NCBI GenBank assembly: GCA_030390025.1
Contig: CM059431.1
Location: 101,310,001-101,374,000, forward strand
DNA from: Squalus acanthias
Taxonomy: Eukaryota
Length of the DNA stretch: 64,000 nucleotides
Direction of reading: 5' to 3'
This document shows, in pieces, positions 1 to 64,000 of this stretch. The notes below the pieces were generated by a model, which saw only the letters and a list, made by a program, of their open reading frames with translations, made no database searches and was not told the DNA's origin. The translations under genes were made by a program, and so were the position numbers. Numbering within the stretch: position 1 is the stretch's first letter; every line of letters starts with the position of its first letter.

Positions 1-79
1 TCCACTCTCATAAGCTCCTGCCTTGTTCAGCATCCACGCACAAAAATATACCAGATCACGGACTCTACGTTACATGTTT

Positions 80-710
80 TTTTAAATTCGTTTATGGGAT
101 CAGGGCGTCGCTGGCAATGCCAGCATTTATTGCCCATCCCTAGTTGCCCTTGAGAAGGTGGTGGTGAGCCGCCTTCTTGAACCGCTGCAGTCCCGTGTGG
201 TGAAGGTACTCCCACAGTGCTGTTAGGGAGGGAGTTCTAGGATTTTGACCCAGCGACGATGAAGGATCGGAGATATACTTCCAAGTCAGGTTGGTGTGTG
301 ACTTGGCGGGGAACTTGGAGGTGGTGGTCTTCCCATGCGCCTGCTGCCCTTGTCCTTCTAGGTGGAAGAGGTCACGGGTTTGGGAGGTGCTGCCGAAGAA
401 GCCTTGGCGAGTTGCTGCAGTGCATCTTGTAGATGGTACACACTGCAGCCACGGTGCGCCGGTGGTGGAGGGAGTGAATGTTTAAGGTGGTGGATGGGCT
501 GCCAATCAAGCGGGCTGCTTTGTCCTGGATGGTGTCGAGCTTCTTGAGTGTTGTTGGAGCTGCACTCATCCAGGCAAGTGGAGAGTATTCCATCACACTC
601 CTGACTTGTGCCTTGTAGATGGTGGAAAGGCTTTGGGGAGTCAGGAGGTGAGACACTCGCCGCAGAATACCCAGCCTCTGACCTGCTCTTGTTGCCACAG
701 TATTTACGTG
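80..710 (-). mobile_element. LINE family B 3' fragment
   Basis: ATRAGQRLGILRRVSHLL...; same 3' tail. Confidence 0.9.
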
Positions 711-844
711 GTTTAATGTCCGAAGGAAATATACAGCGGCTAATTTTCACTGCCAGCCCAGTTCGGTGGGAATGCTGTGCTCATCCTTGCACTCTTGTGT
801 CATCCACACCACTTCAAACGGGCAGCAGTTCACAAATAAAGACA

Positions 845-1287
845 GAAAAGAAAAAACTTGCATTTATGCAGCACCTTCCATGACCACAGGACGTCCCATG
901 AAGTGTAGTCACTGTTGTAATGTTGGAAACTCGGCAACCAATTTGTACACAGCAAGCTCCCACAAACAGCAGTGTGATAATGACCAGATAATCTGTTTTA
1001 GTGATGCTGATTGAGGGATAAATATTGGCCCAGGACAACAGGGAGAACTCCCCTGCTCTCCTTTGAAATAGTGCCATGGCATGTTTTACGTCCACTTGAG
1101 AGAGCACACAAGGCCTCGGAATAACGTCTCATCCGAAAGACGGCACCTACGACAGTGCAGCACTCCCTCAGCACTGGACTGCAGTGTCAGCCTAGATTTT
1201 TGTGCTCGAGTCTCTGGAGTGGGGATTTGAACCCACAACTTTCTGACTCAGAGGCAGGAGTGCTGCCCACTGAGCCACGGCTGACAA
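845..1287 (-). mobile_element. Deu-SINE
   Basis: Reverse complement of 22675-23135. Confidence 0.87.
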
Positions 1288-1725
1288 CGTGGTTTGCCTC
1301 TTTCAAACACTCTTTCAAATGGCCTCAGGACACGGAGATGGAAGTGAAGAAAACATCAGTGCCCCATCTTACGTGTTGGGCGTGGAAAAATGCTTCAGCA
1401 GTTCAGAAGCACCAGTTTACCGCGCATGAGAATACCTGTAATTTTCCCCTTGCGTTGCATAAAATGATGAGATCGTGAGCACGCAGATGGATTCCTGAGG
1501 GGGTGGGGTTTGAAATAGCAAAGAAGGGTGACTATACTGGTGACTGCTCAGGATAGAGTGTTGCTGCTAAGAGGATGTAATTTTTTCTGTGCTACCAGGA
1601 AAGCCTTTTGATCATAGGAAAGTTGGCAGGGGGGGTCTTTTGGTTGCTGAACATGCCAAACTTTTGCAACTGGCTATCAGGGGCTTGTGTAGAGACAGCA
1701 GATGGCCAGAAAGATCAATAAACAT

Positions 1726-2510
1726 GGCCCGGAATTTGCGGTCAGCGGCGAAGTAAAGGCGTTCGCCGCCGGCCCCGAAGTAAGCTTCGCACAAAGATCT
1801 CGCGATCTCTGTGTCGAGAAGTTCGGGCTTTCCGACGGGTAGTTCAAATCAACGGAGTGCAGTGGGAATCCCATCGTGCGAGCTGCTGTGACGTCAACAA
1901 GCTGTCTAAGCAGCCAATCAAAGCGCAGAGTTCTCACAGACAGCAAACCAGGAAGTGGGTAAGATCTTAAAATTCTAACTTTTTAAAAAATGTTAGAGAG
2001 AGCAAAACAAAGATTGGGGCTCTCACACAAGGAAAAGGCAAACCTGAAATAAAGATGAACAAACTTTAAAATAAAATAAAATTTATTTTTACAAGTTTCT
2101 TAAAAAATGTAATTTTTTAAAATGAAAATGGATAAATTTGACAGTACAAAATTAAAATTAGTTTTTCAGGGCCATAACCTTCGTTTAGCAGTGAATACGC
2201 TGTTAAAACCCCAGTAATCCCTTTAGTCTAACTTTTAATGGGGTATTTAACAGAGGCATTACCGCGGAAGAGCCCAAGTTTTCGTCAGTGTCCCTGATTT
2301 GAGAGATTTCACTGATTGTCGGCTCTATGTTGTGGGGGTACGGGGGCCACAGCGCAGCCAGTGTCGGAGCAGTGAATGACAGACCGCAACTTTAGGATTT
2401 CCGCATCAGGTTGAGCAGGCACTACATCCTGAAGTCGCGGTCAGTTTCAAAGGCGGAATGACGTTGAATGCTGCCAGTTCGCCGTCATCAGGACCAAAAA
2501 TTCCGGGGCC
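1726..2510. mobile_element. PIF/Harbinger-like MITE
   Basis: TIR ggcccggaattt / aaattccggggcc, 3-bp TSD CAT. Confidence 0.75.
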
Positions 2511-3071
2511 CATATGTCCTCAAGTCACCTAACGTCGGCAGGACAGATTTAAAATGGAAATTGCCCATTTATAGCACCGCCTACAGGTATAACAGGTAAA
2601 TGCTGACAGTTTTTCGCTCTAAGCAGAAAGCTTTAGCGTGCCAATATTCAGACGTACAGTGCGGCCAGAGAGAGCCAGCAATAAGTTGGGTGCATTCAGA
2701 GATTTCAGATGCACCTTACTATAAATACATAGTATTAAAAAGCACCCAGAATTTCAATATGGTCCAGAATAGATTTTCAGTGTCCTCAGTCGTGATGAAG
2801 TACAGCGGCGAGTACAAATTGAAAAACTACTACGTGTGTGTTGCCACTGATTTTGCGTTCAACGTCTTTGCAGTGGACCAGGTACCTGGCCACAGGTGAG
2901 AACTCCGAGTATCTACCCTGAGATGTAGATGTGGGAGCCGCCGTCATAAAACAAGGGCTTACTTTGTTATTTAACCCATTAATAACTTCAGCAGTGAGTG
3001 CTTACCGATTTGACAATTCATTTATCGGAGATTAATTCCTCAAGGCCTTTCCTGATCACATGGAACCTGTG

Positions 3072-4010
3072 CAACCGAGGAGCAAAGGGATCTCGGAGTA
3101 CAAATACACAAATCACTAAAAGTAGCGACACAGGTTAACAAGGCCATAAAAAAAAGCAAACCAGGCACTGGAGTTTATTTCTAGAGGGATAGAATTGAAA
3201 AGTAGAGAAGTTATGCTAAACTTGTATCGAACCTTGGTTAGACCACACTTGGAGTACTGCGTACAGTTCTGGTCGCCATATTATAAAAAGGATATAGAGG
3301 CACTGGAGAGGGTGCAGAGAAGATTTACAAGGATGATACCAGAAATGTGAGGGTATACATATCGGGAAAGAATGAAAAGGCTGGGTCTCTTTTCTCTTGA
3401 AAAGAGAAGGCTGAGGGGTGACCAAATAGAGGTCTTTAAAATGTTGAAAGGTTTTGATAGAGTAGTTACAGAGTGAATGTTTCCACTTGTGGGGAAGAGC
3501 AAAACTAGAGGCCATCAATATAAGATGGTCACCAAGAAATCAAATGTGGAATTCAGAAGAAACTTCTTTACCCAGAAAGTGGTGAGAATGTGGAACTCGC
3601 TACCACAGGGAGTGGCTGAAGTGAATAGTATAGATACATTTAAGGAGAGGTTAGACAAGCACGAGGGAGAAGGGAATAGAGGGTTACTTACGTTGATAGA
3701 GTTAGATGAGGAAAGACAGTAGGAGGCTCGAGTGGAGCATAAACACCAGCATGGACTGGTTGGGCCGAATGGCCTGTTTCTGTGCCGCATATCCGATGTA
3801 ATCGTATGTAAACACAGGCCCTACCCATCCACAGCTCGCCCACAGTAACTTTCAAAAGGGAATTGGACAAATACCCGAAGGGGAGAAATTTGCAGGACTC
3901 TGGGGAAAGAGCAGGGGGGAGTGGGACTAATTGGACGGCTCTTTCAAAGAGCCAGCACAGGCACAATGGGCCGAATGGCCTCAAGCTGTGCTGTGAGATT
4001 CTGTGATTCC
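3072..4010 (+). mobile_element. Two CR1 3' fragments
   Basis: TRGHQYK, RRNFFTQKVVRMWNSLP, CR1 3' UTRs. Confidence 0.88.
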
Positions 4011-4118
4011 ATAAAAAGGAAAAGAAAAAGTGATAGGAAGCTGGCTCCTCATCCCTCTCTAAAATGGCACTACTTTACCAATCTTTGTTTAATAGCGCAT
4101 TTACCAAAAGTTTCCAAT

Positions 4119-4849
4119 TTAAAAAAAAATGCCCAATATCTATCAAAGGCTCAGGTGGTGTGCAAGTCACGAAGTGACACTTCCGTTCAGTGGAAATGTG
4201 AGGTAGTTTGATTTCCTGAGACGGTTGAAAGTCAAGATAAAAAAGACCTTAGAAGCTTAAGAATTGGTCTGTCCACATGTTAAACAAAATAAAATTGTCT
4301 GTGCCCACGCAAGCAACTCACTAACTCTCTTAACATAATTCCAACTTCACCCGAAAACAATAAGAATTTCATTTACAATCACGGCAGCATGTGGTATTGT
4401 CACTTTTTACCATTTTTTTTTGATGCGTAAAAAAAGAACATAAGAATTAGGAGCAGGAATCGGCCATATGTCCCGTCGAGCCTGCTCCACCATTCAATAA
4501 GATCATGGCTGATCTTCGACCTCAACTCCACTTTCCCGCCCGATCCCCATATCCCTTGATTCCCGTAGAGTCCAAAAATCTATCGATCTCAGCCTTAAAT
4601 ATACTCAATGACTCAGCATGCCCAGCCCTTTGGGGTAGAGAATTTCAAAGACACTCTGAGTGAAGAAATTCCTCCTCCTCACAGTCCTAAATGGCCGACC
4701 CCTTATCCTGAGACTGTGCCCCCTAATTCTAGACTCTCCAGCCAAGGGAAACAACCTCTCAGCAACAACCCGGTCAATCCCCTTCAGAATCTTGTATGTT
4801 TCAATGAGATCACCTCTCATTCTCTGAAACACCAGGGAGTATAGGCCCA
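4119..4849. repeat. Local duplication A, copy 1 (copy 2 at ~13288-13992)
   Basis: ~310 bp unique sequence plus the same CR1 3' junction in both copies, direct orientation. Confidence 0.92.
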
Positions 4850-4860
4850 TAGAGTATATA

Positions 4861-5243
4861 GGGGGAAAAATTTGGTATCGACCATTTTGGGGCGCTAACA
4901 TCGCCTGGGCGCTAACTTTAGCGCTGGTGACCGTAAAATTGAGTTTTAGCGCCCCAAGAGGGAAGTGGAGCGCTAAATCAAGCACTCCACTTCCTTCTTA
5001 GGGCGCCAATGGCGCTGAGCGGGGCAGAGACATCCTGCAGCTGTCGGTGTTTTTGACCGGCGCTGCTGCAGGGGGCGGAAGTCAATTTTGGGTCTGGGGC
5101 GCTACCAGGGCGATGACGTCATGATCTACAGGCGAAGGAGATCGGGGGGCAACGCCATAGCACCGCCACAAAGTCATTTACGCCCCGTTAGCGCCCCCCA
5201 GGGGGTGGTAACGGGAGCTGCAAAGACACCCGATTTCACCCCC
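4861..5243. mobile_element. GC-rich Harbinger-like MITE (short form)
   Basis: ggggg...ccccc ends, TSD ATA, similar to the ends of 10316-11088. Confidence 0.7.
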
Positions 5244-5904
5244 ATAGTATCTGTGATCAAAATGCATTGCGTAAAAAGAATTTTCTGTTTAGGATCGCTA
5301 TTTTTAAGCCATTGTTTGTATCCATGGTCATTCCACACTGAATGCTGGCACATCTGTCCCACAGCCCAGTAACTTCCGTTCTCCAACATACTTCTACAAC
5401 TCGAGTTCCTATTTCCTGATTTAACCCATCTTCTCTCTTACCCTTTCCAAACTTGGTAGTGTCCCGTACTGTTGGCCTTTCAAGTAGGTTTCTCAATTTT
5501 TTTTAAGCCTTTTGTGGCTAGATTTCAGGCACAAAAAACAAACCAGATTCAACCAAAAATATTAAGGAAGAAAGAGAAGCAAAATAAGCTTCTTACTTTG
5601 CTAACATTTAGGCTGGTAGAGATGCTAAGGACTGGTTTCTAAAACACCTCTGAGCTCGCAGAATTCACAAGCAGCTGGAGGGGGCGATTTTAGCTCTTCT
5701 CGCTCAGCAGAAAATTGGCGGGCGGGCTGTTAAAATCGCCCTGGCTCTTCCCTGTCCGAAAGTGGCCGTGATCGCAACATCTGCAATTTTAACCTGCTCT
5801 CCTGAGTGGGCAGCAAGGACACGCGCCCGGAGCCAACAGGGTCCTTCTTTACATCAGCATGTAACAGGCGTTTTTGGCCTCTCAGCGTGGTTCACAGCAC
5901 AGTT

Positions 5905-6505
5905 CAGGTCAGAGGCTGGGTATTCTGCAGCGAGTGTCTCACCTCCTGACTCCCCAAAGCTTTTCCACCATCTACAAGGCACAAGTCAGGAGTGTGATGG
6001 AATACTCTCCACTTGCCTGGATGAGTGCAGCTCCAACAACACTCAAGAAGCTCGACACCATCCAGGACAAAGCGTCCCGGTTGATTGGTACCCCATCCAC
6101 CACCTTAAACATTCACTCCCTCCACCACCGGCGTACCGTGGCTGCAGTGTGTACCATCTACAAGATGCACTGCAGCAACTTGCCAAGGTTTCTTCGGCAG
6201 CACCTCCCAAACCCGCCACCTCTTCCACCTAGAAGGACAAGGGCAGCAGACGCATGGGAACACCACCACCTCCAAGTTCCCCTCCAAGTCACACACCATC
6301 CTGATTTAGAAGTATATCGGCCGATCCTTCATCGTCGCTGGGTCAAAATCCTGGAACTCCCTCCCTAACAGCACTGTGGGGATACCATCACCGCACGACT
6401 GCAGCGGTTCAAGAAGGTGGCTCACCACCACCTTCTCAAGGGCAATTAGGGATGGGCAATAAATGCTGGCCTTGTCAGCGACGCCCACATCCCAGAAATT
6501 ATTTT
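5905..6505 (+). mobile_element. LINE family B 3' fragment inserted in a MITE
   Basis: GQRLGILQRVSHLL...; same 3' tail. Confidence 0.9.
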
Positions 6506-9011
6506 TTTTTTAAAGTTCAACTCCTCTGTCTCATTACCACGTTCAGACGGACTGCTGGACACATTTGAGTAGGATGAAAACAGTCACTGGAAACAGCAGC
6601 AGGTTAACTGCCAGTATGACAGGCTCCACTCCGCATACGATCGATCAAACCGTAAAAGAATTGAAATAAAACAATGACATCATTGTGACCCGACTGTAAT
6701 TTTAACTCAGCCCTGAGCAGCGAATCCACCTGGAGTTAAAATCTGGGCCAAAGCACTTTATAAATTTCTTTGTCGATGCTAAGAAATTTAGATGAAACAT
6801 TAGTTATTTTGCTGATCCTCTCACCAGACAGTTCTATCCATGCGAACTCTATAACAGCACTAAACTTGGGTTGTTAAATTATTTCTGAATGTTGCATTTT
6901 TCTCATTTTCCTCACAGACACATTTAAGGGGAAGCTCGATAAGTACATGAGGGAGAAAGGAATAGAAGGTTATGCTGATAGGGTGAGATGAAGAGGGGTG
7001 GGAGGAGGCTCGTGTGGAGCATAAACACCGACATAGACCAGTTGGGCCAAATGGCCTGTTTCTGTAGTGTCAATTCTACGTAATATTATTCTTCATCATA
7101 ATGATAGAAGCACCAACAAAAATATGGGTTAATGCCTTCTTGGTGCAGTTCGTTCAAACCTAAATATGGACTTGCGTCAGGGAAAAGGCACAGTGTAATT
7201 CAACGCACCATGTTCTTCATTCATACAACTTAACAAAACAACAAGATCAGATGATGGGAGCTGAGAAATGAATGAGAGCTGTGTTATAAATGTTCATGAA
7301 CACATGGATGTCTTTGTACTGTTGTGTTCCCAGGTTGGACACATCAATATGCGATGGATTTATACACTTATCACCATGAAGATAGCAGTGAACAATGCAA
7401 AATATTACATTGAGTTTAAAATTATACAATATATGTAAAGTACGTAATATAGATAAATGTTTGGCATTGTTGTTAAATCTGTTTCTTTATCAGCCCTCTT
7501 CCCTTTTCTCTCCTTCTAAAGGAATTAGAATCCAGTAAGCCTGATAGTCTCACTGACACTATCTCCCTTCAGCATCTTGTCCAAGTGACCGTTTTTCAAG
7601 TGTGAGACTAGATGGTGAGTGTTGTCGGGTTATTTTACCCTTTGGGGAAACATCACCCAACGTCCAACACTTGTACTCCCAACAATAGTCATGATAAAGG
7701 AATCATAGAATCAATCATACAGCACAGAAGGAGGCCATTCGGCCCATCGTGCCTGTGCCGGCTCTTTGAAAGAGCTCTTCAATTAGTCCCACTCCCCCTG
7801 CTCTTTCCCCACAGCCCTGTAAATTTCTCCTTTTCAAGTATTTATCCAATTCCCTTTTGAAAGTTACGATTGAATCTGCTTCCACCGCCCTTTCAGACAG
7901 CGCGTTCCAGATCACAACAACTCGCTGCGTTAAAAACATTCTCCTCATCTCCCCCTCTGGTTATTTTACCAATTATCTTCAATCTGTGTCCTCTGGTTAC
8001 TGACCCTCCTGCCACTGGAAACAGTTTCTCCCGATTTACTCCATCAAAACCCCTCATAATTTTGAACACCTCTATTAAATAGTATTTCTCCTGTTGTCCC
8101 CTTGGTTCGGATCAGCAAGATCAGCCCAAGCCTGGGCTCGAATTTAGAATCTACAGCTTTGTATGGTTAAGTTACTTACTGACTAAAATCCCGATTGTAG
8201 CTCTTACTGAACATTGATGTAGACTGGACAGGCTACTTGATGGTTTATTTCAGTGTTGTTTTCACACCTTTACACTTTGTGGTCTCGTTGACCCCTGTGT
8301 TTCTATTGATTATTTGTTCGTGTGGGGGGCGGATTTATTGCACATCTCTAATTGCCCCGAGACCTGGTGGTGGGCCTTCGGGCAATTTGTATTTGCAGCT
8401 GAGCAGCTTCAGAGGACATTAAGAGTCAATCACATAAAATGTGAACAAGTGGGCATAGCCTTAAAATTAGAGCCAGGCCCCACAGGGGTGATGTCAGGAA
8501 GCATTTCTTCACACAATGGGTAGTGGAAATCTGGAACTCTCTCCCCCAAAAAGCTGTTGAGGCTGGGGGTCAATTGAAAATTTCCAAACTGAGATTGATA
8601 GATTTTTGTTAGGCAAGGGTATTAAGGGTTACGGAACCAAGGCGGGTAAATGGAGTTAAGATACAGATCAGCCATGATCTCACTGAATGGAGGAACAGCC
8701 TCGAGGGGCTGAATGGCCTCCACCTGTTCCTATGTGAACTGGTGTCACAAGTAGGGCAGACTGGGTAGGTTCCCATCCCAGAAAGACGTTGTGAACCAGT
8801 TGGGTTTCATGGTCAGTTTTTTTCTGGGGCCTGCTCACAAATTACTAAATGTATTGATTTCATGTCGTGGTGAGATTTGAACTCATGTGGGGGGGGGGGG
8901 GATTTTTACCCTACTCGTTCAGCAGAAACCTGGCGGGTGGGCAGTTAGAATTGCTTTGGTTCTTACCTGTCCGAAAGCCGCCATGATCACAATATCTGCA
9001 ATTTTAACCTG

Positions 9012-9603
9012 GGGTACGGTAGCATAGTGGTTATGTTACTGGACAAGTAATCCAGAGGTAACAACAGAAAACGCTGGAAAAACTCAGCAGGCCAGGCAGC
9101 ATCCGTGGAGAGAGAAAGAGAGTTGACGTTTCAGGTCATCGACCTGAAACGTCAACTCTCTTTCTCTCTCCACGGATGCTGCCTGGCCTGCTGAGTTTTT
9201 CCAGCGTTTTCTGTTGTTATTTCGGATTTCCAGCATCTGCAGTATTTTGCTATCGAAGTAATCCAGAGGCCTGGACTAATGATCCCACCACAGCAGCTGG
9301 GGAATTTAAATTCAGTTAATTAAATAAATCTGGAATAAAAAGCTAGTATCAGTAATGGTGACCATGAAACTACCGGATTGTCATAAAAAAAAACATCTGG
9401 TTCACTAATGTCCTTTAGGGAAGGAAATCTGCCGTCCTTACCCGGTCTGGCCTACATGTGACTCCAGACCCACAGCAATGTGGTTGACTCTTAACTGCCC
9501 TCTGACACGGCCTAGCAAGCCACTCACTTAAGGGCAATTAGGGATGGGCAATAAATGCTGGCCTTGCCGGCAATGCCCACATCTCATGAATAAATTTTTT
9601 TAA
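9012..9603 (+). mobile_element. tRNA-derived SINE (family 2) sharing its 3' tail with LINE family B
   Basis: A-box-like ggtagcatagtgg, core ggtgaccatgaaactaccggattg...ctggttcactaatgtcctttagggaaggaaatctg, LINE-B tail; TSD aacctg at 9006-9011 and 9604-9609. Confidence 0.85.
9059..9255. mobile_element. Palindromic Penelope-derived short element
   Basis: Perfect inverted repeat 9059-9137 / 9141-9219 with ATC loop; similar to 49152-49275; 14-bp TSD aagtaatccagagg at 9045-9058 and 9256-9269. Confidence 0.85.
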
Positions 9604-10315
9604 AACCTGCTCTCCTGAGCAGGAAGCAAGGACATGCGCCCAGAGCCAACAGGGTCCTTCTTTACATATACATGTTGTGGCCTGACAACATAACTGAGAC
9701 CCAACTGTAATTTTAACTCAGGCCTGAGCGGGGAACCCAGCTGGAATTAAAATTGGGGCCCAATAGCTGGTACCATAACCATTACACTACCTTACCCTGT
9801 TCGCCGGGTGACATTGAAAAATACATTCTAAAAACAGTACCCTTTTACAGGTTCAATAGTACATCTTATTTGGAAGGGACAATAACTTGCATTTATATAG
9901 AGCCTTTAACATAGTAAAACGTCCCAAGCCGCGTCACAGAAGCGTTACCACACAAAATTTTACTCCGAGCCATATAGAAAGATATTAGGACAGGTTGGTC
10001 AAAGAGGTAGGTTTTAAGGAGCATCTTAAAGGAGGAGAGGGAGGCGGAGAGGTTTAGGGAGGAAATTCCAGAGTTTAGGGCCCAGGCAGCCGAAGGCGCG
10101 GCCGCCAGTGGTGGAGCGATGGAAATCAGGGGTGTACAAGAGGCCAGACTTGGAGGAGCGCACACATTGAGGTACACCAGTGTGTCACCATGAGAAACTG
10201 ACAAATGCAAATCTCTTGTATAAGTTACATAGTTATGGATACTATACATGTGTTAAAATACTGCAAGCATGTTTGGTGGGAAAAAGATGCTTGTTGTTGT
10301 GCAAATTGAGCTCTT

Positions 10316-11088
10316 GGGGGTAAAAATTGAGTCGCGCCCCATTTGGGGCGCTAACCTCGCCGGGGCGCGACTTTTAGCGCCCCGAAAAAATTAGCGGCCC
10401 CGCGCCGGAACTTCAGTGGTTGCGCCCCAAGAGGGAAGCGGGGCACCACTGGAAGCACCCCGCATCCCTCTTGGGGCGCTGCGAGTGAATATCCTGGCGC
10501 TACGTGCCGCAGCGCCATGCGCTGCGGCATGTCGCGCCGCGGTATTGCAGGCCTTCCTCCCCTTCTTAAAGGGGAGGGACCCTGCGCAGCGCGAACCGGG
10601 GCCCAGCTGGGCCCCCAGGGATCGGGAGTGCCAGCAAAAGAGCCCGGCACTCAAGAGAAGTGCCGGGCTCTTGGAGCGCAGCCGGCACTTCACGGTGGGG
10701 GGGCTTCACGGGGGCCGGGGACAGCAACGGGGGCAGGTGCTGGCAGGCGGCCAGCAACAAAAATGGCCGCCTGCCACCTCCCCTTTAAATATCGCCGCCC
10801 CGGCCGCACGTACGCCTCCCTGAACCCGTCGGACATAGCGTCTGGCGGTAAATCAGGGGGCGCGACTGAAGATCACGGCCGGGGCGCGAGCGGGGTGCTG
10901 CGCACGGCGATGACGTCATCGCCGGCGGCGCAGCGCCACAGGGCGCTACCGGCTGCCGCCGCCGCTAGCCTCCCACTAAATTTTTCGGGAGGCGTGGGCG
11001 GCGCTGCGCCCGGGCGTTAGCTGCTTTACGCCCCATTAGCGCCCTCTTAAGGCGCTAACGGGAGGCGCAAGCAGCTGAATTTTTCCCC
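10316..11088. mobile_element. GC/CpG-rich Harbinger-like MITE (long form)
   Basis: gggggtaaaaatt / aatttttcccc ends, probable TSD CTT; shares gcgccccaagagggaag, gcgatgacgtcat and tttacgcccc..tagcgccc with 4861-5243. Confidence 0.72.
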
Positions 11089-11439
11089 CTTAATGTCTAA
11101 CTATCAACATGTAGCTTGTTCACAAATATTTTTTTTTCCAAAGTTTCTGCAATTCCATTTCATTACTATGAAATGCCGTTTAACACTTTGCAAATTCTCA
11201 GCTAATACTGGCGGTATCTAGTGACCGAAACGAGTTTTGCACAGACATCTTTCTGTGGTAACTTAAAAAAATCGATGCAATAAGATGAACTCTGCACCAA
11301 AAAAAACTTTCTTTCGCACATGTAAACTGTTGGAACCATCGAAGTTCACAGGACAGATGGAGGCTATTTGGCCCATCATTTCTGGGCTGGCTCTCTCCTA
11401 GAGCAATCCAAGACTATTCCCACTTTCCTCCCACAACTC

Positions 11440-11561
11440 CAGTGTTCCCTCTAAGCTGTGCGGCCGTGCAGCTGTCTTGCGGTCCCGGGACCGGCTTTTC
11501 CAATCTGAAATGAAACTTCGAATGGGCTGCGCATCCCAAAAATGAATTTGGGTGAACATTG
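11440..11561. mobile_element. hAT-like mini-MITE, same family
   Basis: cagtgttccc / gtgaacattg, TSD cacaactc / tacagctc, shared gaatgggc.gcgca.cc.aaaaa. Confidence 0.7.
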
Positions 11562-12057
11562 TACAGCTCTATGTCTTCCTATGCTTCAAATATTAACAAG
11601 TGGAATTTAAGGAGCATCCGATTGATTACTGTTTAATTCGTAACCTGTTCCTGAGCACCATCCCCTATGGTTCCTAGTCTCAGAATCATGTCCGACAATA
11701 TTATTTTGCAATGTTTTATCTGCTTCAATAAAGTGGCAGCTACATTATTGTTTAATTATACAGGGTGTATTTGCAATTGGAATAGGGTCCAGCTAGCTAT
11801 TGAACTCATTCTAATAACAACTTTCCTTACGTTTCATTCTGTCGTGAACCAGACTTTTTGAAAATATTTGGAACCCAGCACTGAAATAATATTATTCATG
11901 AACCAGTACAGCCAAAAACTAGCTTTGTTACCGTGCTAACCACTAACTCTTGTCAGTCACGTTTCACATTGAAAACAAGCGAATGGTTTTCTATAGTCTG
12001 GTGCACACATTTTAACGTCACACTGTTCTGTGTGAACTTTGTGTAGCCTTGAAAAAA

Positions 12058-12525
12058 GAAAAGAAAGACTTGCATTTCTACAGCGCCTTTCACGACCTCA
12101 GGATGTCCCAAAGCACTTTACAGCCAATGAAGTACTTTTGAAGTGTAGTCACTGATATAATGTAGGAAACGCGGCAGCCAATCTGCACACAGCAAGCTCC
12201 CACAAACAGCACTGTGATAATGACCAGATATTCTGATTTTTTTTTTTTACTGATGTTGGTTGAGGGATAAATATTGGCCAGAACACCGGGGTGAACTCCC
12301 CTGCTCTTCTTTGAAATAGTGCCGTGGGGTCCTTTACGTCCATTCGAGAGGGCACACCGGGGCCTTGGTTTAACGTTTCTTCCAAAAGACGGCACCTCCA
12401 ACAGTGCAGCACTCCCTCAGTACTACACTGGGAATGTCAGCCTGGATTCTGTGTTCAAGTCTCTGGAGTGAGACTTGAACCCATGACCTTCTGACTCCGA
12501 GGGGAGAGTGCTGTCCACTGAGCGA
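12058..12525 (-). mobile_element. Deu-SINE
   Basis: Same family. Confidence 0.87.
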
Positions 12526-12801
12526 CTAAAAAAGGAGTGTTTCCAGTTTCCAGCTCATACATAGAAAAAAATTTGATGTATGAATAAAATGCTCTAAATT
12601 AGCTTTGTATGTTTTACAAGAGTGAATGCGGATAACGGAACAAAACCATATCAGGTCACCGCAAGTAACCCATAGTCCTGTGATGCTTTAGCTTGGACAT
12701 GGCGAAGGATCAGTCCTGAACTAGCTGCAAGAAATACCAGTGTTTGTCATTCTTGCTCAAAGAAGTTGCATTTTGGAAAAAAAACAACAGATTGGCAAGT
12801 G

Positions 12802-13297
12802 TCAATTCCCAGATCCTGATGCAGACCCTTGGATTTGACTCACTGTGGCAGGAGTGCTGTTGTTTTCAGAGTTGATCTTCACGGAGCTGGGCAAAGACAA
12901 CGTGATGTGGCGTCTTAATATGCTCAAAACCTTCCTTTTGTAGCCCTTGAAGGCAAAGAAGTAGATAAGCGGATCGACGCAGCAGTTGAGGTTCATGAAG
13001 CAGACGGACACCTGCAGGGTCACCTTGAAGACCTGCTGCTGCCAACAGGTCTGTTGGGAGATAAGCTTCCGGATCATGTACTGGATGATGGTGATGTGAT
13101 AAGGAGTGAAGCAGATCAGAAATGCTATCAGAACAAGCAGAATCATGGTGATGGCCTTTTTGTTCATGTATGACTGTATGACCCAAAAAACAGGCACAGA
13201 GAAGTAGCTTGGCCAGGTTAGTATTTGTTTCAAAGTTTGGGTATTCCATGCGGATAAGCATGCCATTATTCTCTTTGGGCATTGCCATTAAAAAGAA
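12802..13297 (-). pseudogene. GPR183-like paralog pseudogene fragment (ECL2 to C-terminus)
   Basis: One frame gives FFLMAMPKENNGMLIRMEYPNFETNTNLAKLLLCACFLGH (ECL2/TM5), a second gives MNKKAITMILLVLIAFLICFTPYH...NCCVDPLIYFFAFKGYKRK...stop. TM1-TM4 absent, about 30 codons of TM5/ICL3 deleted with frameshift, ECL2 Cys replaced by Arg. Confidence 0.88.
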
Positions 13298-15039
13298 ATG
13301 CCCAATATCTATCAAAGGCTCAGGTGGTGTGCACTTCCGTTCAGTGGAAATGTGAGGTAGTGTGATTTCCTGAGACGGTTGAAAGTCAAGATAAAAAAGA
13401 CCTTAGAAACTGAAGAATTGGTCTATCCACATGTTAAACAAAATTAAATTGTCTGTGCCCACGCAGGCAACTCACTAACTCTCAACATAATTCCAACTTC
13501 ACCTGAAAGCAATAAGAATTTCATTTACAATCACGGCAGCATGTGGTATTGTCACTTTTTACTATTTTTTTTGATGCGAAAAAAAAGTAAGAACATAAGA
13601 ATTAGGAGCAGGAATATGCCATACGTCCCTTCGAGCCTGCTCCACCATTCATGGCTGATCTTCGACCTCAACTCCACTTTCCCGCCCGATCCCCATATCC
13701 CTTGATTCCCCAAGAGTCCAAAAATCTATCTTTTTCAGCCTTGAATATACTCAACGACTCAGCAACCACAGCCCTCTGGGGTAGAGAATTCCAAAGATTC
13801 ACAACCCTCTGAGTGAAGAAATTCCTCCGCATCTCAGTTTTATATGGCCTACCCCTTATCCTGAGACTATGCCCCCTAGTTCCAGACTCTCCAGCCAGGG
13901 GAAACCAACCTCTCAGCATCTACCCTGTCAATCCCCCTCAGAATCTTGTATGTTTCAATAATTTCACCTCTCATTCTTCCAAACTCCAGATAGTAAACGC
14001 CCAATCGACTCAATTTCTCCTCATAGGACAACACTCTGATCCTAGGGATCAATCTAGTGAAGTCTAGCCAAGTGATTTTTATTGAATGTACTCTGCCACT
14101 TTATGATGAAACAAAGATTCCAGGAAATCGTGCTACCATTTTGGTACACTTCAGCTCCAGGTGAGCTTCAATGCATTCAACAAAGTCGCTCTAGCCCACT
14201 GCCAAGTCAAGGAATTGCCTTGAAGGTGCCCGTCATGGCAAACAGTCAACCATTGTTTTTTAATGAATCAGCCCAGTTTTCAATATGAAATGGGAGAATA
14301 CTTGGAATAAAGTACTACTTAATAACGATCTTGTCTCATACCTCATCTCAGCAACCTCCACTAGCATTATACCTACACTGCCCCCCCGACACCCTTTGAT
14401 CCTCTGATTCTGGCCATTTTTGCAGAACCTCCCCTGTTGGTATGGAGGTATTTGAACACAAGGATGAGAATTTTAAATTTGAGGTGTTGCTGGACCAGGA
14501 CCCAACGTGGATCAGCGAGCACAGGAGTGATGGGTGAACGGGACTTGGTGCGAGTTAGTACATGGGCAGCAGAGCTTCGGATGAGCTGAAGTTTACGGAG
14601 GGTGGAAGATGGGAGGCTGGCCAGGGGAGAATTAAAATCATTGAGTCTGGAGGTAATAAAAGCACACAGAGAGCCCTGATAAATGAAAAGACATCTGAAA
14701 GGTTCCATGTGAAAGTATACTGTTCAAAAATGAACCAGGAACTGGAAACATGCAATTTCCTTCCAATGTTGTCCCGTCTTTTCTTTGTCTCCTGAAATTG
14801 CTGGGAAATGACTCCATAGGTGTTGGCAGTTCTCCAGGAGCTTGACTAAGTGGTCATTCTATACAACTTTGAGTTACATCATCACCTTTAATCTTGTTCC
14901 AGTCTGTTCGTCACTTTCCACTGGACCCAAGACATGATTCCAAGTTATCCTGCAAGGGACCATGGAACAGCTGCTGGATCTAACACCAGCAGTGGCTTTA
15001 ACTCGGTTATGATCGTTTTATTAAGCTACCTAGGCTTCC

Positions 15040-16555
15040 ACATGCTGAAGACTTGTGCTCCAGAACTAGCTGCGCCTCTAGCCAAGCTGTTTCAGTACAG
15101 CTACAAAACTGGCATCTATCCGACAATGTGGAAAACTGCCCAGGTATGTCCTGTCCACAAAAAGCAGGACAAATCCAATCCAGCCAATTGCCACCCCATC
15201 AGTGTACTCTCAATCATCAGCAAAATGATGGAAGGTGTCATCGACAGTGCTATCAAGCGGCACTTACTCACCAATAACCTGCTCACTGATGCCCAGTTTG
15301 GGTTCCGCCAAGACCACTTGGCTCCCGACCTCATTACAGCCTTGGTCCAAACATGGACAAAGGAGCTGAATTCCAGAGGTGAGGTGAGAGTGACTGCCCT
15401 TTACATCAAGGCAGCATTTGACCGAGTGTGGCATGAAGGAGCCCTAGTAAAGCTGAAGTCAATGGGAATCGGGGGGAAGACTCTCCACTGGCTGGAGTCA
15501 TACCCAGCAGAAAGGAAGATGGTTGTGGTGATTGAAGGTCAATCACCACATCCCCAGGACATCGCTGCAGGAGTTCCTCAGGGCAGTGTCCTAGGCCCAA
15601 CCATCTTCAGCTGCTTCATCAATGACCTTTCCTCCATCATAAGGTGATAAATGGGGATGTTCGCTGACGACTGCACAGTGTTCAGCGCCATTCACAACTC
15701 TTCAGATAATGAAGCAGTCCATGACCGTATGCAACAAGACCTGGACGATGTTCAGGCTTGGGCCGATAAGTGGCAGGTAACATTCGCGCCACAGAAGTGC
15801 CAGGCAATGACTATCTCCAACAAGCGAGAGTCTAACCACCGCCTCTTGACATTCAATGGCATAACCATCGCCGAATCCCCCACCATCAACATCCTGGGGG
15901 TCACCATTGACCAGAAACTTAACTGGACCAGCCACATAAATACTGTGGCAACAACAGCAGGTCAGAGGCTAGGTATTCTGCGGTGAATGTCTCACCTCCT
16001 GACTCCCCAAAGCCTTTCCACCATCTACAAGGCACAAGTAAGGAGTGTGATGGAATACTCTCCACTTGCCTGGATGAGTGCAGCTCCAACAACACTCAAG
16101 AAGCTCGACACCATCCAGGACAAAGCAGCCCGCTTGATTGGCACCCCATCCACCACCTTAAACATTCACTTCCCTCCACCACCGGCGTACCGTGGCTGCA
16201 GTGTGTATCTACAAGATGCACCGCAGCAACTCGCCAAGGCTTCTGCGGCAGCACCTCCCAAACCCGCGACCTCTACCACCTTGAAGGACAAGGGCAGCAG
16301 GCGCATGGGAACACCACCACCTCCAAGTTCCCATCCAAGTCACACATCATCCTGACTTAGAAGTATATCGCCGATCCTTCATCGTCGCTGGGTCAAAACC
16401 ATGGAACTCCCTCCCTAACAGCACTGTGGGAGCACCTTCACCAAACGGACTGCAGTGGTTCAAAAAGGCAGCTCACCACCACCTTCTCAAGGGCAACTAG
16501 GGATGGGCAATAAATGCTGGCCTTGCCAGCGACGCCCACATCGCATAAAAACTAA
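15040..16555 (+). mobile_element. Second CR1/L2-group LINE family (family B), 5'-truncated
   Basis: LKTCAPELAAPLAKLFQ, QFGFRQ, GVPQGSVLGP, MFADDC, IYKAQVRSVMEYS; tail aagggcaactagggatgggcaataaatgctggccttgccagcgacgcccacatc. Confidence 0.92.
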
Positions 16556-16662
16556 TAATAATGCTTAGGTTTAACTATTTTTGAGTTCCAGAAGTGATAG
16601 CTGACTATGAACAGTACGTCAGCCTCAGTTGTCTTAAACAGGATTATGTTCCCATCTTTAGG

Positions 16663-16990
16663 TATCAGCCGTGGCTCAGTGGGTAGCACACTCGCCTCAA
16701 AGTCAGTAGATTGTGGTTTCAAGTACCACTCCAGAGAATTGAGCCCATAATCCAGGCTGTCCTGGTCATTATTTATCCCTCAATCAACATCACAAAAACA
16801 GATTATCTGGTCATTATCACTTGCTGTTTGTGGGACCTTGCTGTCCGCAAATTGGCTGCCACGTTTCCTACATTTAACAGTGACCACACTTCAAAAGTAC
16901 TTCATTGGCTGTAATGCGCTATGGGACATCCTGCAAAGCACTTTGGGAGGTCCTGAAGTTGTGAAAAGCGCTATAGAAATGCACGTCATT
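16663..16990 (+). mobile_element. Deu-SINE, internally deleted
   Basis: Head and tail present, core missing at ~16758. Confidence 0.83.
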
Positions 16991-18089
16991 TTTTTTTAAG
17001 TGTACAGTTTGTTTCCAAGAAAAAGAATTACTGCATTCTTTTCAACCTTTTTCCAACAGTTCTTAGCATAGAAGATAGGAGCAGGAGTAGGCCATTTGGC
17101 CCCTCGAGCCTGTTCCGCCATTTAATGAGATCATGGCTGATCATCCAAATTCAGTACTCTGTCCCTGCTTTCTCCCCATATCCCTTGATCCCTTTAGCCT
17201 TAAGAAATATATCTATCTCCTTCTTGAATATATTTAATGAATTGGCCTCTACTGCCTTCTGTGGTAGAGAACTCCACAGGTTCACCACTCTCTGGGTGAA
17301 GAAATTCCTCCTCATCTCAGTCCTAAATGGCTTACCTCTTATCCTTAAACTGTGACCCCTGGTTCTGGACTCCCCCACCATCGGGAACATCCTTCCTGCA
17401 TCTAGTCTGTCTAGTCCTGTTAGAATTTAATAAGTTGCAATGAGATCCCCTCTCATTCTTCGAAACTCTGGCGAACATAAGCCTAATTGACCCAATCTCT
17501 CTTCATACGTCATTCCTGCCATCCCAGGTATCAGTCTGGTAAATCTTCGCTGCACTCCCTCCATGGCCCAAAGATAGCATCAGATGTTTTTTTAAGTTTT
17601 GCTTGAATGCTAATTCTCTACAGGACACTTTTTTAATAAAAATTGAAAAGTGTTTGCAAATATCACATGTTGCACATTTAGACACCAGCAGCAATCTGCC
17701 TACCTTTGTAAAAGACTTTCTGCATCCAGTGCAGAGTCGGAACAGGTTGGAAAAGTTTCAGTTCTTTAAAATAAAATAATGAACTGTACTGCTAAATCAG
17801 CAGGGCACAAGTCTGAGGATATCATGCTGAAATTCGACAGCGCTCTGCTCAGATTGCACCCTGGATTTCTGTGTCCAATTCTGGCCACCCAGACACTCAA
17901 ATCACTGGAGGCAGTGCAGAAAAGAGGCACGGGGCTGATTCCTTGTGCCTAGGATCGAGGCAGAAGGAAAAACAGAAGAGAGTTTCAGCCTTGAAAGGAG
18001 GTGAGTGAGACGGAATGTAATAAAGAGATATAAGATAGTAAACAGTTCAGAAAAGGTAAATCAGGAATACTATTTCAAATTCAGAAAGG

Positions 18090-18548
18090 AAAAGAAAGAA
18101 CTCAGCATCTTTCACAGGACGTCCCAAAGCGCTTTACAGCCAATGAAGTACTTTTGAAGTGTAGTCACTGTTGTAATGCAGGAAACTTGGCAACCAATTT
18201 GCGCACAGCAAGCTTCCACAAACAGCAATGAGATAATGACCAGATAATCTGTGGGTTTTTTTTTAGTGGTGTTCGTTGAGGGATAAATATTGGCCAGGAC
18301 ACCAGGGAGAAGTCCCCTGCTCTTCTTCAAAATAGTGCCATGGGATCTTTAATGTCCACCTGAGAGAGCAGACGGGGCCCTGGTTTATAGTCTCATCCGA
18401 AAGACGGCACCTCCGACAGTGCAGCGCTCCCTCAGCACTGCATTGGGAGTGTCGGCCTGGATTTTTGTGCTCAAGTCACTGGAGTGGGGACTCGAACCCA
18501 CAACCTTCTGACTCACAGGCAAGAGTGCTGCCCACTGAGCCACGGCTA
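18090..18548 (-). mobile_element. Deu-SINE
   Basis: Same family. Confidence 0.87.
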
Positions 18549-18854
18549 AACCATGAAAGTAAGAAAAGGGGGATACTGGTTGAAACTTGGGATTGCCAGC
18601 AAGAGGTTCTTCTTCGCATGAAGAGTGATCAAAACATGGAGTTGACTCGGGGTACAGTAGTCGAGGTGAATATTTTTGAGAGGCAGTGGATGTTGCAATG
18701 GAGGGATTGTAGATTTACTTAGATACATGTATGTTGGGTCAAATGATCTTCTACGTTCAAATTTATCTTATGATCAAACTACAAATGTGTAGTCTTTTTA
18801 CAATACTTACTTCTCAAACAAAATAAGCAAACTTGTCCAATGATCAATGCACAT

Positions 18855-21158
18855 GCTGGGGAAGAGGTGGGCCAGGTCGACCAAGTGACTGTGGGAGAAC
18901 ACTTGGGTACGAGTGATCATCGTATCATAAGATTTAGATTAGCAATTGAGAGGAGCAAGGAACAATCTAGAGTGGAACTTCGAAACTGGAATAGGGTTAA
19001 CTTCAATGGAATGCGAAAGGATCTAGCCAGAGTTAAATGGAACCAAAGACTGACAGGAAAAACTGTAACGGAACAATGGGTGATCTTTGAGGAGGAGATG
19101 TTCCAAGTACAGGCTAGGTACATTCCAACAAGAGGGAAGGGTAAGGGAACCAAAGCAAGGGCTCCTTGGATGACGAGGGAGATAGAGAAGATGATGAAAC
19201 AAAAAAAGAGGGTGTATGATGAATGTCAAGTGAATTCTTCAAGGGAGAACCAGACCAAATACAATAAGTTGAGAGGGGAAGTGAAGATGAAAATAAGATT
19301 GGCAAAGAGAGAATATGAGAGTAGAATGACGGTTAACATAAAAGGGAACCCAAAAATCTTCTACCAGCATGTAAACATTAAGCGGGTAGTAAGAGGCGGG
19401 GTGGGGCCTATTAGGGACAAAGAAGGTGATATATGCTTAGACTCGCAGGGCAAGGCTAGAATGCTCAATGAGTACTTTGTATCGTGTTTACTAAGGAGGT
19501 GGATGCTGACAAAATATCAGTAGAAGTGGAAAAGGTAGAAGCAATGGAAGGGGTGAAAATTGATAGACAGGATGTACTAGAAAGGCTGGGAATGCTTAGA
19601 GTGGATAAGTCGCCTGGTCCAGATGGCTTGCATCCCAGGTTGCTAAGGGAATTGGGGGAGGAGAAAGTGGAAGGGCTTGCCATAATTTTACAATCTTCCC
19701 TAGATGCAGCGGAGGTGCCTGAGGATTGGAAAGTGGCAAATGTGACACCATTGTTCAAGAAAGGGTGTAAGGACAATCCTAGTAACTACAGGCCGGTCAG
19801 TTTAACATCAAGGGTGGGTAAAGTTTTATAAACAATAATCAAGGAAAAAATTAACGGGCACTTGGAGAGGTTTAAGCTAATTAAGAAGAGCCAACACGGA
19901 TTTGTAAAAGGCAGATCGTGTTTGACTAATCTAATTTAATTTTTTGATGAAGTAACAGGGAGGATTGATGAAGGGAATGCAATGGATGTTGTCTACATGG
20001 ATTTTCGGAAGGCGTTTGACAAAGTACCACATAGAAGGCTGGTTAACAAAATTGGAGCTCATGGAATAGGTGGGTCAGTGGCAGCTTGTATAAGGAACTG
20101 GCTTAAGGACAGATGTGGTAAATGGCTGTTTTTCAGACTGGTGGATGGTAGACAGTGGTGTTCCCCAAGGGTCAGTGCTGGGGCCACTGCTTTTTTTGAT
20201 ATACATAAATGACCTGGATATTGGAATACAGAGTAGAATTTCCAAATTTGCCGATGACACCAAACTTGGGGGTGTGGCAAACAGTGATAATGATATCAAT
20301 CGACTGCAACAGGACATAGAAAGGCTAGCAGAATGGGCAGACAAGTGGCAGATGGAATTTAATACAGAGAAGTGTGAGGTGATGCATTTTGGCAGAAGGA
20401 ATAGGGAGAGGCAATATACACTTAATGGCACAGTTTTAAAGAGTGTGCAGGGACAGAGGGACCTGGGAGTTAATGTGCATAGGTCCCTTAAGGTGGCGGG
20501 ACATATTGAGAGAGTGGTTAACAAAGCATATGGGATCTTGGGTTTTATAAATAGAGGTATTAAGTACAAAAGTAGAGAAGTTATGCTAAACCATTATAAA
20601 GCGCTGGTTAGGCCACAACTGGAGTATTGCGTCCAGTTCTGGTCACCACACTTTAGGAAGGATGTGAAGGTGCTTGAGAGGGTGCAGAGGAGACTGGTTC
20701 CGGGATGGGAGATCTTTGCTACAAGGACAGGTTGGAGAAGCTGGATTTGTTTTCATTAGAGCAAAGGAGGTTGAGGGGTGATTTGATAGAGGTGTACAAG
20801 ATTATGACAGGTTTGGATAGGCTAGACGGGGAAAGGCTGTTCCCACTAGTTGATGGTACAAGGACTAGGGGACACAGATTTAAGGTTTTGGGCAAGAGAT
20901 GCAGGGGGGACGTGAGGAAAAACTTTTTTACGCAGCGAGTGGTGATGACCTGGAACTCGCTGCCAACGGAAGTGGTGGAAGCGGAGACACTCAATGTTTT
21001 CAAGGGGAGACTGGATAGGCACTTGAGGGAAATAAACTTGCAGGGCTACGGGGATAGAGCGGGGGAATGGGACTGACTGGATTGCTCTACAGAGAGCTGG
21101 CACGGACTCGATGGGCCGAATGGCCTCCTTCTATGCCATTATGACTCTATGACTATGA
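18855..21158 (+). mobile_element. CR1 LINE ORF2 fragment (endonuclease end to 3' tail), disrupted
   Basis: HLGTSDH, KSPGPDGLHPRLL, WKVANVTPLFKKG, GVPQGSVLGP, KFADDTK across several frames; tail atgactctatgactatga. Confidence 0.95.
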
Positions 21159-21332
21159 GAGTGAACTATGTATAAATGAAACAAGGAAATGGTTTTACTG
21201 AAACAGTAAGGAATGACCACATGCTTCCTGCTTGCAAAACTCTTAAAGGGCAGGTTTCTCTCTAAATTTCTCCATACACAGTTCACTTCACTCTTAGTGT
21301 GCAGACTATAACTGAAAGGAACAGTGTTTTAA

Positions 21333-21786
21333 AGCTGTGGCTCAGTGAGTAGCACTCTGGCCTCTGAATGAGAAGGTTGTGGGTTCAAGTCCCACTCCAG
21401 AGACTTGAGCACAAAAATCTAGGCTGACACTCCCAGTGCAGTACTGAGGGAGCGCCGCACTGTCAGAGATGTCATCTTTCAGATGAGATGTTAAACCGAG
21501 GCCCTGTCTGCTCTCTCAGGTGGACATAAAAGATCCCATGGTACTATTTCGAAGAAGAGCTGGGGAGTCCTGGCCAATATTTATCCCTCAACCAACACCT
21601 AAGAACAGAAATTCATGGTCATTATCACATTGCTGTTTGTTGGAGCTTGCTGAGTGCAAATTGACTACCGCATTTCCTACATTACAACAGTCACCACACT
21701 TTAAAAATACTTCATTGGCTGTAAAGCGCTTTGGAACTTCCTGAGGTCGTGAAAGGCGCTATATAAATGCAAGACTTTCTTTCTTT
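21333..21786 (+). mobile_element. Deu-SINE
   Basis: Same family. Confidence 0.87.
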
Positions 21787-22674
21787 CCAATCTCAGGCTA
21801 GTTACGATATTGGTTGTATTTATAAATAGAAAAAGATGCTTTTTGTTTTGAGTGTCCTCACTTGATTTCTTTGTGGGAGTACAGCAAGAGCGAAAGTATG
21901 TATCTTACATATGCTAACAACCAATCACAGGCCAACTGGAAGTAGTGGCAGCAGCAGCTCTTTAACAGCTGCTGCTCTGCCAGATATCCCTCCCCTGGGA
22001 TAACCTCTACGCCAGAACCAACAAAATCAGCTCTAATATTATGATATTTTATCTGATTACTACAGTGCATGCCTGATACAACAACTTGCATTTATATAGC
22101 GCCTTTAATGTCGTAAAACGTCCCAAGGCGCTTCACAGGAGTGTTATTAGACAAAATTTGACACTGAGCCACATAAGGAGATATTAGGACAGGTGACCAA
22201 AAGCTTGGTCAAAGATGGAGGTTTTAAGGAGCGTCTTAAAGGAGGAGAGCGAGAGAGAGGTAGAGAGGCGGAGACGTTCATGGAGTGTGCTAAAAACTGT
22301 GGGCTGCAGAGATGCCACAAGGTCTAGGAACCAATACAATCAATGCAAACAGGAAACCTAATGCAGGTTAATATTTTCACACTTAAAGATTATAAATGTA
22401 TTCTATATGCATCCGTTGTCTAATAAATCAACCGCTTTATAAAACTAGGTCAGGTGTTGATCAGGCGATTAAGCATCAGAGTGCTGCACTGTCTTCCTCC
22501 CAAGCGGAAAGGCAAGTGCAAGCTGATGATTTTTCACACATCTACAACAACAAAATACTAAGTTAAAAGAGATAGTATTCCATGACAAAGGTCATCAAAT
22601 ATTTACCTATAGAGCAGCTTCAACTCCCCGAGATACTCCAGTCCTTGTCATCCTTAATGCAAAAGTCTATTGTG

Positions 22675-23135
22675 TGTCAGCCGTGGTTCAGTGGGCAGCA
22701 CTCTCGCCTCTGAGTCAGAAGGTCGTGGGTTCAAGTCCCACTCCAGAGACTTGAGCACAAAAATCTAGGCTCACACTCCAGTGCAGCACTGAGGGAGTGC
22801 TGCACTGTCGGAGGTGCCATCTTTCGGCTGAGACGTAAACCGAGGTCCCATCTGTCCTCTCAGGTGGACGTAAAAGATCCTATGGCACAATTTCAAAGAA
22901 GAGCAGGGGAGTTACCCCTGGACAATATTTATCACTGAACCAGCACCAATTAAAAAAAAGAGATTATCTGATCACTATCTAACTGCTGTTTGTGGGAGCT
23001 CGCAGTGCACAATTTGTAAGCTGCGTTTCCTACATTACAACAGTGACTACAATTCAAAAGTACTTCACTAGCTGTAAAGCGCTTTTGAACAGCCTGAGGT
23101 CATAAAAGAGGGTATATAAATGCAAGTTCTTTCTT
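22675..23135 (+). mobile_element. Deu-domain tRNA-SINE (SacSINE1/AmnSINE1-like), full length
   Basis: tRNA head (gtggttcagtgg, ggttcaagtcc), Deu core ggaggtgccatctttcggctgagacgtaaaccgagg...aaagatcc, L2-like tail tatataaatgcaag. Confidence 0.88.
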
Positions 23136-24289
23136 TCACTCTATTTCCCTTCTCTGATATTAAGGATATCATGTCAAGGGAGACAGAGTAACTAGTAAAT
23201 GGAGCTACATGTTCCACTAATCCCCAGAACTGGTCTACATGTGTTAAACCACAGCGATACATTTTTTAAAGTGTGCTCGGGTATCCTCCTCTATTAGATT
23301 ATGAACAGAAGGAGATATTAATTAACTTTGATATTAGAGAGGGCCACCTGTATTTATAAAGTCAAAGTTAATTAATATATCGATTGAGATATCCGGTTCG
23401 ATCCGTGCATTACCAGATCCATGATGTTGCGCTACTTTCTCGTTGCTTGAATGGCTACTGATAACCTCATGACAATTTGCCAGGAGGTCACAAGCCAATA
23501 CTAACTCACAACCTGCAGGTCTTCCCCACAGTTCAAACCCTGCAAGGATTTTTGACATTGCCAATTTTATTCACTTTTATTGAACTTACCCTTAAGTTGC
23601 ATTTCACAAGCTAAATTCAGTTCCCCAAGACACTTCTCCCAATTGTCATAGCTCTGTAGATCTGGCTTGAATTAAGTTTCTACTCAATTTTTTTAAGAGG
23701 CACTGGAGCAGATGCAAAAAAGATTCACAAGGATGATACCAGAACTGAGAGGTTATAGCTATCAGGAAAGACTGAACAGGCTGGGGCTCTTCTCTCTAGA
23801 AAAGAGAAGGCTGAGGGGTGACCTGATTGAGGTCTTTAAAATTATGAAAGGGTTTGATAGGGTAGACTTAGAGAAGATGTTTCCACTTGTGGGGGAGACC
23901 AGAACTAGAGGCCATCAATATAAGATGGTCACTAATAAATCCAATAGGGAATTCAGAAGAAACTTCTTTCCCCAGAGAGTGGTGAGAATGTGGAACTCAC
24001 TACCACAGGGAGTGGTTGAGGGGAATCTAGATAAACACATGAGGGAGAAAGAAGGAGAAGGCTATGCTGATCGGGTTAGATGAAGTAGGGTGGGAGGAGG
24101 CTCGTGTGGAGCATAAACACCAGCACAGACCTGTTGGGCAGAATGGCCTGTTTCTATGCTGTAAATTCCATGCAATTCTATGTAATTTTTCAAGCTGGGA
24201 TGATTTATTCATCTTTAATGTATAATGTTTGTCGCTTTAAGTTCAACACCTTGCTTCGGCAACTGACCCCAGAAATACCAAAATTTTTT

Positions 24290-24686
24290 TTTAATTCATT
24301 CACAGGGATGTGGGCGTTACTGGCAAAGCCAGCATTTACTGCCCATCCCTAATTGCCTCGAGAAGGTGGTGGTGAGCCATCATTTCAGAGGGCAGTTAAG
24401 AGTCAACCACGTTGCTGTGGGTCTGGAGTCACATATCGGCCAGACCGGGTAAGGACAGCAGATTTCCTTCCCTAGAGGACATTAGTGAACCAGATGGGTT
24501 TTTACAATAGTTTCATGGTCACCATTACTGACACTAGCATTTTTTATTTTAAATTCCAGATTTATTTTATTAACTGAATTTAAATTCCCCAGCTGCCGTG
24601 GTGGGATTTGAACTCACGTCTCTGGATCACTAGTCCAGGCCTCTGGATTACTAGCCCAGTAACATAACCACTGTGCTACCGTTCCC
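24290..24686 (-). mobile_element. SINE family 2
   Basis: Reverse complement of 9012-9603 without the nested palindrome. Confidence 0.85.
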
Positions 24687-25124
24687 CACATAAACATAAT
24701 TTTATATTGATTTTATTTCTATTTCATTGTCGATCGCCAGCCACAATGTTCCGCTCGCTGGCCCCAATACTGTTGCCTCCTGTCCCCATTCGCACCCAAC
24801 TGCAATCACTGTAGAATCTGAAAAACATATCTGCAAGGCAGCTATGGCGATGCCACTGTCAGCAACCAGCACCTGAGGTTAAAGGTTACCTGGCAACATC
24901 TGGATCAGATATAGTAGACTTTTCAACCTCATCATGACGTGATTAAGAAACCAAAAAGGTCAACAACCATGTTGGCCTCCCCATTTTCTGAGTACTATGA
25001 GACACTTCATAAGCAAATGGTAATTGTTATAGGGAGTGCCTATTTCCCTGAAATTGTAGCAGTTAGAATTTTGTAAGATTATTCGTGTTTACAATGAACA
25101 AGCATTTGTCTTTTAACTTACTGG

Positions 25125-25805
25125 ATTCCATAGAACCCTACAGCTCAGAAGGAGGCCATTGGGCCCATCGTCCCTGTGCTGGCTCTCTCAAAGAGCTATC
25201 CAATTAGTCCCACTCCTGGCCCTGCTCTTTTCCTATAGCCCTGTAAATTCTTCCTTTTCAAATGTATTCCCTTTTAAAAGTTACTATTGAATCTGCTTCC
25301 ACCGCCCTTTCAGGCAGCGCGTTCCAGATCACAACAACTCACTGCATAAAAAAAAATTCTCTTCACCTCCCCATAGGTTCTTTTGCCAACTACCTTAAAT
25401 CTGTGTCCTTTGGTTACCGACTCTCCTGCCAGTGGAAACAGTTTCTCCTTCCTTACTCTGTCAAAACCCTTCAAGATTTTGAACACCTCTGTTAAATTTC
25501 CCCTTAACCGTCTCTGCTCCAAGGAGAACAGTCCCAACTTCTCTAGCCTTTCCATATCACTGAAGTCCCTCATCCCTGGCACCATTCTAATAAATCTCCT
25601 CTGCACCCTCTCCAAGGCCTTGACATCCTTCCTAAAGTGTGGTGCCCAGAATTGGACACAATACTCCAGCTGAGGCCTAACCAGTGATTTATAAAGGTTG
25701 AGCATAACTTCCTTGCTTTTGTACTCTCTGCCTCTATTTATAAAGCCAAGGATCCTGTATGCTTTTTTAACAGCTTTATCAACTTATCCTGCCACCTTCA
25801 AAGAT
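25125..25805 (-). mobile_element. CR1 3' fragment
   Basis: LYKSLVRPQLEYCVQFWAPHFRKD. Confidence 0.9.
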
Positions 25806-26413
25806 TTTAAAACAGAATCCCATCCATCGCAATAAACTTCAGACACCACGCTCCAGGCCCCGACCCATGAGTAATGATATGGAAAACCAATTAGTAACAC
25901 ACTTTCTTTTAACTGACACAGCTTAAAAATACATCTGATGGAAAAGTAAAAGTCTTATTTGTGAAAATGCCTTCTACCTAAGTCAGCAAGCCTGACCCAA
26001 ACATGAACAGTCAGAAATGTACATTTTCAGTATTCCAATAATGCTTTAGCTTTCGCCAGGAAGCTGAACTAGGTGTTCAGATATTAGTAAAGTTCTTAGC
26101 TCCTGCCATTGTATTAATTTCGGAGCTCAAATGGGTATATGCCTGACTCCAGCAGACTGCTTGAATATTCTGCTTGAATAACACAAATTACCAGCTCTTT
26201 TTTTCTCAACATTTATCAGTTCTCAGAATCAGCTACAGTCATCATCAGTGGCAGGAAAAGAAACAAAATGCAAAGCGTCCAAAAAAAATGTTCCATTTAG
26301 CTCAGTGCATTTTACCCGGTTTCTAGCCCCTCTTTTTCTTCCGTGTCTAATGGCACGTGAGGCAACCCATTTCTTCCACCGCATTTACATCCAGCAGATT
26401 GGGTTGTTTCCGT

Positions 26414-27900
26414 AACATAAGAACATAAGAAATAGGAGCAGGAGTAGGCCAATCGGCCCCTCGAGCCTGCTCCGCCATTCAATAAGATCATGGCTGATCT
26501 GATCCTAACCTCAAATCTAAAGAACACAAGAAGTAGGAGCAGGACCCGGCCACTCAGCCCCTGGGCCCGCTCCGCCACCCACAGGGCCTTGACCGATCCG
26601 AACTCAGCCTCATGTCCAATTTCCTGCCCGCTCCCCGTAACCCCTAATTCCCTTTACTTCTAGGAAACTGTCTATTTCTGTTTTAAATTTATTTAATGAT
26701 GTAGCTTCCACAGCTTCCTGGGGCAGCAAATTCCACAGACCTACTACCCTCTGAGTGAAGAAGTTTCTCCTCATCTCAGTTTTGAAAGAGCAGCCCCTTA
26801 TTCTAAGATTATGCCCCCTAGTTCTAGTTTCACCCATCCTTGGGAACATCCTAACCGCATCCACCCGATCAAGCCCCTTCACAATCTTATATGTTTCAAT
26901 AAGATCGCCTCTCATTCTTCTGAACTCCAATGAGTAGAGTCCCAATCTACTCAACCTCTCCTCATATGTCCACCTCCTCATCCCCGGGATTAACCGAGTG
27001 AACCTTCTTTGTACTGCCTCAAGAGCAAGTATGTCTTTTCTTAAGTATGGACACCAAAACTGTATGCAGTATTCCAGCTGCGGTCTCACCAATACCTTAT
27101 ATAACTGCAGCAATACCTCCCTGTTTTTATAATCTATCCCCCTAGCAATAAAAGCCAACATTCCGTTGGCCTTCTTGATCGCCTGCTGCACCTGCATACT
27201 AACTTTTTGATTTTCTTGCACTGGGACCCCCAGATCCCTTTGTACTGCAGTACTTTCCAGTTTCTCGCCATTAAGATAATAACTTGCTCTCTGATTTTTC
27301 CTGCCAAAGTGCATAACCTCACATTTTCCAATATTGTATTGCATCTGCCAAATCTCCGCCCACTCACCCAGCCTGTCTATATCCCCTTGTAGGTTTTTTA
27401 TGTCCTCCTCACTTTCTACTTTCCCTCCCATCTTTGTATCATCTGCAAACTTTGATATGTTACACTCGGTCCCCTCCTCCAAATCGTTAATATAGATTGT
27501 AAAGAGTTGGGGACCCAGCACCGACCCCTGCGGAACACCACTGGCTACTGGTTGCCAGTCCGAGAATGAACCATTTATCCCAACTCTCTGCTTCCTGTTA
27601 GATAACCAATCCTCCACCCATGCCAGAATATTACCCCCAATCCAGTGATTTTTTATCTTGAGCAATAATCTTTTATGTGGCACCTTGTTGAATGCCTTCT
27701 GGAAGTCTAAATACACTACGTCCACTGGTTCCCCTTTATCCACCCTGTACGTTATGTCCTCAAAGAACTCAAGCAAATTTGTCAGACATGACTTCCCCTT
27801 CATAAAGCCATGCTGACTTTGTCCTATTAAATTATGTTTATCTAAATGTTCCGTTACTGTCTCCTTAATAATAGACTCCAAAATTTTACCCACCACAGAT
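26414..27900 (-). mobile_element. CR1 LINE, 5'-truncated, young, intact 428-aa RT C-terminal ORF (26610-27896)
   Basis: SQHGFMKGKSCLTNLL, YLDFQKAF, GVPQGSVLGP, KFADDTK, VRPQLEYC, TRGH, NFFTQRVV; CR1 3' UTR and ttcttatg tail. Confidence 0.95.
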
Positions 27901-28158
27901 GGGTAAAACAGAGACCCTTTTTATGTGGACAGATCTTTAGACTGACTCACAACTCCCTGTAAGAAGACCGACTAGATGCCATTTGGGGGATCATCACTCC
28001 ACTCCCATCGGGGGGGCAAGTATCCTGCTGGATGCCAATCCAGTATTCAGAGGCAGGGAATCTCACCACCATTTACCGAGGCTGTATGAAGTGAGGATGC
28101 TTGCTTTTCTTTTTGGCAAATGAGACACACAATAAGTAATAAGTAATAAATCTACAAC

Positions 28159-28547
28159 TAGTAAATCTAGGCCTTGATCTTACACTGTGATACTAGTGCA
28201 TGAGCGTTTAATGTACTCAGAATGAAATTCATTTGACTACAATTTTAACAATGCTGTTACCCACTGAAAATAAACTCCAACCAGTTTCATTTTAAGTCAA
28301 TGCATTAACAACTTTTTCAACTGGAGAGTTTTTATTTCACAACAAGCAGTACTTGGCCTATGTTGGAGAAATAATGGGTATTTATACCATTGGGACGAGT
28401 GAACTGCATCTATTGGATATAGTATGAATAGCAAGAATTTGACTTCTAGTTCTTGTTAAAATTTCATAAAACACTGGTTAGGCCTCAGCTGGAGTATTGT
28501 GTCCAATTCTGGGCACCACACTTTAGAAAGGATGTCAAGGCCCTGCA
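28159..28547. repeat. Local duplication B, copy 1 (copy 2 at ~58602-58993)
   Basis: ~290 bp unique sequence plus identical CR1 5'-truncation junction, direct orientation. Confidence 0.92.
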
Positions 28548-28560
28548 TAGGGGCAGAGGA

Positions 28561-30003
28561 GATTTTTTTTATTCGTTCACGGGATGTGGGCATCGCTGTA
28601 ATTGCTCATCCCTAATTGCCCTTGAGAAGGTGGTGGTGAGCTGCCTTCTTGAATCGCTGCAGTCCGTGTGGTGAAGGTACTCCCACAGTGCTGTTAGGGA
28701 GGGAGTTCCAGGATTTTGACTCAGCGACGATGAAGGAACAGCCGATATATTACCAAGTCAGGATTTTGTGTGACTTGGAGGTGATGGTGTTGCTGTGCGC
28801 CTGCTGCCCTTGTCCTTCTCAGTGGAAGAGGTCGCAGGTTTGGGAGGTGTTGTCGAAGAAGCCTTGGCGAGTTGCTGCTGTGCATCTTGTAGATGGTGCA
28901 CAGTGCAGCCATGGTGCGCCGGTGGTGCGCCGGTGGTGCAGGGAGTAAACGTTTAAGGTGGTGGATGGGGTGCCAATCAAGCGGGCTGCTTTGTCCTGGA
29001 TGGTGTCGAGCTTCTTGAGTGTTGTTGGAGCTGCACTCATACAGGCAAGTGGAGAGTATTCCATCACACTCCTGACTTGTGCCTTGTAGATGGTGGAAAG
29101 GCTTTGGGGAGTCAGGAGGTGAGACACTCGCCGCAGAATACCTAACCTCTGACCTGCTCTTGTTGCCACAGTATTTATGTGGCTGGCCCAGTTAAGTTTC
29201 TGGTTAATGGTGACCCCCAGGGCGGTGATGGTGGGGGATTCGGCGATGGTAATGCCGTTGAATGTCAAGGGGAGGTGGTTAGACTCTCGCTTGTTGGAGA
29301 TAGTCATTGCCTGGCACTTCTGTGGTGCGAATGTTACCTGTCACTTATCAGCCCAAGCCGGAACGTCGTCCAGGTCTTGTTGCGTGCGGGCATGGACTGC
29401 TTCATTATCTGAGGAGTTGTGAATGGCGCTGAACACTGTGCAGTCATCAGCGAACATCCCCATTTCTGACCTTATGATGGAGGGAAGCTCATTGATGAAG
29501 CAGCTGAAGATGGTTGGGCCTAGGACACTGCCCTGAGGAACTCCTGCAGCGATGTCCTGGGGCTGTGATGATTGACCTTCAACCACCACAACCATCTTCT
29601 TTGTGCTAGGTATGACTCCAGACAGTGGAGAGTTTTCCCCCCGATTCCCATTGACTTCAGTTTTACTAGGGCTCCTTGATGCCACACTCAGTCAAATGCT
29701 GCCTTGATGTAAAGGGCAGTCACTCTCACCTCACCTCTGGAATTCAGCTCCTTTGTCCATGTTTGGACCAAGGCTGTAATGAGGTTGGGAGCCGAGTCTT
29801 CTTGGCGGAACCCAAACTGGGCATCTGTGACCAGGTTATTGGTAAGTAAGTGCCGCTTGATAGCACTGTCGATGACACCTTCCATCACTTTGTTGATGAT
29901 TGAGAGTAGACTGATGGGGCGGTAATTGGCCGGGTTAGATTTGTCCTGCTTTTTGTGGACAGGACATACCTGGGCAGTTTTCCACATTGTCGGATGGATG
30001 CCA
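28561..30003 (-). mobile_element. LINE family B, 5'-truncated
   Basis: Reverse complement of 15120-16550; same RT motifs. Confidence 0.92.
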
Positions 30004-30374
30004 GTAATATAATAAAGGAAAGTATCCCGTATGCCTTCTTAACCACCTTATCTACATGTCCTGCTACCTTTAGAGATCTGTGGACATGCACTCCAAGGTC
30101 CCTCTATTCCTCTACACTTCTCAGTATCCTACCATTTATTGTGTATTCCCTTGCCTTGTTAGCCCTCCCCAAATGCATTACCTCACACTTCTCTGGATTG
30201 AATTCCATTTGCCACTTTTCTGCCCACCTGACCAGTCCATTGATATCTTCCTGCAGTCTACAGCTTTTCTTCCTCACTATCAACCACACGACCAATTTTT
30301 GCATCATCTGGAAACTTCTTAAACATGCCCCCTACATTGAAGTCTAAAGCATGGGTGTATACCACAAAAAGCAG

Positions 30375-30800
30375 ATGTCCCAAAGCACTACAGCCAATGA
30401 AGAACTTTTTGAAGTGTAGTCACTGTTGTAATGTAGGAAACGCGACAGCCAATTTGCGCACAGCAAGCTCCCACAAACAGCAATGTGATAATAACCAGAT
30501 AATCTGGTTTTTTTTGTTATGTTGGTTGAGGGATAAATATTGGCCAGGACACCGGGGAGAACTCCACTACTCTCCTTCGAAATAGTGCCATGGGATCTTT
30601 TACGTCCACCTGAGAGAGCAGACGGGGCCTCGGTTTAACATCTCATCTGAAAGACGGCACCTCCGACAGTGCAGCACTCCCTCAGCACTGCACTGGAGTG
30701 TCTGCCTAGCTTTATGTGCTCAAGTCCCTGGAGTGGGACTTGAACCCACAACCTTCTGACTCAGAGGCGAGTGTGCTACCTGCTGAGCCACAGCTGACAC
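30375..30800 (-). mobile_element. Deu-SINE
   Basis: Same family. Confidence 0.87.
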
Positions 30801-31621
30801 TATTGCTGTTAAAGTTACCACTGAGCACGATTCAGTTGGGGAAACAAAGCCAGTGAAGCAGCAACTGAGATCTTCTTTTAAAACTGCAGTTTGGAAACTA
30901 GAGTCCAGACATTTGGTTTTGTGACATCAACACAATTTCGCAAGATTAGTCCCATTGTACCCAACATTGAAATTCTGCACCACAAATGCTCCCAGATAGG
31001 TTTTATTCTTTTATTTATATCATCTAAACCCTCCGTCATTATACATTTTAAAACCAGCCGTGCAATTTCTGTTGTTAAAACAAGTGCCGCACAAAGGCAG
31101 CTTGAAATTATCGTGCTATGAGTTTCACAGAAAAGATAAGCCGAATAAAGTTTTACCAAAAGGTGCAGTTAACAATGCGGCCTTCCACTTGTGGGGGAGA
31201 CCAAAACTAGGGAACATAAATATAAAATAGTCACTAATAAATCCAGTAAGGAATTCAAGAGAAACTTCTTTACCCAGACAGTGGTTAGAATGTGGAACTC
31301 GCTACCGCAAGGAGTAGTTGAGGCGAATAGCATTTAAGGGGAAGCTAGGTAAGTACGTGAGGAAGAAAGGAATAGAAGGATCTGTTGATAGGGTGAGATG
31401 AAGAGGGGTGGGAGGAGGCTCGTGTGGAGCATAAACACCGGCACGGACCAGTTGGGCCGAATGGCCTGTTTCTGTGGTGTCAATTCTACGTAATTCAGCA
31501 AATTCACAACCACAGTAACGTCAAACCTTCAACAAAACTTTGATAATCTTCGCAGCAATTCAAACCACAGCAAAAGAATTTGTTTAAACCAAGAACAGTG
31601 GTTAAGGAGAAGAGTACTTAC

Positions 31622-31669
31622 CAATCCACTGAATGCCAAAATCCATATAGTGGTACTAGACGTCAAAAG
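31622..31669 (-). CDS. UBAC2: UBAC2 internal coding exon (48 bp, equivalent to human exon 6)
   Basis: Minus strand ttttgcattgcAG|CTT TTG ACG TCT AGT ACC ACT ATA TGG ATT TTG GCA TTC AGT GGA TTG|GTaagt = LLTSSTTIWILAFSGL, vs recalled human LFTSGSYIWIVAISGL; phase 0 fits the preceding exon. Not in the ORF track. Confidence 0.92.
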
Positions 31670-31859
31670 CTGCAATGCAAAACAAAACATTAATGGGTAA
31701 CTGCAGATGAACTAGAATTACACACCTTGCTTTTCAATATTGCATGGGCAATTCCTATTTTCCATTATCTTCAAGAGAGAAAAAGAAGATTAATGTCAGT
31801 GACAGTGTACTTTCTTTCTTGGGATCAGGCCAGCATTTAGCAAGTCCAAGTCGGGAATA

Positions 31860-32020
31860 GAACAGATCATAGGGAGAAGGAAGGGATAAAGATGGAACTT
31901 CTTGCTCTGTGGCTATTTCCAATCTGAGATGAGTCATCAAGTTGCCAACTGGTCACCTGAGGAATACCGAAAGCATGCCACTGGCCACCTGCATAATTCA
32001 CAATATGGGCTCCTCATGTG
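31860..32020. repeat. Local duplication C, copy 1 (copy 2 at ~32815-32975)
   Basis: gaacagatcatagggagaagg...caatatgggctcctc nearly identical in both. Confidence 0.93.
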
Positions 32021-32637
32021 CCGAGGTACATAGGAACAGCAGTAGGCCATTCAGCCCCTCATGCCTGCTCTGCCATTAGATCGTGGCTGATCTGTATCTT
32101 AACTACATCTATCCCCGCCTTGGTTCTGTAACCCTTACCCAATAAAAGTCTATCAATCTCAGTTCTGAAATTTTCAATTGACTCCCAGCCTCAATGGCTT
32201 TTTTTTTGGGGGGGGGGGGCGAGAGAGTTCCAGATATCCACTACCCTTTCTGGGAAGAAGTGTTTCCTGACATTACCCCTGAACGGCCTAGCTCTAATTT
32301 TTAAGGTTATGCCCTCCTTGTTCTGGACTCCACCCCTCCCACCACTCACCTCCAACCAGAGGAAATAGTTTCTCTCTATCTACCCTATCAACTCCTTTAA
32401 TCATCTTAAAATACCTCAATTAGAGTGGCATCTGTGAATTATAACTTCAGGAGGAAGGTCTATGAGGCGTATTCAGGTGATACGTGGCAACTGTAACTAC
32501 CTGGGCTGGGCCGAGCTGGCAGATCACACGGGTGAGGATGAGCCTCAGAAAAGTAAAGGTCCTTTTACCACACAGTAACAGCGATTAGAGTGATTAAGTT
32601 TTTTGTTAAACCGCCAGAGGATGATTTTTGTTTAAAC

Positions 32638-32820
32638 TTCATTCTCGGGATGTGGGCGTTGCTGCCAAGGTCGGCATTTATTGCCCATCCCCAGTTGCCC
32701 TTGAGAAGGTGGTGGTGAGCTGCCTTCTTGAACCGCTGCAGTCCGTGTGGTGAAGGTGCTCCCACGGTGCTGTTAGGGAGGGAGTTCCAGGATTTTGACC
32801 CAGCGACGATGAAGGAACAG
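32638..32820 (-). mobile_element. LINE family B short 3' fragment
   Basis: Matches 85-268. Confidence 0.88.
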
Positions 32821-33037
32821 ATCATAGGGAGAAGGAAGGGATAAAGATGGAACTTCTTGCTCTGTGGCTATTTCCAATCTGAGATGAGTCATCAAGTTGC
32901 CAACTGGTCACCTGAGGAATACCGAAAGCATGCCACTGGCCACCTGCATGGTTCACAATATGGGCTCCTCGTGTCCCAGCCTGGATGGTGTGAGATTTGG
33001 GATGGGAACCCTGGATGAAATTGAGGACTTATGACAA

Positions 33038-33596
33038 TGACAACAACAACTTGCATTTTTATAGCTCCTTTAACATAGTAAAACGTCCTAAGGTGCATTA
33101 TCAGACAAAATTTGACACCGAGCAAGATAAGGAGATAAAGCTTGGTCTAAGAGGTAGGTTTTAAGGAGCGTCTTAAAGGAGAAGAGAGAGGCAGAGAGAT
33201 TTAGGGAGGGATTTCCAGAGCTTAGGGCTAGACGGCTGATAGCATGGTCGTCAACGGTGGAGCGAAGAAAATTGGAGCTGCGCAAGAGGCCAGAATTGAA
33301 GGTGCGCAGCAGAGATCTCGGAGGGCTGTAGGGCTGATGAAGGTTACAGAGATCGGAAGGGACTAGGGAACTGAGGGATTTGAAAACAAGGATGAGAATT
33401 TTAAAATTGGGACGTTGCCGGACCGGGAGTCAAGTTAGGCCAGCGAGCACAGGGGTGATGGGTAAACGGGACTGGGTGTGAGTTAGGATGCGGACAGCCG
33501 AGTTTTTGTTTGAGCTCAAGTTTAACAAGGGTGCAAGGTGGGAGGCTGGCCAGGAGAGCATTGGAATAGTCCAGTCTAGAGGTAACAAAGGCATGA
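33038..33596 (-). mobile_element. L2 LINE 3' fragment (other minus copies near 9880-10165, 14450-14660, 22078-22280, 42020-42500, 48135-48480, 50200-50490, 52195-52330)
   Basis: HAFVTSRLDYSNALLASLP; caacaacttgcatt tail. Confidence 0.88.
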
Positions 33597-33949
33597 CAAC
33601 TGTCAAATAATGTGAGTTGGAGCAGCTGGAGAGGTGAAGACAATGTACGGGACAGGGTGGAGAGGGTGGATTTCATGACACAGTGACAACAGTGGTTGAC
33701 AGGAGTGTTGGACACCACAGAGATATCTGTGATCATGGGAGGATGAGAAACAGGATGGATGTTTACCAACTCGCATTTCTCAACATTTTGTCAGTCTTCC
33801 CATTTCCCTAGCTATTTATGCACCCTGTTTCTTTAATATTTCTGTCCGTGACATCATTCCACTCATGAAGCCCCTCAGGAGTTGCCTGTTTTTATTTATT
33901 ATATCTCTTCTCTTTTTTTGATTCAATCAATATGCCTGTTGCTTCTTAT

Positions 33950-34050
33950 TTTCCCGTTCTGAAGAAGGATGTGCGCCTGAAATGTAAACTTGCCTGTTCT
34001 CGCCACAGATGCTGCCTGACCTGCTGTCTGTTTCCGGCATTTCCACTTTT
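33950..34050 (+). mobile_element. Old Penelope-derived remnant with hammerhead-like core (33956-33989)
   Basis: GTT-CTGAAGA-AGG-atgtgcg-CCT-GAAATGTA-AAC followed by ccacagatgctgcctgacctgctg, the same motif as the 9.1 and 49.2 kb copies. Confidence 0.65.
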
Positions 34051-34435
34051 GATAAACTCTTTGTCTCTTTAAGGTGTGCAAATGTCTTTCACAGGCTACA
34101 CGTGATGGTGAAATTGCACGGGTAATTTGTGTTGTAAAGGAGAGTTCAGAGTGGCTGAGAATCACGTGAACACTGAAGAACTGTGAGAAAACCGCTGGCA
34201 AAAAAAATGAGTAATTAAGGTTGTGCATCTCTCTACTATCAGTTTGTACCAACCGGGATCTAAATCATCACCATAATATGGATCTCACCTGCATAGGCAC
34301 CAGTTCAGAACTTTTAATTAGAGACTTATATTGATGAACATCAGTCACAATTTCCAACCAAGCCGCATTTCCCCTTACCAGCGTGCCACTGGTTACTTTG
34401 CATTCACTAGACACTAGTTACAATCGTATACATAC

Positions 34436-34559
34436 CTGCAGACCCACAATGTAGACAAGGGTTTTGTTTGTTATGGAGAAGCTGCCCAGGATTTGCGTCA
34501 CTTGAACACTTGGAATGGAGTAGAAGAAAGGTACAAACAGAGCAAAGACGGGACCCAGA
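34436..34559 (-). CDS. UBAC2: UBAC2 internal coding exon (124 bp, equivalent to human exon 5)
   Basis: Minus strand cttcatcttAG|T CTG GGT CCC...CTG CAG|GTatg encodes LGPVFALFVPFFYSIPSVQVTQILGSFSITNKTLVYIVGLQ, matching recalled human LAPVFALFVPFYCSIPRVQVAQILGPLSITNKTLIYILGLQ. Confidence 0.95.
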
Positions 34560-36829
34560 CTAAGATGAAGGAAGAAAAAAAAAACTACATTAAATATCTG
34601 GAGATAACACGTCGGGACACTCTCGGAATTTGTGTCATATCCTGCACATTTTAACAATTTTCATCTAGCATTAGCAGTACCTAATTTTCCTAACAAAAGC
34701 AGATAAACATCAATATAAACTGAACATCTTTCTCAATGCATTGGGGTAGATTTTCACCTTCACTAAATGGGTGGTAATCTGGCTGGTTAGATCACACCAT
34801 ACCCTTGTTAGAACTCCGTTGACATCAAAGTCATGAAACTCAGACGGGTTAGATAGAGGTTTTTATGATTGTGAAAGGGTTTTGATAGGGTAGATGTAGA
34901 GAAGATGTTTCCACTTGTGGGGGAAACCAAAACCAGAGGCTATCAATATAAGATAGTCACTAATAAATCCAATCGGGAATTTAGGAGAAACCTCTTTACC
35001 CAGAGAGTGGTGAGAATGTGGAACTCGCTCCCACAGGGAGTGGTTGAGGCGAACAGCAGAGATGCATTTAAGGGAAAGCTATATAAACACATGAGGGAGA
35101 AAGGAATAGAAGGATATGTTGATAGGGTGAGATGAAGAGGGGTGGGAGGAGGCTCGTGTGGAGCAGAAACACCGACACGGACCAGTTGGGCCGAATGGCC
35201 TGTTTCTGTGCTGTAAAACCCTAGATCAAGGAAGTGTGATCTGCCCTGTCAGGCAAAAATCAACCCCACTGTTTCCAAATTTTATCTCCCATGTTTCTTT
35301 GTGTTTATGTACTCTAATCATGATGTTTACGTCTTCAGAGTAACTGATGTATTTTTTTTAAACTTCTTGATTGCGCCATATTAGCAGCGACAAATAGCAG
35401 GGCGCGATTTTGTAAATTAAATAATATTCTTTCACCGGAGCACGTTGCTTGTGCAAGAGATGTGCTGTTCAGTGAATTCGTTGCAACACAGCAACACTTC
35501 AGCTTTTAACATTACATGATTGCAAACAGGATGTTTTAACCAGAGAAAGTAAGACAAAGAAGATGTAATTTATGACAAGATACTGAGCCAATCTGTATGT
35601 GTAACACTATACTACTGGCTTAACCGTTTGTAATGACAATCCTAACCCAAACACAAAATGTTTCCCTAATTCATTGCCTGTTATCATCCAACAGGATATT
35701 GTCAGTAAAATGTGTGAATCGTCTTTTACATACCAACATGTTTTTGTACACGGTGACATTTTAGAGAAGCTACTTTCATGTAAATGTGCTGCAGTGTGAG
35801 TGATTAAATAGACTGATTGATGCAGACAAGTACAAGATCATAAGCATTCTATGCAAATCATGATTTAAGCTACATAGATATACAGTTACATAGAATCTAC
35901 AGCACAGAAACAGGCCATTCGGCCCAACTGGTCCGTGCCGGTGTTTATGCTCCACACGAGCCTCCTCCCACCCCTCTTCATCTCACCCTATCAGCATAAC
36001 CTTCTATTCCTTTCTCCCTCATGTACTTACCTAGCTTCCCCTTAAAGGCAACTATTGGATTTATTTGTGACTATCTTATGCCTCAGTTAGTTTGACAAGT
36101 GATCAACTGAGACCATAAGGTCCCAGGTTCCATCTCCAGTCTGTGCTCAGTTATCTGATCTCAGTCAACCGTGCCAACGCCCCGGCCCCCGCACCCAATC
36201 ATTCTCTCTGGGGCCCACTCAAGTGGCAAAAGTCAACAATCTACCCCAGTCATTTTCGAGCCTTTGTTTGGAAGAATAGTGCTTTTCAGATATACACACA
36301 CACACACACTCTAAAACAGTGCAAATTTCAATTTCATAGAATGATACAGCACAAGAGGCCATTCGGCCCATTGTGCCTGTGCCGGCTCTTTGAAAGAGCA
36401 ATCCAATTAGTTCCACTCCCTGCTCTTTCCCCATAGCCCTGTGAATTTATCTTTTTCAAGTATTTATCCAATTCCCCTTTGAAAGTTATTGAATCTGCTT
36501 CCATCGCCCTTTCAGGCGGCGCATTCCAGATCATAACAATAAATTTGTGACATCTTCCAACTCATTTCACTTGAGATTCTTCCAACAAGTAGAGAGAAGA
36601 CTTGTATTCCATCAAGTGCATTTGAACACAGTGAATGAAGTGTTTTAACTCACACCACCTTCAACTCGTTTTGTTTATTCTTATGTATTCATCATGGCAA
36701 GAAACAGAAGGAATAGCTTTGATAAGAAATGGAACATATTTAAACCCACAACCTGCACCAAGCATTCTCAGGTCATTTACAGCACTGGGGAAGCTCACCT
36801 CACCTCAGCTCGAAAAGGTATCAGCATAG

Positions 36830-37272
36830 ATCTCAGCTGTGGCTCAGTGGGTTAGCACCCTCGCCTCTGAGTCAGAAGGTTGTGGGTTCAAGAGACTTGA
36901 GCACAAAATCTAGACTGATAGTCCCAGTGCAGTACTGAGGGAGTGCTGCACTGTCAGAGGTGCTGTTTTTCAGATGAGACGTTAAACCAAGGCCTCATCT
37001 GCCCTCTCAGGCAGACATAAAAGATCCCAAGGTTGCTGTTTCGAAGAAGGGCAGGGGAGTTCTCCCCGGTGTCCTGGGGCCAATATTTATCCCTCAACCA
37101 ACATCACTAAAAACAGATTATCTGGTCATTATCGCATTGCTACTTGCAAACTGGCTGCCCCGTTTCCTACATTACAACAGTGACTACACTTCAAAAAGTA
37201 CTTCAATGGCTGTAAAGCGCTTTGGGACGTCCTGAGCTCATGAAAGGCGCTATATAAATGCAAGTCTTTTTC
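36830..37272 (+). mobile_element. Deu-SINE
   Basis: Same family. Confidence 0.87.
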
Positions 37273-37606
37273 TTGGGGAAATGGATTAATTCAGACTGGC
37301 ATGCTGATCTTCTCATATGTATTACATAATGTAAACGCAAGAAGGTTATTTAAATTGAGCTGTAAGCATAGAGCTGGACAATATTACAGAAGCTACTGTG
37401 GTTGGTGGCCCAGCTTCAGGCTCCACTACACCACTCACTTCCTTGTCTTTTCAGCAACAATGCAGATGTTCCTCTGGTATATTTTTAAGTGTATAGTTCC
37501 AGACAAACCTATGTGCCAACAACTGAGACATTTTTTCTTGTGAATGTTTGAAGAAAATAAATATATAGACAACTAGTTTCATCAACATTTTCAAATGAAG
37601 AAACAA

Positions 37607-37835
37607 TGAGAGAGAGAGAGAGAGAGAGAGAGAACAAAAGAGAGAGAGGGAAAGAAAGAGAGGGGAAAAGTGAGACAAAGAGAAAGAGTGAGGAAAAGAG
37701 AAAGAGAGAAAGGAGAAAGAGTGAGAAAGAGAAAAAGAGGAGAGAGTAAGAGAGTAAAAGAGAGAAAGTGAGAGTGAAAGAGCGTGAGAGAGAGAGAAAG
37801 AGTGAGAAAGAGAGCAAGAGAGATGGATGGATGGA
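37607..37835. repeat. (GA)n / purine-rich low-complexity tract
   Basis: Direct reading. Confidence 0.95.
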
Positions 37836-38552
37836 GTGAGGTGTAGAGATGAAGTTATTTTTTATTAATGCCGGATGAGGTTTCAAGGATGGTGTTTGGA
37901 TGCCAGAAAACAAGAGCAATAATACAGGAAGGAAGGATAGGGGCAGGCTGGAGAAGGTTACATCTATAATAGAAACAAAGGAAAGGTGAAGCAAATAAAT
38001 ATGCAAAGGAAAAGGAAAGGACAAAATAAAAGCACAGCGTAATTGGAATTCTCCAAAGTACGTACAATCTATGCATCACCCTGTTATTTAAGATGTTAAT
38101 CATGACTCATGCAACACAAGGGCCACTAACAGCCCAGTTACATGAAGACATTAGTCATGCAACGAAAAGTGACCCAACTTTACAGGAAACACATCTGGTG
38201 CTGAAGGGGACAGTCAAACGTGAAGAGAGTGGGTGGGGAAAAATATCAGCTGCCTCATAGAACCCTCAGAATAGAGTAGCTGTAATTTTTTATTTATAAT
38301 ACTTGGCTGAAACACAAGTAGTTAAAAAAAAAACCACGGGCAAATTCAAGGATGTTTCCTTCAGCGAGGATATGGCATCGCTGATGTGTAGCTACCCGAA
38401 AAATACAGACACGGCGCTCATTCAGGAGCCCCTGAACACACACTGTCAGACTGAGCAGGAATTGAATGCAAAAGTAGGGAGGTTATGCTTCAGTTATACA
38501 GAAGTGAGAAGTCGCACAACACCAGGTTATAGTCCAACAGTTTTATTTGAAA

Positions 38553-38590
38553 TCACAAGCTTTCGGAGCCGCTGCTCCTTCGTCAGGTGA
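38553..38590 (-). ncRNA. Minimal type I hammerhead ribozyme motif in a Penelope-like remnant (~38500-38600)
   Basis: Minus strand UCAC-CUGACGA-A-GGAGC-agcg-GCUCC-GAAAGCUU-GUGA: intact core, 5-bp helix II, palindromic AGCU helix III, 4-bp helix I. Confidence 0.7.
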
Positions 38591-38889
38591 AGTGAAGGAA
38601 TACAAATCGGCAAAGCATATATAGACAGAGAACAATGCCTGTGTAGCGTACAATGTCAGACGACTACAGTTAATCTTTCTGACTGCCTTTTATCACACCT
38701 CGGCAGAGAGACAATCAGGTCAGTCAGGAAGACATTATATCAAAGACATAGCAAAATACAACTAAGACAATGAGGTGGGGTCACAGGGGGTCTAATGTGT
38801 CAAATGCTGCAGTCTGTATGGAAAACCATAAACTTTAAACTTTTTACTTTTTTTTTTTACTGGAAATCACCGGCATCTCCGCATCACAT

Positions 38890-39472
38890 TCAGTTATACA
38901 GGGCATTGGTGAGACCACATCTGGAGTACTATGTACAGTATTGGTCTCCTTATTTAAGGAAGGATGTAAATGCATTGGAAGCAGTTCAGAGAAGGTTTAC
39001 TAAACTAATACCTGGAATGGGCAGGTTGTCTTATGAGGAAAGGTTGGACAGGCTAGGCTTGCATCCGCTGGAGTTTAGAAGAGTAAGAGGTGACTTGATT
39101 GAAACATATAAGATCCTGAGGGGTCTTGACAGGGTGGATGTGGAGAGGATGTTTCCTCTTGTGGGAGAATCTAGAACTAGGGGTCACTGTTCAAAAATAA
39201 GGGGTCGCCCATTTAAGACAGAGATGAGGAGAAATTTTTTCTCACAGAGGATCGTGAGTCTTTGGAACTCTTCCTCAGAGGGCGGTGGAAGCAGAGTCTT
39301 TGAATGCTTTTAAGGCAGAGGTAGATAGATTCTTGATAAGCAAAGGGGGTGAAAGGTTATCGGGGGTAGGCGGGAATGTGGAGTAATCAGATCAGCCACG
39401 ATCTTATTGAATCGCGGAGCAGGTTCGAGGGGCCGAGTGGCCTACTCCTGCTCCTAATTCGTATGTTCGTAT
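38890..39472 (+). mobile_element. CR1 3' fragment
   Basis: LYRALVRPHLEYYVQYWSPYLRKD, TRGH. Confidence 0.9.
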
Positions 39473-40046
39473 TCATCAATGCTGGTGGGGAAGTGAGGGA
39501 ATAGGAAAACTGCAAATCAATAAAATCAGGATTACCACAAAAAAAAGTGAACCTCACTGATACTTTAATACAATGCTTACGCAAAAGCGCCCACAAAAAT
39601 ACTTTATGAAACCCAACAAGGCAACGGTGAATATCTCTGTAATGCTAATGGAATGGGATCTTCAAAATTATGAAGGGTAGACGTAGAGAAGATGTTTCCA
39701 CTTGTGGGGGAGTCCAAAACTGGGGGCCCATAAATATAAGATAGTCACTAACAAATCCAATAAGGAATTCAGGAGAAACTTCTTTACCCAGAGAGTGGTG
39801 AGAATGTGGAGCTCGCTACCACAGAGAGTGGTTGAGGCGAAGAGCATAGATGCATTTAAGGGGAAGCTAGATAAGTACATGAGAGAGGAAAGAATAGAAG
39901 GGAGGCCGATAAGGTGAGATGAAGTAGGGTGGGAGGAGGCTCATGTGGAGCATAAACACCGGCACGGACCAATTGGGGCGAATGGCCTGTTTCTGTGCAG
40001 TACATTCTATGTAGCGTATCAACGGAATATACTGAAGGATGAATAC

Positions 40047-41175
40047 AAAGAAAAAGACTTGCATTTCTACAGCGCCTTTCACGACCTCAGGACGTCCCAA
40101 AGCGCTTTACAGCCAATGAAGTACTTTTTGAAGTGTAGTCACTGTTGTAATGTAGGAAACGTGGTAACCAATATGTGCACAGCAAGCTCCCACACACAGC
40201 AATGTGATAATGACCAGATAATCTGTTTTAGTGATGTTGGCTGAGGGTTAAATATTGGCCCCAGGACACCGGGGAGAACTCTTCTTCGAAATAGTGCCTG
40301 TGGGATCTTTTACGTCCACCTGAGAGGGCAAACCGGGGCCTCGGTTTAACGTCTCATCCAATAAATGGCACCTCTGAGAGTGCAGCACTCCCTCAGTACT
40401 GCACTAGGAGTGTCAATCTAAATTATGTGCGCAAGTGTCTGGAGTGGGACTTGAACCAACAACCTTCTGACTCAGAGGCGTGAGTGCTACCCACTGAGCC
40501 ACGGCTGACGTGTGAAAGATTTGCAGTGCGATTCCTTTTTCCCTTCTCTGGGCATGTCACGTGACGTGACGTAAATCTTATTACTGTTTGTGGGAGCTTG
40601 CTGTGTGCAAGTTGGCTGCTGCTGCATTTCCTACATTACAACAGTGACTACACTTCAAAAAAAGTACTTAATTAGCTGTAAAGCGCTTTGGGACATCCTG
40701 AGGTCATGAAAAGCTCGACAAGAAAGAAAGACTTGCATTTATATAGCGCCTTTCACGACCACTGGACGTCCCAAAGCGCTTTACAGCCAATGAAGTACTT
40801 TTGAAGTGTAGTCAATGTTGTAATGTAGGAAACGCGGCAGCCAATTTGCACACAGCAAGCTCCCACAAACTGCACTGTGATAATCTGTTTCAGTGATGTT
40901 GGTGGAGGGATAAATATTTGCCACGACATCGGGGATAACTTCCCTGCTCTTCTTTGAAATAATGCCATGAGATCTTTTACGCCCACATGAGAGCAGACGG
41001 GACCTCGGTTTAATGTCTCATCCGAAAGACGGCACCTCCGACAGTGCAGCGCTCCCTCAGTACTGTACTGGGAGTGTCAGCCTAGATTTTTGTGCTCAAG
41101 TCCCTGGAGCGGACTTGAATCCACAACCTACTGACTCAAGAGGCGAGGTTGCTACACACTGAACCACGGCTGACA
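40047..41175. mobile_element. Cluster of three Deu-SINEs: 40047-40509 (-), 40577-40715 (+, partial), 40720-41175 (-)
   Basis: Same family sequence in alternating orientation. Confidence 0.87.
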
Positions 41176-43964
41176 TGTTCTAAGCATTTATATTGCAGAA
41201 CCACTGCTCGTTCTTAGACAGAGTCCAGACGTGGACAAATTATACATGGAGGGAAAGTCCCTGACGGACCAAATCACACTTTTTTTTCCTTTCTGTACTT
41301 TACGACGTTCTCAATTTGAAGTACTTCGAATGATAATCAAAAACGAGTAATAGCTGCAAGAATGGCTGGAGCACAGCCAGCCAAACATAAAGGAGTTGCC
41401 TCACCCTTGTTCTTGACACCCTTGTTGGTGGTTAGAAACAACACAAAGGGAAAAGATGATCCGAGTTGGTATGGTGCCCATGAATCTCGGGTAATGAAGT
41501 CAGTCAGGAAGGTTAATCTTCATAGAATCAAACAGCACAGAAAGAGGCCTTTCGGCCCTTCATGCCTGTACCAACACTTTAAAAGAGCTGTCCAATTAGT
41601 CCCACTCCCCCTGTTCTTTCCCCACAGCCCTGCAAATCTTAACATAGAATCAATCATATGAACAGCCTTGCCTGTGGTGAATTATTTTTGGGCAGTTTGA
41701 TAAATATACTCGAATCTGTGGCACATCTAACTCCTTTTGCACGTTAGTTCTTATATGGATGATGTGATATGTATTTCTTGTATCCTTGAAAATCAAAATT
41801 AATAAAAGTGGATTTTTTTTTTTGCTGCTGCTGCCCCGTTAATGAGAACACAAAGAAAAATATGGAATCAGTTGGCTGTTTCCCAAACCTTTTCTTGGTA
41901 CCCATGTGGGGAGAGGGAAATGTGACTGAAAATACAGCACAAACACAAAGTGTGCAATGTAGAGGACGGATGATGCTGAAGCACCAATTTCAGAGCTTTT
42001 TTATGTGACTGTGGATGGATAACAACAACTTACATTTATACAGCACCTTTAACCTCGTAAAACATCCCAAGGCGCCTCACAGGAGTGTAATCAAACAAAA
42101 TTTGACACCGAGCCACATAAGGAGATATGAGGACAGGTATTAGAACCAAAAGCTTGGTCAAAAAGACAGGTTTTAAGGAGGAGAGAGAGGTAGAGAGGCG
42201 GAGAGGTTTAAGGATGTAATTCCAGAGCTTAGAGCCCAGGTAGCTGAAGGCACAGCCACCAATGGTGGAGTGATGGAAATCGGGCATGCACAAGAGGCCG
42301 GAATTGGAGGTCCGCAGAGATTTGTTGTGCTGAAGGAGGTCACAGAGATAGGGAGAGGCGAGGCCATGGAGGGATTTGAGAACAAGGATGAGAATTTTTA
42401 AATCGAGGTGTTGCCAGACCGGTTAGTGAGCACAGGGGTGATGGGTAAACGGGACATGGTGCGAGTTAGGGTACGGGCAGCAGAGTTTTGGGTGAACTCA
42501 AGAAGATAAAAGGGACCAAAAAGGTATACGGTTGCCTTGGGTCACTTGCAGATGAAAGTATAATTACTTAATCCACTGAAAAGCAACTGAGTCAGTTCAA
42601 AGCAGGGATCGCTTGAACACTTCTGGTCTCTATGCCTCCGTAAAACATTGAGGGCATATTTACTCACTGAGCTAACGAGATATCCAAAACATCGTACTTC
42701 AATTATTTTTAAAGACTATTTAATGTCAACCTCACTACCCATCAGCCTCAGTGCTTCAAATTATTAGACTGAAAGCTGGGACCAACAATGGCTGCAATGA
42801 GTGAAATGATAAAAGTTCAAATTTAAATTAGAAATAGGTCATGCAAAAATATTTACCAGGTATCGATGCTGCGGACCAATTTTTGAATCGTTCTGCAGTT
42901 TTCTTTCCATCAAGTCTACATCATTATAATGTTGCGATTACAATTCTTTACCCCCATTCATAGCAAATTACGGTTTTCATTATCCGAACTATGTGATTTG
43001 AAACTTACATAAGAACATAAGAAGTAGGAGCCGGAGTCGGCCATATGGCCCTTCGAGCCTGCTCCGCCATTCAATAAGATCACGGCTGATCTTCGACCTC
43101 AACTCCACTTTCCCGCCCGATCCCCATACCCCTTGATTTCAAAAATCTATCTATCTCAGCCTTGAATATACTCAATGACTGAGCCTCCACAGCCCTCTGG
43201 GGTAGAGAATTCCAAAGATTCACAACCCTCTGAGTGAAGAAATTCCTCCTCATCTCAGTCCTAAATGGCCGACCCCTTATCCTGAGACTATGACCCCTAG
43301 TTCTAGACTCTCCAGCCAGGGGAAACAACCTCTCAGCATCTACCCTGTCAATCCTCCTCAGAATCTTTTACGTTTCAATGAGATCACCTCTCATTCTTCT
43401 GAACTCCAGAGAGTATAGGCCCAATCTACTCAATCCTAGGCATGCTGTGAACACACCTCTGGACTAACAATCACCCGTTTACCGGGATTATTTCACAATG
43501 CACGTGGCACAGGTTGCCCATCGCGGACCTTTGTTCTCTCCAACATGTGTGGGAAAGCCCCATGCTGGTCGGACTGTTTGGGCTAAAACTAAAAGTCAGA
43601 TTTATTATAAGAATTAAATTTAAAAAAATCTTGTTGGTATTAATATTAATCAAAACAACCAAGGTTTAGAAAAGTCCACAAGAATTTAGAAATATCATCC
43701 CCAAAGTGTGTTCTTACACAGCAAGACTTGGATTTGGCAGGACAAGGAAAGCCAGCAGAGCTTGATGAGGACAAAGATCCAGGCTTATGTGCGTGTCAGG
43801 GGGGCAGGTCGCGACACTCTGAGTGAGTTGTAGCTTGTGGCAAGTGGAAGCTGGGAGGCTGTCTCGGGCGGCATGAAGAGAAAACCAAATATCAAAGTGA
43901 TAAAGACATGAGTTAGGGTTTCAGCAGCAGAGGGAGAGGAGGGAGGAGAAGGGCAGATGCAGCA

Positions 43965-44645
43965 ATGTTTACATAGAATGTACAGCACAGAAACAGGCCA
44001 TTCGGCCCAACTGGTCCGTGCCGGTGTTTATACTCCACACGAGCCTCCTCCCACCCTACTTCATCTCACCCGATCAGCATATCCTTCTATTTCTTTCTCC
44101 CTCATGTCTTTATCTAGCTTCCCCTTAAATGTGCCTATGCTATTCGCCTCAACCACTCCCCGTGGTAGCGAGTTCCACATTCTCACCACTCTCTGGGTAA
44201 AGAAGTTTCTCCTGAATTCACTGTTGGATTTATTAGTGACTTTCTTATATTTATGTCCCTAGTTTTAAACTCTCCCACAAGTGGAAATATCTTCTCGGCG
44301 TCTACCCTAGCAAAACCCCATCATAATTTTAAACACCCCTATTTGGTCATCATTCAGCCTTCTCTTCTCTAGAGAAGGGAGCCCCAGCCTGTTCAATCTT
44401 TCCTGATAGTTATAACCTCTCAGTTCTGCAAAGCTTTTTTTGCACCTTCTTCGGTGCCTCTGTATCCTTTTTTATAATATGGGGACCAGAACTGTGCACG
44501 GTACTCCAAGCGTGATCTAACCAAGGTTCTATACAAGTTTAACATAACTTCCCTGCTTTTCAATTCTATTCCTTCAGAAATGACCCCAGTGCTTTGTTTG
44601 CATTTGTTATGGCCTTGTTAATCTGCGTTGCTACCTTTAATGAGT
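43965..44645 (-). mobile_element. CR1 3' fragment
   Basis: Reverse complement of the 3072-3810 type. Confidence 0.88.
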
Positions 44646-44807
44646 CAGACCAAACAGCTCTGCTGAATCCTGAAAACAAGTAGTACGCAACTTGTGATGG
44701 CACTAGAAGAAAGCATTTTCTCTCGTGTGTACTTTCACATTGGGTCAGGCTTTCTCATAAACCAACTTGTGAATGTGGAACGGTAATCCAGTTACGTTGA
44801 ACACCAT

Positions 44808-45558
44808 GTTCCAGTATCTGCTGCCAAAATAACGGCGAGTTTAATGGCGCTCGCCGTTATTGACGTGTAAATCGTCTAGCGACTGATGGCGAGGAAGAGA
44901 TACTCTGTGAGTTGCAAATCGCCACAAGTTGCCAGACGGTTTGCGCCGCTCCGCCGTTAGCCTCGCGAAAGCGGCAGCTCGCCCTCAACTTCCCCGCGAG
45001 TTTCGTGATGTTGCCGCATTTGCGTATTAATTACCCATCAAACTCGCCGCAGAAAATTAGGGCTGCTACTTAACAGATTAAGGACCCTTTTAACAACGTG
45101 ATAATGGTTATTGCAATGCCAATCAACCTCTCCGGTCCAGAAAGGGAAGAATTGAAACTGTGGAGTCTCATTCCTGCAGGCAGTAAATAGTTCTTACAGA
45201 TTTTTCAAAATTCAAATGTCTCATTTTTTTTCTTACTTTTCCTTTCTGTCTCTTTTCTCCCTCTCTTAATCCAATCTTTCTTTCCCTCTCTCTATTTCTC
45301 TTTCTGTACCTGATTTGACTCTAATTCACCCTATTTCCTTCTCCATCGTTCCTCTGTTTATTTCTCAATCCTGAAAATCTCATTGATTGAGGAGATAGAC
45401 TCTTGGCCCCGTTGTTCACCGAGGTCCCAGATGCCCCGTTGCCCTCGCTATCAGCTCATACTTCCAGGGGAAAAAATGTTTTCGAGCTGAAGGTCAAGGG
45501 AAAAAATCTAACTATCGGGGTACGCCGCGAGATGCCCCATTCGTGCAAATGATGGGTC
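44808..45558. mobile_element. Degenerate MITE related to 59513-60270
   Basis: Shares tgtggagtctcattcct and CT-rich block in inverted orientation; CpG-rich ends. Confidence 0.55.
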
Positions 45559-48500
45559 ATTATGTGTCTTTAATTAGCAGGAATTCTGTAGCGTGGTGTA
45601 CACTCGGTGAGTAAGAATCATTTCATGTTTCACTTCTCAGAACTAGATGGACAAGGGTTGACACTCTCATGGAACAGACTAAAACCACAGGAAACTGATA
45701 AGCTATTCAAAGATTTTGCTCATGATTTAAAAAAAAGCGAACACGTCAAATCTACTTTTATCTGATGCAAGGCAGATTTCCTTCAGTGTAAGCGATCTGA
45801 AATTTGGTACAACATCACTAGATCAGAGGTTAGGTCCAGATACAGACAGAAATTGAAGGGGTTCAGTGTGTAAGTATTGACACTTATTCAAAGCTTAACA
45901 AGTTTAATGTGTCATTTAATTGATGTAATGTTAACGATACCTTAAGAGTGGACCATGTTACTAGCTTTGTTCTTCTGCTGTCTTTCTCTAAATTTTCCAC
46001 CTTTAGGAATAATTCTCAAATGCTGATGTTTATAAATTATAACTTTTAGAGTTTGCGCTGGATAAAGTCTGCTTGTTCTGTGAAACATTTTTCCCAAAAT
46101 TACTATATATTTTTTTTAAAAAGCCACCAAAAGCTGTTGATAGTTTTCATTTCTTACAAATTCAGATGACTGAATAAATCAAAAAAATTTTAAAGAGATT
46201 TTGAAAAAAGCTTTTTGTAACTACTGTGCATCTTGTGTCATATATGGGCATTGAAATAGCAGATAATTCAGGAATATTAAAAATTGTACTTTGGGTAAAT
46301 AGCATGCAGATTCTCCCAACCATCTAACAATCTCAATTTAACTATAGAAAGACATACAGTATTTAGATGATCAAAAATCACATGTATACTGTTTAAAAAC
46401 ATTACCATGGCAAGAGCTACAACATGCTTGTCAAGCAGGAGCAAGAAATCAGATTTACCTCCCTCCAATTCTCCAAGTAGTAAGTTCCAAATTGTAGCTC
46501 AGACATTTGACAGGGAAGCTTGTCCTTACATAAAGCAAGAGGGCCAGTTAGATACCAAACCTCTTGCCACCCTTCTAAGCCTCTCATAGCAGTGTTGGCA
46601 GTAAACTGGGAGCATAGGCTGAGTACTATGTGATGGCGAGGGGAGAAGGCAGGGGGGTGAAGGATAGAGGCTCAGAAGGGGGGGCGGGGGGGAGGGGGGG
46701 GAATTTTTTTTTTTTAGAAAACCGGAGGATGAACAACAAAGAAATATATACCAGTAATCAGGATCGCGTTTGTGGTTTCACGGTTATTGATGTAGGGCTG
46801 TTCCAAGTACAGTACTACATTCTTCCCAGCATTTCAACACTTGGCTATACGGTAAGGATGAAATTGGCTGGCTGTTGAGAAGTACACTGCAGAGGCAGTA
46901 AAATGAATAGTCAACCCTGATTAGCCCTGCCTGCAGTATACTCAGTCGAGGCTGTCTCTCCTACACATGCAACTGAGTTGACATTGAGCTGTGCTGTATT
47001 CGTAATGAATTAGCACATTCGTACAAAATTATTTTACCTGCTATTTTAAAAAAGGGCGTGGACCCATTTGTTCAGATGCACTGATCGCATACAGAGCAAG
47101 TTGATACAAATGGTGTTAATGCATTTATCACTAATATCACATAGCACATGGCCAGAGAGTACAAAAAGAGAAGAACAGTGAATTACATAGGATTTACAGC
47201 ACAGGCTATTCAGCCCAACTGGCGGAAGGGTCGAGAACCAGAGGGCAGAGATTTAAGGTGATTGGCAGAAGATCCAAAAGTGACATGGGGGAAAAACTTT
47301 TTTTTAACGCAGTGAGTGGTTAGGATCTGGAATGCACTGCCTGATAGGGCGGGGAGTGGGACTAGCTGAAGTGCTCTTGCGGAGAGCCGGCGGGGGCATG
47401 ACGGGCCGAATTGCCTCCTACTGTGCTGTAACCATTCTCTGATTCACTCACCCCATGCCTCCAGAGTCTCCTCAGGTTTACAGCATGTCTCCAAGATTTC
47501 TGTGTTTACTGAGTCTACCTAGAATTACATAGAATTCACAGCACAGAAGTAGGCTATTCAGCCCAACTGGTCCATGCTGGTGTTTATGCTCCACACGAGT
47601 CTCCTCCCACCCATCAGCATAACTTTCTATCCCCTTTTCCCCTCATGTACCTATCTAGCTTCCCCTGAAATGCATCTGTGCTATTCACCTCAACTACTCC
47701 TTGAGGTAGCGAGTTCCACATTCTCATCATTCTCTGGGTAAAGAATGATTTTATGATTCTTTAAAGAAGTTTCTCCTGAATTCCTTATTGGATTTATTAC
47801 TGTCTTATACTTATGACCACTAGTTCTGGTCTCAGCCGCAAGTAGAATCATTATCTCTACGTCTACCGGATCGAACCACATCATAATTTTAAAGACCTCT
47901 ATCAGGTCACCCCTCCGCCTTCTCCTTTCTACAGCCCCAGCCTGTTCAATCTTTCCTGATAGTTGCAACCTCTCAGTTCTGGTATCATCCTTGTAAATCT
48001 TTTTTGCACCTTCTCCAGTGCCTCTATATCCTTTTCATATGGAGATCAGAACTGTGCGCAGTACTCCATGTGTGGTCTAACCAAGGTTCGATACAAGTTT
48101 AACATAGCTTATCTGCTTTCATTCTATTCCCCTTGCAACAACAAAGCACCTTTAACACAGTAAAACGTCCCACGCGCTTCACAGGAGTGTTATCAACAAA
48201 AAAATTGACACTGAGCTAAAGGAGGAGACATTAGGACAGGTCAAAGGGGTAGGTTTTAAGGAGTGTCTTAAAGGAGGAGAAAGAGGTAGAGAGGTGGAGA
48301 GGTTTAGGGAGGGAATTTCAGAGCTTAGGGTCCAGGCAGCTAAAAGCACAGCCGCCAATGGTGGCGCGATGGAATTCAGGGATGCCGAAGAGGCCGGAAT
48401 TGGAGTAATGCCAAGTTCTCGGAGGGTTGTAGGGCTGGAGGAGGTTACAAAGATAGGGAGGGATTTGAAGACAAAGATTAATAGGATGTCACATTTCTCT

Positions 48501-48764
48501 GTCACAGCCAGTGTAGCACATAGTAGCTATTATTTTATAGTGAGGGCATATCATCCTGTGATTGTGCAATTTGGTCACCAGCCTCACTCAAAATGTTTTT
48601 TGAAAACATTTTGAGAAGAGAGCTCCAGCCTGTTCAGTCTTTGCTGATAGATGCATCCTTGTAAATCCTTTTTGCACCTTCTCCAGTGTCTCTCTCCACG
48701 TTTTGTAATATGGAGACCAGAACGGTGCATAGTACTCTAAGTGTGGTCTAACCAAGGCTCGATT

Positions 48765-50000
48765 TCGGGTGGAGGAAGGAGTGATAATTAGAAGTCAGCT
48801 AGTGAAAGCTGTCAGATTTGCTGATGATAAAGCCTTGGTGGCAAGTACCATGAATGGACAACACTTGTTCGTAGATAACTTGAATGCTGCAGCAATGGAT
48901 TATGGAATCAAGACTAACATGGGTAAGACCAAAGTTACAAAGGTTCATCGGAATGTAGGTGAAAGAGTGAGCATTTTAATAAACGAGGAACAATTGAATC
49001 AGGTGAGACAATTTAAAGATCTGGGAAGTATTATGAAGATGGCAGATGTGCCTTGGAGGTGAGAGCTAGGATCACCATGGGAAAAGTTAATACAAGGATG
49101 AGGATACTGACTGGACAGTTGAATAGAGAACTGAAGAAAGATTAGTGAAGACAAAAGCAAAATACTGTGGATACAGGAAATCTGAAATAAAAACAGAAAA
49201 TGCTGAAAACACTTAGCAGGTCAGGCAGCATCTGTGGAGCGAGAAACAGAGTTAACGTTTCAGGTCGATGACCTTTCAACAGAACTGGAAGAGGAGAGAG
49301 ATTTTAACAGTTTTTAAGCAATTACAGAAAAGGGAGGGTGGAAGGCAAGAGCAAAGGGAGAGATCTGTAATAGGGTGGCAGGCAAGTGTGATTAAATGAC
49401 AAAAGGGATGATGGTGCGAGGCAAAAGGAGATGGTAATGGGACAAGTAAGGAAACAAAAGATGGGTCCAGAGGAGGTGCAAATGTTTACAGCAAAACCCT
49501 TACCAGCACCTGCTGTCCAAGAAAATGGGAGCGGCTATTATGATCTGAAATTGTTGAACTCAATGTTGAGGCCAGAAGGCCGTAAAGTGCCTAAGCGAAA
49601 GGTGAGGTGCAGTTCCTTGAGCTTGTGTTGAGCTAAGATTAGCAAAGAAGTTTATATGGATTGTGGTGCTGAAACATGGACACTCAGGAAAGAGGAGGTC
49701 AGGCTTCGAGACAGCTTTGAGATGTGGGTTTGGAGACGCACGGAAAAAGGCGAGTGGTTAGATAAGAAGTGTTGGCAATGATACAAGGAGAACATGGTTT
49801 GATTGATGTTATCAGAAAAAGGGCAAAAGAATCGGACTGAGCATGTGCTGAGTGGGATATAATGTTGAAGGAGGTATTAGAAGGATGGATGGAAGGACAA
49901 AGACCAAGAGTGAGGAAAAGAAGGATGCTGCTGGACCTCCTTGAAGAATGAGAGGTCGTATGGAGAACTTAAGAGAGAAACACAAGACAGTGTGTTTTGG
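48765..50000 (+). mobile_element. Decayed RTE-clade LINE fragment, interrupted by the Penelope-like element
   Basis: VRFADDKALVA...GIKTNMGKTKV...QFKDLGS, then GAETWTL and SFEMWVWRR (49668-49740) and VLEGWMEGQRPR after the insertion; typical RTE C-terminus. Confidence 0.8.
49152..49634 (-). mobile_element. Penelope-like element 3' fragment with degenerate hammerhead (49250-49286)
   Basis: 49538-49633 encodes AQHKLKELHLTFRLGTLRPSGLNIEFNNFRS*, resembling the PLE GIY-YIG C-terminus; AGUU-CUGuUGA-A-AGGUC-auc-GACCU-GAAACGUU-AACU; 14-bp TSD aagattag(tg/ca)aaga at 49138-49151 and 49635-49648. Confidence 0.85.
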
Positions 50001-51867
50001 TGAAGGGGGAATTGAGTTAGAATCTGACTTTGGCAGACCAGTGATGATGGTGACTGATTACACACCTGCTGTAGTTTTTGAGTCATGTTCTATCAACTTT
50101 CAAAAGTACTTCAAGCTCAGCCATTGTTTTACCTCATTGTAATGGAGCTCATCTTTCAAAAAAATGCAGGTGGTTATTAATTATATGACCCACTTATCAC
50201 AATAGTGCCATTAATGTAATAAAATGTCCCAAAGTACTTCACAGGAGCATTATAAAACAAAATTTGGCACCGAGCCACATAAGGAGACAGGTGACCAATA
50301 GCTTGGTCAAAGAGGTAGATTTTAAGGAGCGTCTTAAAGGAGAGAGAGGCGGAGAGGTTTAGGGAGGGAATTCCAGAGCTCGGGGCCCAGGCAGCTGAAG
50401 GCACGGCCGCCAATGGTGGAGCGATGAAAATCGGTGATGCGCAAGAGGCCAGAATTGGAGGAGCACAGAGATCTCGGAGGGTTGTAGGAGGTTATTAACA
50501 GTTGTGTGTGAGTGATAAAGAGAGAGACTGACAAGCAAGTAAGAGCAAACATATACGCAGTTGCAAGTCTTTGTCAGACATTATGGTTTATGGTAGTTTT
50601 GAATCAAATATCTATAGAATGGCCCATCTTCACAATTATATGTGAAAGCTTCTGTCTGTAGTGAAAGTAGCGACTGAAGTGTCCATCATGAATGTTTGCC
50701 AATTATCTTTTTTGAACATTTGTCTTTTTTTCTATTTCATTGGTTACATCTCTGTTTTTCTCCTTTCTAATTAGGTATTTTCTACTATTAATATTCACTA
50801 ATCATACTGCAAAAAACATTTCACCCCTGAAAAAATATTCTGCCCAATAGAAGAAAGAAATCCATTTATACAGCGCCTATCTCAATCTCGGGACGTAAGG
50901 CAACAAAGTACTTTTTTTGGAAGTGTAGTCACTGTTGCCACGTAGGAAACGCGGCAGCCAATTTGTGCACAGCAAGCTCCCACAAACAGCAATGCGATAA
51001 TGATCAGATAATTACGTTTTCCAAGATGTGATTACCATGGCACTCTCTCCCCACAAGATCAGATTGTGAAGAAATGTTTTGATAATGTAGCTTTAAACGT
51101 AGAGCTTCCATTGCGGTTCAAACACTCCAATGAATACGGCACAGAGATTAAGATGCACAAACCCGCAATTCCATTTATGGCACTCTTGATGTAGAAATGC
51201 CTGGGCTTCCACAAGTCTCAGACTTTATTGAAGGAGCCCAGTGCTCCACTACGCTTTTGACTGCCAATCCATTCCTCTGCCAGGCCCACCCGTACTCCTG
51301 CAACGTTTCTGCTCTTTCCCTCGCACAACCACCATTCCTCACAGCCACCCCCACCCCCCGCGCCAGTGCTTCAGCTGGGCTCTTTGCGTCCTTGCCCTCC
51401 AGCCCTCAAACTCTTCCCACTCCAGCTCTGCGGTAACACACTCGCTTCAGAAAACAGCCTGCAAGTAGTCGCAGAGCTTCATGTTGCCTTAGCCTCAAAG
51501 CACACCACAGGATATCCACTTGCCCTTTCAATAACATTTGTAGGAACTAGTGATAGGCCTCATGTGGCTTTTAACTCTGTGTATTTTTGTTTTTAAAAGA
51601 TTTTATGGCTAGCTATAAATCAACCTTTGTAGCATTTGATCCAACTTACACACAGCAGGTACAGCACAGAAACAGGCCATTCGGCCCAACTGGTCCGTGC
51701 CGGTGTTTATGCTCCACACCAGCCTCCTCCCACCCCTCTTCATCTAAACCCCATCAGCATATCCTTCTATTCCTTCCTCCCTCATGTGTTTAATCTAACT
51801 TCCCCTTAAATGCATCTATGCTATTCGCCTCAACCACTCCCTGTGGTAGCGAGTTCCACAATCTAAC

Positions 51868-51976
51868 CAATGTTCCCATCCTGCGCAGCCTGCTTCCCGG
51901 CTTTACAATAAGAAAAAACATGCATGTGCGGTTATTTGAATGGGCCGCGCACCCAAAAAAATTTAAGGGAACATTG
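51868..51976. mobile_element. hAT-like mini-MITE inserted in a CR1 (51655-52145, -)
   Basis: TIR caatgttccc / gggaacattg, 8-bp imperfect TSD aatctaac / gttctaac. Confidence 0.8.
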
Positions 51977-52416
51977 GTTCTAACGACTCTCTGGGTAAAG
52001 AAGTTTCTCCTGAATTTCTTGTTGGATTCATTAGTGACTATCTTATATTTAGAGCCCCTACTTTTTGACACCTCCGCAAGTGGAAACATCTTCTCTACGT
52101 CTACCCTATCAAACCCTTTCATAATTTTAAAGACCTCGATCAGGTAAATAATGAGTGAAATCATTTAAAAATAAACAGCTTAATTTTTTTTTGAACAACT
52201 TTAATTTATACAGCGCCTTTAACATAGTAAAACGTCCCAAGGCGCTGCACAGGCGCGTTATCAGACGAAATTTGACAGCGAGCCATATAAGGAGATATTA
52301 GTACAGGTGACCAAAAGCTTGGTCAAAGAGGCATGTGGCAAGCAAGCTAAAAAGTTTCCAATGGTTTCACAGCCAATCATAAAACCATAAATAAAATTAA
52401 GCGCTTACACTATTGA

Positions 52417-52850
52417 AGATCCAGGACAAAGCAGCCCGTTTGATTGGCACCCCATCCACCAACTTAAACATTCACTCCCTCCACCACCAGCGTACTGTGG
52501 CTGCAGTGTGTACCATCTACAAGATGCACTGCAGCAACTCGCCAAGGCTTCTTCGGCAGCACCTCCCAAACCCACGAACTCTTCCATCTGGAAGGACAAG
52601 GGCAGCAGGCGCATGGGAACACCACCACCTCCAAGTTCCCCTCCAAGTCACACACCATCCTGACTTGGATGTATATCGCCGATCTTTCATCGTCGCTGGG
52701 TCAAAATCCTGGAACTCCCTCCCTAACAGCACTGTGGGAGCACCTTCACCACACGGACTGCAGCGGTTCAAGAAGGCGTTTCACCACCACCTTCTCAAGG
52801 GCAATTAGGGATGGGCAATAAATGCTGGCCTTGCCAGCGACATCCCATAA
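52417..52850 (+). mobile_element. LINE family B 3' fragment
   Basis: IQDKAARLIGTPST...; same 3' tail. Confidence 0.9.
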
Positions 52851-54151
52851 ACTAATTTAAAAAAAATTCTGCTTGTAGTTTGTAGTTCAATTAAAAAAAA
52901 CTAATTTTATTAATTTTAAAAAAAGGTTTATAGCCAAAATACCTGTGGATTGCCAATATCACAGGAAGGTACCTCTGGAAGTGAAAGACACCTTGTATAA
53001 CTAATATTAATCAAATTTATTTTCAATTTTTAGGTATGATATATGTAAGTCTTCGTATTAAAATAAGTCAGTAACTTTTTAACGTAATGATGATTTTCGT
53101 CCCTTCTGATTCTGGCTGTAATATCGTTGCAGGGTTGCTGATGTTCTCTTTTGCTTCACACAAAGAGCCACTCCAGTGTAAGCTTGGGTAGTCAATGTCA
53201 GCAAGCTGTATAGTCCATGCATATCAATACCAAGTTTAAAATGCTGTCCTCGCCTAATGTCCTACACTCTGTGGTGGGTTCGAGTCCCACTCCAGAGACT
53301 CGAGCCCATAATCCAGGCTAACACTCGCAGTGCTGCGCCGTCAGAGGTGTCGTCTTCATAGCCCTGCAAAATTCTCCCCTTCAAGTATTTATCTAATTTC
53401 CGTTTGAAAGTTACTATTGAATCTGCTTCCACCGCCCTTTCAGGCAGCGCATTCCAGATCACAACAACTCGCTGCGTAAAAAAATTCTCCTCATCTCCCC
53501 CTCTGTATTTTTCTGCCAATTATCTTCAATCTGTGTCCTCTGGTTACCGACCCTCCTGCCACTGGAAACAGTTTCTCCTCATTTACTCTATCAAAACCCC
53601 TCATAATTTTGAACACCTCTATTAAATCTCCCCTTAACCGTCTTTGCTCGAAGGAGAACAATTCCCAGCTTCTCTAATCTCTCCACGTGATTTAAGTCCA
53701 TCATCCCTGTTACCTTCATAAATGTACGAAAGTCTTCTTCAAAAACAAGATAAACCACAATTCCACCGTTACATGGTGAATATCCTCTGTTTAGCCATCA
53801 GGTACTTATGTGGTCAAAGTTTGACCTCTGCTACAAAAGCAGAAAATTATTTAAGTTTCAACAATAAATGAAAGTTAACTTCCATGAAAGGAACTGCAAC
53901 TGGATCAATCATCGAATCCTACTGCACAGGAGGAGGCCATTCGACCCCTCGTGCCTGTGCTGGCTCTTTGAAAGAGCTCTCCAATTAGTCCCACTCCCCC
54001 CTACTCTTTCCCCATAGCCCTGCACATTTTTCCCCTTCAAATATTTATCCAATTCCGCCTTTTGAAAGTTACTATTGAATCTGCTTCCACCGCCCTTTCA
54101 GGCAGCGCATTCCAGATCGTAACAACTCACTGCTTTTGTCTTTTTATTGAA

Positions 54152-54628
54152 TGGTAGCACAGTGGTTATGTTACTGGACGAGTAATCCAGAGGCCTGGAC
54201 TAATGATCCGGAGAGGCGAGTTCAAATCCACCCACGGCAGCTGGGGAATTTAAATTCAGTTAATTAAATAAATCTGGAATTTAAAAAAAGCTAGTATCAG
54301 TGATGGTGACCATGAAACTACCGGATAGTTGTCAAAACCCATCTGGTTCACTAATGTCCTTTAGGGAAGGAAATCTGCTGTCCTTACCCGGTCTGGCCTA
54401 TATGTGACTCCAGATCCACAGCAATGTGGTTGACTCTAAACTGCCCTCTGAAATGGCCCAGCGAGTCACTCAGTTGTACCAAACCGCTGCAAAGAAGTAT
54501 CACCACACGGACTGCAGCGGTTCAAGAAGGCGGCTCACCACCACCTTCTCAAGGGCAACTAGGGATGGGCAATAAATGCTGGCATTGCCAGTGACGCCCA
54601 CATCCCATGAGCGAACGTAAAAAAAAAA
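54152..54628 (+). mobile_element. SINE family 2, ending ~75 bp upstream of the GPR183 acceptor
   Basis: ggtagcacagtgg A box, gagttcaaatcc B box, same core, longer LINE-B tail, poly-A. Confidence 0.87.
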
Positions 54629-54751
54629 GAACTATTTCAACAGTATAAATGGGAAATCCGTGATAAATCCTGAACTGAAACTAAGATTTGCTTCTTTAAC
54701 AGGCGTGCGGAAGTTCTGGTTTCCGTAGAACCAGCAGGAGTGAGATTGACC

Positions 54752-55831
54752 ATGAATCACTCAACAACTCATCGCAACACTTCTGCAAACAACACTGATG
54801 AAGAATGTAATCTGTACGCCCACCGCCATACGGCCAAGATCCTTTTACCTTTAGTCTATTCCATCATATGTTTAGTTGGCGTCTTTGGCAATATCCTAGC
54901 CATAGTAGCCATCAAAAAAAAGCAGAAAAAAATCAATTCAACTACACTTTACTCCATGAATCTGGTGATCTCAGACATTTTCTTTGCGGCTGTTTTACCC
55001 GCGCGGATAATATACTACGCACGAGGATTTAACTGGCCATTTGGTGAAGCACTGTGCCGAGTTACCGCAGTCATCTGTTACAGCAACATATATGCCAGCG
55101 TAAGCTTCATGACCTGCTTAAGCTTGGACAGGTTCGTCGCTGTAATATATCCGTTCCGCTATTCCAAGCTCAGAAACGTCCGCAACGTCAAGAAAGTCTG
55201 CGTTGTTGTGTGGATCATTATACTCTGCCAGACAATGCCACTGCTGCTTTTACAGATGTCTAAAGAGGTTCAAGGCAACTACATGACGTGCATGGAATAT
55301 CCAAATTTTGAGAGTTTGCCAAATCTTCCAGAAATGCTTCTTGGCGCTTGCATTATCGGTTACATTCTCCCCGTGGGCATCATGCTGTTTTGTTACTCGC
55401 AGGTCAGTTCAAAGCTCTTCAGGACAGCAAAGCAGAACCCCTTAACTGAAAAGTCAGGAAGAAACAAAAAAGCCAACAACGTTATCTTGCTCGTACTTTT
55501 CGTGTTCTTCATATGTTTCACTCCATACCACGTGGCCATTCTGCAGCACATGATCAAAAAGCTGAGTTACACGCCGTCCTGCCGAGAGCAACAGGATTTT
55601 CAGATAGCTCTCCACGTGACTGTTTCAGTGATGAACTTCAATTGCTGCCTGGACCCTTTCATCTACTTCTTTGCCTGCAAGGGCTACAGGACCATCGTCC
55701 TCAAGATGATCAGGCGGCCCGTTAGCGTATCTATTTCAAGTGGAGTTAAGTCTATCGCAGACATCAGCTCACCACCCGGTGTGGGGAGTCACTTGCACGC
55801 AGCAGGGACAACTTCCGACACCAACTTGTAG
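54752..55831 (+). CDS. GPR183: G protein-coupled receptor 183 (EBI2, oxysterol receptor), uninterrupted CDS, 359 aa from first ATG
   Basis: 7TM class A ORF with CNLYAHRHTAKILLPLVYS, KKINSTTLYSMNLVISD, LPARIIYY, SLDRF, TCMEYPNFE, NPLTEKSG, CFTPYHVAI, NCCLDPFIYFFACKGY, all characteristic of GPR183. Splice acceptor tttgcttctttaacAG ends at 54702. Antisense nesting upstream of the UBAC2 exon matches human synteny. Confidence 0.96.
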   Translation: MNHSTTHRNTSANNTDEECNLYAHRHTAKILLPLVYSIICLVGVFGNILAIVAIKKKQKKINSTTLYSMNLVISDIFFAAVLPARIIYYARGFNWPFGEALCRVTAVICYSNIYASVSFMTCLSLDRFVAVIYPFRYSKLRNVRNVKKVCVVVWIIILCQTMPLLLLQMSKEVQGNYMTCMEYPNFESLPNLPEMLLGACIIGYILPVGIMLFCYSQVSSKLFRTAKQNPLTEKSGRNKKANNVILLVLFVFFICFTPYHVAILQHMIKKLSYTPSCREQQDFQIALHVTVSVMNFNCCLDPFIYFFACKGYRTIVLKMIRRPVSVSISSGVKSIADISSPPGVGSHLHAAGTTSDTNL

Positions 55832-56254
55832 AGACAATTTGCGTGAGGTTACCAGGAAAAGACCACAGCCCGCCAGCAAAAACAAACTGCAATTCAATTT
55901 ATAACCTGATCCAATCCTCAATGTGTACATTACGCGATGGTTCATTCACTTACTTGTAGAAATCGAGGTATAAACACAGTTTTTTTATCATCTTAAATTA
56001 TTTTTGTAGTTTTCCCCTTTCCTGGAAAATTAATTCCGTAGAAATGCCCAACGTGTGTATGTTGGTCATTTTCCATTTATAATGCGCGAGAGGGGGGCTC
56101 GGTAGTATCTCGGTGCTGCCAATAGTATGGGGTTCACTCCACTTTGGATGCAGTTACCCTGCGACTTTTGCTTCAATACCAAGTGGTTTTGGGTGCACCT
56201 CAAAACAGAAGTGGCGGTAACATTGCCCGTCTTCACCCCCACGTCCGCTCGTCT

Positions 56255-56832
56255 GCTGCTGAAGCTCCTCATCCCTGCCTTTGTTACCTCTAGATTTGAC
56301 TATTCCACACATTCCTGGCTGGCCTCCCAGCACCCACCCTCCGTAAACTTGAGCTCATCCAAAACTCTGCTGCCCGTATTGTAACTCGCACCAAGTCCCG
56401 TTCACCCATCACCCCTGTGCTCGCTGACCTACATTGGTCCCCTGTCCGGCAGCAACTCGATTTTAAAGTTCTCATCCTTGCGTTCAAATCCTCTCATGGC
56501 CTCGCCCTTCCCTATCTCTGAAACCTCCTCCAGCCCGACAACCCTCAGCGCTCCTCCAATTCTGGCCTCTTGCGCATCCCCGATTTTCATCGCTCCACCA
56601 TTGGCGGCCGTGCCATCAGCCGCTTGGGCCCTAAGCTCTGGAATTCCCTCCCTAAACCTCTCCGCCTCTCTTTCTTCCTTTAAGGACGCTCGTTAAAACC
56701 TAACTCTTTCACCTGTCCTAATGTCTCTGTGGCTCGGTGTCGAATTTTGTTTGATAATCGCTCCTGTGAAGCGCCTTGGGACGTTTTACTACATTAAAAG
56801 CGCTGTATAAATACACGTTGTTGTTGTTGTTG
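56255..56832 (+). mobile_element. L2 LINE 3' fragment
   Basis: AFVTSRFDYS, SPITPVLADLHW; tail gcgctgtataaatacacgttgttgttg. Confidence 0.88.
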
Positions 56833-57032
56833 TATTCGTGAGCTTTAGATAACTTCTATTAAATGCTCTAGTTTTGCTCGTCTACATCACACTAAATTCC
56901 TGAATTGTGTTACTGACCAGCAACCATCTATATTCCGTATTCTACTCCATATGTTTAAAAATAACACCAGTAACACTTCTTCAACACATAGCCCAACAGT
57001 AAGCCTTTAGTGATAATTACTGAAAGAAATTA

Positions 57033-57331
57033 AGAAAGCAAGTCTTGCATTTATATAGCGCCTTTCCCGGCCTCAGGATGTCCCAAAGCGCTTTACAGCC
57101 ATTGAAGTGTAGTCACTGTTGTAATGTTGGAAACGTGACAACCAATTTGCACACAGCAAGCTCCCACAAACAGTACTGTGATAATGACCAGATCATATGT
57201 TTCTTAATGATATTGGTTGAGGGATAAATATTGGTCCAGGACAGCGGGTAGAACTCCCCTGCTCCATGGGATCTTTTATGTGCACCTGAGAGGGCAGACG
57301 GGGCCTCGGTTTAACGTCTCATTCGGAAGAC
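57033..57331 (-). mobile_element. Deu-SINE, 5'-truncated
   Basis: Tail and part of core. Confidence 0.83.
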
Positions 57332-57872
57332 GTTTACTGTAGCGGGAAAGCATATTGCGTAGTTTCAGCATCTAACATGAATGATCTGGGTGAGCAGAAA
57401 ACATCTGCTCGTCCGAAAGGAGCGGTCAATACAGAGCCCGAGACTCAAATATAGAAAGAATATCAACCTGCTCAGAACAATAAATTTGAACTTGTGTTTT
57501 TTCAGCAGGCTTGGGGAGGTGAAAGTTTAAATTTGTTTGTGACAACAATTGAAGTGCAAACTCAGTAATTGTGACTATCATTCACCAATTGGAAAAGCAA
57601 ACACTCTTGGATTAAGCCTCAGGACACAGGAGCATGGGCTGGTGAATCAGGACTAAAATGTCATCTCCCTTACTCTGATTTGCACTTCCATCTAGTGAGT
57701 CCCCATTCTGGAAGTGTAGCCTCACTGAATTTGCCCTTGAAAACAAACATAACTGTGGGATTATGTACCTGAAAGCATGTGCTATACATCTATCGCAACT
57801 GATTTAAACAGTGCTGTCAAATCTAATTAGAACTTGTTTGCTTTTCCAATTGGTGAATGACAGACACAATTT

Positions 57873-58588
57873 TGGGGTGGAGTTTCTGCTTTGGACGCAA
57901 TTAGTGATTCCGGCGCAACTTACGCCCATTTTGAAAAGTGTTTTTCTCTCCCCGAGTTTCCACTCAAACTCATTTGCATATCGCCGAATGCAAAATCTGC
58001 AATGAACCAGCGCAGTCAAGCAGCATTTAAAACGTAAATGTTTTTAAATTTTGCTTTAAAAGACATTCCTTGATATATTTAAGAGTGGCAACTTGGTGCA
58101 GTTTGATTAATACAGCTGAAAATGGGTTCATCACAAAAAAATCACTGTCAATCCAACTTCTTATGTTCACCACCTGTGAGTAACCCAATTTTAAATGACT
58201 GAAAATGACTTTTATACAAATACACAAAGCTACTTTCTAGCTATATTGGGGTACAGTGGTCAGTTCCTTAGTAAATTTAAAAGAAAATTCATTCAAAGAG
58301 TTTCTATTCGTGTCTTTGCGCCCAAAAGTTCCAGATTAATTATTGGAGCCTCCTCGAAAGGCCCGGAAACTCGCCATGGTGATTAATTCAATCTGGGGGC
58401 ATGGCCAGTTTGGTGGGCAGGGCTGGCCTGTAGCCGATGTTTTTAAAACCAGCGCAAAATATCGCGGAAACTCACGTTGCGCCGAATGCAATTTGTGCTT
58501 AAAATGCTGCGATCTTTTGCACCGGTTACACCGATAGCGGGGAAAATGCGCCGAAAAAATCAGCGCAACCAAGTGGAAAGTCCAGGCC
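57873..58588. mobile_element. Probable MITE of the same class
   Basis: ggggtggagtttctgcttt / aagtggaaagtccaggcc imperfect TIRs, CpG-rich ends, AT-rich centre. Confidence 0.5.
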
Positions 58589-58897
58589 AATAAATAATGA
58601 GTAGTAAATCTAGGCCTTGAACTTACACTGTGAAACTAGTGCATGAACATTTAATGCACTCATAATGAAATTCCTTTGACTACAATTTTAACAATGGTGT
58701 TAAACCCACTGAAAATAAACTTCAACCAGTTTCATTTTAAGTCAATGCATTAACAACTTTTTCCAACTGGAGAGTTTTTATTTCATAAAAAGCAGTACTT
58801 GGCCTATGTTGGAGAAATAATGGGTATTTATACCATTGGGACGAGTGAACAGCATCTATTGGATATAGTATGAATAGCAAGAATTTGACTTCTAGTT

Positions 58898-59446
58898 CTT
58901 GTTAAAACTTCATAAAACACTGGTTAGGCCTCAGCTGGAGTATTGTGTCCAATTCTGGGCACTGCAATTTAGGAAGGATGTCAAGGCCCTGCAGAGGAGA
59001 TTTACCAGAATGGTTCCAGGGATGAGGGACATCAGTTATGTGGAGAGTCTGGAGAAGCTGGGATTGTTCTGCTTAGAGCAGAGAAGGATAAGAGGAGACA
59101 TGATAGAGGTGTTCAAAATCATGAACGGTTTTGAGAGAGTAAATAAGGAGAAATTGTTTCCAGTGGCAGAAGAGTCGGTAACCAGAGGACACAGATTTGA
59201 GGAAACATTTTTTGACACAACGAGTTGTTGTGATCTGGAATGCACTACCTGTAAGGGAGGTGGAAGCAGATTCAATAGTAACTTTCAAAAGGGAATTGGA
59301 TAAATACTTGAAAGGAATAAAAAATTGCAGGGCTACAGGGAAAGAGCAGGGGAGAGTGGGACTAATTGGCTAGCTCTACCAAAGAGCCGGCACAGGCACA
59401 ATGGGCCAAATGGCCTCCTCGCGAGCTGTATCATTCTATGATTCTA
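58898..59446 (+). mobile_element. CR1 3' fragment
   Basis: HKTLVRPQLEYCVQFW; attctatg tail. Confidence 0.9.
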
Positions 59447-59512
59447 ACTGGAGCGCAGGTTTTGCTCCAACTTTGCAAATACAAACAGACATTTATCTGA
59501 ATGAAATATAAT

Positions 59513-60270
59513 GGCCCAGATTTTGCAGTCAGCGGCAAAGGAACAGCGCTCGCCGTTCACTATGCTGACAGCTGCCCACAGACTTTTCGTGAGCTTTTAG
59601 GCGGCAACTTGCTGTCATCGGGCGTCTGATCCAGCGCAGCGCCCTCTACAGGCGATCTGTGGCATGTATGAGCAGGTAAAGCAGCAACTGGGCTCTTCAA
59701 CCAATCAGATTGAAGAATCTTCACTGAGACACGCAGAGTCTAAATGCAGGAAGTATAAATTAGATTTAAATCATGTATAGAAAGCAAATTTAAGAGCGGG
59801 AAAGAAAGATGGGATTAAGAGAGAGATAAAAGAGACAGACAGAAGAAGTTAAATAAATTAATTTTTAAAAATCTGCAACACTAATTAAATTCTGAAGGAA
59901 TGAGACTCCACACTTGTAAATTTACATTTTCAGGGCCAGAGAGGTTATTCGGCAGTAATTATGACTTATCGTGCCATTCAAAATTCACTTACACCTGAAT
60001 GCGCCAGCTCTGACCTTTTCTGCCGTATTTATTTGGTATCTCATGGGTAAGTACAGCAACTTCACGCCCTGGCATGGATTTCAATGCCGAGTCTATTGGT
60101 GAGGTACCGTTATAGCACAGCCTGTGGAGGAGCAGGGTAACTCAAACCACAACTTCCGGATTTCCACGTTTAACTGCATGTGCGTACTCCGGAAGTTGCT
60201 GTCCGATTTACTCCATAATAACGGTGAGCGCTGATAGCCTCACCAATACTCTCAATGCAAAATCCGGGCC
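59513..60270. mobile_element. PIF/Harbinger-like MITE related to 1726-2510
   Basis: 15-bp TIR ggcccagattttgca / tgcaaaatccgggcc (1 mismatch), TSD AAT; shared internal ccaatca and caggaagt motifs. Confidence 0.8.
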
Positions 60271-62059
60271 AATGGTTGACAGTGCCTGTAACACCAGCGC
60301 CTTCACCCCTTTCATGTGTCTGTATTATAATATACACCAGGGAATCTTTGAATACACAAATCACTGAACTCCTGACACAATTTAATTGCTTCATCGCTGC
60401 TTGGTATCAGTTATGTGGTAGGGCAATGGTTGACTCTTTCTTCACAATTGATGGTTTCCCACTGCAGGAGGGTCAGTAACCAGAGGACACAGATTTAAGG
60501 TAATTGACAAAAAAATCCAAGGGGGAGATGAGAAGATATTTTTTTTTACGCAGCGAGTTGTTGTGATCTGGAACGCGCTGCCTGAAGGGGCGGTGGAAGC
60601 AGATTCAATAGTGACATTCAAAAGGGAATTGGATAAATACTTGAAAAGGAGAAATTTGCAGCGCACTGGGGAAAGAGCGGGAGGAGTGGGACTAATTGGA
60701 GAGCTCTTTCAAAGAGCCGGCACAGGCACGATGGGCCGATTGGCCTCCTTCTGAGCTGCACAATTCCATGATTCTATGTTCTTACGTAAAGCTTCATTGA
60801 CCGAAAGGCTGATATTTAGAGATATTTAGTAGACGAGAATCATATATGTATAACTTCAAGTGTAGCCATTGACCAAATAATATTACCCATAATTACTCCT
60901 GAGTAACGAAGAAAGCTAAGACTTGTTCAGAATGCAGCTGCGAAAGATGGTCAAAAGCAGTTTTGACTAAGCTTTGATAACAAACAGTCACAGGCTGCTA
61001 GTGAAGGTTAAATCATTAAATAACATATTATGATGCTAAGTAGAAATTGGAATTCGCTTAACAAAACTAATTGCAACAATATTTTAAAAATAATTAGTAT
61101 AAGGACATAAAATGAGAGAGATCATGGAGATAAAGTATTTATCTGGTCGATTAAAGTGAGATAGTCTGGATACCTCAAGAGTAGTGAAACAGCGCTGATA
61201 TGGGCCCTTGGTATAAAGGCCTTGTACCAGGGAAGCTAGAAATGAAAGAGATAAAGTAAATTCCAATGGGGTGAAAAACTATAAACAAGAGAACACTGAA
61301 CATGGCAAAGTTGGTGGAAAAATACTGGAAAGGCGGGATGCTACCTTAGTCTGAGTGACAATGGTATTTTGGCCATTAGAACCAATTAAAAAAGGTGATT
61401 TTGTTTAAGACCATATATGGACACTGGCCAAACGAACTTTTGATAAGAAAAGGGTTAAAACCTCGATACCCAAAGAACAACTTCACAGACGTACTGCGAG
61501 GACAAAGGAACAGACTTGAGACAACATCATCTGTGTCCGAGAGGTTCCAGAGACCTAGGGCTGCGAGCTACTCGTTAAAACTATCGCCTAATATTAAGTA
61601 TATTACGCTGTATGCTTAATAAATCTTGATCTATTGCTCAAACATACTGGCTGCTGCCTATTGGTGTCTTGTCCAAGAACTCAGAGATCGTTAAGATCTT
61701 ACAGTGCCCCAACGATAGAGGAAGATTTCCTTTGTTCACTATTTGTAAACGTGAGTACAAAGAACATATTTATGATTTGACCACAAATGGCGAACGGACA
61801 AAATCCTTCCCAAGCATGCCCAAGCTCCAGTCTCAAAAGAAAATCTTCCATTTCGCCCGTGTAACATCATCTAAGTCCCACACCAAACATCATGTGGCCT
61901 CTGAGATTGCAACGGTAGGAACAGTTCTATGCTGTTGGGTCAATGCACAGTGGAAACTTGAGTTGAGACGTCCCCAACTCATTTCATGCAAGATCTTGCA
62001 AACAACAGAGCAGTCTTCCATCTCATCAGTCTAGACAAACCTTTGACTCCAGTCCAGAC

Positions 62060-63078
62060 TGAGGAGGAACATTTAGGGAACAGTGATCATAGTATCATAA
62101 GGTTTAGATTAGTTATGGAAAAGGACAGGGAGCAATCTAGAAATGGGAGGAAGGTAAATTTCAGTGGATTGAGAACGGATCTGGCCCGGGTAAATTGGAA
62201 TCAAAGATTGGCAGGCAAAACTGTAATCGAACAATGGGCTGGCTTTAAAGAGGAGATGGTTCGGGTACAGTCGAAGTACATTCCCACGAGGGGGAAAGGT
62301 AGGGCAACTAAAAGCCAGAGCTCCCTGGATGATGAAAGAGATGCAGAGTTTGATGAAGCAGAAAAAGGGCACATATGACAGATGTCAGGATGTGAATACA
62401 AGCGAGAATCAGGCTGAATATAGAAAGTTCAGAGGGGAAGTGAAAAAGAAAATAAGAGGGGCAAAGAGAGAGTATGAGAATAGATTGGCAGCTAACATAA
62501 ATGAGAATTCAAAAGTCTTCTATCAGCATATAAATAATAAACGGGTAGCCTGTGCCAGCTCTTTGAAAGAGCTCTCCAATTAGTCCCACTCCCCTGCTCT
62601 TTCCCCACAGCCCTGAAAATGTTCCCCTTCAAATATTTATCCAATTCCCTTTTGAAAGTGACTATTGAATTTGCTTCCACCGCCCTTTCAGGCAGCGCAT
62701 TCCAGATCACAACAACTCGCTGCGTAAAAAAAATTCTCCTCATCTCCCCTCTGGTTCTTTTGCCAATGACCTCAAATCTGTGCCCTCTAGTTACCAACTG
62801 CTCTGCCAGTGGAAACAGTCTCTCCTTATTTACTCTATCAAAACCCTTCATGATTTTGAACACCTCTATTAAATCTCCCCTTAATCTTCTCTGCTCTAAA
62901 GAAAACAACCCCAGCTTCTCCAGTCTCTCCACATAACTGAAGTCCCTCATCCCTGGTACCTTTCTAGTAAATCTCCTCTGCACCCTCTCCAAAGCCTTGA
63001 CATCCTTCCTAAAGTGCGGTGCCCAGAATTGGACACAATACTCCAGCTGAGGCCTAACCCAGTGAATTTATTAAGGTT
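62060..63078. mobile_element. Adjacent CR1 fragments in opposite orientation: 62060-62548 (+, post-endonuclease region), 62549-63078 (-, 3' end)
   Basis: HLGNSDHSIIRF on +; ERVQRRFTR...FFTQRVV on -. Confidence 0.85.
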
Positions 63079-64000
63079 GGCTGGCCAAATCTTGGCAGAT
63101 GCGGCAAATCAGGCTTTGCTGGTTCTATATAATGTATTATATCACTGTTAGATAACTTGCTTGTTCATTATTTAACACTTCATATTTTCAAGATGAGATC
63201 TAATGCTCTCTGCTTTCAAACAGGGAAGTTTAAATCTTATGGAGACATAAATTAATCCAGCACCTAATAGCAGATACAATAACAGAGTTTACTGTTCACT
63301 TGCTGGGCACGATACCAACAGTTTATCTGGAGCACAAGGCAAGGACAGACATTTTCAATTGTTTGGGGATTTGGGACTCACCCAGGAGAGTAATCCAAAA
63401 TGAAAGAACTGAAATTATCTAGGATAAGATGGTTTCAAAAGTCCCAGATAAAGCAACAGCCTCCTTGGGGAAATCGCAATATCTGCATGCAGAATCTCTC
63501 AGACATATTAAGGTACAATTGCCTTGGCAAGCACGCATGGGTTGCTGCATAAAGGCAGCTCTTTCCTGAGCGTCTAAGGCGCAGATCCACCTGCCTTGCA
63601 TGACTCCTCCAGAAGTCAAAGTGAATCTTTATCAGGCAATCAAGCCAGCAGATATCAATGAATATTCGCTAGACACTCAAATCCCTCCATGGCCTCGCTC
63701 CTTCCCATCCTTGCAACCTCCGCCAGCCTCACAACCCCCCGGTATCTCCACACCCACCCCCCCCCCCCACCCCCACCCACAACTCATGAGCCCTAACAGC
63801 TCGCAGCGTGTTTAATTGCCATTTAAAATCCATTAAGTTGTTAAAAATAACGGGAGGCTAAGGGCGAGGTGCCGTTTGGGCAAGGTAAACAGCGGAGTGG
63901 CGTAAATCGACCAGAATTTGAATAAATGCATCCACTTTATGGGCACTTTAGGAAAGATAACACCACGAAAGATGATGAGAGGCTTAAATCAGAAGTAGAA

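What the first reader, a model, noticed from the sequence alone, without database searches (positions are those of the whole stretch)
12802..13297. A second, divergent GPR183/EBI2 paralog broken inside a different UBAC2 intron
Seen: ECL2 MEYPNFE, TM6 CFTPYH and TM7 NCCVDPLIYFFAFKGY, clearly diverged from the intact GPR183 at 54.7 kb, on the opposite strand and on the other side of the two UBAC2 exons. The last ~120 codons are still stop-free. Established: human UBAC2 hosts GPR18 and GPR183 only, both antisense. Inference: an old GPR183 sister lineage lives or lived at this locus in UBAC2-sense orientation, and this copy was disabled fairly recently.
Basis: partly seen in the sequence, partly recalled or inferred. 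Interest (0 to 1): 0.72.

Follow-up and report, generated by a model that had tools for sequence, protein, structure and literature searches.

The report
Truncated duplicate of a GPR183-like gene
This is a dead, half-length copy of a second EBI2/GPR183-type receptor gene that survives intact 137 kb away on the same chromosome, so it is an ordinary young duplication relic, not the last trace of a lost gene.

Summary
Window 12802-13291 (minus strand) carries ECL2, TM6, TM7 and the C-tail of a GPR183-type receptor. It is 47-49% identical to the intact GPR183 at 54.7 kb.

It is not a resident gene that decayed here. The same genome holds an intact 355-codon gene 137 kb upstream on the opposite strand. 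That gene matches the last 120 codons at 99%.

Window ~5244-13291 is an inverted segmental duplicate of that gene's 3' half plus 4.1 kb of its downstream flank. Unique sequence differs by about 1.3%. The copy sits in a UBAC2 intron between two copies of a local ~0.4 kb target segment. One breakpoint cuts the coding sequence at about codon 165. A complex deletion, 99 nt replaced by 13, adds a frameshift.

Contigs from two independent samples bridge both lesions.

The parent belongs to an ancient gnathostome sister clade of GPR183, annotated "GPR183-like" in other cartilaginous fishes. No named mammal falls in it. The parent lies 44 kb beyond UBAC2's last coding exon, convergent with it.

Verdict: ordinary duplicated pseudogene fragment, low interest.

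The parts
12802..13168 (-). 3' remnant of the GPR183-like coding sequence: parent codons 236-355 plus the stop codon (end of ICL3, TM6 with CFTPYH, TM7 with DPLIY, C-tail). Reads in frame -2.
   Evidence: tblastn of parent P0001: aa 236-355, 99.2% of 120. 3 mismatches in 364 aligned nt. Pfam 7tm_1 positions 197-260 of 260.
13169..13181 (-). Complex deletion junction. 13 nt stand where the parent has 99 nt (rest of TM5 and most of ICL3), a net loss of 86 nt that shifts the frame. Nine of the 13 nt match a stretch inside the deleted interval.
   Evidence: Alignment; block ends. An identical 96-nt contig (13116-13211, 0 differences) occurs in runs X1 and X5.
13182..13291 (-). ECL2 / start-of-TM5 remnant (parent codons ~165-202, MEYPNFE), frame -1. 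It is unusually diverged from the parent: 8 of 110 nt.
   Evidence: (78.9% of 38 aa).
13288..14003 (.). X2: a non-parent segment that abuts the truncated coding sequence. U2 (13288-13588) occurs only twice in the genome. T2 (13588-14003) is a LINE-tail repeat. X2 is a direct repeat of X1.
   Evidence: Self-blast 13288-14003 vs 4119-4849, 87.5%. Genome search for U2: 2 of 2 candidates, itself and 4123-4436. U1/U2 are 96.3% alike over 298 nt. Contigs of X1, X5 and X6 bridge 13288.
4119..4849 (.). X1: the other copy of the target segment (U1 4119-4434, T1 4434-4849) at the far end of the inserted duplicate. The first ~90 nt of T1 follow T2. Its right end runs on collinear with the parent's LINE tail.
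   Evidence: One search counts informative sites: 4434-4520 gives 14 T1=T2 against 1 T1=parent; 4761-4862 gives 2 against 7.
5244..13291 (-). Inverted segmental duplicate of G000:C7:101184934-101189638 (3' half of the parent gene plus 4.1 kb downstream). It is interrupted by window-only blocks at 5707-7735, 9012-9603 and 10316-11088.
   Evidence: Collinear inverted blastn blocks. 192 mismatches in 4591 aligned nt overall. 1.26% mismatch in 11089-12050, 0.8-2.5% in 12521-13168.
12056..12520 (.). SINE in the duplicated 3' flank, present in both copies. Its body (12060-12400) is ~12% diverged although both flanks are ~99% alike.
34436..34559 (-). UBAC2 coding exon (aa ~130-171 of a sawshark UBAC2). 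Context only.
   Evidence: 90.5% of 42 aa; AG/GT borders.
31622..31669 (-). UBAC2 coding exon (aa ~172-187). Context only.
54752..55831 (+). Intact canonical GPR183 (359 codons plus stop), antisense in the upstream UBAC2 intron. Context only.

Best explanation
The fragment is a non-functional, 5'-truncated partial copy of an intact GPR183-like gene. That gene lies 137 kb upstream on the same chromosome, on the other strand.

About 4.7 kb of the parent locus was copied in inverted orientation into an intron of UBAC2. The copied stretch runs from about codon 165 of the gene to a LINE-tail repeat 4.1 kb past its stop codon.

- One junction lies inside the coding sequence and joins it to unique intron sequence, with at most a few bases of A/T-rich microhomology.
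- The other junction lies inside a LINE-tail repeat present at both sites.
- About 0.4 kb of the target (U plus the start of T) was duplicated on either side of the insert.

This layout, a second complex junction only 110 nt away, and a cluster of substitutions between the two junctions fit a replication-based template-switching or break-repair event. The copy never had a promoter, a start codon or TM1-4, so it encodes no receptor.

Shown: the homology, the inversion, the junctions, the lesions, the intact parent, and read support.

Inferred: that a single event made it, that the mechanism was template switching, and that truncation happened on arrival.
For: - Own-genome search with the 124-aa remnant gave 137 matches at E<=0.001, from 150 of 344 candidates scored. 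The best three are on C7: the fragment itself, a 379-aa open frame 98% identical at 101185144-101185506 (+), and the window's GPR183 at 48%. The next best are 32-37%.
- The parent frame reads a complete 355-aa receptor with full-length 7tm_1, positions 1-260 of 260.
- Inverted collinear blocks join window 5244-13291 to 101189638-101184934.
- Homology runs 4.1 kb past the stop codon and includes a shared SINE.
- Unique-sequence divergence is 12 of 953 nt (11089-12050) and 10 of 648 nt (12521-13168).
- The breakpoint is at parent codon ~165. 99 nt are replaced by 13 nt.
- U2 has only two copies in the genome, one flanking each end of the insert.
- The 13182-13291 piece has 8 of 110 mismatches, against about 1.4% beside it.
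- Contigs of X1 and of X5 (another sample and study) match the deletion junction exactly and bridge the 13288 junction. Contig depth over the part shared with the parent (20.9 and 32) is roughly 1.5 to 2 times that of the fragment-specific contigs (10.8-13.9 and 15.8-21.9).
- In the tree the fragment is sister to the parent (SH-aLRT 98).
Against: - Divergence is uneven along the duplicate: 1.1% to 5.3% at non-CpG sites per block, and ~10% in the SINE. A single recent event does not by itself explain this. It needs added ectopic conversion in repeats, assembly polishing error in repeats, or an older event with later conversion of the gene-proximal 2 kb.
- Four window-only blocks totalling about 3.8 kb sit inside the duplicate and were not characterised.
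- The middle of T1 resembles neither T2 nor the parent's repeat more than an unrelated family copy does. The left junction is therefore not resolved to the base.
- Later loss of a once-complete 5' half, together with adjacent target sequence, cannot be strictly excluded.
Confidence: 0.88

Rival explanations
1. In-place decay: a complete GPR183 sister gene once resided in this UBAC2 intron in sense orientation and was recently broken by deletions.
For: The last 120 codons are stop-free and differ from the parent in only one residue. A later deletion of the 5' half cannot be formally excluded.
Against: An intact, near-identical gene lies 137 kb away. The homology is an inverted block with 4.1 kb of that gene's flank, bounded by a duplicated local target segment. 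Unique sequence differs by about 1.3%, so this is a young secondary copy and not an old resident. In the one relative laid (organism B), the only contig found is the intact parent orthologue.
Confidence: 0.05
2. Assembly artefact: a false duplication or chimeric join of the parent locus into this intron.
For: The copies are near-identical over about 1 kb. Logan contigs collapse the two over 12484-13145.
Against: Fragment-specific sequence is found in runs of two samples from two studies: the 96-nt contig over the deletion junction, and the 185- and 200-nt contigs over the coding-sequence/U2 junction. X5 carries its own 15-nt indel allele there.
Confidence: 0.02
3. Retrocopy or LINE-mediated transduction: the fragment was carried here as RNA together with the adjacent LINE tail.
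For: A minus-strand LINE tail lies close by on the minus-strand 5' side of the remnant, at 13588-14003.
Against: The 300 nt that actually touch the fragment (U2) are not a dispersed repeat: there are only 2 copies in 3.7 Gb. Homology with the parent runs 4.1 kb past the stop codon through a SINE and other repeats. No poly(A) stands at the far end. A source element inside the parent gene does not exist, because the parent is intact.
Confidence: 0.03
4. The remnant is still used. For example, the 161-codon frame is spliced into sense UBAC2 transcripts, or yields a TM6-TM7 peptide or a regulatory RNA against the parent.
For: It lies in sense within a UBAC2 intron. The 364-nt coding remnant has 3 mismatches (0.8%), against 1.3-2.5% in neighbouring unique sequence. 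A run guessed to be RNA has low-depth contigs on it (X6).
Against: The difference in divergence is small, about 5 expected against 3 seen. The kind of run X6 is a guess, and intronic pre-mRNA would give the same cover. No promoter, start codon or tested splice site was found. It lacks TM1-5.
Confidence: 0.03

Closest known systems
"G-protein coupled receptor 183-like" of cartilaginous fishes (NCBI names for Heterodontus francisci, Heptranchias perlo, Chiloscyllium punctatum, Mustelus asterias, Scyliorhinus canicula, Mobula birostris, Narcine bancroftii). Also Callorhinchus and Latimeria entries that UniRef names Si:ch211-184m13.4.
   Same: The parent gene is 76-91% identical to these over 97-100% of its length and groups with them (SH-aLRT 99). 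The fragment is sister to the parent. The fragment's motifs (MEYPNFE, CFTPYH, DPLIYFFAFKGY) are those of this clade.
   Different: The fragment holds only codons ~165-202 and 236-355, with a frameshift between them, and sits on the other strand in a UBAC2 intron.
Canonical GPR183 / EBI2 (human structures 7TUZ and 7TUY; the window's own gene at 54.7 kb)
   Same: GPR183 is the best solved-structure match of the parent (7tuz_R, E 2.2e-122; next family 2.2e-50). The ligand-contact residues R87, Y112, Y116 and Y260 named in PMC13392048 (passages read) are invariant in the 7-sequence alignment that includes the parent.
   Different: Only 47-53% identity. It is a separate clade that splits before the cartilaginous/bony fish divergence. 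Of those residues the fragment keeps only the Y260 position.
Duplicated (non-processed) pseudogene fragments made by segmental duplication
   Same: Collinear homology of coding and flanking non-coding DNA, a truncated gene at the duplication edge, and an intact parent.
   Different: The copy is inverted and dispersed by 137 kb, and its insert is flanked by a ~0.4 kb duplicated target. A second complex junction lies 110 nt from the first, with a local excess of substitutions.

Membership tests
Rhodopsin-like GPCR (Pfam PF00001, 7tm_1) | A complete seven-helix domain | tested here: not met
   The fragment matches profile positions 197-260 of 260 only. The ECL2 piece alone matches no family. The parent and the 54.7 kb gene match 1-260.
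GPR183 family in the wide sense (clades A and B) | Closest to GPR183 among solved receptors and among database proteins | tested here: met
   Parent: 7tuz_R at E 2.2e-122 against 2.2e-50 for the next family. The named entries in the listed hits (best 120 of 398) that I read are mostly called GPR183 or GPR183-like. Fragment: 99.2% and 78.9% identical to the parent over its two pieces.
GPR183-like sister clade (clade B) | Falls in the clade with cartilaginous-fish GPR183-like, coelacanth, amphibian and sauropsid sequences, apart from canonical GPR183 | tested here: met
   IQ-TREE, 55 rows, 8 own-genome GPCRs as outgroup: clade B 23 rows (SH-aLRT 90), clade A 24 rows (90), fragment plus parent 98. 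FastTree, 130 rows: 35 in B and 87 in A, local support 95 each.
Functional oxysterol receptor of the GPR183 type | Ligand-contact residues R87(2.60), Y112(3.33), Y116(3.37) and Y260(6.51), and the TM3-ECL2 cysteine pair | tested here: not met
   The parent has all of them (invariant columns; residues named in PMC13392048). The fragment lacks TM1-4 and so lacks R87, Y112, Y116 and C104. Ligand binding itself was not tested for either.
Processed pseudogene (retrocopy) | Homology limited to the mRNA, a poly(A) tail, short target-site duplications | tested here: not met
   Homology runs 4.1 kb past the stop codon through repeats. The flanking duplication is ~0.4 kb. Loss of introns is uninformative because the coding sequence is a single exon.
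Unitary pseudogene (the lineage's only copy is lost) | No intact paralogue of the same lineage in the genome | tested here: not met
   An intact 355-codon parent is present.
Segmental-duplication pseudogene | Collinear duplication of gene plus flank, with the gene cut at the duplicate's edge, confirmed in reads | tested here: met

The most novel reading that the evidence does not exclude
Two things together.

(1) The fragment is a clean natural footprint of a replication-based template-switch rearrangement in a shark genome. Its marks are an inverted dispersed copy, a ~0.4 kb target duplication, two junctions 110 nt apart, and a five-fold local excess of substitutions between them.

(2) Its parent represents a second EBI2-type receptor that keeps all four named oxysterol-contact residues. 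It is retained from cartilaginous fishes to birds and is absent from all 21 named mammal sequences among the best 120 hits. In one frog it sits next to GPR183, by consecutive locus tags. Three literature searches found no description of it.
Probability: 0.35. Interest if true: 0.35.

Novelty: new member of a known kind. Interest (0 to 1): 0.2.

Why it matters
- For annotation: the fragment should be flagged as a duplicated pseudogene fragment. It is neither a gene nor evidence of gene loss. The species has two intact GPR183-type genes.
- For the biology of EBI2: the useful by-product is the parent clade. It is an old, mammal-lacking sister of GPR183 with the ligand-contact residues intact, and it is linked to the UBAC2/GPR183 locus. 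It is worth a ligand test in non-mammalian models.
- The rearrangement itself is a small, well-resolved example of how inverted dispersed duplications arise.

Tried and rejected
- Earlier notes of this scan gave nothing. The word UBAC2 was met in no finding, and no notes exist near the window.
- Short UBAC2 motifs recalled from memory found no exon in the six-frame translation. The exons were found instead through Pfam UBA on the own genome and a named shark UBAC2 protein.
- The Protein Data Bank holds no UBAC2 chain, so the UBA exon could not be named that way.
- The idea that the 300 nt next to the fragment (U2) are the 3' UTR of the neighbouring LINE, and hence a LINE insertion or transduction, was dropped because U2 has only two copies in the genome.
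- CpG decay as the cause of the uneven divergence was dropped because non-CpG sites show the same unevenness.
- A simple two-parent recombinant model for T1 was dropped because its middle part matches neither source better than an unrelated copy does.
- No RNA holder is listed for the stretch. X6 is only guessed to be RNA, so nothing is concluded on expression.
- Organism B (run X7) gave no cover of 13337-13519. Whether the relative lacks the fragment is left open.
- Papers:
  - Two searches for the sister clade's names gave 89 and 12 papers.
  - A third search, for GPR183, GPR18, UBAC2 and intron together, gave 2 papers.
  - No title or abstract start in the listings concerns its evolution.
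  - PMC6504862: section 42 was read. It names GPR183 only in a heading.
  - PMC11535055: passages were read. It cites GPR183 only in its references.
  - PMC7979698: passages were read. It places GPR18 and GPR183 in the UBAC2 LD block in man.
  - That the human genes are intronic and antisense is recalled, not checked.

Full report
**1. What is in the sequence**

On the minus strand of window 12802-13402, two reading frames carry receptor sequence.
- Frame -1 reads ...LMAMPKENNGMLIRMEYPNFETNTNLAKLLLCACFLG.
- Frame -2 is open for 161 codons (12802-13287). It reads ...MNKKAITMILLVLIAFLICFTPYH...NCCVDPLIYFFAFKGYKRKV... to a stop codon.

tblastn of the window's intact 359-aa GPR183 (54752-55828, +) against the window gave 4 HSPs at E<=10:
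- the gene itself;
- aa 234-356 on 13176-12808 (47.2%);
- aa 166-204 on 13291-13178 (48.7%);
- one chance hit.

Pfam 7tm_1 matches the long frame only over profile positions 197-260 of 260. This is a GPR183-type remnant, diverged from the 54.7 kb gene, on the other strand, with a stop-free tail.

**2. An intact, near-identical gene lies outside the window**

The own-genome search with the 124-aa tail gave 137 matches at E<=0.001, from 150 of 344 candidates scored. The best three are on the same contig:
- the fragment itself;
- a 98% match inside a 379-aa open frame at G000:C7:101185144-101185506 (+);
- the window's GPR183 at 48%.

All other matches are 37% or less.

The open frame holds a complete 355-aa receptor with a full 7tm_1 domain. 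tblastn of this parent against the window gives 99.2% over aa 236-355 and 78.9% over aa 165-202. It is 52.8% identical to the 54.7 kb gene. Nothing in the window matches parent aa 1-164.

**3. Anatomy of the copy**

BLASTN of window 1-24000 against 30 kb around the parent shows inverted collinear blocks:

| Window | Parent (G000:C7) |
|---|---|
| 5244-5706 | 101189638-101189170 |
| 7736-9011 | 101189171-101187903 |
| 9604-10315 | 101187908-101187200 |
| 11089-13168 | 101187202-101185143 |
| 13182-13291 | 101185043-101184934 |

- The copy thus comprises the gene from about codon 165 to the stop, plus 4.1 kb of downstream flank, in reverse orientation.
- Four blocks occur only in the window copy: 4862-5243, 5707-7735, 9012-9603 and 10316-11088.
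- At the coding end, homology stops at 13291.
- Between 13168 and 13182, 13 nt stand in place of 99 parent nt. This net loss of 86 nt removes most of TM5 and ICL3 and shifts the frame. Nine of the 13 nt repeat a stretch from inside the lost interval.

**4. The insertion site**

The 715 nt to the right of the fragment (13288-14003) match window 4119-4849 in direct orientation.
- The first 300 nt (U) occur only twice in the 3.7-Gb genome, at these two places. The two copies are 96.3% alike.
- The rest (T) is a LINE-tail repeat with many copies.
- The first ~90 nt of T1 follow T2: 14 informative sites against 1.
- The right end of T1 runs on, collinear, into the parent's own LINE tail and flank: 7 sites against 2.
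- The middle of T1 fits neither source better than an unrelated copy does.

The layout is therefore A - U - T(start) - [inverted parent segment] - U - T - B. This is an insert flanked by a ~0.4 kb duplicated target. One junction lies in a shared repeat and the other inside the coding sequence. That fixes the direction: the window copy is the derived one.

I infer one break-repair or template-switching event. The 110-nt ECL2 piece between the two close junctions has 8 mismatches (7.3%), against about 1.4% in the adjoining unique sequence. That fits error-prone synthesis near breakpoints, but this step is inference.

**5. Age**

- Unique sequence differs by 12 of 953 nt (11089-12050) and 10 of 648 nt (12521-13168).
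- Other blocks reach 3-6%, and the SINE body 12060-12400 reaches ~12% although both flanks are ~99% alike.
- Non-CpG sites show the same unevenness, so CpG decay is not the cause. Ectopic conversion among repeats or polishing error in repeats are possible causes. This remains unexplained.
- A 1666-nt contig of a related species (organism B, run X7) carries the ~100 nt that the fragment lacks, and runs on for about 790 nt beyond 13288. It is the orthologue of the parent.
- That contig differs from the fragment at 22 of 651 positions (3.4%) over 12515-13165, where fragment and parent differ at 9.
- Under a rough clock, the duplication is younger than the split of the two species.
- With substitution rates recalled for cartilaginous fishes (a few 1e-10 to 1e-9 per site per year; not from a call), 1.3% means roughly ten to a few tens of million years.

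**6. Read support**

Logan contigs of four runs were laid on 12300-14100.
- In X1, and in X5 (another sample and study of the same organism label), a 96-nt contig matches 13116-13211 without a difference. This covers the deletion junction, with 53 and 30 letters on either side of the 13-nt filler.
- Contigs of 185 nt (X1) and 200 nt (X5) bridge 13288. X6 has a 169-nt contig there.
- X5 carries a 15-nt insert behind 13331 that U1 also has, so this is a polymorphic indel.
- All three runs read A at 13252. That restores the ECL2 cysteine codon, so the Cys-to-Arg change is peculiar to the assembly.
- The contig shared with the parent has depth 20.9 (X1) and 32 (X5). Fragment-specific contigs have 10.8-13.9 and 15.8-21.9. 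This is as expected for two genomic copies.
- The fragment is therefore not an assembly artefact.

**7. Gene context**

- Pfam UBA on the own genome found a minus-strand match at C7:101229544-101229642. Its frame ends ...VARLMEMGFSRVDALEALRATNNDLNMATNFLLQH*.
- The protein search names it UBAC2. It is 100% identical over the exon to a sawshark UBAC2 (one search was a size slip).
- That 344-aa protein maps to 8 minus-strand places on C7 between 101229535 and 101448269.
- Two of these are window exons with AG/GT borders, at 34436-34559 and 31622-31669.

Hence:
- the canonical GPR183 is antisense in the ~89-kb intron upstream of the first window exon;
- the fragment is sense in the ~45-kb intron downstream of the second;
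- the parent lies 44 kb beyond the last coding exon, convergent with UBAC2.

**8. Which lineage**

- The parent's best database matches are "G-protein coupled receptor 183-like" of seven sharks and rays (76-91%). Next come Callorhinchus (82%, UniRef name Si:ch211-184m13.4) and Latimeria (56%).
- An IQ-TREE tree of 55 rows, with 8 other GPCRs of this genome as outgroup, gives two clades.
  - Clade B has 23 rows (SH-aLRT 90): cartilaginous fishes, Amia, a catfish, coelacanth, lungfish, amphibians, a turtle, a crocodile and birds.
  - Clade A has 24 rows (SH-aLRT 90): the canonical GPR183 of the same groups plus mammals.
  - Fragment and parent are sisters (98) within the cartilaginous-fish part of clade B (99). 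The 54.7 kb gene sits in the cartilaginous-fish part of clade A (99).
- A FastTree of the 120 listed hits and the two genes of this genome (122 rows), plus the outgroup, gives 35 in B and 87 in A, local support 95 each. All 21 named mammal sequences are in A. Only the best 120 of 398 hits were available.
- In Hymenochirus the two genes bear consecutive locus tags.
- By the contig lengths listed, the GPR183-like gene and UBAC2 share a chromosome-scale contig in 6 of 6 cartilaginous fishes where both are listed.
- The solved human GPR183 is the parent's best structural relative (7tuz_R, E 2.2e-122).
- The contact residues R87, Y112, Y116 and Y260 named in PMC13392048 (passages read) are invariant in an alignment of chimpanzee GPR183, both genes of this genome and four clade-B proteins.

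**9. Verdict**

- The old sister lineage is real, but it is already annotated in databases. It is alive in this genome.
- The window piece is a young, inverted, truncated segmental copy of it, with no start, no TM1-4 and a frameshift.
- It most likely does nothing. The small chance that it is spliced into UBAC2 transcripts could not be tested, because no run on record as RNA was listed.
- Three literature searches and the passages read gave no paper that describes the sister clade. This is a statement about those searches only.

Noticed in passing
window 13252: The assembly reads G, which makes the ECL2 cysteine codon an arginine codon on the minus strand. Contigs of runs X1, X5 and X6 all read A, the cysteine codon, as in the parent. 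This is a haplotype difference or a base error in the assembly.
   Followed up: partly
window 13331 (U2) and 4165-4179 (U1): Run X5's contig across the junction has a 15-nt insert behind 13331 that U1 also carries. The 15-nt gap in U2 is therefore polymorphic in the species.
   Followed up: partly
window 12060-12400: The SINE body is ~12% diverged between the two duplicate copies, while the flanks on both sides are ~99% identical. Non-CpG sites are affected too. Possible causes are ectopic conversion from other SINE copies or a polishing artefact.
   Followed up: partly
window 4862-5243, 5707-7735, 9012-9603, 10316-11088: Four blocks lie inside the duplicate but are absent from the parent locus. 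10355-11020 is G+C-rich with a 221-codon open frame. Whether they are later insertions, or templated pieces of the same rearrangement, is unknown.
   Followed up: no
window 17067-17567: This stretch is 95.8% identical, in direct orientation, to G000:C7:101196663-101197163 near the parent locus. It is either a young repeat copy or a further shared piece.
   Followed up: no
G000:C7:101184442-101185509 (L002:799-1866): An intact 355-codon GPR183-like gene of an ancient clade, with the four named GPR183 ligand-contact residues conserved and no named mammal member among the best 120 hits. It lies 44 kb beyond UBAC2's last coding exon, convergent with it.
   Followed up: yes
window 26610-27920 (minus), 14892-15986 (plus), 18774-21076 (plus): Long reverse-transcriptase open frames of LINE elements (436, 251+111 and 249-221 codons) fill much of the UBAC2 introns.
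   Followed up: no
G000:C7:101433744-101434001: The UBAC2 match for aa 65-153 here contains 6 stop codons within the match. It probably spans one short exon plus intron, and was not resolved.
   Followed up: no
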